64,000 bases of DNA from Auanema rhodensis (taxonomy: Eukaryota > Animalia > Nematoda), in contig OZ059896.1 in the NCBI GenBank assembly GCA_964057225.1, positions 11,284,001-11,348,000 of the forward strand, read 5' to 3'. The notes beneath the pieces are model-generated. The model did no database searches. It saw nothing but the letters and a program-made list of their open reading frames with translations, and had not been told where the DNA came from. Position numbers and translations under genes: made by a program. Every line of letters starts with the position of its first letter. Positions within the stretch are counted from its first letter, which is position 1. Of this stretch, positions 1 to 64,000 are shown one piece after another.

Positions 1-8
1 ATATTTAG

Positions 9-1419
9 GGAAGAAAACTTCCGTTTCATCTGTTTAGTAAACCAAACTTCGAATTTATCTCAAAATGTGGTAGAGGATACTCGTCAGGATATGCTCAAAA
101 GCATTGTTGACCAGTTTAGTGCTGTAAACTCAGAAAGTAGTTCTACCATAGATAGTGAACATATGTCGGCATGGAATAAGGTTTTTTTGTGAAAAAAATG
201 TTTTAGCTAGTAACAAATTTTGTTTAAGATCAATTCACCCAGTTTTTTTATATCTCATTCTAAAGCACCAACTGTATTAAATGGAGACCGTATTAATGCT
301 ACTCGTTATATTTTGTTAAGTAACACAAAATCATCTTCTGAAGTTGGCATTCATATCGAATATTACTTGATTTTATCGAATCTTTCAGAGTTCAGCTGAG
401 CTCTCTCGTAATAATGAGAGATGTTATACAGGGCATTCTACTTTATTATATCCGTCTAGGCTTTGGCAAGTAAGCATATAGGTCATAATAATTGTGATAA
501 TACTCATTTTCATAGAACTGGGAAAAACCCGAGGATTTAGTTAATATGGCTGATGTATGGTTGTTAACTCTTGAAAAGCGAGGATGTACTAATTTTGTCA
601 AAGCAGGAGCAGTAGGTGTTGCCGAAGTTTATAATATTTTTCTTCCATAGACATTTCATAATATTTAGGCTTTTGTGTTGTCTCTATTGGCTTGTTCTTT
701 TCATGATGGCCATCTGGAGATGGAAATGGCAGCTAGCGACCTACACAGGTTTCCTTTTCCAAGTATTACAGGAACATAACATAATTTACAGAGAAATGGG
801 AGTTTATGATGTACCTGTGGGAAATACAGGATCAACCGTTTCCATTAAAGTTGTAATTCCCTCTGATAACAAGCCGTATCTGGATGTATCAGCTGCTGGT
901 AGCTTATACGCTTGTGATGCTGGATGTTTGGATCAGCCTATCACATTGGCAAAGGCTCATGCTAGAATACCAGTCAAAGTTTTCGTTCTTGTGTTTTCTT
1001 TTTCTAATTAACATTTCAGGTAACCAAACCGCAAACAAGTATATTGTATGTCGCTACACAAAGAAAACATTTGGAACAATTGAGGTTTGGTCTTAGATAG
1101 ATGTGTAATCAGATTTTTTTAACATTTTGAGATCTGCTATACATGTATCCGAAGTAGAATCAGCACCGGCTCATGAGGAAGTTGTTCTTGCCATGCATAG
1201 ACATGGAACACCTTGGGGAGGCTTACCAACCTCATTTTGGGTGTTTTTAGGAATTATTTTGATAGCTTTCCACGTTTTCTTGGCTAAACTGTTATGGTTA
1301 AGAATTTTCTTATTTACGCCTTATTTCTTATTATTTATAGGTCGGAATGGAGAAAGGGTGATATGACTCCATATAATCCATACTTCAGAAGTCGGTCCGG
1401 TTATTCTAGATCTCATTAA
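9..1419 (+). CDS. KIAA2013-like (DUF2152) membrane protein, 3' portion; gene begins upstream of the window
   Basis: Spliced exons give HMSAWNK/SHSKAPTVLNGDRINATRY/WLLTLEKRGC/YACDAGCLDQP/IHVSEVESAPAHEE..HGTPWGGLPTSFW..FHVFLAKLLW, motifs I recognise from KIAA2013 homologues. C-terminal TM; TAA at 1417-1419. Confidence 0.85.
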
Positions 1420-1718
1420 AAAAATCAGACAATTGAAAAGGGAGGGTTCTCATCACTTCATCAGTTTTAATGGTTTAGTGTACATACATAAATTTATATT
1501 TTAAATGTCAGATATTTTTATCAACTGCTTAAACACGTGTAATGGATGTGATCCAGTTTCGCTAATTTATTAATAATTTTAGACGAATATAACTCTGAGA
1601 AATGGCCAAAATGTTATACTTGAATATGTATTTAATAAAAATAATAATATAAATAAAAATAAATCATGATATATTTATGTGTAATAACTGGTTATATATC
1701 ATGGTGTCATTATGCTCA

Positions 1719-3043
1719 TCACCCTTCGAATTTAGCGACCCCAAGGAATAGTAACAGAGGTTGAGATAGTAATTGGACTTTTAAACGTTTAATAATTGCT
1801 CTGAGCTTTCTCGTCCTGTTTCTCTCTGTTTGGATAAATCCCTTCTTCTGAAAAAAATTCTCATTAGATATCAATATACTATGTATTATTAACCTATATG
1901 AAATATAAGTTATTGCGATAAAGCCGATTACAAAAATAATAGAAGCAACAAGGTAAAAATTATAATCTAAAAAAAAAGTCAATTTTAGGTTATATTCAAT
2001 TTCGAACCTGCTAATATATTTCTAAGATAGTTAGCTTCTTGCATAGATGCTTCAGTTTTTGGCTTTTCTGAACATGTTAGCCCACAACAGTCTTCAACCG
2101 TATCACATTTAAAATAAATTTTCGAGTACTCATTAATGCTCGATCTAAGAGGAGTATCATAAAAAGAAAGAGTGTATTCACAAGCATGTTCAAAGCCATA
2201 ATCAGTCAATCCATAGTTTATACCATTGAAAGATACAGTATCATTGGTAATAATTGATTTATTTTCTTTTATCAAAGTATTACGAACCATCTAAAGAAAA
2301 ATAGGTTAAAAATTAAGAAAATAGTTGTGTTTAATTGATATGATATCACATTAAATATTGACTAAAGCGTTAGATGGTATTCATAACAATTTATCTATTG
2401 ATAAATTGATAAAAAAAATCATGCTCAAGTGATGTATATCTCAATTCTTAACGGTATGAAAAATCACAAAAGAACTTTGACTTTTCTCTTTTATAAAAGA
2501 TAATGTTTTTATATTTTATATTTTTATGGAATTGACAATGTTAACTTACGATCATGATCTCATTAAATGTCCGTGGACAGCACTGTAATCCACAAGCGAT
2601 CTCATCAGCAGGACAGTTTAGAGATATTTTAGACAGGATATAAGTGTTATCTGGCGCATTAGCTTGCCAATTGCTAATCATATCTTCATTGTCTATTACG
2701 AAAGCTGGGAAAGAAAGAAAACGTAGAGAATCAAAATAAAATGTTTGGTCAGGATTTAAACGGTTATCGTTAAGAAAGTAAGTTATCCCATCTATCTGTT
2801 AAATCAGAAAATTAATTAGGAAAATAATAGATAAACAAATACCACATATCCAGAATCATTTTTAAGAATCAGGTGGTTTATCCATGTTTCATCTTTCTCA
2901 GTGCTGTTTACTTCTACTGAATATTTATGGACAATTTTCTTTATTATATCCGAGGTTTCTCGTAGTGGAAATCGATCATTACAAATACTTTCAGCAATGG
3001 CAGAAAACGAAAGAACAATTAGAACAATTCCATAAGCATACAT
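1719..3043 (-). CDS. Type I membrane protein with two CX-module-like Cys clusters (nematode-specific family)
   Basis: Four exons: signal peptide MYAYGIVLIVLSFSAIA; LNCPADEIACGLQCC; CEYTL...YFKCDTVEDCCGLTCS; TM FYLVASIIFVIGFIAITYI, then a basic tail. Confidence 0.65.
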
Positions 3044-4594
3044 GTTTTAATACAGTAACATTTTGCGGCGAACAATCAATCTATAAAGTATAAGTTCCAG
3101 ATTTGAATAGTTTTCAGAAATAATCAAAAAAGAGAACTGTAAGCAAGCTAACGAAGGAGACTTTGTGTCTAGATCTTCAAGTTTTCCTACCGATTAGATA
3201 ACAAATTATGTATCGACGACGGTAATCAGTTAAAGCTACAGTTTAAGACACCAACATCTTGGGCTCTGATAAGATGATTGTCAGAAGAAACATTGATGGG
3301 TTGAGAATAGTATTAAGAAATTAATTACATATAATTTTATTCGTTTAAATTGATGTGAAATAATGAAGAAAAAACTTTGTTAAAAAATTACCTATTGTCT
3401 AAAACAATATTCTATTTTATTCATAATTTTAAAAAAATATTGACACTGTTTTTAAATGATTGTTGTTTGTTTACTTTATTTCATTCTGATAAACCTTTTT
3501 TTATCAGTAAAAGCATATGTATAAATAGGTTATAACTATGCAATTTTGAATGAACTTGTAAATATTCTTTAAATATAATACATTAGAATAACGTTCTTAA
3601 CCCATAAAACAACTTTATGTGTGATCATTCTTTGAGTACTTAAGTTTAACTTAAATGATAAGATTAGTCTTTATTATACTACGTATACATGCATGTGCTC
3701 ATAGTGATATTTTTCTGCTCAGAATTTACAGACAGGCATTTCTCACTTAAACAATGTATTTGCTTGGCAAACTTAAGTTATAACCATCAGAACAGCGTGT
3801 TCAAGAATAAACGAATTACTAAATATTTGCGACACTACAAGTATCCATATTATACTTTACTTGCACACTTTAGAAGTCGTTTCAGAAACGGAGGCTTCCT
3901 AGTATACTAATCAAGTTTATTCTTGAAAATTAGAAAAGAACAAAATACAAATAAATGAACATAAACTACTTCATATGCTTTAAGTATAATATATTGTGTT
4001 AAATCTGAAGATAATACTCATTCGGTAATGCAAATGAAACTTGTTGTGACTTATTGAATCGTATGTGATCATGATAACTAAATAATCGAAGACCTTTGGT
4101 GAACAATCTTTGGTGAACAAGATGAAAAAATAAATGATCAATGTCATATAATACACTAAATATTACTACCCTGTTAAAACTTTTACTCAATGAACTCAAA
4201 CATTTAAAGTTTTTCGTGCAAGAGATTCGGAGAGTACAGAAGCATCTCATGTTGTGTACATATGACCTGCAACAACTATTCAATTTAGTAAGGCAAATAA
4301 ACTACTGTATATAAGACTTCCGTTCTTTCCTCCAAGATACAGAAGACCACAGATTATAGCCACTATTCGCAGCTTTTTGCTTTTTTAAAAAATCACTTTA
4401 CAAAACTTAGTTTAAGTTTCCAGAATGAGTATGATCTTTTTGATCTCAGTAATATCAATTGTTTCTTGCAAGCCTTTAACTGACTTAGATTATCTTCATA
4501 ATATAAGCTTAGTTCATGATGGATCTTCTATTTTAAATTTAAATACGATTGATAAATGTAAGTGAATAAGAGCATTTTTTTCTTTAATTTTTAG

Positions 4595-5249
4595 ATTTTA
4601 CTTTCAGTATCTGATGTTCCCGAGGATTTAATGCAACCATTGAAGGATGCTATATTAACGGCTTTCCCTTCATACCTAGAAGCTAACCAAGCCAGCCAAT
4701 ATGTACTTTACACTTTTTTGCAAACAGAAAGTTAACTATCTTTCAGACTTCAGGAACAGTAGCACCAACACTTGTCACTTCCCAAATACCTGATCTGGAA
4801 ACCGAGGTACTAGACTATCAGTACATACATATACGATATCTCTAAATTATAGGGTCAAACAACAACTCACGTTGTCCCAGATGAAAATAACACACAGATC
4901 TTCACTGAACCAATGCATTCAATTCCTCATAATGACTCTGAACTCATAGCTGAAACCATATCAACTACCGAATCCCAACCAGAAGAATTGCTGAAGCAGA
5001 CGACAATACCTGACACACGCCCAGGTATTTTAAAATTAAATATTTTCCGTATATAATAATGTTATAAAGAAATAACTGAAGGATCGAGTGCTACTATTGA
5101 AACAACAACAGATTTCTGGAGTAGAACAGGCAAGTACAATAAATTTTTAACAATATTAAACATACTATTTAGATCTAATTCACTTTCATGTTGATTTTGA
5201 AAAACAAGATATCACAACGGTTATTCCACCAGATTCTCAAGTATTTTAA
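4595..5249 (+). CDS. Orphan Thr/Pro/Glu-rich protein, 3' exons only; 5' exons (about 3.65-4.56 kb) unresolved
   Basis: Five frame-consistent exons with ~43-nt introns (ILLSVSDVPEDLMQ.../TSGTVAPTLVTSQ.../GQTTTHVVPDE.../ITEGSSATIETTT.../LIHFHVDFEKQDITTVIPPDSQVF*). No family recognised. Confidence 0.5.
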
Positions 5250-6000
5250 TGATCTAAAGAATAAATGTACATTAATTGTATTATTATAATATATACTAAT
5301 ATTTTTCGCAATGTTTATTCATATTGTTATAGATTCAAAACATATATGTATCATTTGGAAAAAGCATAAAATTTTAAATTTACAGCCCTTTCTCAGATTT
5401 CTTTTTCTAAATCCGATAATTACTTTGATAAGATCTTTTTATATTGTTCCTTGAAATCAATAGAAACCAACACACTTACTGAAGCTCAACAGATTGCTTT
5501 TCGAGACATAGAGTGACGTTCATTTTTTTCGTGACATTTACGACCACAAGCAAATGATAAAATAAAAAAAGAATTTATAGAATGCCCTGACTGAAATAAC
5601 TTTACACCAAATCTGAGAAAGAAATGTGCATTGCACTAAAACAATGAGTGTCTTTTATTTTTGACCTAGCTCGTACACGAACATGACTGGTTGCGCTTTG
5701 AATGAAATAACAACTGCAATAGTTTTTCTTATTAAAAGTTAGAATTGGACACAAAATATTAACTACACTGTACTCACAAGAGAATATCCCATTACTAGTA
5801 CACGTTTAGGCGGGAGTTACTCTGATATATATTATTGATTATGTTGGGTTAAATACCTCTGTCTTGAATCTGCCTCAAACTATAATACTTTTCTCAAAAA
5901 ACCAAGTGAAAAATTGTTATCCGATTGTTATGCGACAACAGATGATTTTTTTAATTTACGATGAAATTTAAATTCAATTAAATGATGCTTATTTTAGGGC

Positions 6001-8107
6001 ATGAACATTTTATATATAGCTTTACTAACAATTTTATTGCAACTGAAAGTTGTTTCCTGTCTTAATGTCCTCGTTTGGTGTCCAACTTTGGGTCAAAGCC
6101 ATGTAAACTTTATGGGTAAAATAGCTGACACATTGCAAGAAGATGGCCACAATGTGGTTCGGCATTTCATTAACAATGGGAAATTTATGAGTTTCTTTTA
6201 GACTATGCTTATGATTGAAAATGATCCAGATATTTGGTCCACAGGAACATCGCTGGTGAAGCACACTATATGGTACATTTTGTCTCTTCATGTTAACTCT
6301 AACTTTTTTTGTAGGTATACTTCTCCTCTTGTGGATAAATCTGAGTGGGCAACTCATAATTTTAAGAAAGGAAATGTTTTTTTAACCAAGACTTTTGATT
6401 TCGTTGACTTTTTAAAAATGCAAAGCATCAACTATAGGATTTGCGAAAGTAAGATTATATTATTTTCTAAATTATATATCGCTTTAGGTATGATTTCCGA
6501 TCAAAATTTTCTCCAACTTTTACAATCATCAGGATTCGATTTAGCAATCATGGAAATGTTTCATTTCTGCCCTGCAGGTAATAATTGTTTGTTTGAAATA
6601 TAAGTTCTGATTATTGTAGGCATTCTTCATATTGCTGGTATTCCCAAAATAGTTATGGCTTCTGCCCTAGGCATAACATCTGCTCATGTTGAAATTTTAG
6701 GCATTCCAACTTCTTTGAGTTTTGTACCGAGTATGTATTATTTTATCTAGCATTATTTATTTATATGCCTTTATTGGATTTAGCATTCCTTACTCATATG
6801 GGCAGCCAAATGTCAGTAGTTGAACGTTTGTATAACGTTGTTTTCAATTTTTGTAGCAAAGTTGGTTATTTTCTTTGTTTTATGAAAATAATATATTTTA
6901 GCTGTTGTATTGGAATTTACTGTATTCGGAGCAAGCTCTTGTGAACTCCAAGTTCAAAAACTTTCCGAGTCTCTTCCAATTATTCAAGGTTATTTCTTAC
7001 CATTTTTTTTGAAAACTGATTTGTTTAGAACAAACTAGACTATTTACTATTAAATACGAATGAATTCACCGAATCCACTAGGCCAACTCTTTCAAGCATT
7101 AAATATATTGGAGGTGTTACAACAGACCAACCAAAACCATTACAATTGGTTGGACTAATAGGGTATATACTTTTAATTAATTTGTATGTTTTTAGGAATT
7201 CGAAACAATTCTTAGTCGAGGGAAAAAAGGAGCTGTTTTCTTTTCTCTCGGGTCTCTTGTCAAATCTGCAGAAATGCCATCACATATTCGTCGAGGTTTA
7301 TTATTTAGCTTTATCATTTTACAAATTAAAAAGATATTTTCAGCATTCTTTGAAGCTTTTCTTCATTTCCCTGAATACGAATTTATTTGGAAGGATGACG
7401 TTCAATCGAATTTTTCTTACCCAAACATTCATTTCCGAAGATGGGTTCCTCAAGTTGATTTATTAGGCATTACGAAAAAAAGTTTCTTGCAAAAAGTTTT
7501 TTCCTTCAGCTGATCCCAGGCTTAAACTATTTATAACGCATGGTGGAATGAATTCTATACAGGAAGCTCTCATTTTCGGAGTACCTATGATTACAATGCC
7601 ACTTTTTGCTGATCAGGTTCCAAGCTACTTTATCTTATTACGTCTATATATTTGTTTTTAGGATGCTAATGCAGCCTTAGCTGCCGAGCGTGGATATTCT
7701 TATACATTGAGCAAATTTTCCATTACAAAAGAAAAAGTAATAAATGCTATTCGGTTGGTTTTAGGCGAAGAAGGCACAGAAAGGTCAGTGAACTTTACCA
7801 CACACATAACAATATTCTAGTGTTCAGTGTTTTCATAAACAAGGCCAAGCAAGCTGCTCGTGTGCTTCATGACAGTCCTAAGATGATGAAAAAAGAAATC
7901 CAGCGTGTCGTCCGCTTATCCGGCTCTGAACCTACATTATATCACCTCAAACTTGACTCCGAACATTTGAACATATTTCAATATTTCAATATCGATGTTT
8001 ATATAATTTTATGTACCATGCTATTACTACTCGCTGTATCTTTCGGTAAAATTGTGAAATATTACATTAATGTAAATTTTGTATCTGCAAAGCAAAAAAC
8101 CTGCTAA
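6001..8107 (+). CDS. UDP-glucuronosyltransferase (GT1 family)
   Basis: Signal peptide, [21 protein letters not shown] signature [28 protein letters not shown]...PLFADQ, C-terminal TM and KQKTC (KxKxx ER-retrieval signal). Confidence 0.95.
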
Positions 8108-9450
8108 CTTCTAAAACCAATTGTCGCCTGTTTGTAACTATTTTTGTGATATATTCAGATTCTGTGAGAGTTTTTTATGTTTACATGTAAATTTTTGGCT
8201 TTTTGCCTATAAAGTACTAATTATGATTGAACGTTCCACTTGCTGAATTTTACGTTATTACGTATTCATTACTTTTATTTTTATACATTCAATGTTTTGC
8301 TTTCCATTATTTCATAGATTCATTTGTCATGCTTATATTTTCATATAACGACTATATGAGTCCATATATGAGGTGAGTTTACACCCTTTTTTTTGTTCTT
8401 TGTTCTCTGTTGGACATTTGTGTACTGTAGACAATTAGAACTGTCAAGACAATTAATGATGTAAAATTAGATTGCATATTCAATAAGTGAGTAATAGTTA
8501 TATTTTTCTTAAAACTGTATGGCAAATTAATAGAAAACCTTTATCAATCCTTTTGTATAAGCTTCTCTCTATCTATTTCACTTCCTATCGTTATGATGTT
8601 ATCTGAATAGTACACCGCCTTGCCACCGGTGTCGGGATGGTTTGAACTTTCTAGGTATTGTACAGCTTCGGTATCCCCCGGATATAGAGATAAAATCCGA
8701 GACTAGTATAAGAGTAGTGAAAATAATATTTTATTTTATTGTTCTATATGCTAAGAAACTTTTGTTTGTTATTTTGCTTTGACATTAATAGTTTACTTCT
8801 CAAATATTAAATATTTAGAATTATTTAATAAAAGTAACGCAATTCATCTATATCTATATAACAATGCTAAAACGTTGTATGAAAGATATTCTTCATATAT
8901 GTTTGCTTTGATTATGTAATTACAAGTCACTACATTGTTATATATCTTGGATATCATTGTCTTTTGTGTAAACATTCTTCCAGCCTGGCTTATATTAATT
9001 TCTGTTCGTTTAAATCTGGTAATCCACAGCTTTTACACTTTTTAATCATTAATCCTTTTTTCATTTTTCTAAAAGATACTCTTGTTTTCAATTGAAACGC
9101 CATTGCATTCAAATTTGTGTAAGCCTCATAGAATCTCTCATTTTTATTTTTCGTTTATTCTATCTCCTCTGATTCTCTAATCGTGTTTTTTTCTTCTATG
9201 TAATCTAGCACCTTTTGTTAGTGTAGTTTTTTATATTTTCCAACCTTGCGTTTGTTGTCATTTCTAACACTTTCGAAACTTTATGTCCGACAAAAGCAAT
9301 TCAAAGATCTAATAGAGAGAATTAATGTGTTTGACCGATGATTGGCTCAAAGTCGATGAACATACAAGGCGATAATGTAGCTGGCATCTCATTTACGGTC
9401 GCCCTACCTTGTATCTATATAACACTTTAGCTTAAGCGTCTAATCCTTTG

Positions 9451-12400
9451 TTCTCATCATGGTCAGTAATAAGAGCGTGTTTTTTCTAAATTTCTTATAG
9501 TTTAGAGAGCATTCGCGATAGCGTTTGACAACAACATTTGATTGATATTTCATGTTGAACTTATTCTGTGTTGTTTATGCAGTTGTGTTAGTTTAATTTC
9601 GAAAGCTCACGAAATTTTGCAACTTTTGATTTCTTCGCAAAATAATAAAGTTTTGTGAACTTATTTTTTGCTCTTGGCAATATTTTATTGCTCGTGCCTG
9701 GTGCACTACAAAGCCATGGGGTTAAGTTAACAAACATCTTGAACTTAATCCAAGTGCTCGCAATTCCTCACATCTTATTCCCAGTTCATGGTTTATAGAA
9801 TAGTTTGCCTTGAACATCTGTATCTATGAAATGTGATAGAAACCCTTTTGTACTAGAACGCCTCATTATTGTCTAGATACATATATCAGTATAGTGCAAA
9901 ATTTCGAACAGAAATGGAAATTTCTTTTGTCCTATTTCAGCGAATTGTTAAAGTTACAAAAAATGATACGCATGATTACTCAAGTGTTCTTCTGATTTTC
10001 TTGCTATTAGAATAACTTTTTATTTAGACGAAATGTTTTTGAAAATTTTCATTAATGTAAGTTTCTAATTGTAAAATAGCGGTAGTTTCCAATATATTTT
10101 TTTCAAAAATTCAATTAGTGCTTTGTGACTGAGCTCAGAACCAGGAAACATTTTATTGAAATGAGCAATGGTGGAGTTAAATTGTTGTTCAGTTACGTTT
10201 AACAGCGTGTTTGAGTTGGTTCATCGTGAATTTTCTGCATTTTTTTGACTTCGCGCTCAGCGGTTACAGTATTACTATGACCGGATATTCAAGTTTGAAA
10301 GTTGTGCTGGATAAGTTGACATTCATCAATCCTCACTAAGCGGCTACAGCGCAGGCATGTTGCAAAGACTACAACGTCGGTGATGTGGTCACTCTCAGAA
10401 AACAAATTGTCATTGTTTGGCTGAAATAGCGATTTTGAATTCTTGCGTAATTTGCAAAGAATATGACAAAAAAATGTTAACGGAAAGAAAATTAACGAAA
10501 GATAGTGAAATGAGTGAATCATATTGTATCTTACCATCTATGGGAACAACCGTTTTTGTTAGCAGGCCACCCATGGAAGTGCATATGAAAACTAGTTTTT
10601 TTGATATAAATTCAAAATTCAGATTTGAGTTGTAGTCTTGAGAATATAAAACTATTAAACATTACCGTTTTTTGTCCTTCTCTACTTTTTTATCTTTGCA
10701 AAACCTTCTTCCTTAAGAGCCACATCTCATGAGATCGCTCGCCTCAGCTCTTCTTTAGAAAGAAACTACGTTTCTTAATAGGATAGTGCGTTGTCTGGGT
10801 TCATCAGAGCGCGAATAATAGTCCTGAGTACTAAGGAAATGCTGTGCTGAACTGTTCTCACTGTCTCTACAGTCTGGGAAAGTTTCAATCTCGTTGAATG
10901 AAGGCTGAATCAATTAATTCGAAAACTTCATTATGGAAAAGAGTACAAAAATCAAATATTTTTCCCTCTTCTATTAATTTATTCCACTTTTTTCTTTTCT
11001 TCTTTATTTTTGAATTTAACAGTACTATTCAATTTTCAAGGTTTTTTACCCATGAGTTTCATTTTATTTTTAACTTGACAACAATTTATGAATATATATG
11101 AAAGGTTATTGTTAACTACAAGACAATTTGCAGGGTGGAGCCTAATTATGAGAATATGGAAGTTCTCATTCTGTTCAAATTAGTACAGGTGCTGTTCTCA
11201 GGTCACATCTGAGTCTCATGAAGCCAGATGCCTCATGAGAAAATGAATTTCTTAATAAAAATTGCTATAAATAGGAATGTAAATATCTTTTTGTTACCGG
11301 AATCATTTTCAACAAAACATGAATGATTGCAAATAATTGTTTTTATTTACTTTTTCTTAGTGTCTTTAAATTTTCTTTCTTTATGAATCAGTTTCATGAC
11401 GTAACCATTTCATTAAGTCAAATTTAAATATTTGCAGCAATGAAACATAATCCAAATAATGAATTATATTCATTTGCACGTGTTTATTATATTTGAAAAA
11501 TGGGTGGAGTTTTGAGTTATATCTCTGCCAACCATACTTTGTCTGGTGACCCTCAATATCTTCTTGCCTACATTACTCTGTCAGAAATAAGATGTACTTC
11601 TTATACGTATTACAAGATACTTCAATACATCAACTGATTTAATTCTTGAGTATTCTATATATGCTAAGATTTCTAAAGCAATACTATTGTAACATAATTC
11701 TTTTTACAATTTTTTTACCAGATAAATAAATTTCTGGTATATTAGTTTTAAATTTCATTGCCTTCCTGATTCTTCAATACTACGTCAAAACTTCCGGTTA
11801 ATTGTTTTGTTGTGTGATACATGGAACTCTTATTCTATTCTCGCCTTGTGTGCGGTTAATTCAAATGACTTTTTTTTTCCCATCTTCTCTTTATTTATAG
11901 CTTTTGCTTTTCTCTATTTCATCGCATTTTCTAACATTCCAATTTTGGTTTACTCCGCTTTCGCTTCATTTTCGTCTAATATAGACTTGCTATTTTAAAG
12001 TATGCCTACTAACAAGGAAACACAACCTTCCTCTTTTCTTGCCTGATTTCAAGTTAATTTCCGTAAAAATGAGACTTTGTTCATGCCCTCAGAATCAAAT
12101 GCTTTTCCTCGTTTATTTTCTGTGCATTGTTCTACAGATTCATGTCACTTTCACTGTTCTTCTCTCTCTTCTTTTTTATAAATTCAGTTTAGTGATAGCA
12201 AATCAGCTTTGCATAATAATTATTATTCCAATGACGTTTCTTAGTAGAAAGTTGTTATCCGTTTATGTCCAAAATAGTTTTTTGTTCTAAAATGCATACA
12301 CATCGGTTTTGCCATGAGCATTATTTTCTAAAACATCATCATGGTTGTTCTCACCTCAGCCTGAGATGTTTATGGCCAGTCACACAATGCTGTTAGGTAA

Positions 12401-12527
12401 ATTTGAACTTTGTAATCACTTGCCACAGGGATGAGAAGTGAACTGATTATGAGAACTCACACATTATTGAGCCTAAAATATTTACAAGGCTAACTATTCT
12501 ACTTTACTTTCATTCATTCATTCTCAT
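9451..12527. promoter_or_regulatory. Cluster of at least 10 RTGRGAA (CSL/LAG-1-like) motifs upstream of the F-box gene
   Basis: Sites at 9451, 10540, 10855, 11148, 11163, 11235, 12348, 12431, 12449 and 12521 (both strands) in a non-coding interval. Confidence 0.35.
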
Positions 12528-12655
12528 CTGCTGCATGCAGTGATCTCCTCTCTTTTTTTGTCTTTATTGCTGAATTATGTTAAATTTTCTCCTTTTTCTT
12601 TTACTTTACTCTGCTTTTTCTTGACGTTTGGTTGCTAATTACAGAATATTTTCAG

Positions 12656-14423
12656 ATGGATTCTTCCGTCGGACGCTCACTGATAAGTTTAGCTAAACGA
12701 GGAATAGCTCGTGCTCATCGTCGTCTGACTCATTTAGCTAACAAAGTAAGTACTTGAAAAAAAAATGTCATTATTGAGTAGTTCTTTGTTTTTTTTTCTG
12801 TTGGAAGTAGAGGGCAATATGTATTATAATTATTTTGTTTTAAGGTGCACAATAGTGGAAACGATGTTGCTTTAGATGAACCAATTTTGGAAGCAATTTT
12901 TGCAAACCTTGATTTAGAAGAAAGAATTAGAATGGGCTTGGTAAGTTAACTATTTTAAGTTAATCATAATATATATTTTTCTTAAGCTCTCTCGACAAGC
13001 TATTCGCATTGTTGATCGGATGCCAATTATTTTACCATTTTTAATGATTCGATCTGAAGGCCGTAGCAGCTTCGAAATAATTTCTGATAACATGGATTTA
13101 TTAGTCGGTAAGGTTTTGCCTATTTATTCTCGAACAGAATCGAATCTGTTAATACAAATACAACTATATATAAATCAGAATTCTTCAATAATATTTTTCT
13201 TTAGGTCACATTCTCGACAACTGTGACGGTTTTCAACTTTCGTCTGGAAATAAAGTTTATGTTCAAGAAAAATCACTGCCAATTGTTGTCAATCAAATCC
13301 GTATGTCATCTCTGACCTGTTTCTATGTCAACCTACTCTTTTCAGTTTCTCGTATTTCCGGAATTTCTCAATTTTGGCTAGACTCTGTTAACAATGGTGC
13401 TATTGCGGAATTGGTCACCGAATATTATAGAAAATTGAATGAGAACAAGTGCTTCAAAAGGTGAGATCTCCAATAATTAATAATTTATTAAAATAATAAT
13501 TTTAGATTTCAAATCGAGCAGTTGACTGTGGTTGGTACTGGCAAATCATTCGAAATGAATCCGATTTCTTCTTTGATTATGCTATCCAGAAAAAATTTGC
13601 AAGCAATTCGTTTCCGTCACTGCAGACTTCAAAACGAAGTAAGTTATGTTAAAATTTTAAATAAAGGCCTACAGCCAATCTTTAACCAATATGTTCTTTA
13701 ATAAATATTTCTTTAGGAGGAATCTCAACATCTTTGGTCTGCTATTGGTCAATGTCCAGCCTTACAACAAATTCAATATGAACCATGCAAGTTGGACAGA
13801 TGGAGTCGGCCCTTCATTGCTCAGGCGCTCGAAGGAAAACAACTTGTGTCTTTGATTTTGACCGGGGTCGCTGGTCTCAAACCTGCAGACATTTTCCGTT
13901 ATTCAAGCGGCGGATGGCTTCAAGAGCTCGCAGTCGTAGGAGAGCATCTTCCAGCAACCATTTACGCTGACCCCAAAGCAAAGAAAACCGTTGAGGGTTT
14001 GAATAGTTTACTGATTCAGGTAATATATTCCTCTTTTATTTTGGAAATCTAATTTTCATGCTTTAGATTAGTGAGACCTTCAGTTTGGAAGACGTAAAAT
14101 CTCGAGCGGAATTGCTCTTGGTTTTGAATACTCTCCCTGCAAGCGGTGTTCTTGAAGTAATTCATAGCAGCCGTGGATCAGTCTCTGAATTAGCTCGTCT
14201 TCTTAGTTACTGGCTTCACCTTACACGTGATTCTCAACGCTGTATAAAGTTGAAGCTTGAGGAGTGCTCTCAGGAGCGTCAAGATGCTGCTGTTGGTCGA
14301 TTAATGCGTAAAAGCAAGGATACTAGAAAAAGCGGATGTAGCAATCATTCCTTAACTTTAACCTGTGGAGAAGGAAGTGTTGTTCTCTTGGATAAGAACA
14401 CTTGGTTCGGAGATGAGCTTTAA
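12656..14423 (+). CDS. F-box protein with LRR-like C-terminal region
   Basis: ATG directly after TTTTCAG; eight frame-consistent exons; F-box-like LDEPILEAIFANLDLEERIRMGLLSRQAIRIV; LRR-like repeats (IEQLTVVG, LQAIRFRHC, LQQIQYEPC, LVSLILTG, LQELAVVG). Confidence 0.7.
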
Positions 14424-16470
14424 TATTTATATGCATTTTATATGTAATGTACTCATAATTTTTTGAGCTTCATATTTTTTTTATCTTTCTCAACATCTGC
14501 CTCAAATCTGTGATATCCCTGTTTTATGTTCGTAGGTCTCAATTTTTTGATCAACCAACAACAGCTTCCTTCTCTTTTTTGAAGGCAGCACATCATATGC
14601 TTTAACATTGATATTCTGTATTTATGCATTCTTTATTCATGTATTTTGAGCTAACTATTTACTACGAGTATTTTGTGCTGTAGTTCTCGTCTCCCAGCCA
14701 GCTAGTCTTTTTCCAAGTTCAACTTATTCTTATACTCGGTGTTTTTCCGCCTTTTTCTCTTTTCCGTCATTTTGAATGCCGTGCGCCATATATATTCGGG
14801 TGCTATTTCATATGTAAGTATATAATATTATAATGTAAAGCTTAACACAACTATTTAACTAATATTTTTAATATCATATAAATAAATCATTTTCATTCAC
14901 ATAATTTATTCTTTGATCAGCTGGAAGACCTTTCCTTTGTCCTGTTATATGCGACTACCACTTTTCTGACCTTCGTATACATTGTCAGATTATTAGACAT
15001 GAAAGGATGAAATACATGCTTTGAACTAGATGATGAACATACGTACACAATGAATGATTTTGTTAAACGTCTCAATTAATTTGTTAAACCAAATTTTTTG
15101 TTTGAATCAAAATAATTTTTTATAACCCTACGCGGTTTTTCTGGTTATGCGTCATATCATTATTAGATGATTGCTTTTAGGTAACTAAGGTATTCAGGAA
15201 AATGCCAATGCTATTTGAAAAGAAAAGAATTTAAAAGAAAATTTTAATGTTCTAGATTGTGATATCTTGTTTAACTTTGATCTGATAAAATGTTTTAATG
15301 GATGTTCCGAAATATTTCAGTTCAAGTGCTGATAATAAACAGATGTTGAACACGTTGTTGATCACTATAAGGTATATGAGTCATCTCTAATTGTTCCTCG
15401 AGATAAAGACATTTTATTTAGTTTTTTTCAATAATGCCACTAGAAACCCTCTGTAAATGTGACGTGCGACAAAAGATAGCATAGAAAGACACAGAAAACT
15501 ACAGAATGCTTTCCGAAAGTTTGTCATCCAAATTAACGATCACTATGGTCATCGTGCGTTCTTGATTTTTAGATTGCTTGGGCATTCCTAATTCTCTCTT
15601 TATCTACGCGTTAACATAGTAACAAAAAGACTAAGGTTCAGATTGTTCAAAGAACAGCATTAAAGATACAAAAAAAAAGAAAATTCACATAACATTAAGT
15701 TAGTGAACAACTTGTTATATTATACTGTAGAAACATTTCTAAATACTATAGAAAGTTTGATTTATTAAACCATTCTATAAGAAGAATTGCAAAAAGAGTA
15801 AGCTTTAAGGAATAAAAGGATTTACTTGCAAAAAAAATTTATAGCAAAATATGTACTATATCAGGTATGACGAATCAGCTTTTATTGCTGAAAAAATTAC
15901 AGTTGGAAGAAGACTGACTGATAGGGTGGTACTTTCAAATACATCAACTGCCTTCTTTCTATTTTTCATTGTTCAATTTTCAGACAATCTATCTACTACA
16001 AATCTGTTTCATCGAAAAAAAAAGAAATGGGCGGAGAGAGCGAAACTAAACAAGTGCTAGACAAAGACTAGTAAAGAAACGCATCTTTGAAGAGAAAAGA
16101 GACAGTAAAAGGTGAGCGAGTAGATAGAGGGAAACAAGCAAAAAGGTAGAAAAGTGGATTGATAGAAAAGAAAAGAATGATAGACAGGGAGAGAGAGAAT
16201 GAGAGATAAAAAACAACCTGAAACGTCATCGTCTCCCTCCCCCATCACATCACTCTGTCCACTATATCAGCATCATCCACGACATCTCTCCTCATTTGTT
16301 AGTTCGCTTCTCAACTGCCCTCTCTTCAAAAATGGAGAGTATATTCTGCTTATATTTCATATGTACCTTCACTTTTTATTATATTTTTAGAAAGATTTAC
16401 ATATTATTAATACATATTATTTAGATAAAGTCAGTAAAAGCATCAGCTTTGAATCATTAACTAAGTATCA

Positions 16471-18745
16471 ATGCGTTCTTATTCAGTTGTAACTTTCTTG
16501 CTACTCCCACTTTTTACTTTGGCCAAAGATCCAATAGATCAGGTTTGTTTTATTTTTAATTTCAGAAAAATGAGTCTTTTGCTATAATTATGAATATATC
16601 AAAAATAAATTATTATTTAAAATATAAACTTGATAACTATACTACTCTTCAACTTTAATCAAGTTAAGTTTTATCTGATTCAAATTAACCAATCATACAC
16701 GAATGCATCCCAAAACAGTTTTACTATTATATTATCAATTTACCTTTACCTAATTTCTTTTGGAAAATTTAATGTCATTAAATCCATCGAAATGCAAAAA
16801 AATCTTAAAAGTATTTTACCCACTTTACCTAATGAAGTATAAACATAGTTGTGTTATTTGAACTCTTCATACGGTTTATGATTAGTCAGAGAGAAAAGAG
16901 CGACAAAGCTTAATTAATAGATTCACGAGGTAAAACATACGTCATTTGTAAAAAAAAAGAAGAAATCATGAATACGATTGACTGAAAAACTTTTACTGTG
17001 TTGATCAGACAATACTCTTTTTTTATTTTTAAAATGTCTGTGAACCGTTCATTACGATCACGTCATTCTGGACACACCCTACGAAACATTTCAAATAGAA
17101 TTATCATAAATCAGTAATTGATTTAAGATATTTTTATAAGTTTCTAAAAAAATTACTTGAAGTATAATCAGTTTAATCAAATTATTTTAATTATTAAATT
17201 AATTTATACAAGATAATCAAATCGTCACTGCATATGTCATGAAATGAACATATTGAAATGATGAATAACCAGATAGTTCTTTTGTTGTTTTTTTTTGAAT
17301 TATGGCACTTATCAAACTTTATTTCATACTTTCCGTTAAAATAGGGTAAAAAATGAAACCTTGAAATCTGATCTTTGAACATTGAATAGTTGTACATCTG
17401 TGTTTTCAATTTTTTAAACTCCTAAAATAAATTTAATACAAATATATAGTAAAAATTGAAATTGTTCGCCTTTATTCTATTTTTGTCTCTATTAATCTTG
17501 TCCATATCTAAGAATAGAAAATTCATTTTCTTCCATAAATCGTTTATCACAATTCTACGAATATTCTAGATTTTTCTTTTTCTTCTTTTTTTTTATTTGA
17601 AAAATAAAAATACATATTGGATATACATACGTTTATATTTATGACACGAAGCCTTTTTAAAATCATTTTAACTGATTAAACATCTTCAGTACAAACTATA
17701 CTGAAGATGTTTATATCTCTTTGGTCATAAAACAGTTGAAACGAAAAAAAAAAGTGGAAATTTAAGAACAAGTTTAATTTAATTTCTTTTTTCAATTCAC
17801 GTTCTTTAAGGTAGCCAAACAAGGAGCGGAAATTATAAGTAAATCCCGGTTGACAGGTCAAACAATACGTCAATGCTCTTGTAATGAACAGAGAGAATGT
17901 GTGGAAGATATGAAACAACAAGCAAAGGATTGTGTTCCATCATGCTTTCAACGATTTGCTGCTGTAGGAGTTATTTATTGTTTGAAAATATTATATTAAT
18001 TTTTCGTTTAAGATTACTGATAGACCTGATGATTTAAGAAAATGTTTCGAACAAAAGGATGATATTGTTCAAAACTTCATGAACTGTATTGAAGAAAAAG
18101 TTGAAGGGTTTGTATAGTTTTCATAGTATTTCGTCTAACACAATACGTTAAGATGTGTGGAACATGAGCACGGTGACCAGATAGACAAAACAGATATTAC
18201 AGCTATTTTTGCCATTGGAGAAAAGAAGCTAGCACATCATTCTGCTACTATGGAGGTATACTTCAAGTAGAGTTTCAAATATATTTGAATCTTTAAGGCA
18301 ATTATTGCTCCAATTCGTAATGTAATTGATGCTGCTGGAGAGTTCGCAGTGTGTGTAAAAGATTGCTTCTTGAAAAAAAATGAAAATGGATTCTGCTTTG
18401 ATCGCAAAAAGTATGAAAAATTGAAGTAAACTGTATTCATAATTCTCATTATTTAGTTGCCAGCCATTAGTATTGGAACAAAAGGCTAAGACATCATTCA
18501 GAACTTGCACTAAAAGAGTCAACTGGAAAAGAGAAGCTGGAGAATTGTGTCAATGTTCCGTTGAAGCTGGAGTAACGTAAGTTTTTATATAGTCAGAATG
18601 CCTGAAAATTGAGAGCATTTTATTTCAATAATTAATGGAGAAAGTTTAATATTATAATATATTTCATCTTTTAAGGGTTCTTCGTCAATATTGCTCTATG
18701 TTCAGTTTAATGGGACGTCGTCGTCCACACCCGAAACGCGGATAA
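16471..18745 (+). CDS. Nematode-specific secreted Cys-rich protein (paralog A)
   Basis: Signal exon MRSYSVVTFLLLPLFTLA, 1.27-kb first intron, then RQCSCNEQRECV...CVKDCFLKKNENGFCFDRK..CQP...WKREAGELCQCSVEAGV; TAA at 18743-18745. Confidence 0.8.
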
Positions 18746-21119
18746 AAATATTAGAAAATTGGGAACCATATCATGCAGTAAGACTATCTATGTCTCTTCT
18801 GTCAACCTTTGTTTACGGCGTATGCTAAATACTTTACAATTGTCTCATGTAATAATTGAAAATTTGTATATAAATAATATAAAATTTATAATATAGTATC
18901 TCTGTAGATTGAAAATTATTAAGTTTAATAAACAAAAAATTATGTTTATGACAATTTAAGTATAATTTTCTACATTCATACTTTTTCATATTGTTCTTAG
19001 ACTTTTTTTTTATTATTTTTACAATTGTAAATACATATATATCATGATATATACATTTTTTTTTTCAAATAAAAACTTCAATTATTCCCATATTGTTAGA
19101 TAATTATATTCATATAGTCATGTGGCAGGATTTTGTTCTATAATTTGACACTTTTATAAGTTAGATGTGAAGATGTCGACGAATCAGGAAAACTAAATAG
19201 ATTTAGAGAATAATCTTAAATTAAAAATATTAAAAGGTTCAATTCAGTTTGAACATTGCTAGATATACTCCAACTATTAATTAAACTAAAATTTTACTAT
19301 TTTATGATTAATAACATAAAATTATTTTATATTTATAATATTTATAATATAATAATTTTTTATTTTATTGTTGCAAATAAAATCTATACTATATATCATA
19401 TTTGAGATTCATATTAGGCTACTTACTTATATAAATATCAAAAAATATTTTAAAAACTTGCAAGATTATATTCGAATAAAATTTCTAAGATATAATATAC
19501 TATTAATTAAAAATTTCTACTTTATTTTTATTTTACAAAAATATGGATAACTTCTAAATTGTTATAGAAAAATATTTTTCATTCCATATTACATTTATTT
19601 TATTTAAACATTTTTCATATAATAATTCATTCAATTGATTTTTCATTTTTATTTCCTTTTTTTTCTTAGTTCTATTGTATCAGTAAATTAAAGTCTCTGA
19701 CATTGTTTTAATAATCATCAACTTTTCAATTAGTTTTAGGTGTCATTGTAGCAGTTTTCGCTCTCTTATGTTGCAGACAGCGAAATTACCGTCAGATTAG
19801 ATGTAGACTTTATATACTTAAAGCATAATTCACATATTTTATCATGTATTACTGAACATCTGAGAATTATTTACTTGTTTATTAATTGATTAATTTCAAA
19901 TATTAAAACTTGATATATGGACTTTAATAGATAAAAATGAACTAAGAACCGACAATTCTGAAAGAACAAAGATTGTCGTGGTTACATCTCTTATATAAGT
20001 GATATCAACATCGCTGAGAGTCATTATACTGAAAACATTTAATATTATTCCTATATATCTATAAATTAAAACATACATTCAATTTACTATATCATTATCA
20101 ATGATTATACTTTGTAAGCCTGTTTAACTATATGTATATAATAACTATATATACAAAGGTTACACTCATTGAACTTTTCAGAAGAAAATTAACAAACTTT
20201 GTCTCCGCCCAATTTAGACGACGATCATCATGATGACAATCGTCACAAAATGAAAACCATCTTATCAGTTTCGAAATGTGGCAAAACAATTGATTTTAAC
20301 TTCTTTTATCCTTTTAATTATCGATGTTGTTTCTAATTTTTTTATTTTTTCTGTTTTAACTGTTAGAACTAATAGTATCTAGTTGAAATTATATTTGCCC
20401 AGACATACATATATAGGCATTTCTACGTTTTTTTGTTGTAAATTTTGACTTTCAAAAAACTTCATATTGATATTTTCAACCAATTGTTTGTATTCAAGTC
20501 CGTTTTACAAACTTCACAACCCTAATTGACTTCATCTCGCCTCGACCACGCTCATGATCATCTTGTTTACAAGAGAAAGTTTTTTCCTTTTTCTTATTAT
20601 TTCTCTTTGCTTCGTGTTCATTAGTTTATCTCTCGTGTTTCTTCTTCTTTCTTCCAAGTTAATGATCTGTGTATTACTGTCCTGCTTTTCACCTCTACTT
20701 CTTTCCCGTCTTGTTCACCAGCAAACGACTTCTAATAGTGTTTCTTAAAAAAGTTTGTGAAGACTTGACAGAAGAACTGATGAGAAAGATGAAGAAAAAC
20801 GAGAAACAAAGTGCATACGGTCTCACATCGGTTTTTTTTGGGGCTTCTTTCTCGTTTCTCCATCAATTTCCGTGTCATCGTTCACTCTTCAATCAATTTT
20901 TTTCATTTTATTGCTGACTTTTGATATACATATATATATAAATATAATATATATGTAATATACATAATAATAATGTAAAAAATCAATTATTTATATTAAC
21001 TATATCTATATCTATATATCTTTATATCTATATACTTATATAGAGATATTTAAAATTAAATTTCGGAGCATATTAAGAGTTCTCATGAAGATTTATTTGT
21101 TAAATCATCCTATTTAGAC

Positions 21120-24100
21120 ATGAAAGACGAAGCTCTACCGCTAGGTAGTGGCCGATTTGAAACTCGACTAGCTGTTGATCGAAGACGATTGGAATCAATG
21201 ATCACAGGTAAATATATTGATAGCCATTATTGAATATAGATTGGGATTTTTTTTTGTTTTATTAAAAGTCAGGAACAATGTTTGTGGTTTCCTGTCTTTA
21301 TATAAAAGAAATACATGTCTTACTCTTTTTATATTATCGTCATATTTGAACGTTTGTTTTCATTTTAGTTGCATGAAATTACATTTCATTATTATAATTA
21401 CTACATACTATTCATTTATTTTGCATTGTCTATTCAACAAACTATTTTTATTTTATTCCTACTGATATATAACAGGTAAGATAGACGATGAACTGATTCC
21501 GAGATGTGACAAACGATTTTGTTTTATCAATTGGTCAGAGAACGGCAATGATTCATAAAATTCTCAGTTTTTCTGGAGCTATTTACCCGAACATGATTGA
21601 TAGATCGTCCGATTGGATTCATCTCTTAATGTAGCACCCAATCATTACCGACAAACCATATCAATGCTAGCTACAAAGCGAATTTAGATGCACAAGTTCT
21701 CACATGATCTAAAATTTATTTTATAAAACAGAAATATTCTGGCCAGTTTGATATGTTTTTTTTCTATCTGAAAAGGAGAATAGATTGAGAAAAAAGATTG
21801 TTCACAGAATAGACATGCTTTAATTCTCAATAACAACAATGTTTTCAAACTTAAAAGCTTTATCTGAATATCAAAGTATTCGGATGAAAAACTTATGAAA
21901 ATTTTAAATTTTCAGGTAAACCGTCATCTGAAGATGAGTTCAGATTACCAAACGCTTCTTTGTTCTTTGATCAGGTATGATATATAATTTGATTAATTTA
22001 AAATTCATTATCATGAATTTAAAAATATAGGTAATGCAAATATCAGGTGCCACTGTAATTTGGCCAACACAGTTGAAGATAGGTGCTAAAACAAAGAGAG
22101 GTATTACATTCAATGTTTCAACATACGTATAACATATTGTTTTCAAGACCCTTTCGTTAAACTTCAAGGAACTACAGATCAAATAGAAAAAGCTAAAATG
22201 TTAATTATGTCTACACTTCATTGCAAAGTATACAAAACTAATTTTTAAATTTTAAATTTTAAATATAGAAAGAACGTGTTACTCTTAAAGTTGATATTCA
22301 TCATTCATATCATTCACATATTATTGGAAAAGGAGGACGAGTAATACAACAGGTTTCTAACAGTCATATGAATTATATAAGAAAAAATATAGATTATGCG
22401 TAACACAAAATGTCATATCCATTTCCCGGATTCTAATAAATTCAGGTTCAAAAGCTTATTTATAAGACGGAATTTTTTATTTAAAGTGTTGCAGTGCTTA
22501 TCCTAATCGAAGTGATCAGGTTTCAATATCTGGAGGACCCCATGACGTAATTAATGCTCTTCGATTGCTTCGGGTTTGATTGAAAATGTTTCATTAAACA
22601 AACCCAACTGTGATATTCAGACTATATCACCTGTTGTCCTGACTACAGAATTACCGTGGGTGTGCCCAGGAACTCCTGAAAGCTTAGGCTTTCCCGACAA
22701 CTTTTCTTTCCAAAGAATCTCTTCTTCTATCTATTTATGTATTATACGGGGAAATACTGGAGATGAAGCAGCTCTTCAACATTCAGTTCAAATTCTTCTT
22801 CAACATTTCTCAATTCCGGTACTCAATCGTTTTTTCTATAAATTTTATATTTTATTGTGTGATTTAGAATGGATTTCCTGTGTCATTCAAAACTTCTGTA
22901 CCTCTCAAAGATGATGTAATAACTATGATGAAATCTATTGAACATTATAAACGGTAAACCGATTCTAACAAAACCATCCTCAATTCATTGATTTCAGTTT
23001 CGAAAAAGTAATGGAAGATAAAAAAGTTACAATGAGCATTCATAATGCTTTAGCTCATATTGCTGGATCATATGAGTCTGTTCTATATTTCAGAAAATTT
23101 TTGATTGTAAATATATTTTGATTTAATATTTTTTATAATTATCTTTCAGGGCTATTCGCCTACTTGTTTGGCGTTCGATGTTCCCTTAGCCTTGACTTCA
23201 AATATTGCTTTAGTTGAAAAAAAATTTGATGTATTGATTACTACAAAAAAACGATCAAATCAACCAGGAGCTATTGTAATTCATAATCAACATATTATAA
23301 AAGTTTAAAAACTTTTTCAGTCCATAATGATGAAGACAGCAGAAGCTTTAATTCCTACTATGTTCAAAGCTCGACAAGTTCTACTTGGAAACGAAAACAA
23401 CGACGAATATTATGGAGAAAATGACTTCAGTTTAGCATTTGGTATCAAACTCAGAACTATGATTACTGATCACTGATTTTCAGATGATTACTTTTCAGGC
23501 TCGGATAATTCAGATATCTTACCGTTATCGTCATTATCATCTTTGAGATTTTCCATGAGCTGTATAGGAGACACCTCCAAAAGTCCTGACCCAGATAACT
23601 CTCCATTAGCAGCATCCATTCTCAAAGGAGTTAAAAACATTGAGAGCAAATCGTACTTGTTCGTAATCAGAAAAATAGAAAAACGATAGTATTTAAGGGA
23701 TCACTGGATGAAGAGAACGCCAACAACAAGAGAAGAGATGCTTGTGAAAGCTGCCCAAGGTATTATATATTCTGTCACGTAGGAAATTAATGTATCCAAC
23801 TTTTTGCAGCTTTGTTCGATGAGCCAAGTGGTGATCGATATCCTACCGATCACTGGGCTGGATATGGGTTTAGTTGTTCTTTACCTGCAGAACTATTGAA
23901 GGTATAATGAAATGATTGAAATCGACTGACATGTTTCCTTCAATCATATCAAATTGCAGAATTACATGGAAATTGACGATAAAAAACTGGATACGGAAAA
24001 ACCATCAATTCATAGTCGAGAAAACAAGGTACTATTAGCCTGTATCATTAGTCACATTACGATAATCATAATACACAGATATCAAATCGAGGATTATGTT

Positions 24101-25076
24101 CCGTTCGTGAAGAAGATGAGCTTTCCGATTTTTCCGGATCATTCAGTAGTACGTCTATCAATTCTGGTCAACGCCATTTTGACAGTAGAGATCTTCGAAA
24201 AGGTAACAACTACTTTATAGAAAATTAGAAATAGTTTATGCTACTTGAATATCTAATGTGTGAATTCTTTCTAAATAGAATAGAGGTTGCTATTATGCTC
24301 AACGCTTCCAATATTTCAATCTTCAAATTCATTTTTTCCGATAGTATTAGATAAATATGCTCAATAGCTTTTAAGGAATCTTCTCGGCGTCTACCTCAAT
24401 ATTTGATGTTCCACCACCTTTGATTGGTGACTTCAGTTGGGATATTAGGATCGTAACTGATCCTGCAATGGTACTCGCTCAACTTGGGTGCAGTGAATAT
24501 TTGGCTCAAATGAGAGAGCAAGAGGTTCGGACTACTGCTTGTCCTGTTGTCATATACTATACCAAATATACTTTTGCTAAACTTCGTCTGCTGATATACT
24601 TTTTTTTTGCTCACAAACTCACTACCTCAGCTTTACTCATGTATATAGACACTTCAGAGCTGCATACATATATCATGTATATGGAATATTATCAAACATG
24701 ATGTTAACAAAGATAAATTAACAGTAGTATTTTATTGTGAAATTACTGTTATCTAATAAAATTAGCTCAATTTAACGCTGTGTATGAACTAATATATGTG
24801 TCACATGTCAATTAATATTAGAAACAGAACTAACTCGGGACTAAGATAAACAAATCCAACTGTATCCTGTTAAATCTTGATTCAAATTCAGATTGATATG
24901 CACGCATTTCTACTCCTTGATGAACAAAGTCTCAAAGATGTTGGAGTATCTACTATTGGGGCTCGGAAAAAAATTCATCATGCCATAATAAGTAAGCAAT
25001 GATTTTGTTCTCTATGTACATATTTACTTTATTAGAATTACGTGATTCTGCTCGTCAGCATGGTATTGCAGTTTGA
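21120..25076 (+). CDS. bcc-1: Bicaudal-C RNA-binding protein (KH domains plus C-terminal SAM)
   Basis: ETRLAVDRRRLESMITG, WPTQLKIGAKTKRDPFVK, KH motif HSHIIGKGG, CHIHFPDSN, SAM LAQLGCSEY...EQEIDMHAFLLLDEQSLKDVGVSTIGARKKI. Confidence 0.92.
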
Positions 25077-25656
25077 ATTGTACATTACACCTATTTAGAA
25101 AAATGCATTATATTATTTAATCATATCAAAATCATACTCTGGTTTGCCATGACAGCGAACGAGTGCTTTCCATTAAAGCACATAAATAAAATTTTTCTAA
25201 CTTAATACATAAAAATGAAACAATTTGCATTAGTTATCAATTTCATCTAATTGATATTGACATAATCCCTTATGTAGACATTGGAATACAAAAGGTAGAA
25301 ATAAGCGCTACTATTTAGTCGACAACTCATTAAACAATTTTTTTCCGATTAGAAACAATTCGTCAATTTAATGGCATAAAATCTGAGATTTGGACAGAAG
25401 TAGGCACGAAACACCACGATTACAGTCATGAAGTGAATCAATAAAGCTTCTAAAACATTGAGATCAGCTGCATTTTCATCGCAATGATTTCGCTTGCAAG
25501 GTAAATATTAGAAAATCATATAAGATAGTGAAAAACAATGCTCGACTTTTATTCAGAACTAATCTTTAATATTCATAATCTGTACAAACAAAGGTCATCA
25601 TGATGGATGACGAAAATATTATTACAAATTAATTAAAACATCGAAGTTATAGCAAA

Positions 25657-25962
25657 TCAATCTTTTCTTTTTATTTTAAGACTACTCGCACTAACAACAC
25701 TGCCCTTTTCAATCTGGCGTAATTGTCGTTCGGCTCTACGTAAAATATATTCAATTTGTAGAAAGTCGGTAGGCTATAAAAGAAAATTATTTTCACAGAT
25801 AATTCTTTTAAAAATTCGTGCCTGATATTTTTTTGCACCAGCTCTGAATTCTTTCTGAATTTGCAATTTAATAGAAGGATCTAGACTTCGAGATGCTCGT
25901 AAAAAATTGGCATAAGTAGATAAAACTAAACGTTGGAGATTAGAATGAACTTTACTAGACAT
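25657..25962 (-). CDS. SDHAF1: Succinate dehydrogenase assembly factor 1 (LYR-motif family)
   Basis: Two exons: MSSKVHSNLQRLVLSTYANFLRA...KEFR / PTDFLQIEYILRRAERQL, matching the SDHAF1 pattern HSxLQxxVLSLY...EFR...IEYLxRRGxRQL. GC-AG intron 25774-25821. Confidence 0.85.
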
Positions 25963-26253
25963 ATATGTTCTTGATTGTTCTGTAAACAAATTAAAAGTTG
26001 ATATGACTGATAAACATATTGCAAAAGTAAAAATACAAATGGTCAGAAGTAATGATAACATTCAAATATAAACTCGAGCATTAGGCATGTTGCCAGTTGA
26101 TGATAATCAAGGTGAACAAGTTTGATCATAGATCTACGAGCTATTGCGTATACCATTAGTTACACGCAATTGATAATTAAGTCAATTATTACCTAGGTGA
26201 ACTGCAAAGAAAAGAGAGAATTTTTAATAATGTTTCATAGTATAGAACAAGAA

Positions 26254-28283
26254 TATGGAATCTGAAATTACTAAACTTAAAAGTACGAAACCTGTTGCTG
26301 TTTTGACATTGATGGATGAATCTAATGTAAGTTAAATATAGAATATCATGTACATATATAACTAATTAATTTGTTTTCTTGAGATTATACAAGATCTCCT
26401 ATCAGAATTATTGGATGAAATATCGTATGATAACGAAAACGTAATTTATTCATTGTTTGTTTTATATTTATTTATCAAATTATAGAATGCATTTGATATT
26501 TATACCATTCGTCAAACTAAATCCATATGTTCAATAGCTTCATCAGATGCTGGTAGATATGTTCGAATAAAATCCTAACCAATTGAAAATATTTAGGAGA
26601 TTTGTCTGCTTTTAGTGATGATGAATCAATAAGTCTAGAACCTATTCAATCGGATTCTGATTCAGAAGTAGAATTCGAAAGGTATTTCTCCTTTTCACTC
26701 GGAACTCAAAGCACTTTTGTGTTTTAGATATTTGCAACAAACAACTAAATGGAAGAAAAAGATTTTCATACAAGAACATTCTAGTCATTTGGAGACAAAA
26801 CGATTTAAACCTCAACGGATAAAAGATGACCAGTAATATCACTTCTTCTTTTTTTGTTAATTTTCAATTTAGAATTGATGATGAATATGATGCTCTACCA
26901 GGTTTTTCTTCATTAAATATTGATGACAAGAAAGAATTTTCTATTACTAAGTTTGGAATTATTAAAAATATAGTTGGTTGTATAGGTAATTTAAAGCTTT
27001 TAATATCTTTTAAAAACTTTTCTCTTAAGCTGTTATTAGCCCAGAAATTGAAACCACATTAGATCTAGAAACTGCCATTTTTGACGAGGTATTGATGTTA
27101 AATAGTAAATATGAAGGAGCTAGTATTTATAAATTTTAGAATAAAGTTGCTATCGGTCAAGTAGCTGATGTTATTGGTACTGTTAAAGAACCTTTGTATT
27201 GTATGAAACTACCTGAAGTGAGTTATACGATTGGTTAAGCAATTCCAAATTTAAAAATTTTAGAATCCACTCAATGTGGGACAGCATGTATACTACGCTC
27301 CGATGGAAGAAAGTTTAACTAAAACAATACTTGGTGCAAATCTTGAGGCGTAAGTTGAATCAAACATGTCTTGAAAGATATAAAGCATTATAGTCCATGG
27401 CAAGCCAATCAAATATCGAATGATGAAGAAGAAGTATTGTTTAGTGATGATGAAGAAGAAAAAGCTTATCGACAAAAAACTAAATCCAAGCTCAATTCAA
27501 GTTCGTTTAACATATATTTTAAAGATTTCAATTAATAATTATTGTAGATAAACCGCGAGGAAGAAAACGGGGTAACGTTCAATTTAATTTAACAGGAGAA
27601 CAACAAGAAAAAGTAACTAATAATTGGAATTGGAATCAATCAACTCGTAAAACATATAAACAATATGAATATCCACAAGATATTGAAGATGAGAAGCCTA
27701 AGTAGATACAACTTCCTTTTTTTCAAATTTTCACTTTTTCTTTTTAGTTTATCAGGCATTCCTCCTGCTCATAATCGTAATGCTTCTGCGCCGAATACCA
27801 CAACAAAACCTAGGTTTTCCTATCTTAAACAGGTAAGAAAAGAAGAAAAATCATTAAGAGCTTTAACATTTCAGAATCGTAAACCCAATAATACTGTTGT
27901 GCCTAACAATCCTTATCCTGAATTGGGATGTTATGATGAATTTCTTAAATAATTTACATCATGATATCTGTTGTTAATTGTTTTTTGTTATATCTTGTTA
28001 CAAGAAAGATTATTATGTTGTAATCTGATTTATAAATTTTTAAATGAAAAGTTGACTCATTCTATTTGATTTTTTTCCCGAACTTCTCACATCATTAAAA
28101 TTATATTGATGAATCACCTAGCAAATTTGGATCAGTTGGCACGCCTGAATAAATAACTCTGGGTCCCTTTAAAAGCAACCAATACCATATTACATATCAG
28201 TTTGGGAAGTCACAAAAATTTGCTCTTAAATTCTTCGTGGAACCCAATTTTCAAAATGAGATTCATTGTTTTAACCTGTTTCG
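26254..28283 (+). repeat. Left arm of a 2,030-bp inverted segmental duplication
   Basis: Reverse complement of 37105-39134; matched coordinates always sum to 65388 (no indels seen). Two substitutions seen: 26260/39128 and 27124/38264. Confidence 0.97.
26255..27952 (+). CDS. NAF1: H/ACA RNP assembly factor NAF1, copy 1
   Basis: Acidic N-terminus; Gar1/Naf1 domain (EYDALP..FGIIKNIVG..LDLETAIF..IGQVADVIGTVKEPLY..VYYAP); FSDDEEEKAY motif; TAA at 27950-27952. Confidence 0.85.
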
Positions 28284-29740
28284 TTTACACTGTATCGTGT
28301 AATGTACTTGGAAGAAATTCAATTACATTCAATCAGTTGGATAACCAAGTGGTAGTTTTATTAGTTATACTGTATATGCTTAATTATTTTTTTAGAAAAA
28401 TGCTGCCATTTCTGCAATTGGCAACATGCTGCCAGAGTTCTTATCCTCTGTATCCTCAAATGCAAGATATGAATTCATAAACATTTATTCAGTATGAATA
28501 ATTCATTGTAATTAAAAAAATATTTTGTTTAGAACACAACTATGCCACGTACACAGATTGAAGCCAGATTAAATGAATGGGCTGTCCAAAATGGAGTTCA
28601 GGTATATCTAAAGTTATAAGCTTCCGGTGAGATTACAAGGTTTAAGGACAAATGGAATGCCTTTAAAACCGATGCCGAAAATAAGAAGCAAGATATCTTT
28701 GTCAACGTTCGTGAAATTCTTAAGCAACTTCCAAATGTGTTCGAGCAAGTAGTTGTTGCTGATAATGACAAGGTATATACATGAATTCAATTTGGCCTGC
28801 AAAACTGAATGAAATTCAGAACTTGAGTGGTGATGAAGTTGTTTCAAAAGTAGTCAAGGCTTTTGATTCTGTTAAACCATATGCAGAAAATATCAAGACC
28901 AGCGTTCAAGATTTCATGAAAAACTTCGGGCGTGGTGAAAGACCAGTTAATGGAGTATGAAATTAATTTACTTTTCAAATTTTAACAATAATCCCAGGGA
29001 ACATTCCCATCTTTTGGAAACAGCACAGGATCCGGTGTTAGACCTGTATTCCCTGGTACTAACACGGGATTCCCTGGTACTAACACGGGATTCCCAGGAA
29101 CAAACAACGGTTTCAACGGTGAAAATAATGGATTCAACGGTGGAAACAGTGGTTTCAACGGTGGAAACAACGGTTTCAATGGTGGTAACAGTGGTTTCAA
29201 TGGTGGAAACAATGCTAATAATGGTTTCCCAAATAACAACAATGGATTTCCTACTGGAAACTCAGGAATGAATGTGAGTATTGCCACACAATAATGAACA
29301 CTTTCATTTGGGTGCATTAACATTCTCCATAATCGATAAGCATTTAGGGCAACAACAACAACAATAACAACAATAACAATGGTGGTTTTGGAACTCAGGT
29401 TTTGATAAAAAGCATTCTTTTAATTTTTATATATTTCAGGTTATGCCTGGAAACGGTCCAAATCCTTTTGGTGGATACCCAGTCATCGAGGTACTTGATA
29501 ATTCTTAATATAGATTTAATTGTTTTTATTTAAGACTAGAGAAAATGGAAACAACATGAATATTGGAGGGTTCCCAACTAATCAAGTAAAATATTTTTAT
29601 TTTCTCAAATCAGAAATTTCAAATTTTAGAATTCTTTGAATACATTCAATAACAACAGAGGAGCTGGACAATCTAATCAATTTCAGGTTTACTATTCTCA
29701 AACTTCTCTGATTTAAATAATTTTATGTTTTTAGGGATAA
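28256..29740 (+). CDS. Secreted SXP/RAL-2 (DUF148)-like protein with G/N/F-rich low-complexity tail
   Basis: Signal MRFIVLTCFVYTVSC; LPEFLSSVSSNARYEFINIYSNTTMPRTQIEARLNEWAVQNGVQDKWNAF fits the DUF148 pattern; then GFPGTNT/GFNGGNN repeats and poly-N. Confidence 0.8.
29049..29260 (+). repeat. Coding 21-bp tandem repeat encoding heptads GF(P/N)GxNx
   Basis: Units such as ttccctggtactaacacggga (x2) and ggtttcaa(c/t)ggtgg(a/t)aaca(g/a)(t/c); about 9 degenerate units. Confidence 0.85.
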
Positions 29741-30167
29741 GGGAGAAGTTGCTCCGCGCAAGTAACAAACTGGTAATTATCGAACTAATTTGAACATATT
29801 ATCTGTGCCAACATCGTCCTTCGATTAACACAACTTCACTACATCCATAATAAAATATTTTTAATTTTCAAGCTTTATCACGTTCTCAATATATTTGATT
29901 TTCAACAGTTTATACATATATTTATGGGTCAATAAAAAATGTTTGTTCAATTACGAGAAGCTGATTCACATTTCAAAAGTTGCCAAACAAGTAGGAAAAT
30001 AACAAAACAGTACTATCAGTTGTCCGGGGGCATCACTAGTAACAACGTATTCGATAAATTTTCTCTAAATAGTGAAACAGGTTTTCATATGCCCGCTTTA
30101 CTTTCATTTCTCCTTATTTCTCATTCATATTGAGATTTTGCTCAATTGCTGACAGTGTGTCGCTATT

Positions 30168-31984
30168 ATGATGCCGCGTAAGACAGTCTTGTCTCAACTT
30201 CTATTTTCTATATTAATATTTCTTTCAACAACTCATGCTATCAAGTTCGTAGAACAGGTAAATCTTATATAAACATTATGTTATGGATATCTGAAGTTTT
30301 CCCTTCATTTAAATTCACTAACTTAACTATATAACTTTTCATCTTTAATATTTTAAAGATGAAAGGTTTGATGTACAATATTCATAGCAAATGAGTTGGT
30401 TATAATGTGTATGTACTATTCGTAATACTATTAAGTTTTTCAAGTTTTACAAGTTGATGTTCTAATATATGCTACTATTTACCATATTTAAATAATGAAC
30501 ATTGAATAGTTTAAGCTTCGCTCTGTAGCAGCTTGATTATGCACAGATAGAAAAATTTCAATTTTGTTAATTATCTATTATATAATAACCAAAGTATGCT
30601 CGAGCGTTTTCAATAGCCAAGTTGATTTGAGAAGAGCAAAACAACTTCATAACTTGATCACTACAACATTGTTAGAACTGGTCCACCTTCTTATGACCGT
30701 TTGATATAGAGTACTTACAGAAAGAAGAAACCACAATTAATGTTTCTTATTGAAAAATAAAAATGACTTTTTCTAAACTGTATTCAATAGAAAACTTGAA
30801 TTATATCGTATGCAGTATATTTCTTTTAGAAAACTTTAGTTGTAAATCTAAGCAATTTTGAATTCAGAATATCCTCCAATATTTTTCAGATCCAAAAGTC
30901 GGCAATAGATGTACTTCATACTTCTCAAGTGAGTACAACTTCTCGTCAATGTACTTGCGATGAAATGACAAGTTGTTATGATTCTGCACGAAATGAAGCA
31001 TTTGCTTGCTTTGAACCATGCTGGCACGAAGTTAATAGCGTGAGCTTGAAATTGTCAAATTCAACTATGTTCAATATATTTAGATTACTAATGATCCAAG
31101 GACATTAAAAACATGTTTTGATGCTCGTAAAGGATTTTTACAGGAGCTAGTGACCTGCTTCAAAGACAAGTTGAATGCGTGAGTACTCTCGATCTGTTGG
31201 CACTTTTTATGATAACAATGTTTAGATGTGCTCCTGATGTTTCTCACGCTGAACAAACCCAAGTGAAGAATTATGATTACATAGCAATGATTAATAGAGC
31301 AGAGGTGGTTATTCAGAATCAAATGACCAAATTCATGCAATCAATTACATCACCCTCTGTTAAGGTAATAGTTATCTTCAATCAAACTTTTTTTCTTATA
31401 TCAACTAAACTTAATTTATAACAAAATGAATATAAATATTGAATGAATTACAAAACATTTAAAGTAGCAAATCTATATTGAAGTAATTTATTTTCTTATA
31501 TTCTTTGTTTATTAATGCAAATAACATAAAATGATAAGATAATATTTAATGTTGCCCTTCTCGTTTCTGTATTCTTAGTATATATATGTATGTCAGATTC
31601 CAATTTTACCAATACAACCGAGATAATCTAATTTTTTTAGAATGTGATAGATGCTGCTTCAAATCTAGGTCGCTGTGTGAAGGAATGTTTCATAGAAAAG
31701 AATAAGAATGGATTTTGTTTTGATCGAATACCGTTTGTTAAAAAAACATTTGTGAATTTTCTGAAATTTTTTTTCAGTTGCCAGCCAAACATTTCGGATA
31801 AGAATGCCAAAATGGCTGTCCGTCAATGCGCGCGTCAAATCAGTTGGAAAAATGAAATGGGTGAACTATGTAAATGCTCGAGTGAAGCTGGTGTCGGGTA
31901 AGCCCAATACATAAAATCTTTAATTTGTTTAATACTTTTAGAGGAATTTCGGATTACTGCGGAATGCTCCGAGTGATGGGATAA
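30168..31984 (+). CDS. Nematode-specific secreted Cys-rich protein (paralog B of 16471-18745)
   Basis: Signal exon MMPRKTVLSQLLFSILIFLSTTHA; RQCTCDEMTSCY...CVKECFIEKNKNGFCFDR..CQP...WKNEMGELCKCSSEAGV; Cys pattern and most intron positions match paralog A. Confidence 0.8.
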
Positions 31985-32560
31985 AACTATTATATAAAGC
32001 ATTTAATAAAATTTGATTCAGAACATCGAACCACATTAAAAGAGCGACGTAACAATACCCAACAAAAAAACTTACAAAACCGTAACTTATTTCATAAAGA
32101 GATGAAATGTCATACATACAAGCTGAAGTTTTCGATACGGAATTTAAAATAATTTGGATCAGTCTTCACATAAAAAGGTATAAAACATCAATTGGTTAGA
32201 AGTATGAAAGGGCTAGGTGCTATAAAAACTCAGATATTACAAAGAAGGCTTAGTGTCAAAAATAAAAGAATTTACAATATATTAACAGAAACCTAACATT
32301 CTCTCAATAAAGCTCTTGCTTTAATTTTCATGATATTAATAATGATATACTGTTTAAGATTAAATACAAAAGGAACCATATTTTCTAAAATTATCAATTC
32401 AACAAGAATTATACAATCGCACACCCGCATAGATACAAAACCGTTAATTACTAAAATTACTAGAGAAAAGGTATTCTATCCTACAAAGCAAGATATCGTA
32501 CACAAACGTAAGAACTTGAGCATACTCGTGGAAAATCATCAATTTTGTTCGCAAACGCGT

Positions 32561-35364
32561 TCACATTAGCCGATTAGGTTTAGATTTTCGGCTAGCCCGT
32601 GGTTGATCACCGCGTATAGATGGCCGACTGTTTGGGGTTGAAAATGGTTGCTTCAGCAAATGTCCATTGCTATTAGAATTGGAGGCAATATGAGTTTTAC
32701 TTTCATCAACATAGTTCCTAAAACAATGATAAATCAAAGACCTATTAAACTTCACAAACTTTTTCTTTTTTGTGCTGCTGAGATCAGGAGTAATAGAGAA
32801 CGAAGTATCCAAATCTGGGGGAGAAACATTTGCACTGTCTGGGCGCTTGGTCAAACGATCCGTTAACTAAAAAATATTCATAAAAATTAATCTTCAAAAA
32901 ATTAATACCTTATCTAAACGGAACTTTGTGCGAAAACGTTTGTAGAAGGTGTTAACCTCTATCGTAGACACTTTCAAATCCGCAGCAATATTATCAAGCT
33001 TCACTCCATATTTATAAAAAGCTAAAAATAAATAAATACATTATGCTGTTTTGAGAAGAAAACAAACATTTCACAAATGCCAGTAATTCTTTGTTAGAAT
33101 ATTGTTTAAATGCAAACATAACTGCTGAGTTTCCCCAAGATTTAATAAGTGAACACCTTAAAACACGAATATAAATGAATATTAAGAAATAAAATAAACT
33201 TACTTTTCGTGGGCTGGAGGTTCAAACTTTTTCGTATACTCACAGAGAACATCTTTAGACAACTTTACTGACCTTCCTTTTAAGTGTTGTGTAGGAATCT
33301 GAACCAGGAAACTACTTTCATAAATTGTTTAAAAATTACCTCATCAGGATTTGGCTTAGCAGAAATTTTAACTTGACGCTCTGTCTCTATTATTCGCAAA
33401 ATTTCCTCCTTGGGTTGAGCTTTTCGTTTTTCTTTTTCTACTTCATACCATTTCTGAGCAATTTCATGATCAGGTTCAATTAGAAAAGCTTGTGGTATTC
33501 TATGTTCTCGATATTTCCTGAAATGTAGTCTGATGAGAATACAAAAGGAGTAACACAACAATACCCGTAATAATATTCACAAAGATCACAATAACGCTCA
33601 GATAATCGTTTGGTATTTCCCCATATATATTTCGTACAGTTAACACATTCATAACGCTCAACTATATCCTTTTCGTTAATCATGCTGAAAGATATTCTTT
33701 TTATTGAAATTTTTTAAAAGTTAATGCCAACTTTTCGCGACATTGACATCTCTGGTATAATTCGTGATAGCAACCCCGGCGTTTAGTATTATAATAATAA
33801 TTAAGTATTTCCCCCATATAATATGTTTTCAACTAAAAATTAATTAATAAAAAACGAACTAAAATATAAACTAACGAATTTCTCTTGGAATTGTCTAAAA
33901 ATTTTCTCTCCTTCTCGATGCTTTCCAGTTGAGTTGCCTGGCTTTCTCAGAAGGCGCTCAAATTCTCGCTGTTGTATCACATTCAATCTTGAAAAAGAAA
34001 TACTGTGAGTGCGTAAGGTTCAAACACTACTTTTCAAACGGTTGTGGCAAACTTTCAAACAATTCTTTTTCAATAGTACGGAGCATTTCTGCGATGTCAT
34101 AATTACATTTCATCAATCGATTCAAAACCTAAACTATTGAATGTAAACCGGAATTAAATATGAAAGCATACAACATCAAGTCCTATTTTTCCTCGAAATT
34201 GACGCCTAATAACGTTCCAAGCTTCATCCAACTCTTTTTCCTTACCATTAATCGCTTTTGAATCCACCCAAATCTAGAAACAAATATTTATTTAAAAAAT
34301 AACAATATATACTACCAGCTCGTCTCGATCATCTGCATAATTAGAACGTGCCTTCTTTTTTCCTGGACTAACATTTGGCACAACAGCCTTAAAACATTCA
34401 ATAATATAGCAAGAACTCTAAATTAAAAAACCTGAAAAGCATCTCCAACTCCAATTTCACTAAATTTTCTTTTAGTCCGAATGCGCTCTTCTGTTTCAGA
34501 ACGTGTTTCGCGAGTTTTTGGACCAACCTATTTTATTAAACTTCAAATAGAAATATATATATATTAAAATCTAACCATATGAATTTTTAATCGATCCTTC
34601 TCTTTCTCTATATCCAATTTAGGTAATTGGTAAGGATTTCGGTAACCACCAGTAGGAGGATTAACAGGACGAGCTAAACAAAAATTAAGAGATGTTTAAC
34701 TCAGTTGAACAAACGTTGCTTAAAATTTGATGGATCCACATAATTGTTAACTATATCGTTCGGGTCGTCTCTGTTACGAGTAATTCTAAAAATAGAACAA
34801 GAAATAATACTAATGATGATACTAGATACCTATTTCTTTTCACTTCCCCATCATTATTATTATAGTTTCTCTTGTTATAAACTCTTTTCTCTGGTTTTGT
34901 GGATTCACTGGATCCCGAAGGTAATTGTCCATCATACTAAAAATAAGAGTTATCAAAAACATTAAAAAATAGGCACACCATTGCTTCAAGAATAGGAGGG
35001 GGTGTTAAAGAGCGTGTTGGGGACATCCGAGAATTGTCAGAAGCTCGTTCTTTATCATCGTCCAAAACTATCACAACATCGGAACATGTTAGAGTTGGAA
35101 TCTAAAAATAAAACAAATTCAAATTACAAAAAAACACTACGTACCTCCCCGTTGTCGCCATCACTATCGGCATTATTTTTTGAATCCATATTGAACCGTG
35201 AATTATTAGAGGGAACTGCGATATGCCTTCGTAAAGCATGAACCTGAATGAAAAACGTTCAGATTTCAAAATAAATCCTATCAAAAACTTACATTGTCTT
35301 GCCAACCGTTGTTTGTACCTTTTTTTGAATGTAGCAGATTTGGAGCAGCAGACGCTACTTCCAT
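32561..35364 (-). CDS. ELM2-SANT-GATA-like Zn finger-SANT protein (divergent HDAC co-repressor type); 5' end uncertain
   Basis: ELM2 EIGVGDAFQAVVP...LIW...LNRLMKCNYDIAEML; SANT-like EILNYYYNTK; CVNC-x14-CDLCEYYYGKYREHR; second SANT-like FVKSFYKYGVKLDNIAADL...EVNTFYKRFR. Confidence 0.7.
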
Positions 35365-37078
35365 ATTAGGCCTTAACGCCTTCTAGAATTAGCCAAATAT
35401 GGTCCTCTTATTCTGAATTACGTGAATTTAGTTTAAAATGCCTAAGAGAGGAAACATATCAATAATCAACACGTTTGAAATCATTAGAACGATAGTAGGG
35501 CTTCGCTTGAGCACCAATAACTTAAATATTGTTTAATATGCTATATTAAAGAATAACATTGATTTTAATTAGTACAGTAGCGTAGATCACATTACAGTAC
35601 ACCAATGAAACTGTTGGAACTGTGAATAAAATTGAACTTTAGGCCTTCTATGGCATTTATATGAATCCGTAACACTGAATTAGACCCAAAATAAACGATG
35701 AATTATAAAATATTTTTCCGAAGCACTTAGTGAAAACTGCATAGGGACGAAAATGGTTATGTTGCAGAGCATCAATCTCCACAACGACTAGACACTGTAG
35801 TAATGCAGAAGACTCCAGACGTCAAACAAATGAGAGAAACGTCATATGTGTGAGTTGATTGAGAGATTTAGAGAAAACGCCAGAGTGGCCAGCAAAAGAC
35901 CAAAGGGAGAACACAAGCGTTATTTACCGAATTATTTGAATTAAAGAATTTTAATAAATCAGGATCGCAGAAAATTTTGATATGAAATACTAAATCAAAT
36001 TTTGATTTTAGCGTATCGTCAAAATTCTTAGTATGACCGTGACAACGTAACCATTAAGCGCGAGCGGCTGTGTGCGGCCAACTACCGTATGTAGGGAGCA
36101 GAGATATGAAGACACAGAGAAAAACAGAAAAAATCGATAACTCCGCCCACTTTGAAAATCGTAAACGGTTCAACAGAATGATTGTTCATGAGTGTTAGAG
36201 CAGCAATATTATTTCTAAAGTGAAAAGTAAAGGGATAAACTTCAAAAATTAGAAATATTACAAGTTATGTCTATAAAAACAGAAAAAATTGTTATGCATA
36301 GTTTTTATCTCATTATTTAGCGCCATAGTTGGATCGTACTCGGAAAGATATGAACTCATACAAAATATGTCCTGATAATTTATTCAATCGACACAGTAAA
36401 TTTTTATACCAAGAAGCCATTTTAAAATCAAATTTCTCTATTCATTATCTGGAATTAAAGCTCCTTTGTTTGTTGCTCAGGAGATTGTTGAATATTAGTC
36501 ATTACAGTAGTATTGACACCTAATTTTTCTACTCCCCGTTCATCTTAATTCTCGCTAACTTCTTATAATTGGATTATATATTTTCCAGTTTACAAATTTT
36601 CTGTTATTCGGAAATTGTCGTGCGATTAACGCTTTGATAATTATCATAAATAATTCATATAATTGAAATATTCTGATTGAATTATATTTCTAGGAGGAAT
36701 TTCAACTTTTTCCTATTACTATCTTATGATCTCATCACATTTAAAGTTTGTTTTCAAAAAACTGACCAAACTGTCTGCAATCCTAATGAGCCTTAAAACT
36801 CATTTGCTATCTGTTGAACAGCAAGAATTATCTATGATTTTTTTGACATAATGTGATAAACAGAGATACACCGGAACAATTTGTATTTTCATCTTTGATT
36901 ATGCAAACAATGGTGTTTTTGATATATTAGAAAAAATTTTTCACTGTTTCATCGTCTTGTTATACTACATATGTGCAGCAAGCTGTAAATTATGAACACA
37001 TTTGTTATGACCTTTTGCATAAGCAACATCCTTTTTTCTCAATTTTCCTCTTAATAAACAAATTCCTCTATACTGATT

Positions 37079-37132
37079 TTATATAAAAAAATTGAAATCG
37101 AGTTCGAAACAGGTTAAAACAATGAATCTCAT
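37079..37132 (-). pseudogene. Truncated stub of the SXP/RAL-2-like gene (first 9 codons, then flanking sequence: MRFIVLTCFELDFNFFI*)
   Basis: The duplication ends inside the signal-peptide exon at 37105; the frame stops 8 codons later. Confidence 0.8.
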
Positions 37133-39134
37133 TTTGAAAATTGGGTTCCACGAAGAATTTAAGAGCAAATTTTTGTGACTTCCCAAACTGATATGTAATA
37201 TGGTATTGGTTGCTTTTAAAGGGACCCAGAGTTATTTATTCAGGCGTGCCAACTGATCCAAATTTGCTAGGTGATTCATCAATATAATTTTAATGATGTG
37301 AGAAGTTCGGGAAAAAAATCAAATAGAATGAGTCAACTTTTCATTTAAAAATTTATAAATCAGATTACAACATAATAATCTTTCTTGTAACAAGATATAA
37401 CAAAAAACAATTAACAACAGATATCATGATGTAAATTATTTAAGAAATTCATCATAACATCCCAATTCAGGATAAGGATTGTTAGGCACAACAGTATTAT
37501 TGGGTTTACGATTCTGAAATGTTAAAGCTCTTAATGATTTTTCTTCTTTTCTTACCTGTTTAAGATAGGAAAACCTAGGTTTTGTTGTGGTATTCGGCGC
37601 AGAAGCATTACGATTATGAGCAGGAGGAATGCCTGATAAACTAAAAAGAAAAAGTGAAAATTTGAAAAAAAGGAAGTTGTATCTACTTAGGCTTCTCATC
37701 TTCAATATCTTGTGGATATTCATATTGTTTATATGTTTTACGAGTTGATTGATTCCAATTCCAATTATTAGTTACTTTTTCTTGTTGTTCTCCTGTTAAA
37801 TTAAATTGAACGTTACCCCGTTTTCTTCCTCGCGGTTTATCTACAATAATTATTAATTGAAATCTTTAAAATATATGTTAAACGAACTTGAATTGAGCTT
37901 GGATTTAGTTTTTTGTCGATAAGCTTTTTCTTCTTCATCATCACTAAACAATACTTCTTCTTCATCATTCGATATTTGATTGGCTTGCCATGGACTATAA
38001 TGCTTTATATCTTTCAAGACATGTTTGATTCAACTTACGCCTCAAGATTTGCACCAAGTATTGTTTTAGTTAAACTTTCTTCCATCGGAGCGTAGTATAC
38101 ATGCTGTCCCACATTGAGTGGATTCTAAAATTTTTAAATTTGGAATTGCTTAACCAATCGTATAACTCACTTCAGGTAGTTTCATACAATACAAAGGTTC
38201 TTTAACAGTACCAATAACATCAGCTACTTGACCGATAGCAACTTTATTCTAAAATTTATAAATTCTAGCTCCTTCATATTTACTATTTAACATCAATACC
38301 TCGTCAAAAATGGCAGTTTCTAGATCTAATGTGGTTTCAATTTCTGGGCTAATAACAGCTTAAGAGAAAAGTTTTTAAAAGATATTAAAAGCTTTAAATT
38401 ACCTATACAACCAACTATATTTTTAATAATTCCAAACTTAGTAATAGAAAATTCTTTCTTGTCATCAATATTTAATGAAGAAAAACCTGGTAGAGCATCA
38501 TATTCATCATCAATTCTAAATTGAAAATTAACAAAAAAAGAAGAAGTGATATTACTGGTCATCTTTTATCCGTTGAGGTTTAAATCGTTTTGTCTCCAAA
38601 TGACTAGAATGTTCTTGTATGAAAATCTTTTTCTTCCATTTAGTTGTTTGTTGCAAATATCTAAAACACAAAAGTGCTTTGAGTTCCGAGTGAAAAGGAG
38701 AAATACCTTTCGAATTCTACTTCTGAATCAGAATCCGATTGAATAGGTTCTAGACTTATTGATTCATCATCACTAAAAGCAGACAAATCTCCTAAATATT
38801 TTCAATTGGTTAGGATTTTATTCGAACATATCTACCAGCATCTGATGAAGCTATTGAACATATGGATTTAGTTTGACGAATGGTATAAATATCAAATGCA
38901 TTCTATAATTTGATAAATAAATATAAAACAAACAATGAATAAATTACGTTTTCGTTATCATACGATATTTCATCCAATAATTCTGATAGGAGATCTTGTA
39001 TAATCTCAAGAAAACAAATTAATTAGTTATATATGTACATGATATTCTATATTTAACTTACATTAGATTCATCCATCAATGTCAAAACAGCAACAGGTTT
39101 CGTACTTTTAAGTTTAGTAATTTCAGACTCCATA
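37105..39134 (-). repeat. Right arm of the 2,030-bp inverted segmental duplication
   Basis: Mirror of 26254-28283; four ORF-track translations recur identically on the opposite strand. Confidence 0.97.
37436..39133 (-). CDS. NAF1: NAF1 copy 2, apparently intact with the same protein as copy 1
   Basis: ATG GAG TCT versus ATG GAA TCT in copy 1 (synonymous); the other observed difference is intronic; splice sites appear preserved. Confidence 0.85.
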
Positions 39135-39391
39135 AGTTAAAATAATTTCTCGAATTTAGAATGAAGATATCAATAGAACACTTGAATTAAAAATTTTCTG
39201 AATTAAATGTAAATGTTTTTAAAGTTTGTACGCAATAGCGTGTACGTACGCAATCCCAAAATTTACCAACTGAACAAAAAATGATGAAAGCTCCTCTAAA
39301 CAAAATTTTGTTGTCTATTTCTTTTTCTTTTCGAGTTTTAAATAAATATAAGTCTATTTTTTCTCAGATAAAATACTATTAATGCAAAAAG

Positions 39392-41237
39392 ATGCTTCTT
39401 AGAACATGTTTTTTGAAACATGTAATTTCCAGGAACTTTTCTTCCAGGAAATGGTGGGTCTCTTTTTGATTTTCGTGCTGTTAATGTTAGAATATTTTTC
39501 ATAATTTTTTTTAGTATTTCGGAATATCTGGTTGACCTAAGTCAAAGGGGTCTTGTTGCACAATCGTATCCTTCAAATATTCTAACTGATCACCGAAAGA
39601 ATGTAGAGTAGGTTGTTATCATTACTGGAATTGTTTAATTTTGAATATTTAGCCATTTGCCATCTGTTATATATGCTGGATTTGACCCCACTGCTGAAAG
39701 TTTGCATATTGGAAACTTATTAGTGTTGTTAAATTTGTTGCGAGGTTAGTATTTCTTCTAAAATCCATCTATATTTTTATTTTCAGCATCACAATTTCAC
39801 ATTAAGCCTATCGCTATTGTCGGAGGTGCTACAGCTACTATAGGTGATCCAAGTGGTCGTAATTCTGGTTGGTAAGGTTCAGATTTATTACTCAAATGTA
39901 TAACAACGAAGCTGATGCTTTTATTTTTAGAACGGGAAGAAGTAAAAGTAGATATAGTTAAATCACAAGCTACTTCTATAAAAAATCAATTGATGAATAT
40001 TGCAACAAATACGGAAATTGATTTGAAAATTTTAGATAATAATGATTGGTTTAAAAATGTTGGAAATCTTTTTTTTTTAAAATATAAACTTGAAGTTTTA
40101 GATGACTATGACTGAGTACCTCAGAGTTTGTAAACATCATAGGTTAGGAGAAATGTTGAGAATGGGAGCTATTAAGGTTTTTTTCATATATGTTTGTAAC
40201 GTACTTTTACTTTTCTTGTTAAGAATCGTATGACGGATAATAACGGAATATCGTTTACCGAATTTAGTTACCAGACTATGCAAGCGTATGATTGGCTTCA
40301 CTTGTCAAGGACTGAAAACTGCTTCTTCCAGGTAATGCTCAATTTCTAATATAGAAATATTTATATTTTTAGATTGGAGGTTCTGACCAATTGGGCCATC
40401 TCGATTTAGGAGCTCATTATATCAAGAGAGTCAGTAATAAGTTCGCTGGAGGTATAATAGTTAAAATTTATTTAAAATTCAGAAATTTTAGGCGTTTGTT
40501 TGCCGCTCGTCACTGACAGTTCTGGAAAGAAATTGGGAAAATCTGTAGGAGCTGCAGTGTGGCTCTCCCCTGAAAAAACGTCACCGTTCCATTTCTTCCA
40601 ATTCTTTAGGCAATTGCATGATACAGATGCTACACAACTGTTAACTCAATTCAGGTATATAAAAATATATTAGCTTTCTCTTAACGATATTATTTCAGTT
40701 TGAAGCCATATAATGAAGTAATTTCAATCGTTGACAACCATCAGAAAAATTTGGGTAAATGGATTGCTCAGGATGCATTGGCCAAAGAATTGACTATTGC
40801 CGTGCATGGAAAGTCTGGACTAGAAATAGCATTACGATGTACTCGTGCTTTATATCATGGTACAATGGAAGATATTGTCGAATTGACTCAAGATCAATTG
40901 TTGGGTCTTTTCGGACTTACAATTAAGGTTGTCTCTACATTTTGTTGTATAATATTCTATTCAAATCTTTAGGTTCCACGGGATATGAGGAAAATGAAAG
41001 AATTAGCAGCCATAACTCGTCAAGATAAGCAAAAGGGAGAAGTTTTAATGACCAAAGGGGCATTCAAAGTTAATGGAGAAAAGGTTTGTTAGGTTTTTGA
41101 AAAGTTCTAATATGTTTTTTTAGGTTACCGATCCCGAAAAGCCTATAAATATAGCGTCTCTCATTTTACCAAAAACTGAAAATTTAACATTAGTTTGCTG
41201 GGGAAAGCGTAAGTTCCAACTTGTTGAATGGCTTTAA
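39392..41237 (+). CDS. YARS2: Mitochondrial (bacterial-type) tyrosyl-tRNA synthetase
   Basis: Presequence-like [20 protein letters not shown]; [15 protein letters not shown]; [13 protein letters not shown]; [15 protein letters not shown]; QIGGSDQLG; GKKLGKS; C-terminal S4-like WGKRKF. Confidence 0.95.
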
Positions 41238-41443
41238 TGTTGGGCTCGTCGCTCTTTTGTTATTGTTGTACCTATGCGGGTGAAATAATTCTTTGTGTTT
41301 TTAAATATAGTAATAAATTAAACTTATTTGATTTATATTGCTATACTTTCATAGACAAAAGCGTTAATGCGTGAACTTCCATATCTCTACTTTTTCTTGA
41401 TATATATTTTATTTTTGATATTCTTAAACTGTTTTGCTATAGC

Positions 41444-43022
41444 ATGGCAGACCACAAGGCTCTCCCAGTCTTCGCTTTTATTGAGGAGCCCATTCAATTG
41501 AGAGAATTAAGACAATACCTAAATAATGTTGGAGCTAAGCTTGCCGAAGATGGTTTGATTTTTCGAATTATAGTTTAATTGTATCTTTCATAGGACCACA
41601 GGATGTGTCCAGTAATCTGATTGAGATATGTGCTGGGTTATATGTAATGGGGAAGTGCACTAATCCTCCTGAGGTGGGTAGCTTATATCTTTTCTGGTTG
41701 AATAGTTCAAGTTTTCAGGTTGATTTCATCCTTAGTTCCGTGTGTTCATTGATAGTATCAATTCCCGTTGAGAGAGCTGCTGAAGTTGTATCAGCATTTT
41801 GTAAAGCAGTTAATCCCAAAGTTTTCAAAGGAACAGGATGGACCAGCAATGTAAAATATTTGCTATTTTTGTTCAAGTAATATCTCCTAATGTAGGCTGG
41901 ATTCTCTGTTCGTGTACTTTCCAACATTTTCCGTGGATTTGCTGCACATTCCAGCATTCAGGAGGAAGTTTATCGTAGCTTAGTTGCTATGTGTTCAGAG
42001 TCTCGTTTAATTGGCGAGTTGGACTGTTCTGTTGAAGTTGTTTTTTAATCTTAATCGTTTTAACAACTATTACTTTCAAGACTTTGGAAAAACAATTCAC
42101 TAGATGGAATACAAACACAGAAGGAAAGCGTGATATTTTAAGATTGATTCATTTAGCTCTTCTGAATGATCAACGTGCTGATCAGGCTGCTAAGGTTCGA
42201 ATCTTCCGAATATTTTAAAAATACAAATACAATCTTTCAGATTATGATCATGCTTTTGGGTACTTACACAGAAACTGATGCTGGATCAGCTGCTGAGGAT
42301 GCCGCTGAATGTGTCAGAACCGCAGTTGTAGATCCAAAATCATTCTCATTTGATCATCTACAAAGACTTAGTGCTGTGAAAGCTCTCAAGAAGGCATGAT
42401 TTTCAATATACAATATTTCACTATTTTCATGTTTTAGTCTGATCCTTTGATGTATGCTGGATTGGAGTTGTTCATTTCAGGAACCCTGAAGGACTACAAA
42501 GCTTTTGTTAAATCTCATCCCGATTTTGTTACCAAAAAATTAAAGGTTATTTCTTAATATATTTATACTAATTTTCCAATCCTTTTAGGTAGATGAAGCT
42601 GTTATTATGAAAAAAATCCGACTTTTAACTCTGATGACAATTGCTGAAAATAATAATGTGAGTTTTAACTTTTTTTTTCAATATGAAAACCATGTTTTTT
42701 TCAGGTGGTCAGTCTTGATGATTTGGGAGCTCAGCTTGATTTATCAGCTAATGATGCTCTTGAAGAATTTATCATTGAAGCCATTCAAGTGAATGCTATA
42801 TCAGTTAGTTTTATGCGCTCGTTGAGAATATATGCTTGATTTCAGGGTAAAATTAATGAAATGACAAGAGAGCTTGTTGTATCTTCCTTCCAACATCGTG
42901 AATTTGGTCGAGACCAATGGGTTACCCTTCAGAAGCGTCTTCAAGGTTTAATTGCTAATTTGAGGCAAGCTCATTCAAACATCCAAAGTGTTAACCAGCA
43001 AATTGATGAGGTTGTGGCTTGA
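41444..43022 (+). CDS. cif-1: eIF3 subunit M / CIF-1 (PCI domain)
   Basis: LPVFAFIE; [45 protein letters not shown]; [14 protein letters not shown]; [19 protein letters not shown]; HREFGRDQW. Confidence 0.92.
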
Positions 43023-43791
43023 GTTGGACATGTTATTTTTTTATGGTTTACAACTATTTTCCTCTTTTTTTCCTAACTTTCTTTTGCAGTAGTTGTTTTG
43101 GATTGTTGAAATAAATGTTATATTGTTATATTGTTGATTTGTGATTTTTCTTTCATATAGAGTAATGATTCGATTGCCAGATGACAGACGTTTTTGGAAA
43201 AAATAAATAGAAAGTCTGTGTAGTTATTATCATCTAAAATTTGGAAAACCTTTTATGATGGTATTAATTTTATTATCATCAAACTAGATTTGTTTTTACG
43301 TCATAAATTTTGCATTGGTATGGCTAACGCTGGCTATGAAAGGTAATTAGAAGCAATTGACATAAGTTCATTTGTCTATTTGATGATAAGACGATTGAAA
43401 ATTAATTTATTATATGAAATTTATAGCTTAATCACTTAGACTGAAAGAAACGTGAGCTCTTCTCAAAGCCTTCAAGATTTAAGAAGTCTTTACTGTGTAG
43501 GCTTGCCGGTAATATAGGGGAAAACAAAAAGTACAGGAATAATATAGTCATTGAATCTATCAAAACATTTTTTAAAGTTTATTTCTGTGAATAGCACTAG
43601 TAGATTACATGGGGATTCAGAAAATTATTTTGTAAGTATAGATTTTTCTCTCCAATTTTTCATACATTGTCACACATGACGAAATAGATAGTTGCTTATT
43701 TAGATTTATAACTATTTTGAACTACGACACTTACATTTATTTATTATTAATTTAAATATTTAGTTAAATTCAAAGAAATGATTTGAGAATA

Positions 43792-45073
43792 ATGCCTACT
43801 ACATATTCTTCGCATAATATCTTAAAGATATCAAGTGTCTTTCTTGTAATACTTTTATTTCTATGGGTAAGCTAGTTTACTAACTTTTAAAATATTTCAA
43901 ACTAAATCCAGATATCAATTACATTTGATTTGTTTACGATACGTTCTTATGGTGTACAACAAGCAGTTCAAAAAATCAAAAAAACATTTATTCCTGAGTT
44001 AGATACTGAGAGAATTGAAGTGAGACTTCTTTAATTATTATTTTTTTTTCATTCGAGTAATATATTCAGGATGTAAGACCACGTGATATAGTTTTAAAGC
44101 CATACAATGTGACTTGTAAAAATTTAAAATTTTTAATTGTTATTCAAGTAGCAGCTACTGACATAAAAAGTCGAGATTGGTACAGGAAAACGATTGGAAA
44201 TAATAAAACTGAGGCGAATATTTATTTCAAATTTTGATTATAATTTTAAAACTGTTTTTAGTATAGTTATGATTTCTTTTTTTCTATTGGAAAGGCTAAA
44301 TCAATTTCCTCGAACCATGACATAATGCTGGAAAACAATAAACATGGAGATATGCTTCAGACAGAATTTTTGGATTCGTATCATAACTTAACCTTAAAGG
44401 TTTAAACCTTATTCGTTACATTTCAATAGATTCAATCAATAAGTTATAGCAATTATCTCATATGAGATATATCAAATCATCCTGCCAGAATATTGGAATT
44501 GTTCTTAAAATTGATGATGATGTTGTGTTTAGTTTGAAGCGTGTCAGCAAATTTATTGATAGTATCATCACATTGAAGAAATTGAATTTAAATTTTTGGT
44601 ACAAAACAAAATCAAGATCTGAAATATTTTGTCATGTTTTCCACAAATCTCCGGTATCACATTCAGCTTCCGGAAAATGGTAATAAAATTATCCTCTTTT
44701 TCAATAAAATTGTTTTGCAGGTCAGTTTCTCGTCGTTTCAATCAAACGTATTGGCCAGACTTTTGCAGTGGATCAGCCTATTTCATTTCAACTAAAGCTA
44801 TTAACGACATTCTCGATAATGTAGAGAAATTCAAATATCTATGGGTTTGTGCTAAAATAAAGTCATATTCTAGCAAATTGATTTCAGTTGGATGATGTTT
44901 TTTTAACTGGGTTTGTAGCACGTAAAGCAGGAGTTGAGCTTGTAGATATTAAATCACGTTGTTATTTAAACCCATGGTATCCATCATTTTTGAGAACTGG
45001 CAAATACTTATTAAGCATGGTATCAAAAAATAAAATAGATGAATTTTATAAAGCCATAAATTTTGAATTATAA
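43792..45073 (+). CDS. Beta-1,3-galactosyltransferase family (GT31) type II membrane protein
   Basis: N-terminal TM; ENNKHGDMLQTEFLDSYHNLTLK; LKIDDDV; YWPDFCSGSAY; WLDDVFLTG. Confidence 0.9.
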
Positions 45074-45259
45074 ACTATTGAATTTTTCAATTGTAGTACC
45101 CCCACCCTCCTCTTTAAACCTTGTATCTACGAATAAATTTTTTTTCCTAATTTTCATGGTGCTAGTTCAACCTCAGTTCCTCTAACCTGTTGCTTAGATA
45201 CGAGCTTTAAGCATAGACACTATGACACATACAAACTTAAGTTGAAAGGTTTAAATAAA

Positions 45260-47759
45260 ATGAGTAGCTTTAAAGTAAGTTTATTTAATTTGATATAATA
45301 ATTATAAATATTTTCTAGCGTTTGGAAAAATATCGAAATGAATTGGATAATCATGTGGAGAATGTGAACAGGAAGTTAGATGAAGAAATACAACGAATGG
45401 TAAGTGTGTTCTTCTAAATCAACATTAAGTTTTATATATTCATATTGTCCCAAAATCAATTGAGATCCATCATAATTTCAGAGAAATAATATAAAAACAG
45501 CTAAAGAAAAATCGTCAGAGAAACAAAATCAGAAAAAAGAATTATTGAACCGAATTGATATATTCGAAAAAAAAATGGAAGTGCATAATCAAATCGTAGT
45601 AAATTCGAAAGACTCTGAAAAAGTGAATGATGTAAAGCTGATAGAAGACATAGGAGAATTACAAACAAACTTAAAATTTTATATGAAGAAAAGTGGGTAT
45701 AATATTTTTGTTTTAATATTATATATTCGTATATAACAATTTTAGATTCTGAAATAAAAAATCAAACAATGACAGTCATAAATTCTATTAATTATATGAA
45801 ACATGAAGCAAGAAAAGAAACTGTATTGCAAGAAATTAAAAACTTCAAAAATCTGCTAGACAATACAAAGAAAGAAGTGCAAGATTTGAGAATCAGAAAA
45901 AAAGCTCAGGTATTTCTTATAATTTCGATATATGTCTATCATATTAAAATAAGGATTCTGGTATTGAAAGATTGAAAGAAGATGCTAAAATAGCCGAAAA
46001 TAGTAAAAATATGTTAGAGAATACATTGCAGAATGAAATCAGGTAGAGTCATGAAAACGAAGAATTTTTAAAAATTGAACTATTCCAGACGACGTGTCGA
46101 ACAAAATTCTGAAACCATTGAATTATCAGAACAAGCAAAGATATATGAAGAAGAAAATATACATATTGAAGATGAATTCAATAAATTATTGAAAACATTG
46201 AAAGAAACTGGCATGAGGTTTGCTTGATGATTGAATTGATTTACTGTAAGGAGGTTCCAGAGTTTGCCGTCTTGAAAATGATGCAGAAGAAAAACGAAAA
46301 AGACTTGAGGTTTAAGAAAAGAAATTGTAATTTCTTTCAGTTTCGTATTTTATTTCAGAAAGTTATCCGTGTAAATGATGAATATTTGAATGCTATAAGA
46401 TTGAATATTGAGAAAATCTATAAAACTATCGAATTTGAAGAAAATGTTATGAAAGCCGATGAAGAGATTACTTCTGCTATTTCAAAGGTTTTTTCTAGAA
46501 TTTCTGAATCAAGTAATTAGCTTTTTTAAGGATGTTAATGAATTAGAAGAAGAATACAAACTGGTTAAAGAAAAGAAATGTATTTCAAAAGAAATTGTAT
46601 CATCAGATGTTAGACAAATGCACAATATACATAATTTAAATAAACTGTTTAGGATTCCGATAGCAATAGTTTTGAGGATGTATTAGAAGATATTTCTAAA
46701 AACCATGAAAAAATTCTACATGATTTATTTGAAAGAAAAAAGAATATTGTAAGTTAAATACATATTTATATTATAAAATTATTTTTTTTAGAATTCATCA
46801 TTGACAGTTAAAGAAAGTTCTGGGAGAAATAATGAAAAAAATTCAAATATAATTTCCAAATTAAAAAAATCATTTATAAATATTAAACGAGGACAAAAAG
46901 CTTTAGAGTTCAAAAAACAAGCATTACAGGAAAAGGTTATATTTACTTGTTTTTTATAAAAAATATAATATGTCAAATGTCAGAAACAACTTTTACTTTG
47001 TAAAATGGAAAATTTTCAAAAAGAAGAAGAGCAACAAATGGAAACATTGCGACGAATAGAATCATTTAAAGAAGCTATTGCCCAGGGTTTGATACAATTT
47101 TCATATGCTATAATTCCAAGTTTAGAGATTTTAACACTAGATTCTACTATTATTGACTTACCGACTGGAGTAAAAGATAAATCTGAATCTGAAAGAAAAG
47201 TTGAACTATTACGAGAACTAGTTAGAAAACAAATATCTCAGAATGATCATCTTTATCAACGATCCATGTCTTTAAAGTAAATATATTTGGTATTTGATAT
47301 ATTTATAAATGAAAACGATATTCAGGAAAGATTTATCTTCTTTAACCACAAAAATAAGAATGCTTGGAAATCATAATGTCGAAGAATACGAAAAACAAAG
47401 AGAAGAAGAAAAAATTATTGTTCGTCGAATTAGAACTGCTTATGGGTTTTTAACAAAAAAAGCAAAACAAATGGAAAGAGTATGGAATACAATAGCCATT
47501 GAACTCAAGTTATAACCTATAATATATTTTTCAGGAACTAGAGTTCTGTATCATTCAGAGAGAATCAACTGTTAATCGAGCACAATCAGTTGTCTATTTA
47601 GATACAACTGTAAAAACATTACGAAATAATGAAATAGAAGATATTAAGGAAAGAATTAAAGAAAAAAAGGAGGTTTGTAGTTATATAAAACATTTTTTAT
47701 ATTATATATACATACATAAATATACTTGTTTTCAGTTGTTGGAAAATCAAACCAAATGA
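45260..47759 (+). CDS. Long coiled-coil protein of unknown function
   Basis: About 16 short exons of K/E/N/L-rich heptad-like sequence, from MSSFK to LLENQTK*. No domain recognised; some splice junctions are tentative. Confidence 0.65.
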
Positions 47760-48463
47760 AATGTACATGTAAATCTTACAAAGTTTTAAAAAAAAATGTA
47801 GTAGGTAGCAAATAAATATTTCATATAAAAATATTCTTATAGTTATTGCTTTTTTTTTTTCAAAATTTTCAATTTTCTTCACGCATTTGGTTTTTTTTCC
47901 CATTTTTATGGGTTTTTTCTCTAAAAACTGACGCACATGTAATTTAAACTGGACCAGCGTTCATTGTAAACCTCAAATTCCAAAATCATATTAATGTATT
48001 ATTGGATTAAATTGCTTTACCTCCAATATACAATTCAAAGTGAACATTTAACTTAATTTTTATTTCCAAGACACTTGCATTTCATGATGTTAATGAAAAT
48101 GCTCGAAAACACTCGCGTTTCCTAAGCAACACCACGACAATTCTCACCAGATGTCGTTCCACTACTCCATTTCCCAGATTTTCTTCTACATCTACTATAT
48201 CTAATGAAAATATCAGTTTCATACAATTGAAAAGTCAAGAAAAGATTTTAATTGATTTTTCATTTATTTCTTTGTTTCATTATATCTTAGGCATATCACA
48301 TAGTTAATGTTGTAATATCTAATAAGTACGGTAGATATGCTATGGTAGCTTTGCATACACGTTCGTATAGATATTTCAAAAATAAAAGTTCATTATACAT
48401 GTAATTCGTTGTTGAACATACGTTTGTTAATTCAATATATGTCTTTAAGGATAATTCTAAATC

Positions 48464-51400
48464 ATGGGTTCTGGTCAATCACAAGAACAAAAAATTCAAG
48501 GAATGGGAAGGCTGCGAGAAGATCGTAAGTTATACCGACTTGTCGATATGCATGGTGGAGGAGAACTGATTCCTTGGTTTAGGTAAGAAATCTATATTTC
48601 AGATCAAAATAAATAAAACGATAAATATTTCTTTTTGACTATACTCTTATAATTTATTTATTTCAGATATGCTATTACAAGTGGAGACACTTCAATACTT
48701 GATGCTTATATTGACACAAAAGTTAGAGATTTCATGTACAATCAAGGCAAAGGAAAGGTCTGTACAGTTACAGAGTTAGTCAAATTGAGAAATAAGGTAA
48801 TGTATTTGAATAATAAATTATAAATATATTCCTTTTTGAGGAGAGGAACGAAAGATTAGGTGCTTTTTCACGAAAAAAAGGTAAAGGAAAAAGTGGACCA
48901 AACGTATTAGATGACTTCAATCAGGAAGGAGAAAACGTTGGTGATTTGAAGAAAGGTATCTGAATGATCATGTTGTTGATGACTGAACTAAAAATATTCA
49001 AAGCTTTGAAATTACTTGATGGAGGAGGCAAAGGTGGAAAAGGTGAATCGAAATATCGAGATATAACATGGAAACTGGATGATAGAGGTAATTGTTTAGT
49101 GTTACATTTGAAGAACTATAAGCGTTATCTTCAGGATCTATGGGTGAAACAATTATTGGAATATGTTTACTTCAAGGAACTGATATTCATAATAAATTGG
49201 CTTTGAAAATATTAGATTCATATCCTAAACTTGTTAATGACATTAATGTTTCTGAAGACTATTATGGTAAGTAATAGTTTCTTTTCTTATTAGCAAATCT
49301 AACTAAAACAAATTAAGGCTTAACTCCTTTACATCAATCAATTATTAATCAAGATGTTCAAATGGCTTATACTTTGTTAAGACGTGGAGCTGATGTCACC
49401 ACAAGGTTTCGAAGATTTTATTAAATTTATTTAATATTTATTTATGTTTATAGATGCTATGGAGCCTTCTTCTGTGCAGAAGATCAAAAAGCTACACGAA
49501 CTGATTCTTTGGAGCATGAATATGTAGAATTAAGTACAAAAACTAGCTATACTGGGTAAGCCTAAAGCTATAGCTTTTCGTAGCTTTTCCACTGAAGGAA
49601 AATACCATGTATCACTTCAGAACTATGTACTTTGGAGAATATCCTCTATCATTTGCTGCTTGTATGAATCAACCAGATTGTTATCGGCTTCTTTTAGCCA
49701 AAAAAGCGAATCCAAATGCACAAGATACAAATGGTAATACAGTGCTTCATATGTGTGTTATCCATGAAAATATGGTAAAATATCTTCATTATCTTTGACT
49801 TTTATAATACAATTTTGCAGAACATGTTCCGAGTTGCTCTTGAAAATGGAGCTAGTCTCCGTATTAGTAATAAACAAAATTTAACTGCTCTCACATTAGC
49901 TGCAAAAATGGCTAAGAAAAAGGTCTCTACTGTCATTATAAATGCTTATATTATAATTTTTTGTTTCAAGATGTTTACGGAAATTCTAGAAATTGAAGGA
50001 GAACGGGTTTGGGCATATGGTGATGCTTCATCTACAGCATATCCTTTAGCTAAAATTGATACTATTAATGAAACTACTGGAGAACTAAATGAAAACAGCG
50101 CTTTATCCTTAGTTGTATACGGAGTAAGCTTTAAATCCTCTTTTTCAATAAAAAAAACTTTTTCGATACGATATATTCTATATATTGGGTAATTTATTGA
50201 AAAATCATTCTTGTTGAACTCTCTTTATATTTTCAAATTTCTTTATTGCTTATTCATATTCAATTTGTTTGATAACCGTAGTCATAATTTTCTGTTGTCT
50301 AGGAGACACCGGAACACCTGGAACTTCTTGACGGTTTACTAGAAGAGCTGTTGGAGGAAAAGTGGAAAGCTTTCGGAAAAGCAAAGTAAGATGTTTTTCA
50401 TTCAAGACAATAATATACATATGAATATTATTGACTGTTTCCAAATATTTAAACATAAATACTGTAATCTAGGTAATGTTAGAACAATAGATGTGTTATA
50501 TTCAATCGATATATAATATTAATATTAATTAAGTATTACAAATATAAGTTGTATTTGATTACCAGAAATCAAAAAATTGGGAAAAAAGACAGAAAAAAAG
50601 AATTTTGAAGAACATATATCAGAATTTGTCAAAATACAAAGAATATCGAAAAAGTTACTTTAATACTAAAGTTTGTACAATTACTGACATAGCCATCGTA
50701 TACTTGTCTATCTGTGTCACATATCGTGCAACTAAAAAAATTTAAACCAATTTCCATTCATTGTTTTTATTTTTTTTTCAGATTGGCTCAATCAGTTCTT
50801 GCCTTTCTACTTCATTGGTGCTTAATTATTTTGGCATTTTTTCTTAGACCTATTTCATATTCAACATCGGTGAGTACATTCAGAAAGTGCAATATTCATG
50901 ATTACTTGTAAGGTTTCAACCGAAGGGTGGATTACAAAACAGGGATATGCTGCCACAAAATGGACAACAGATGATCCATTTGCACATCCTGATGATGCTG
51001 TTAAAATACCTTTGGTGCCTTTTCCAAATGGAACATATTCAGCTGTACCTTGGAGTAAGAAACTAAAATATACGTAACAATTATAATTTTCTTAATGTTA
51101 AGAATCAGAAGACGCTCAGTGTCATTTGTTAAATTACGGCAATTCAAATGATTGGGATTCACACGTTAGCTTCGAATAAATGTTTCTCTGAAAATATAGA
51201 AAGCTTTAGGTTCGTCTGACGGCGGAAGTGGGAGTGTTAATTAGTGTTATGGTCCAGTTATTCCTGGATGTTCAAGATGTCAGGTACATCGGATGGAAAA
51301 AGTGGTGGAACATCTTGGTAAGATTGAAGCAAATGATGAATAAACTAAAGATATTACAGAGAGCTTTTCCTGCAAAGATAGCCTACAAATCCTCATTTGT

Positions 51401-53031
51401 TTTCATTTTATTCACAGTTATTATACGAGCATCATGTAGATTATCACCTCATCTATTAGTTGTTGACAATATTCTTGCATGTATTACAATACTAATGACA
51501 ACAATTCATTTTCTTTTTTATTGTCGGTAAGTATTCAACAAATTCAAAAATTAAATTACTAATTATACTTTAGTGCTATTAACTTTGTTGGACCTTTTGT
51601 ATTAATGGTTTATACTATTATTGCAACAGATATACGACGATTTATTCTTATTTACGGAATATTTTTAGTTGGATTTTCTCAAGGTAATTTTAAGAATATA
51701 GGATATATTTGGGAATATTATTCTATTTTTAAGCATTTTATTTGGTATTTCTTTCTTGTGAACGTGTAAAAAATGAAGCAGATGCTTTCAATGCTTCTAC
51801 AGTTGAAGGGTTAACTCAAATCGACTTGAATCGTTTATCTCAGGTATCAAACATTGGTCTAACGTTCCAAGAGTTATTCCTTATTTCTCAGGCAAAAACA
51901 TTTGAAAATGTAATTCAAGGACCAATTGAAGCTTTCATTCGAACATTTATTCTGACCATTGGTGAATTTACTGTACTTTATCGTAACTTAGCTCTTTGCC
52001 CGGCTAACATCATGTTCTGGATTGGCAAGGTCAGTATGATTCTTGAAAGTAGCAACTAAGTGTTTCTTTAATTATTTTCAAAAAATAGTCAGAAAGTATA
52101 TAAACATTTCAGAGTGTATTCGTAATATTTGAAATGGGTGTTTCAATTCTACAATTCAATCTACTTATTGCTATGATGACAAGAACATATGAAGCTATTT
52201 TCAGAACAAAAAAAGAATATAAGAGACAAGTATCAGCTTTATTAAAGTGCTAATATAGTGTTTCTTATTTTTCAGTGGGCTCAGGTAATTCTTATGTTGG
52301 AACTTTCCCTGTCCCCTTCGGCCCGTTTAATGTATTTATTAAAATACTCAAGACCAACAGGAACAAACAAAAAAGCTCGTAGTTTGGTTGTAAATACTAA
52401 AATTACTGAGGTAACGTTATTTATTGTTTTTTATTTAGTTCAACAAATTTTTATTTTATTTTTAATATTTTGAGGCTGAGAAAAACTCGTTAGATGGTGC
52501 AGCAAAGCTTGAGGAGAAATTAAAACGAGCAGCAGAAGAGAAGAAGGCAATCATAAAATGGAAATTGAAGGTTTGTTTTTTCCTCCATTTTTCATAAAAT
52601 GATGGAAGATAATACAGTTTTATGTTCCTCTATAATATTGGATAATTAACGTAAAAATCTGAAAAAAAAACTTTTTTTCATAACAACCATATCATTTTTT
52701 CAAAGTTTGAGTTTGTGATTGTGGAAAAGAGTGGGAGAAAACGGAATATTGTGTTTCGGCTTCAGCTTCAAAACTAACTTTTTGAGTTTGGATATAAATA
52801 TTCTCTTGTTCAAAAATCGCATTATTCAGTGAGAAAATATAAATGTAGCTTGGCTATTCAAATAACTAAAACAAAAAGTGTAGTCAACCATATAAACAGA
52901 TAACTAAACTTATATTAATACAATATTAGTACACTTATATAATATATTCATTCTAGGATTTGGAGCAGAAAGAAGCAACCCGACCAACAACTTCCTTTGT
53001 AAGAACTCCACGACCTCAATCACGAAAATGA
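48464..53031 (+). CDS. TRPV channel, OCR-1/OCR-2 subgroup
   Basis: [39 protein letters not shown], ankyrin repeats ([26 protein letters not shown]), TM region, pore [21 protein letters not shown]-box-like [13 protein letters not shown]-terminal MGSGQS is myristoylation-like. Confidence 0.95.
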
Positions 53032-54057
53032 TTTTTTTTATGTTTGGAATCTATTTCTTCATGATATGCATTTTTGTTATTCATAATTCATTCATCTTAC
53101 AACTTACTCGTAATTTGAAAAAAAATATTTTGAGTTATCTAATCTATTCCAAAATTCTAGAACTAGTTTTATTTCCCAAACTCAGAATAAAACAATAATT
53201 TGATATTTATGATAACAGATGAGAATATTATAAATATAATTAAAGTTGTTCACGATTCTTAGTATTTTTACTCCGACTCAATATGACTCTATTCAATGAA
53301 ATATGAGATGACAGAGAAAGTCAAGAATTGTGAATTCAATTAGCTTTGCTCTGTTCATTGACATTAGACTTTTGAATGAAAAAAACCCCATCATCATGCC
53401 AATATATAATGAATTAAATAGTTTGCAGAAATTTCATAAAACCAGACGCAATTCAATTAGAAGTAAGCCCTCCCATATTCCATTTCTTCTCCAAGTTTTT
53501 TTTTTGAAACTCCATTTTATTAATTTTAGTCTATAGTTCTCTCACTTTTTTAAACAAAACAAGCTGAATATATTTTTAACCATATTCTTATTTTTTTTTA
53601 TGACAAATAAAAAAAATTATTTTCAAAGTTTATATCCATGTTATGGTTGTAGAAATAAACAATTCATTTCAAATATTTAATTCATTTATTCATACAATAT
53701 TCAGGAATTAGTTCAAGACTCTCAAGCTACTATATCAGATTCATATAATAACGTCAATAACTTCAGACTGTAATAAACTTCAAATACCATTATTTATTCA
53801 TTTTCTAATGAATTATTTAATATAAATTAGAATTACGTTTCAAAATTTAAAGCTATACTACAATTGATGGAATCATAAACCACTCGCATATTTAGTTCGA
53901 ATTATCACCTGTTATTCTTTTTGTTGCAATCTGCAGTATCTCATTGTCTCCATCTATTTCTCTTATTTCACATTTTGATTTAGATCACGTTCAATTTTTT
54001 CTTTTACATTCAATGCAATGGTTAAACTTTTATTTTTCAGACACATATTTAGCGAAA

Positions 54058-54519
54058 ATGTTTATTAAAACGTTAGTGGTTTGTGGCCTATTTCAATTAG
54101 TTGTTAGAACCACGGTGAGTTAGTTAGCTTTATTCGTTAGTATAGTGTATAGAGAGATACTTTTACTATTGTTCAATTTCAGTGCTATAACAATGATAAT
54201 CGGAATCCCATCGATTTTATTTCCGTAATTTTACAAAAGTTTAAACTTTAATTATTTTTATTTTTTAGTTAGATGACTCTTTCATGAAGGCAGGAATCCC
54301 TTATGAAACAATAACGGTAAAGTATTTAGTTTGTAATTCATAAATAACATTCCTATATTTAAGAAAAAATCATGCCGAGCCGGAGGTTTATGCCATGCGA
54401 ACTGCATTTGTGCTGGAAGATGCTTGGTAGGACGCTACAATTTGTCACGGAGATGTTTCATATAAATCGGCAACTCCAATGATATTTGCAAATGTTCAAG
54501 AAAATTCAAAAAAATATAG
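54058..54519 (+). CDS. Small secreted Cys-rich defensin/macin-like peptide; in-frame TAA at 54463-54465 precedes the final CxC
   Basis: Four exons: MFIKTLVVCGLFQLVVRTT/CYNNDNRNPIDFIS/LDDSFMKAGIPYETIT/KKSCRAGGLCHANCICAGRCLVGRYNLSRRCFI*IGNSNDICKCSRKFKKI*. Confidence 0.6.
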
Positions 54520-54585
54520 TATTTACCGCATAATATCATAAGTTAATAAAACTTTTATAATAAAATACTTTGACATTATTAGCAC

Positions 54586-54840
54586 TTATTCAGTATGGGT
54601 AACAATATTTATTAAACATGTTGTTTTGGATGAACTCCCTCCTTCGATAAATATTTTCTGAATCAAATCTAAAGTATCATGGCTTACAGGTACTGTAGAA
54701 AGAAACCCATTCATCATTAATGAACCTGAAAAAATTCAATTTTGTTGACACTCCGGGCTTGGAGTGAAATGGCTAACGGACATACTTATCATAAAAAGGT
54801 ATTTCGAAAAAACAAATGCGGAAAAACTAAAAACCAACAT
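54586..54840 (-). CDS. Possible 64-aa two-exon orphan peptide
   Basis: ATG at 54840; GTATGT...TTTTCAG intron 54785-54726; frame-consistent to TAA; hydrophobic N-terminus. No homology recognised. Confidence 0.25.
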
Positions 54841-55482
54841 TGTTTCAATTATTCTTAAAGAAGTTCCATAAGATTATTTTTCATATCTATTTGATATTTG
54901 TTTAAATACTTTTTACTCTACTAAAAGCAAATATTAGAACATCTTTTTTGAAAACTTATTGAAATTGGCTACTCTGTTATATCCTTATTGATACTCGTTG
55001 GTTTGTGCTTTATATCATCAAGTAAGAAAAATGCAAATGTCAAATTAAAGTTTGTCAACATTAATTAATAAATGTCAAACAAATAATTTATAGACAATTA
55101 TAATTGATAATATAATTAATTCAACATTATGCCTTTTTCAAAACGAGAGAACAGATGATCGGACCGCTGGATCTACCAAATATAACCTAATCAATATCAG
55201 GTAGACAAAAAATAGTTGGTATTCTACAGTGCCAACCCTGATTGGGCTGGCACTTATTATGCGCTCTAATACAAATAATTTCAAAAATGTATTTTTGGTC
55301 CCCAATTTGTACGCATTCGTTGAGATATATTGTGCATGCAGAGATAGCTTTCCTCTTGATTTTGTTAATAAGTCTATCATTACAGCTATATTTTTATGAT
55401 AAATGCATGATAAAATACGATAATGCTTTATATATTTATATATTGAATAAATAATTATATTATTTTAATTGAACAGATAACA

Positions 55483-57624
55483 ATGGCGGAAACCGTAACA
55501 GATAAAGGTGGACTAAAAAATAACTTAACATGCCCGATTTGTATGCTATTGTTCACTAAGGTACCGCAACTTGCTCTTATGCTGTAACAGTTTTTATTTA
55601 CAGCCTTCCATGCTTGACTGTGGTCATTCATTCTGTTCAGAATGTATAGTGTCCTGGTTAGAAAAACATGAGAATTGTCCTGTTTGTAGAAGTCCAGCCG
55701 AAAAAACTATTATTAATATTTCTTTACAAAATGTACGGTTATATTTAATCACTGTTCATATATGGATAGTTTAGGTTGTTGAAGAGCATCGGAAAAAATA
55801 TGAATGTCTATCATCTAATGAACGCTTGCCGTCATATGATAATTCTCCCGTTTGTGATGAAACTACGGACGAGGTTTTGTCGAAAAATAACAGCAATATA
55901 ATTATTATTAGTATTTTAGTCAGAAAATGATGGTGAAACTTCTAGCACTCGTTCTAGGCGTTGCAGGTTCTCTGATAAAGATGATGTTGTATATTTGAAT
56001 GAGTAAATTGTTAATGGTTTTCTTTATACAGCTTAATTTTAGTTCTAATGCCTCCTGTTTGGACACTTTACCTCGTTTATCGCCACCTCCTTTGACTGCA
56101 AGGCCAATGAGAAGTTCATTAGTTCAACCTATTATTCACGAACTCGACAGATCTATGCCTTTAAACAGGTTTTATTTGTCTATGCTAATCTTTTCTCTAT
56201 TTTTTGATTGCATTAAAGAATGGATTCGGATTCTGATTCAGTTATGTCCGAAGAAAATAAAATGCCCTTCATTAGAAAAGCAATGCAGCGACGTTCTGGT
56301 ATGGCTGAGTATTGGAATTCTTGTTTACTACTATTTTCAGCTACCTTCACCAGAACAATGGACGAGGATGATATTTCAGCAAAAGCATCTTTCAATGTAA
56401 ATTAGATTAATTTGTCAATTTTGATTTCCTGATTTTTCTGTTCTTAAGCGTAGCTCCATGTTTAGAAGGAGTATTGGAGTTATTAGGCGCAGTCGTTCAA
56501 AACGTAGGAATAACGGTAAAAATTCGTTTTCATTTCTCACATAAAGTCTAAGTCGTTTTTCAGAATCGACTCCTGTAAATATAAACGAAACTGATGTAAA
56601 TGTGAAGTCAAAGTCATTGTGGAAGCGTCTTCTCTCATTTCGCAAAAGTGCATTGAATTGTAGATTTATTTAAATTTTTATTCGTTTTAAGGAACAGTAT
56701 TTCCTACCATGAATAACGGTAAGAAGGATACAAACGTTAGTTCCCCCTTTGGGCACGTTTGCCTGTATGATGGAACAGGGAGCCTTTTCCAAAAAATTGA
56801 AGCAGGAGAAGAAATCACCATTGTTGTTTTTGGAAAAAGTGGTGTTGGCAAAACAACTTTTGTAGGTTAAATATTGTTTAATTTTAAAAAAACATTACAA
56901 AGTTGGATAACGTTGCTTTGTCTGTCGAGAAATACTTTCGGAAACATGCTCGAATGGTTGGTTTAACAGAAAGAACTATGTGGAGTGGATTGCAAATTAG
57001 CACAAGATCCTTAGCTCATATGATGACAATGGTATGTGGTGTTTAAATACAGAATAATTATCTGGTTCAGGCATTGACCACTCCAACTAAAACATACGTT
57101 ATTGATATAATAGATGCTGTCTCCTATGTAAGAATTAAATCTGATTGCTTCATATACCGTCCAATCTTCTTTTATAGGTTGAAGGATCTACTCATACTTG
57201 GGATTCCTTCATAAAAGCATCGGATGCAGCAGTATTGCTATATTCCTGTACTGATTCCTCCAGTTTATTAAATGTCATGACAGCCCATAGACATATCTCT
57301 AAACTTCTCGTAATATAGATTTTTTTACATTTTTAATTCAGTTTCTAATTTAGGGAAAACCTTGTATTCTTCTTGGTAACAACTTCTCTGAAGGTGAACG
57401 AATAGTTGAAAGTATGGGACCTAACCTCGCTCGTGATATGGGTGTCAGACATTGGGAAACAAATCTGGCCCAACCAGGTTCTGCTTCAATAGAGGTGATC
57501 TGTCTTCATATTTATAGTTCAGTATTTTTGTTTTCAGATCCTTCTATTTCTTGCTCGATCAGTGCTTGAAAAGAGAGGAGAAGATGTATCATTTATTGAC
57601 AATTTGCGTGTCGAATCTGCATGA
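55483..57624 (+). CDS. C3HC4 RING finger fused through a disordered linker to a degenerate Ras-like GTPase domain
   Basis: About 15 frame-consistent exons: CPIC...CGHSFCSECI...CPVCR; S/R/D-rich linker; IVVFGKSGVGKTTF (P-loop); IDIIDAVS; ASDAAVLLYSCTDSSSL; PCILLGNN; LARDMGVRHWETN. Confidence 0.75.
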
Positions 57625-58105
57625 ATATTATCTGGATTTGTATATGTGTGTATTCCATATAATATATTATATTTTGCTATGCTTACTCGTTTTCGAATTT
57701 TACTACTAATTAGATTTGAGGGTATTATTTCTGTATTTATATGCTGTTGCCTGCGCTTATATAGTCTGCTTCATTTGTATTTTGATAAATTTTGTAAATA
57801 TTTATATACTATTACAACTTAATGTACATAATTAGAAAAAAAAAAGATCAAAAATTCGAACGTTGCGACTGTTTTCTGATTTTTTCGAATTCTTCTTTCA
57901 GTTATTTGTTCAAAGAATCGAAGTATTGCACTTTGTTCTGTTGCATTTGAAAAGCAGCGGTTGCTATGAAACTGCATTCCCTTATTTACCGAAGAATCTT
58001 AAAAGTAGAGAGAAAAAGTTTTCTTTTGCTGTACATTGTTCGGACAAAAATCACAGGAACTGGCCAAGCTTGAAATGAAATGATAATATTGTGTCAATAC
58101 TGTTG

Positions 58106-61100
58106 ATGGAAGTTTTAACGTTTATATTATTATTTAAATATATTAACCTTATAACGGTATATTTGACCATTCTTTTCTTAATTCTTTTTTTTCTTTCTTT
58201 TAGTCTGTAAATACTGTTAATCCACCACTTGGTTGTAATAATTATGGGTATTGTCTTCCTGAAAATCAAATTACTGCCCCGTAAGTAAATCTGAAATTCT
58301 CAAAATTATTATTTTTCATCATGAAGAGTCTGAAGAACAATGTTTTTAATTCTTCAGTTTAAAACTTATTTGAATTATAGATCTGGAGAAGTAGAGTGTT
58401 CAGATTGCGTTTGCCCGTCAGGGACCATAAAGGCTTCAGCAACTGACTGTCAATGTTACACATTATTTTTGATCAGAAAAGATAATTAATAATTTTAGCT
58501 CCAACAACCTGTGCTGAAGTCACTTGTCCAACGGTAGGACAATGGAGATGTGCCCTTGTTTCTAATGAACCTACTTGTATGTGTCAAGCGGCATATGCTG
58601 CTCCATCATGCACTTTACGTAAGAATATGATTATTTAATAAAATATTTTGGATCATATTGTTTAGAAAAATCTGATCCTTGTTCATCTATTCCTTGCTTG
58701 AACCGAGGAAAGTGTACAGGGACAACAAGTTATAAATGCGAATGTGATGTTGGGACATATGGAGAGCAATGCCAATGTATCTTTATAAATGTTATGCTGC
58801 TGAAGCAACTTAGGTTTTCATTTTAGACGAACCTGATCCCTGTCTAGATAAATGTAAAAATGGCGGAATTTGTGAAATCATTGATAGGCAACGAGTAGCT
58901 TTATGTAAATGTCCTGTTGGATATGTTGGAATTAATTGTGAAACAGCAGAAACACGTAATTATACAGAAAAAAACTTTATCACTTTCTTTTTGTTAGCAA
59001 CGTCTTCATTCGTTGGATGTTATGGTCAAACTTATGTGTTTTCTACTCCCCAATATTTCTTGTACACCGGATCAGTTACAAATGGAAAAGATTGTGTAAA
59101 TGCTCTTTTGCAGTATTTGAAAACAAATCCACAGGTTAATTATCGGTTTTCCAGTAAGATCTGAGTATAGTATTCGATTTGATTATATTATTTTAGCGTA
59201 TTATGCAAGAACTAAGGAATGTTGGTTTTCTGAGATCAATCATTTAACTCAACTATTTGTTGCTGATAATCTTTTAGATCTTCTTTTACAAGCACGTAAG
59301 TAGCCATTTTATAATGGATCTTAAAAACTATTGTATATCATGATTAAAAATACTCCAGTTCTTGTTCAATGTCCTACAGCTAATAACTTGGATCCTGGCA
59401 TGCAACCTGTATATGAAGTTAAAAGTATAACATTTGTTTTCTTACTTGTAACAAATATTTAAATATAATATATAGCTGAATGTGACAAATATAATAAATG
59501 CTCATCAAATGGATATTGTTATAACACTGTCGGAGCTTCAACTGGATGTGTTTGTAATAAGGGGTATTCTGGATCAACTTGTACAACAGGTAATGGTGTT
59601 AGTTTACAAATTTAATAATATTCTTCTCTCTAGTTGATAACAGTGATCCTTGTAAAACAAAAAGTTGTGGGATTGGCTCATGTAAAGTTACTGATGATGG
59701 AACTGCTGCTTACTGTATTTGTCCTAATGGAGATGTAAAGATGGACACATGTGGTAAGTTGCTAAAGATGCACTATGAGGAACATCTTAATGAATATGTT
59801 TGTTTTGTTTGTATATGTTTTTTGATATTTAGGAGTTGATTCTTGTTCCCCAAATCCTTGTCAGTATGGTGGAACATGTGAAAATACACCTACAGGATAT
59901 ACTTGCAACTGTTTGAATCTGTACACTGGTCTTATATGTTCCGGTATAAGGAAATAGAAAAATTATAAACAAAGTTAATAATTTAGATTTTAACGCTTGC
60001 TATGAAAACAAATGTTTAAATGGGGGAGCATGCAAAAATATTCCAAATGGTTTATCCAGTACATACAGCTGTGATTGTTTACCAGGCTTCATTGGAGATA
60101 ATTGTGAAACAGGTCTGTTCCCTCGAGTAATATGAAAATTAAAAAAAAAAGTATGAAATTTCCATTCCTATAGATTGCAAAATTTTTGTAGTGCTCGATA
60201 TAATAAAATGAAATTTTTTTAAACTCTTTACAGTTGAATGATGTTCAACTTTTCAGCTAGAAATTGCTGAGAAACCCCACAGTTCTCTCATTTCTTTCAA
60301 TCTCTGCAATTGCTCGCAGTATTTTTCGCTAATCCTGATATAAAAAAATTATCCAGCAGTCGGAAATAACTACATTACCCTCCTTTATCGAATGTGTTAT
60401 ATAATCTTTAAGCATGAAACCCCCCCCCCCCTGTTTTCTACCGTATAAAGAAAACATTCTTTGTTTTTCTACACATCCCACCTGATATCCAAATGGCACC
60501 CACTACTCTACCCATATTATACTACCTTCTAGCAACAACTGTTTCATCTATTTCAACGGTCATTCTTGATCCTCCAACCTTTTCCGAACGTTTCAAAAGC
60601 TTATACGTAAAAGTTTCTCTTAAAAAGTTCGTCCAAATTTTTTCAATTTTTAGATTTTTCTAACAATTTTTCCAAGACAATAATTCGTTTACTCAGAGAT
60701 AGATGAATATAATTACTGTAGAATACAGTAAATGTGAACCTAAAAGTTGTTTATTCTTTTTCTTTTATGTTCAACTACCTTCTAGGAATTTTCCCTTTTT
60801 AAACAAATATTCAAAAAAAAACATATTCTGAGTGTTCCAAAACGATAATGAATTTAAAAACATTTTAAAACAATCAATTAATCATGTTTAAAAGTGTTTT
60901 CCGGGGTTTCCGAAATAAACTTTATCCTTCAGAGAGCGCTCCAAAGACCTGAATACATGATAATCAGCTGGAGCTAAGTCTGGAGAACATGGTGGACGTT
61001 CCATAACATCCAACCAAGTTCATCCAGCTTCTCTCTGGTAGTGCGGCTCGCATGAGGTCACGCATTGTTTTGCAAAAGCACCACTTTCTTTCTTTTTCTT

Positions 61101-63593
61101 CCCTCTTTAATATCCACATTCAAACTCTGCAATTGCTTACAGTAATTTTCGATATCTACAGTCTTACCATATATGAGCAGCTCTAGGTGTAGAAATCCAT
61201 CGTAACCTCAAAAAACGCAACACAAAACCTTTTTAGGGGTTAATATGGAGTTCTTTGGGGTACTCTTGATCTGAGATTGCTCTTAGTCATGAATTTTATT
61301 TTAGGAAAAAGGTAAAATCTTTTGGAATTTACTCATATTTTTTAGCCGATTCGAAATATCAAGATAACATTATCATAAAATTTTGAGAATTTTGCGGGAG
61401 GGGCCGCGAAACAAGTTCGAGACCTAATATATACATATATTCTTATTTATATAATATACATATCCACAATAATAGTTCAGATGTTTGTCAAAAAATAATT
61501 TTAAAATGAAAATTTCCAACTCAAAGTGTTACAGAATATCTTAGCGTTCTAAAGCCTAAAACACATGTGTCTTGAATTCGTTCTTGCCAACTTTCTTTGT
61601 GTTCTAGAAATATTTGCTTGTGACACTGTCGTCTGTGAAAATAATGGAGTTTGCAAAAATGGACCAAGCTTCACATATACATGTGAATGTACACAATTCT
61701 TCAGAGGTGTAAACTGCGAAATTGGTCAGTTTCCCCCGAATAATATTATTTATAATAAAATTATTTTTTTAGATATTGATGAATGTCTAGAAAATCCAAC
61801 ATTATGTACAACAAAAGATTCAACAGCTAAATGTATTAATACATTTGGTGGATATGAATGCCAATGTAGTGATATATGGTTAGGCACCAAATGCACAATA
61901 AGTTGATTAAAAACAGGAAAAATAAAATTAATTTTCTTTATATCTTTAGATAAAATTATATATGATATATTGGAAAGTACACATGGTAATGTTCTTCCTG
62001 AAGAACTAAATAAAGTAATAATTACTAATCTATTTGAAAAAATAAAAGGATTTTTCAGCTAACAGAAGACTTAATGAGTGATCCAACCATTGTCAGAGAT
62101 ATTATTCCTTTTCTGATTGGTGGATACCCATTAGATGTACGAATGGACTTAAGTTGGGATTATGATGACATCTTTATCTGGGTAGCGTATGAGGAAAAAC
62201 TGATAGATGTAAGGTATGATATAACTATATAAACTTTTATTTTTTTTTATTTTCAAAAATGTATAGTAAATACAAGTAAATTATGATTTTAGAACTGATT
62301 TTGTTCGTTGGAATGATAAAGTACTTGGAAACTGTTTCACATTCAATCATATGAATAGCTCTTTACTGTATAAAGGAAGAGGATCTGGTGTATCTGGAGG
62401 TTTGTCATCGTAATGTATCTCGAATTTCACTCAAATATGCTAGCGCAGAATAGTCATCAAAGATCTTTTGATATAAGAAAACCATAGTGACCATAAATAA
62501 TTAAATGAAAGGAGAAGAAATATAATGCTTGTTATAAAAAAAATTCAATTCAGGATTGGAACTACAGACGAATGTTCAACAAAAAGAATATTTGCCTTGG
62601 ATTGAAACGGCTGCAATTCTTGTATTCACTCACAATTGGGATGAATCTATTTTTGCCGAATCACCTAGAATCAATTGCAGACCTAATAATTTAGTTCAAA
62701 TGAATGTTCAACCAGTATTAATAGTTATATAAGTTATAATATAATATAATTTCGAATTCTAGATATATTATGAACGACTGGGGGGACGTTTTGGAAAATG
62801 TGTGAAGAAGATCAGTGAAGTTACATCTTATTATTATGGTGGATCATACACAACCGATGTACGATATTTGTAATAATAGATTTATGTTATTAACCACATT
62901 AGGGATGTTTACGATCCTGTTATCAAGATGTGATCAAAAATGAATGTGGTTGTATGGATCCAAGATATCCTGCTCCAGAAGATGAAGAATCATGCTCTCT
63001 TGCCAACAGTTTGAAAAACCGTAATACATTTGTATAGTTAATCTAATGTATTTGAGGATTATGTATTGAATCAGCATCAAATAGATTAGGAGATCCATCA
63101 AAATGGAAACAATGCAATTGTCCTTTACCTTGCTCAAATACAATTTACAATGTTGCTTTTTCTGAAACTAGTTACAAATCAAAGGTTTCTCATATCTGAT
63201 TTTTTCAAAAAATATAGAAGATTATAGAAAACAGCTTGTGAATTAAAGAGAGGAAAACTTCGTGATGAATGTTATGAACAGGAAGAAGATAAAGTTCTTC
63301 TGAGAACATCCATGCCATCATTAATCATTTTTGGTTTCATTGAAACCGAAGCTTTTGGGGTCAGTAAACAAGTAATAGTCTTCAGTAAAATTTCTATTTT
63401 ACAGCTTACTTCTTTCTTATCACGATTAGGAGGTCTTCTTGGTATTTTGATGGGTATATCTGCTATTTGTTTAATTGAATTCATTTTCTTAATATCACAA
63501 TTGATTTTTATATTTTGTTCGAATACAAAATTTACAGCACCGTTGTCCAAAAATCGATCGGGCATACGAAATTCAAAAGCCATGAAATGGTAA
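58106..63593 (+). CDS. EGF-repeat plus DEG/ENaC (ASC) domain protein, EGAS type
   Basis: Signal peptide; 10 EGF modules (the last Ca-binding, DIDEC); WSC-like insert; ASC motifs [41 protein letters not shown]; TM2 [18 protein letters not shown]. Confidence 0.9.
60348..60640 (-). mobile_element. Degenerate Merlin (IS1595/ISXO2-like) transposase fragment inside an egas intron
   Basis: WTNFLRE...[31 protein letters not shown]...[12 protein letters not shown] fits the VEIDE / KYNRGR / WVFGG / IxSDxW motifs; contains stop codons. Confidence 0.8.
60903..61118 (-). mobile_element. Degenerate mariner (DD34D) transposase fragment inside an egas intron
   Basis: [24 protein letters not shown](frameshift)[19 protein letters not shown] fits the mariner pattern HDNAxPH...LGW...HPPYSPDLAPSDYHLFRSL. 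Confidence 0.85.
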
Positions 63594-63748
63594 ATTTAAA
63601 ATATTTCTGCAAATTATTATTGAAATAAATATTAATCGTATCTCTTTAACTTATTTCAAATAGAATTAATGATATGTACTGCTTGTTAATAATAAATTAT
63701 ATTTAAAAAAAAGTTCTCTGAATTTATAAAATAATATAACTTATTAAA

Positions 63749-63992
63749 TTATAAATAAAATAAAGCAAAAATAAGCATTGAAACAACTCCCATTAGTATA
63801 ATACATATAATTGTCCATAAAAATTGTGCAAAACCACCACAACAGATATCACAGCAAATTGAAGTTTGTCTATCTTTGCGTGTATAAAGTTTTTGAGATT
63901 GAAATGGGATATTTGATGATGGACCAACAGGAAAATAAACAGGAGGACCGGGTGCTGATGGAAACCAAACCGGGACTGGAACTTCAGCAAAT
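63749..63992 (-). CDS. Last exon of a Pro-rich, Cys-cluster tail-anchored membrane protein (gene continues beyond the window)
   Basis: In a frame not shown in the ORF track: FAEVPVPVWFPSAPGPP...ICCDICCGGFAQFLWTIICIILMGVVSMLIFALFYL*, preceded by an AAG acceptor. Confidence 0.6.
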
Positions 63993-64000
63993 CTTCAATG

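Follow-up and report, generated by a model that had tools for sequence, protein, structure and literature searches.

How does a gene that is normally present once per genome come to stand twice on the same nematode chromosome, in opposite orientation and almost letter for letter? The window analysed here, a stretch of 64,000 nucleotides from Auanema rhodensis, contains two arms of 2,030 nt each (Table 1), which were identified as inverted copies by a repeat search and compared base by base. They align without any indel and differ at only two positions (n = 2 over 2,030 nt). The first difference (26260 A versus 39128 G, sense strand) is a synonymous GAA/GAG exchange in codon 2 of the NAF1 frame, the second (27124 T versus 38264) lies in intron 7 (27089–27139) of the 13-exon model. 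The outer boundary of the arms is found 1 nt upstream of the NAF1 start codon (ATG at 26255) and the inner boundary 28 nt into the coding sequence of the next gene (ATG at 28256), whose reading frame goes on only beside copy 1. This agrees in every point with the first-pass annotation, which had described the near-identical arms, their two differences and both boundaries. Both NAF1 frames are intact over all 13 exons and the encoded proteins are identical. Judged from its sequence, the locus is a whole-gene inverted duplication of a NAF1-type gene with sharp breakpoints that appear blind to gene limits.

Table 1. Features of the duplicated NAF1 locus; positions are those of the window.
Feature	Position	Strand	Remarks
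LYR-motif gene	25660..25962	-	two exons, ATG 25962; SDHAF1-like by first reading
Rare 11-mer, copy 1 side	26140..26150	-	outside the arms, 104 nt before copy 1 ATG
Arm 1	26254..28283	+	NAF1 copy 1, its 3' region, 303-nt intergenic stretch, first 28 coding nt of next gene
NAF1 copy 1, CDS	26255..27952	+	13 exons, 381 codons, GT-AG introns of 40-57 nt; gene model
SXP/RAL-2-like next gene	28256..29500 (end approximate)	+	signal peptide, SXP/RAL-2 (Ani s 5-like) domain, Gly/Asn-rich repeat
Spacer	28284..37104	.	8,821 nt
Cysteine-rich open frames in spacer	~30830-31900	+	
Multi-exon gene in spacer	~32564-35100	-	
Stub of SXP/RAL-2-like gene beside copy 2	37080..37132	-	9 native codons, then spacer; stop after 17 codons
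AGTT, left direct-repeat member flanking arm 2	37101..37104	+	
Arm 2	37105..39134	-	reverse complement of arm 1 with 2 substitutions
NAF1 copy 2, CDS	37436..39133	-	same protein as copy 1, one synonymous difference
AGTT, right direct-repeat member flanking arm 2	39135..39138	+	
Rare 11-mer, copy 2 side	39229..39239	+	95 nt before copy 2 ATG, 42 nt upstream of YARS2 ATG
YARS2, bacterial-type (mitochondrial) tyrosyl-tRNA synthetase	39281..41237 (end approximate)	+	

The genome searched is a 180.9-Mb HiFi assembly of the inbred A. rhodense line APS4 with 236-fold coverage. Across this assembly the arm sequence occurs exactly twice and the spacer once. The window itself is free of gaps (no N), and no other high-identity repeat of at least 300 nt was found in it or in 200 kb of nearby sequence (264 kb in total). 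Identity between the two copies stops abruptly at all four edges: no co-linear similarity was detected over 3 kb of the flanks, whether outer or inner, and the alignment scores of the flanks do not exceed those of shuffled sequence. An older and larger duplication, of which the arms would be the remainder, is ruled out by this absence of co-linear similarity past either edge.

The assignment of the duplicated gene to NAF1, an assembly factor of H/ACA ribonucleoproteins which is normally single-copy, is supported by domain searches. Exon 8 alone matches the Pfam Gar1/Naf1 family (PF04410; E 1.1e-5, 25.5 bits), and in a six-frame scan of the genome with the same family, which scores single exons, copy 2 reached 29.3 bits, exactly the family cut-off, and copy 1 28.7 bits. 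A PDB search with exon 8 returned yeast NAF1 (2v3m) as its sole match, weak at E 0.72; exons 6, 7 and 9 gave no PDB match when searched singly. NAF1 binds dyskerin/Cbf5 and is swapped for GAR1 during maturation of the particle. Glu, Lys, Ser and Asp are abundant in the 381-aa model, which has no RGG runs and thus resembles NAF1, with yeast Naf1 (core 2v3m) as reference, in its Gar1/Naf1 core domain, in its acidic serine-rich flanks and in the lack of RGG boxes. The NAF1 call appears sound because a canonical RGG-rich GAR1 is encoded at a separate locus (C4:10.885 Mb), where a Gar1 domain of 61 bits is flanked by RGG repeats. Elsewhere NAF1 usually exists as one gene copy, unlike the two found here, which are assigned from single-exon matches.

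Each NAF1 copy lies head-to-head with a different gene, copy 1 with the LYR-motif gene (292 nt between the ATGs) and copy 2 with YARS2 (147 nt between the ATGs). The first-pass annotation had taken both neighbours for mitochondrial housekeeping genes. The orientation holds and YARS2 matches its family. The LYR family stands at the level of a lead, with no Pfam or NCBIfam match on single exons, and the name SDHAF1 was not confirmed. On the inner side of the arms, the predicted secreted SXP/RAL-2-like gene (one exon matches PF02520 with E 6e-5) is complete only next to copy 1, where its first 28 nt belong to arm 1. The NAF1 3' region in front of it contains an AATAAA at 28148. The stub beside copy 2 is preceded by the duplicated upstream region of the same gene. 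Most open frames of the spacer have no Pfam or NCBIfam match, its right end comprises 1.7 kb without long open frames, and no non-coding RNA genes were detected in arms or spacer with Rfam at E values up to 0.1.

We give a probability of about 0.5 to the reading that this structure arose as a young segmental duplication, in which a copy of the 2,030-bp piece entered the chromosome 8.8 kb downstream in reverse orientation. One end of that piece would lie 1 nt ahead of the NAF1 start codon and the other within the next gene, after its first 28 coding nt, and its target would have been the divergent intergenic region 147 nt upstream of YARS2. There, a break with a 4-nt stagger would have given rise to a direct repeat, AGTT, on both sides of the new copy, which would have been joined end-to-end with no microhomology at either new junction. 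Copy 1 would represent the ancestral context, with the LYR gene on one side and the uninterrupted downstream gene on the other, and copy 2 a complete coding copy without its native upstream DNA which, lacking that DNA, would have to use the promoter region on the YARS2 side if it is expressed.

Several features of the junctions are consistent with such an insertion. The context of the putative donor is undisturbed: it is only beside copy 1 that the downstream gene continues across 28283/28284, and because it spans this position the inner junction of copy 1 must be ancestral. The upstream contexts point weakly in the same direction, as a string resembling nematode splice acceptors (tttcatag) stands 14 nt ahead of the copy 1 ATG, which also has an A at -3, whereas copy 2 has neither. 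Both junctions of copy 2 are blunt, and arm 2 is flanked directly by AGTT on either side; at the outer edge of arm 1 the preceding letters are AGAA. A flanking direct repeat of at least 4 nt is found for 1.0% of random position pairs in the window. As the repeat was noticed post hoc among several junction comparisons, the chance rises to ~3% after correction and the evidence is modest. Still, AGTT around copy 2 appears to tilt the balance from a staggered-break inversion towards an inverted insertion.

No microhomology with the donor context was found at 37104/37105 or at 39134/39135, which rules out microhomology-mediated template switching as the source of copy 2. The suggestion that the shared tATGGA, followed by a mismatch, might be junction microhomology is not supported, since a template switch would not leave such a mismatch; it is simpler to assume that a base 7 nt inside the arm was substituted later. 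The insertion has a weak point, in that no known process has been shown to deliver a 2-kb reversed copy to a break 8.8 kb away. Moreover, a boundary exactly at the start codon is expected with a chance of ~1%, whichever break model is taken. A rare 11-mer that is common to both upstream flanks could hint at a more complex history. It does not behave as a common regulatory word, with 12 exact genome-wide occurrences versus 9 for its reversed control and 583 versus 1211 with one mismatch.

A staggered-break micro-inversion is a possible, albeit more tentative, origin of the same arrangement. NAF1 would then have been ancestrally head-to-head with YARS2, and a 10.9-kb segment of spacer plus NAF1 would have been inverted after one clean break beside the LYR gene and a pair of single-strand nicks, spaced 2,030 nt from each other, at the NAF1 end. 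Fill-in would leave NAF1 at both ends and create new junctions at 26253/26254 and 37104/37105. The final structure predicted in this way is exactly the one seen, with inverted copies of unique sequence at both ends of the segment, and the continuity of the downstream gene across 28283/28284 fits it equally well as the insertion. In Drosophila, inverted duplications are present at the breakpoints of 17 out of 29 fixed inversions (PMC1885836). The AGTT repeat around arm 2 would, however, be pure coincidence (~1%) in an inversion, and the inverted mini-duplication predicted at the other breakpoint amounts to just 2 nt (AA at 26252–26253, TT at 37103–37104), a match at chance level (~11%). It also speaks weakly against an inversion that copy 1, which would be the derived copy, has the more native-looking upstream context. 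In addition, 2 kb of DNA must unwind, a difficulty which is conceded by the authors of the model (PMC1885836). The first-pass annotation had considered insertion and inversion, both of which are indeed formally possible, with a lean to the staggered-break inversion; it is this lean that is weakened by AGTT and by the 2-nt match.

The age of the duplication, which under an inverted insertion would be young, could be misjudged if older arms, possibly common to relatives, had been kept near-identical by gene conversion. This explanation, which we regard as doubtful, concerns the age only and fits either origin; the divergence of 0.1% would then be uninformative on age. In favour of conversion, one of the two differences sits 7 nt inside the outer edge, in the zone least often covered by conversion tracts, and the rare 11-mer is found in both upstream flanks at nearly equal distance from the ATG. 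Yet the flanks show no relatedness even at the very edges, where the last 95 nt before each ATG score below shuffled sequence, and long-term conversion usually gives a gradient of similarity rather than a cliff. Two differences are furthermore too few for any pattern.

It is unlikely that the second arm was made by the assembler or during curation from one NAF1 locus, because two copies of the arms and one of the spacer are all that the genome contains and the window is free of gaps. With an inbred line and 236-fold coverage, a 2-kb repeat is far below the HiFi read length, and HiFi reads normally span an arm of 2 kb plus both flanks. The arms differ at two sites, as expected of two loci and not of one locus assembled twice, and no second repeat of this kind is present in the 264 kb examined. 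In known fold-back artefacts of long reads the spacer is absent or tiny and does not measure 8.8 kb. It can also be reasoned that a simple heterozygous inversion cannot yield the junction at 37104/37105. The assembly is thus probably correct. A retro-copy is rejected, given that introns and intergenic DNA are kept and that neither a poly(A) tail nor an AG acceptor ahead of the 5' edge is present. A transposon with the arms as terminal inverted repeats and the spacer as its load, which the inverted-repeat-bounded block and the short flanking repeat superficially recall, is effectively refuted by copy number (arms and spacer are found nowhere else in 181 Mb); the arms moreover consist of a housekeeping gene, no transposase-like frame was found and AGTT flanks one arm only and not the whole block.

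The duplication looks genuine, recent and of an ordinary kind, and does not amount to new biology. What makes the locus valuable is that it presents a clean and datable case of nematode gene duplication, a short and inverted event close to its source that takes no account of gene limits. Its outcome is a complete coding copy that was stripped of its promoter and placed beside the promoter of another gene, together with a stub of nine codons from the neighbour. As NAF1 is normally single-copy, expression of copy 2 would be a simple test of promoter capture. In a more far-reaching reading, which we hold to be very improbable, the spacer would be a putative germline-invertible 8.8-kb cassette of three genes and copy 2 a promoter-swapped NAF1, expressed from the YARS2 side and kept for dosage; one conceivable reason is a higher demand for H/ACA RNP assembly in this worm, whose embryos all undergo chromosome breakage and the addition of new telomeres. 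The first-pass annotation had proposed recurrent flipping, doubled dosage or dsRNA formation as possible effects of the arms. Because both arms hold the first 28 coding nt of the neighbour, flipping of the spacer would spare every gene and would be neutral.

Segments that invert by non-allelic homologous recombination are known from the human X-linked FLNA-EMD inversion and from the plastid inverted repeat. The locus resembles them in having near-identical kb-scale inverted arms around a unique spacer, and both recurrent flipping that leaves genes unaffected and gene conversion between the arms act on repeats of this type. The arms described here are short in comparison (2 kb), and the likeness is one of sequence arrangement. 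Breakpoint duplications in the Drosophila melanogaster group are likewise formed by unique, gene-bearing sequence that is inverted at both ends of a segment, and duplication at one end only is common there (PMC1885836). Those inversions are large and were polarised by outgroups (PMC1885836), whereas the segment considered here measures only ~11 kb and its polarity is read from one genome. The direct AGTT repeat around one copy is, furthermore, not predicted by the Drosophila staggered-break model.

The closest parallel is found in C. elegans, whose newborn gene duplicates were described by Katju and Lynch as short-span, adjacent and inverted, with a median span of 1.4 kb (summarised in PMC2728529). 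The A. rhodensis locus belongs to a rhabditid as well and shares with those duplicates, as they are portrayed there, a short span (~2 kb), the nearby position on the same chromosome, the inverted orientation and a near-zero divergence (PMC2728529). There, too, breakpoints ignore gene limits and neighbours are partly copied, just as the SXP/RAL-2-like gene is here (PMC2728529). The present case differs in that one CDS was captured whole, with its entire upstream region excluded to the nucleotide, and in that the copies stand three genes apart and not directly adjacent. In combination with reads and a sister genome, the locus could reveal the repair route behind the inverted newborn duplicates that have long been noted in C. 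elegans.

Repeat finding over all 64 kb of the window detected only one inverted pair, the two NAF1-bearing arms at 26254-28283 (arm 1) and 37105-39134 (arm 2), which are 2,030 nt long each and lie 8,821 nt apart. Base-by-base comparison revealed no indel and two substitutions between them, at 26260/39128 and 27124/38264. One is GAA/GAG in codon 2, the sole coding difference between the NAF1 copies, and the other falls into intron 7. All coordinates of the first-pass annotation, as well as its description of one synonymous and one intronic change, were thereby confirmed. Both copies encode an identical protein, and the duplication leaves two intact NAF1 reading frames. Identity ends sharply at all four arm edges. 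No co-linear similarity was found in 3 kb of outer and inner flank. Alignments of the 95 nt before each ATG, and of 150 nt on the inside of each arm edge, scored no better than shuffled sequence.

Features of the arms, their surroundings and the GAR1 locus
Feature	Position	Strand	Remarks
NAF1 copy 1	26255-27952	+	arm 1; 13 exons, 381 codons
NAF1 copy 2	39133 down to 37436	-	arm 2; mirrored exons
AATAAA	28148		arm 1, 3' of NAF1 stop codon
Intergenic DNA inside arm			303 nt, between NAF1 and next gene
First 28 coding nt of SXP/RAL-2-like gene	ATG at 28256		end of arm 1
Cysteine-rich open frames	30830-31900	+	spacer gene, no family match
Multi-exon gene	32564-35100	-	spacer gene, no family match; CxxC...CxxC zinc-finger-like exon 33483-33713; basic, coiled-coil-like exon
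11-mer GCTATTGCGTA	26140-26150		outside arm 1, 104 nt before NAF1 copy 1 ATG
11-mer GCTATTGCGTA	39229-39239		outside arm 2, 95 nt before NAF1 copy 2 ATG
Canonical GAR1	C4:10885121-10885261	-	Gar1 domain, 61 bits, between Arg-Gly-Gly repeat exons

The duplicated structure is very probably real. The searched genome (180,911,798 bp, 112 sequences), in which the window occupies C4:11284001-11348000, is very likely the 180.9-Mb A. rhodense assembly of a 2026 preprint, produced for the inbred line APS4 from PacBio HiFi reads using hifiasm, purge_dups, Hi-C scaffolding and manual curation (contig N50 16.4 Mb; HiFi coverage of gene-rich regions averaging 236-fold). A 2-kb repeat lies well within the length of a single HiFi read, the line is inbred, no gap interrupts the window and the arms differ at two fixed sites, all of which argues for a genuine structure. 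The same is suggested by the arms and the spacer between them (28284-37104) being found nowhere else in the genome, with no further long repeat in the window and 200 kb of nearby sequence. Nor could the 37104/37105 junction have arisen from a simple heterozygous inversion.

Protein searches were made exon by exon, joined exons being used for the frame check and the copy comparison. In the arm 1 gene model the introns are 40-57 nt long, all with GT-AG ends, and exon 8 on its own gave a match to the Pfam Gar1/Naf1 domain (E 1.1e-5). A six-frame scan located this family at three loci genome-wide, the two arms (29.3 and 28.7 bits) and C4:10.885 Mb (61 bits), the last being canonical GAR1 as Arg-Gly-Gly repeats flank its domain. 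In the window gene the flanks are acidic and rich in serine and RGG boxes are lacking; the only PDB match of this gene, which is not significant, is yeast Naf1. Together with the separate GAR1 these features make NAF1, the name already chosen in the first-pass annotation, a sensible one. GAR1 lies on the same chromosome as the NAF1 pair, about 0.43 Mb away.

Each copy faces a different gene. On the right of arm 2, the ATGs of NAF1 copy 2 and its neighbour are 147 nt apart. This neighbour is a bacterial-type tyrosyl-tRNA synthetase gene, as shown by Pfam tRNA-synt_1b on five exon pieces (three above the family cut-off), an NCBIfam tyrS match and PDB matches at ~1e-13 to TyrRS from bacteria and from human mitochondria, which confirms the name YARS2. 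To the left of arm 1 lies a small two-exon gene, 292 nt from ATG to ATG. Its single exons gave no Pfam or NCBIfam match; a protein atlas placed exon 1 among LYR-motif proteins (score 0.85, all ten best matches in the family). Membership of the LYR family is supported at the level of a lead, while the specific name SDHAF1 given earlier found no confirmation by any tool.

The gene following NAF1 copy 1 encodes a signal peptide and a Gly/Asn-rich repeat, and one of its exons matches SXP/RAL-2 (Ani s 5-like; E 6e-5). This repeat is long (28992-29420, plus strand; units like GFNGGN and GFPGTN) and is followed by a poly-Asn run, an unusual tail for an Ani s 5-type domain. As noted previously, the signal exon is intact only beside copy 1: the gene is continuous across 28283/28284, and next to arm 2 the frame opened by the same start stops after 17 codons. 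As the gene runs unbroken across it, the 28283/28284 junction is ancestral. At the right end of the spacer, 35400-37104 (1.7 kb) lacks long open frames, matched nothing in Rfam and is single-copy in the genome; it is presumably a divergent intergenic region that received arm 2. The duplicated upstream region of the SXP/RAL-2-like gene would now direct a 17-codon stub into this non-coding DNA.

Two histories remain for the arms, both already proposed in the first-pass annotation. With an inverted insertion, the order LYR gene, NAF1, SXP/RAL-2-like gene would be ancestral, and a copy of 26254-28283 would have been placed in reverse between 37104 and 39135. Junction comparison found the direct repeat AGTT on both sides of arm 2 (37101-37104 and 39135-39138) and no microhomology with the donor context at either arm 2 junction. 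The repeat resembles the product of fill-in at a break with a 4-nt stagger, into which a linear copy might have been ligated. In the window, 1.0% of random position pairs have a flanking direct repeat of at least 4 nt (11% of at least 2 nt); the support from AGTT is modest and post hoc. An A at -3 and, 14 nt before the ATG, an acceptor-like tttcatag precede copy 1 but not copy 2; the upstream context of copy 1 looks weakly more native. A staggered-break inversion appears less likely. In that history NAF1 first faced YARS2; two nicks at a distance of 2,030 nt preceded the inversion of spacer plus NAF1, and once these were filled in, either end carried NAF1. Inversions in Drosophila are a documented case of the mechanism, and many of them carry a duplication at one end only (PMC1885836). 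The inversion model predicts a small inverted repeat at 26253 and 37104, where only 2 nt were found. Given this short repeat, AGTT, the blunt arm 2 junctions and the copy 1 context, we favour the inverted insertion, with a probability of about 0.5. The earlier suggestion that tATGGA plus a mismatch represents junction microhomology was rejected, as a template switch leaves no mismatch against the copied tract and a pre-existing in-frame ATG would be needed at the target; the simpler reading is a substitution that lies 7 nt within the arm. Two neat features mark the event: an arm boundary that coincides exactly with the NAF1 start codon, and what may be a 4-nt target duplication.

Both upstream flanks share GCTATTGCGTA, oriented alike with respect to NAF1, and each has a second ATTGCGT-type half copy nearby (26166-26173 and 39247-39254). 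The 11-mer has 12 exact copies in 181 Mb, with no genome-wide enrichment when one mismatch is allowed. In trials with random 146-mers, 3.7% had an 11-nt word in common with the left flank and 0.4% had it at a comparable distance from the end. The sharing may reflect chance, a bZIP/C-EBP-like site shared by two promoters of mitochondrial genes, or a relic of older homology or of a more complex history.

With 2 differences in 2,030 nt the arms diverge by 0.1%. As nematode mutation rates are a few times 1e-9 per site per generation, the duplication would be roughly 1e5 to 3e5 generations old, only if no gene conversion occurred. It is well established that inverted arms can convert each other, and one difference lies at the very arm edge, where conversion tracts least often extend, so the origin may be older; the abrupt drop in similarity at the edges speaks against a long history.

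As it lacks native upstream DNA, NAF1 copy 2 could presumably be expressed only via the 147-nt YARS2-side region. Flipping of the spacer by recombination between the arms is plausible and would be neutral, breaking no gene as both arms hold the first coding nucleotides of the SXP/RAL-2-like gene. A hairpin transcript from the two NAF1 copies seems unlikely, as they converge across 8.8 kb and three genes. The inverted duplication fits the pattern of newborn gene duplicates in C. elegans, for which the summary of Katju and Lynch in PMC2728529 gives a median span of 1.4 kb, and the NAF1 pair is a further case of this known kind of newborn duplication.

Follow-up and report, generated by a model that had tools for sequence, protein, structure and literature searches.

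A nematode gene predicted to join a RING domain to a diverged Ras-like domain

In the window of Auanema rhodensis DNA analysed here (the whole stretch of 64 kb, to which all positions refer), a RING finger and a fold resembling a small GTPase are encoded side by side between 55483 and 57624. Are the two halves parts of one protein and, if so, can the Ras-like half still work as a nucleotide switch? We take up both questions by comparing the locus with its relatives in other nematodes; the basis on which we regard the two halves as fused is comparative genomics together with gene models deposited by other groups.

Gene structure and the junction between the two halves

Reading the three forward frames, we obtain a gene of 15 exons on the plus strand that encodes a protein of 505 residues. 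It runs from the ATG at 55483 to the TGA at 57622–57624, the same start and stop as those given by the original prediction, and a ttgaacag acceptor lies 6 nt 5' of the ATG. All 14 introns are of the GT..AG type and measure 39–52 nt. The window as a whole is AT-rich, with a GC content of about 0.30. The 22-nt SL1 leader is present in 3451 copies (at most one mismatch) in the 181-Mb assembly, arranged in tandem arrays, and an Rfam search on the edge of one such array returned no match.

Whether there is one gene or two turns on intron 9 (56648–56691, 44 nt). It separates exon 9 (56564–56647), which carries the conserved linker motif KS-x-WKR-L-x-x-F-R/K, from exon 10 (56692–56861), which contains the conserved V-F-P-T codons, an internal ATG at 56709, strand 1 and the P-loop. 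With the exon 9 donor at 56647|56648 (AAAA|GTGCAT) and the 44-nt intron, the result is a single open frame of 505 codons. An alternative exon 9 donor at 56659 brings a TGA into frame and leaves an intron of 32 nt, and was rejected. The earlier claim of one continuous spliced reading frame from RING through linker to GTPase fold is right provided that exon 9 ends at 56647; the observation as a whole is confirmed, with this one splice site corrected.

The same structure is found in a second species, Auanema sp. JU1783. Its genomic DNA can be aligned to the window gene across each of the same 15 exons, and about 15 kb around the gene (48.5–64 kb) are collinear with the contig of that species, indicating that the two genes are positional orthologues. 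The intron 9 donor (AAGA|GTAGGT) coincides to the nucleotide with that of the window gene, and the intron, 32% identical, is unalignable. When exon 10 alone was searched against 1.84 billion representative proteins, it matched P0001, the unnamed 505-aa product of Auanema sp. JU1783, at residues 269–324; our model of the window gene puts exon 10 at residues 268–324. The same scan found the 546-aa Necator protein P0002, matched at 317–366.

The codons on either side of the junction are informative in their own right. Between the exon 10 acceptor and the ATG at 56709, the V, F and P codons of the two Auanema species differ at third positions only, and an in-frame TAA stands immediately 5' of the acceptor, so these codons would be translated only after cis-splicing from exon 9. 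In Necator, the equivalent intron is in phase 1 and lies two codons downstream, with no ATG from there to the P-loop; the Haemonchus protein likewise has no methionine ahead of the P-loop. A stand-alone G-domain gene would therefore have no start codon in these genera. The comparisons indicate that a single gene encodes the RING, the linker and the Ras-fold domain in one frame.

The alternative is a pair of operon genes, in which a RING protein stops at the TAA at 56671, a GTPase-like protein starts at the ATG at 56709 behind an SL site at 56691/2, and gene predictors have fused the two in every species. The layout of the locus lends itself to this reading, since unspliced exon 9 does run into a TAA (56671–56673), an ATG shared with Auanema sp. 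JU1783 comes 17 nt after the acceptor (ttttaag|G), and the genome makes heavy use of SL1. We nevertheless consider it very unlikely. From the stop to the acceptor there are a mere 18 nt, free of all seven polyadenylation-signal hexamers searched, which are missing from the whole of 56601–56700. The codons ahead of the ATG are conserved as protein, with synonymous differences only, and V-(H/F)-P-(S/T) is retained in strongylids, which have no methionine before the P-loop. Moreover, the donor position is conserved, the length of the intron is typical of the window gene, and three Haemonchus proteins (549, 549 and 554 aa) fall with the fused P0013 into one cluster at 90% identity. Because both Auanema genes keep a methionine at the start of the G-domain part, an additional, internally trans-spliced isoform consisting of the G domain alone is possible.

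We then compared the proteins for signs of selection. The window protein and its Auanema sp. JU1783 counterpart are 87% identical in amino acids over 504 codons, with synonymous sites saturated (pS about 0.8). Amino-acid identity is 90% in the RING, 85% in the linker and 89% in the G domain, as against a nucleotide identity of 32–53% in the introns. In exons 11 and 12, which run from helix 1 through the candidate switch I and the strand 2–3 hairpin to G3, amino-acid identity reaches 100% (62 codons). These values indicate strong purifying selection over the whole length of the gene. It is scarcely credible, then, that the locus is decaying or chimeric, that is, a pseudogene or a recent exon-shuffling accident without function as a unit. 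Such a history would fit the degenerate guanine-binding motifs and the loss of a strongylid-type CaaX box from the window protein, but the frame is intact through 15 exons, amino-acid identity stays at 87% against saturated synonymous change, linker included, and distant genera have the same degenerate motifs.

The RING domain, the linker and the Ras-like fold

The N-terminal C3HC4 RING stands as originally described. Exon 1 (55483–55560) supplies the start codon and the first two RING cysteines (CPIC, from 55531), and exon 2 (55604–55732) the remainder of the domain (C-G-H, C-x2-C, C-P-V-C-R, to 55690), so that the two exons encode eight metal ligands in the order C-x2-C-x11-C-x-H-x2-C-x2-C-x10-C-x2-C. 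By itself, exon 2 matches the Pfam families zf-C3HC4, zf-C3HC4_2 and zf-RING_2 above their cut-offs, with E-values of about 1e-9 (9e-10 for zf-C3HC4). The window RING has an Ile after the first Cys, a Trp in ..SWL.., the Pro of CPVC and an Arg after the last Cys, positions used by RING E3 ligases to bind and activate E2~ubiquitin. In the family profile alignment, these positions of E2-contact type line up with the RING of RNF8. Since the residues that hold and activate E2~ubiquitin in RING E3s are kept, the window RING probably transfers ubiquitin.

Exon 3 (55775–55873) encodes a post-RING helix (VVEEH..) and the beginning of the linker, which continues through exons 4 (55920–56002), 5 (56043–56168), 6 (56219–56298), 7 (56341–56396) and 8 (56449–56515) into exon 9. 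The composition ascribed to this region is borne out: over 225 residues (about 70–295; about 200 in the earlier description) there are 33 Ser, 26 Arg and 19 Asp. In the AlphaFold2 model of P0001 the region is disordered and rich in S and R. Three motifs run through the family, namely RRxRFS, located in exon 4 (96% amino-acid identity to Auanema sp. JU1783), F-x-R-x-S-x-x-RRS-x-x-x-I-R-x-S, and KS-x-WKR-x-x-x-F; exon 8 carries the conserved basic motif ..S-x-F-R-R-S-I-G-x-I-R-R-S... With 85% amino-acid identity and these family-wide motifs, the linker is thus no spacer under relaxed constraint.

The evidence on the family and fold of the C-terminal part comes from the orthologue P0001, which is 87% identical to the window protein (89% over the G domain) and which the window exons match exon by exon. 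Taken singly, the G-domain exons give noise-level matches in Pfam: Ras with an E-value of 0.19 for exon 13, and P-loop families with 0.03–0.2 for exon 10. Exon 14 alone gave a weak Atlas lead to Ras and has no paralogue in the source genome itself. The orthologues, on the other hand, score above the Pfam cut-off of 21.6 bits for Ras (PF00071), with 28.3 bits in P0001 and 42.4 bits in P0002.

A profile of nine family members searched against solved structures gave M-Ras as the best match (8e-13), followed by R-Ras2 and RERG, with Ras also found. The Dictyocaulus model, which has no RING, produced the same ranking, followed by Rheb. The AlphaFold2 model of P0001 places strands and helices in the order of Ras, with an extended, low-confidence strand 2–3 hairpin. 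Its confidence is low (mean pLDDT 41.5; 55–74 in the G domain), as is expected of a protein that is half disordered and was modelled from an alignment of nine sequences. Foldseek superposes this model on Rab8, Ran, KRAS, Cdc42 and M-Ras with TM-scores of 0.6–0.74 (by target), and the Atlas's own model reaches 0.66–0.75 to Ras clusters.

The predicted small-GTPase fold is therefore upheld, as orthologues pass the Pfam Ras threshold and the P0001 model superposes on small GTPases. By profile and model, the C-terminal half belongs to the Ras subfamily proper, as a diverged domain of about 200 residues with a small-GTPase fold. The label 'RGK-like' has to be dropped: the closest solved relatives are M-Ras, R-Ras2, RERG and Rheb, and no RGK protein (Rad, Gem, Kir) is among the PDB matches listed for the family profile or for the Dictyocaulus model.

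Degenerate G motifs and the state of the Ras-like domain

To place the G motifs, we aligned the orthologue to M-Ras with HMMER and carried the equivalences to the window protein through the family alignment. G1 is GKSGVGKT (56832–56855, exon 10) and fits the canonical GxxxxGK(S/T). Exon 11 (56903–57031) encodes helix 1 and the candidate switch I, and opens an extension of about 20 residues in the strand 2–3 hairpin; a conserved GLTER is the candidate source of the switch I Thr. Exon 12 (57071–57127) encodes strand 3 and G3, which reads DAVS (57113–57124) where the canonical motif is DTAG and the strongylid orthologues have DAEF. Helix 2, strand 4 and helix 3 follow in exon 13 (57178–57309). 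Exon 14 (57354–57494) provides strand 5, helix 4 and strand 6 together with the two remaining motifs: G4 is NNFS (57378–57389) against NKxD, with NV.. in the strongylid orthologues, and G5 is ETNL (57456–57467) against ETSA, with E(T/A)(N/D)L in the strongylids. Exon 15 (57538–57624) contains helix 5, the tail and the TGA stop.

The intact P-loop and the degenerate G3 and G5 are thus found where they had been placed, and the degeneracy extends beyond this copy to the whole family. G4, reported earlier as GNNF, is indeed degenerate but is better read as NNFS. Throughout the family, the motifs take the forms DA(E/V)(F/S) for G3, N(V/N)xx for G4 and E(T/A)(N/S/D)L for G5, the same in distant genera. 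GVGKT is invariant across all family sequences. The position of Gly-12 is occupied by Ser in the window protein and by Arg in the strongylids.

Because GVGKT is invariant while G3, G4 and G5 are degenerate in every member, the Ras-like domain is likely a conserved pseudoGTPase. The losses are ancient and common to the family, which suggests a stable pseudoGTPase state rather than decay. With its P-loop, strand-3 Asp and candidate switch I Thr, the domain may still hold nucleotide, but it would probably not cycle by hydrolysis, and its base specificity may be weak or changed. The description of the domain as catalytically dead or of altered specificity was, on the motifs, a reasonable inference.

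The invariant P-loop is equally compatible with a functional NTPase of an unusual kind. The gene would then be fused as we describe, with a switch built on unconventional motifs (specific for ATP or XTP, or fast-cycling) and a ligase regulated by nucleotide as in TRIM23. In keeping with this, GVGKT, the strand-3 Asp and the G4 Asn are kept in every member, and the surroundings of the candidate switch I are the most constrained part of the protein, exons 11–12 being 100% identical. Against it, the G3 glycine, the catalytic Gln (there is no equivalent of Gln-61), the Lys and Asp of NKxD and the Ala of SAK are missing family-wide, and changes of the Ser or Arg type at the Gly-12 position, as found here, block hydrolysis in Ras. 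We regard a working switch as rather unlikely.

The explanation that we prefer, with a probability of roughly 0.6, is that one gene of this clade V (Rhabditina) nematode encodes a 505-aa RING-type E3 ubiquitin ligase whose C-terminal half, diverged from the Ras subfamily, is most likely a pseudoGTPase, as judged from sequence and models. The pseudoGTPase domain would then recruit partners for the RING as a fixed module for docking, localisation or regulation; it would probably bind them through the invariant effector-side surface encoded by exons 11–12.

Relatives, known combinations and significance

We find the same architecture in deposited proteins of other nematodes. Besides P0001, the fused members are CDJ82026.1 of Haemonchus contortus, named 'Zinc finger and Ras domain containing protein' (V3C99_006840, P0013), RB195_003543 of Necator americanus (P0002), and A0A1I7XIF5 of Heterorhabditis bacteriophora (P0014). 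Further members come from H. placei, Dictyocaulus, Ancylostoma, Parelaphostrongylus and Angiostrongylus; for strongylids other than those with fused proteins, the deposited models are partial. All members found belong to Rhabditina. The four fused proteins share with the window protein the order RING, basic S/R-rich linker and Ras-family domain, as well as the linker motifs, the invariant GVGKT and the degenerate G3, G4 and G5. Thus, by sequence the window gene is a member of a clade V family of RING-Ras proteins whose deposited orthologues have both domains. The full-length strongylid models differ from the window protein in an N terminus that is 40–50 aa longer, in a CaaX ending and in G3 (DAEF rather than DAVS).

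The possible novelty of the architecture, left unconfirmed earlier, is reduced: it is unlike TRIM23 and RNF112, but it is already present in deposited orthologues, one of which is named for its two domains. The window gene therefore adds no new architecture and is a clean, well-supported member of the family. Our literature search for the RING-Ras architecture or for 'Zinc finger and Ras domain containing protein' found no paper, and the deposited members appear uncharacterised. In the exon 10 scan of all representative proteins there was no match in Caenorhabditis, though the Necator protein was detected at 48% identity; this is weak evidence that Caenorhabditis is without the gene or that the gene is more diverged there. 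Word-index searches with P0001 and with the family profile listed mostly RING-only TRIM proteins and three family members, and missed the Necator protein P0002 although it is in the collection and belongs to the query alignment, so they give no argument for absence.

As originally noted, the window protein is without a CAAX box: it ends in ..RVESA. Of the strongylid models, three are complete at the C terminus (Haemonchus, Necator and Dictyocaulus); they end in CSLM, CTVM or CSIM, which by sequence are CaaX boxes of the farnesylation type, as in Ras, and which would tether the protein to membranes in a Ras-like manner. The tails of the two Auanema proteins have the same length as the strongylid tails and zero cysteines. 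The ancestral protein was probably membrane-anchored, and the anchor was probably lost on the lineage leading to Auanema. The window gene thus suggests that one lineage can dispense with the CaaX anchor.

To our knowledge, proteins that combine a ubiquitin-ligase module with a small-GTPase fold are few (TRIM23, RNF112, Rab40 and RhoBTB), and each of them is informative on how nucleotide state and ubiquitination are coupled. TRIM23, or ARD1, consists of a RING, B-boxes, a coiled coil and an ARF domain. Like the window family, it has a RING E3 and a C-terminal domain of small-GTPase fold in one chain. Neither P0001 nor P0002, however, has a B-box in Pfam (PF00643), and no coiled-coil family is seen among the Pfam matches to the orthologues. 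The G domain of TRIM23 is an ARF, whereas that of the window family is Ras by Pfam with best PDB matches to M-Ras and R-Ras2, and its motifs are degenerate, unlike those of TRIM23. A published account calls TRIM23 unique among TRIM proteins for having both E3 ligase and GTPase activity (PMC12075517).

RNF112 (ZNF179) likewise combines a RING with a GTP-binding domain, which in its case belongs to the dynamin superfamily (PMC12012479). The orthologues of the window protein have no GBP- or dynamin-like match in Pfam and carry a Ras fold of about 200 residues instead. With no B-box, no ARF and no GBP/dynamin-like domain in the orthologues, the statement that the architecture matches neither TRIM23 nor RNF112 is borne out.

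Rab40 joins a Rab domain to a SOCS box and RhoBTB a Rho-like domain to a BTB domain; in both, the adaptor module recruits cullin ligases, and the G domain of RhoBTB is also atypical. These proteins and the window family are alike in tying a small-GTPase-like domain to the ubiquitin machinery within one chain. In the window family, by contrast, the G domain is joined directly to the catalytic RING, which lies on its N-terminal side. By analogy, the window protein may work most like such GTPase-coupled proteins of the ubiquitin machinery (TRIM23, Rab40 and RhoBTB). Among solved structures, the G domain matches M-Ras, R-Ras2/TC21, RERG and Rheb best, over the stretch that spans strand 3 to helix 5; these proteins share a CaaX tail with the strongylid members. 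Unlike the window family, they have canonical DTAGQ, NKxD and SAK and no RING, and their strand 2–3 hairpin is about 20 aa shorter.

A bolder proposal, which we hold only tentatively and think improbable, is that the family constitutes a class of E3 not described before and confined to clade V nematodes, in which the Ras-derived domain, either nucleotide-free or frozen in a single nucleotide state, would recruit Ras-pathway partners through its effector-like surface to the fused RING at the membrane, acting as a built-in Ras-decoy ligase. If true, the class would include the major parasites Haemonchus, Necator and Ancylostoma. If Caenorhabditis is truly without the family, the lack of a copy in the model worm would explain why the family had escaped notice.

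On our preferred reading of a ligase with a pseudoGTPase half, the family presents a catalytic RING fused directly to a Ras-subfamily domain that has kept its P-loop and lost the residues for guanine specificity and catalysis. Since its members include both Auanema, which is free-living and amenable to genetics, and important parasites among the strongylids, the family would offer a testable case of pseudoGTPase function and may represent a nematode-specific regulator.

Gene neighbourhood in Auanema

The RING-Ras gene lies in a 15-kb neighbourhood (window 48482-63994) that is collinear along its entire length with positions 1-13166 of L004, the Auanema sp. JU1783 contig that carries the orthologue. 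Besides the genes downstream, this block includes an ankyrin-repeat gene upstream of the RING-Ras gene (window ~48.5-53.0 kb) and a small gene located at 54343-54465. A single Auanema gene farther downstream (L004 ~9.9-10.9 kb) has exons that match the window at two separate sites, 59475-60117 and 61592-61923. This double match suggests that the window has either a tandem duplication or a paralogue pair at this locus.

SL1 leader arrays

A search allowing at most one mismatch identified 3451 copies of the SL1 leader in the A. rhodensis assembly, far more than the ~110 copies of C. elegans. The copies are arranged as long tandem arrays with periods of ~252 bp and ~341 bp, among them the loci L002 (G000:C3:6741531-6766485) and L003 (C3:14134320 onward). 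At the gathering threshold, Rfam returned no match in the 1600 bases at the start of L002, a stretch reaching only the edge of an array.

Conservation of the Ras-like domain and its C terminus

Within the RING-Ras gene, comparison with Auanema sp. JU1783 places the strongest constraint on exons 11-12 (window 56903-57127). Their 62 codons span the Ras-like domain's effector-side face, and the protein they encode is 100% identical while synonymous sites are saturated.

The word-index protein search missed the Necator americanus orthologue P0002 and three other family members, although all were present in the searched collection and had been rows in the query alignment. A blank result from this search is therefore weak evidence.

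The strongylid orthologues end in a CaaX box: CTVM in P0002, CSLM in P0013 (Haemonchus contortus) and CSIM in P0005 (Dictyocaulus). The window protein and its Auanema sp. JU1783 counterpart end without one. One lineage appears to have lost a Ras-type lipid anchor.
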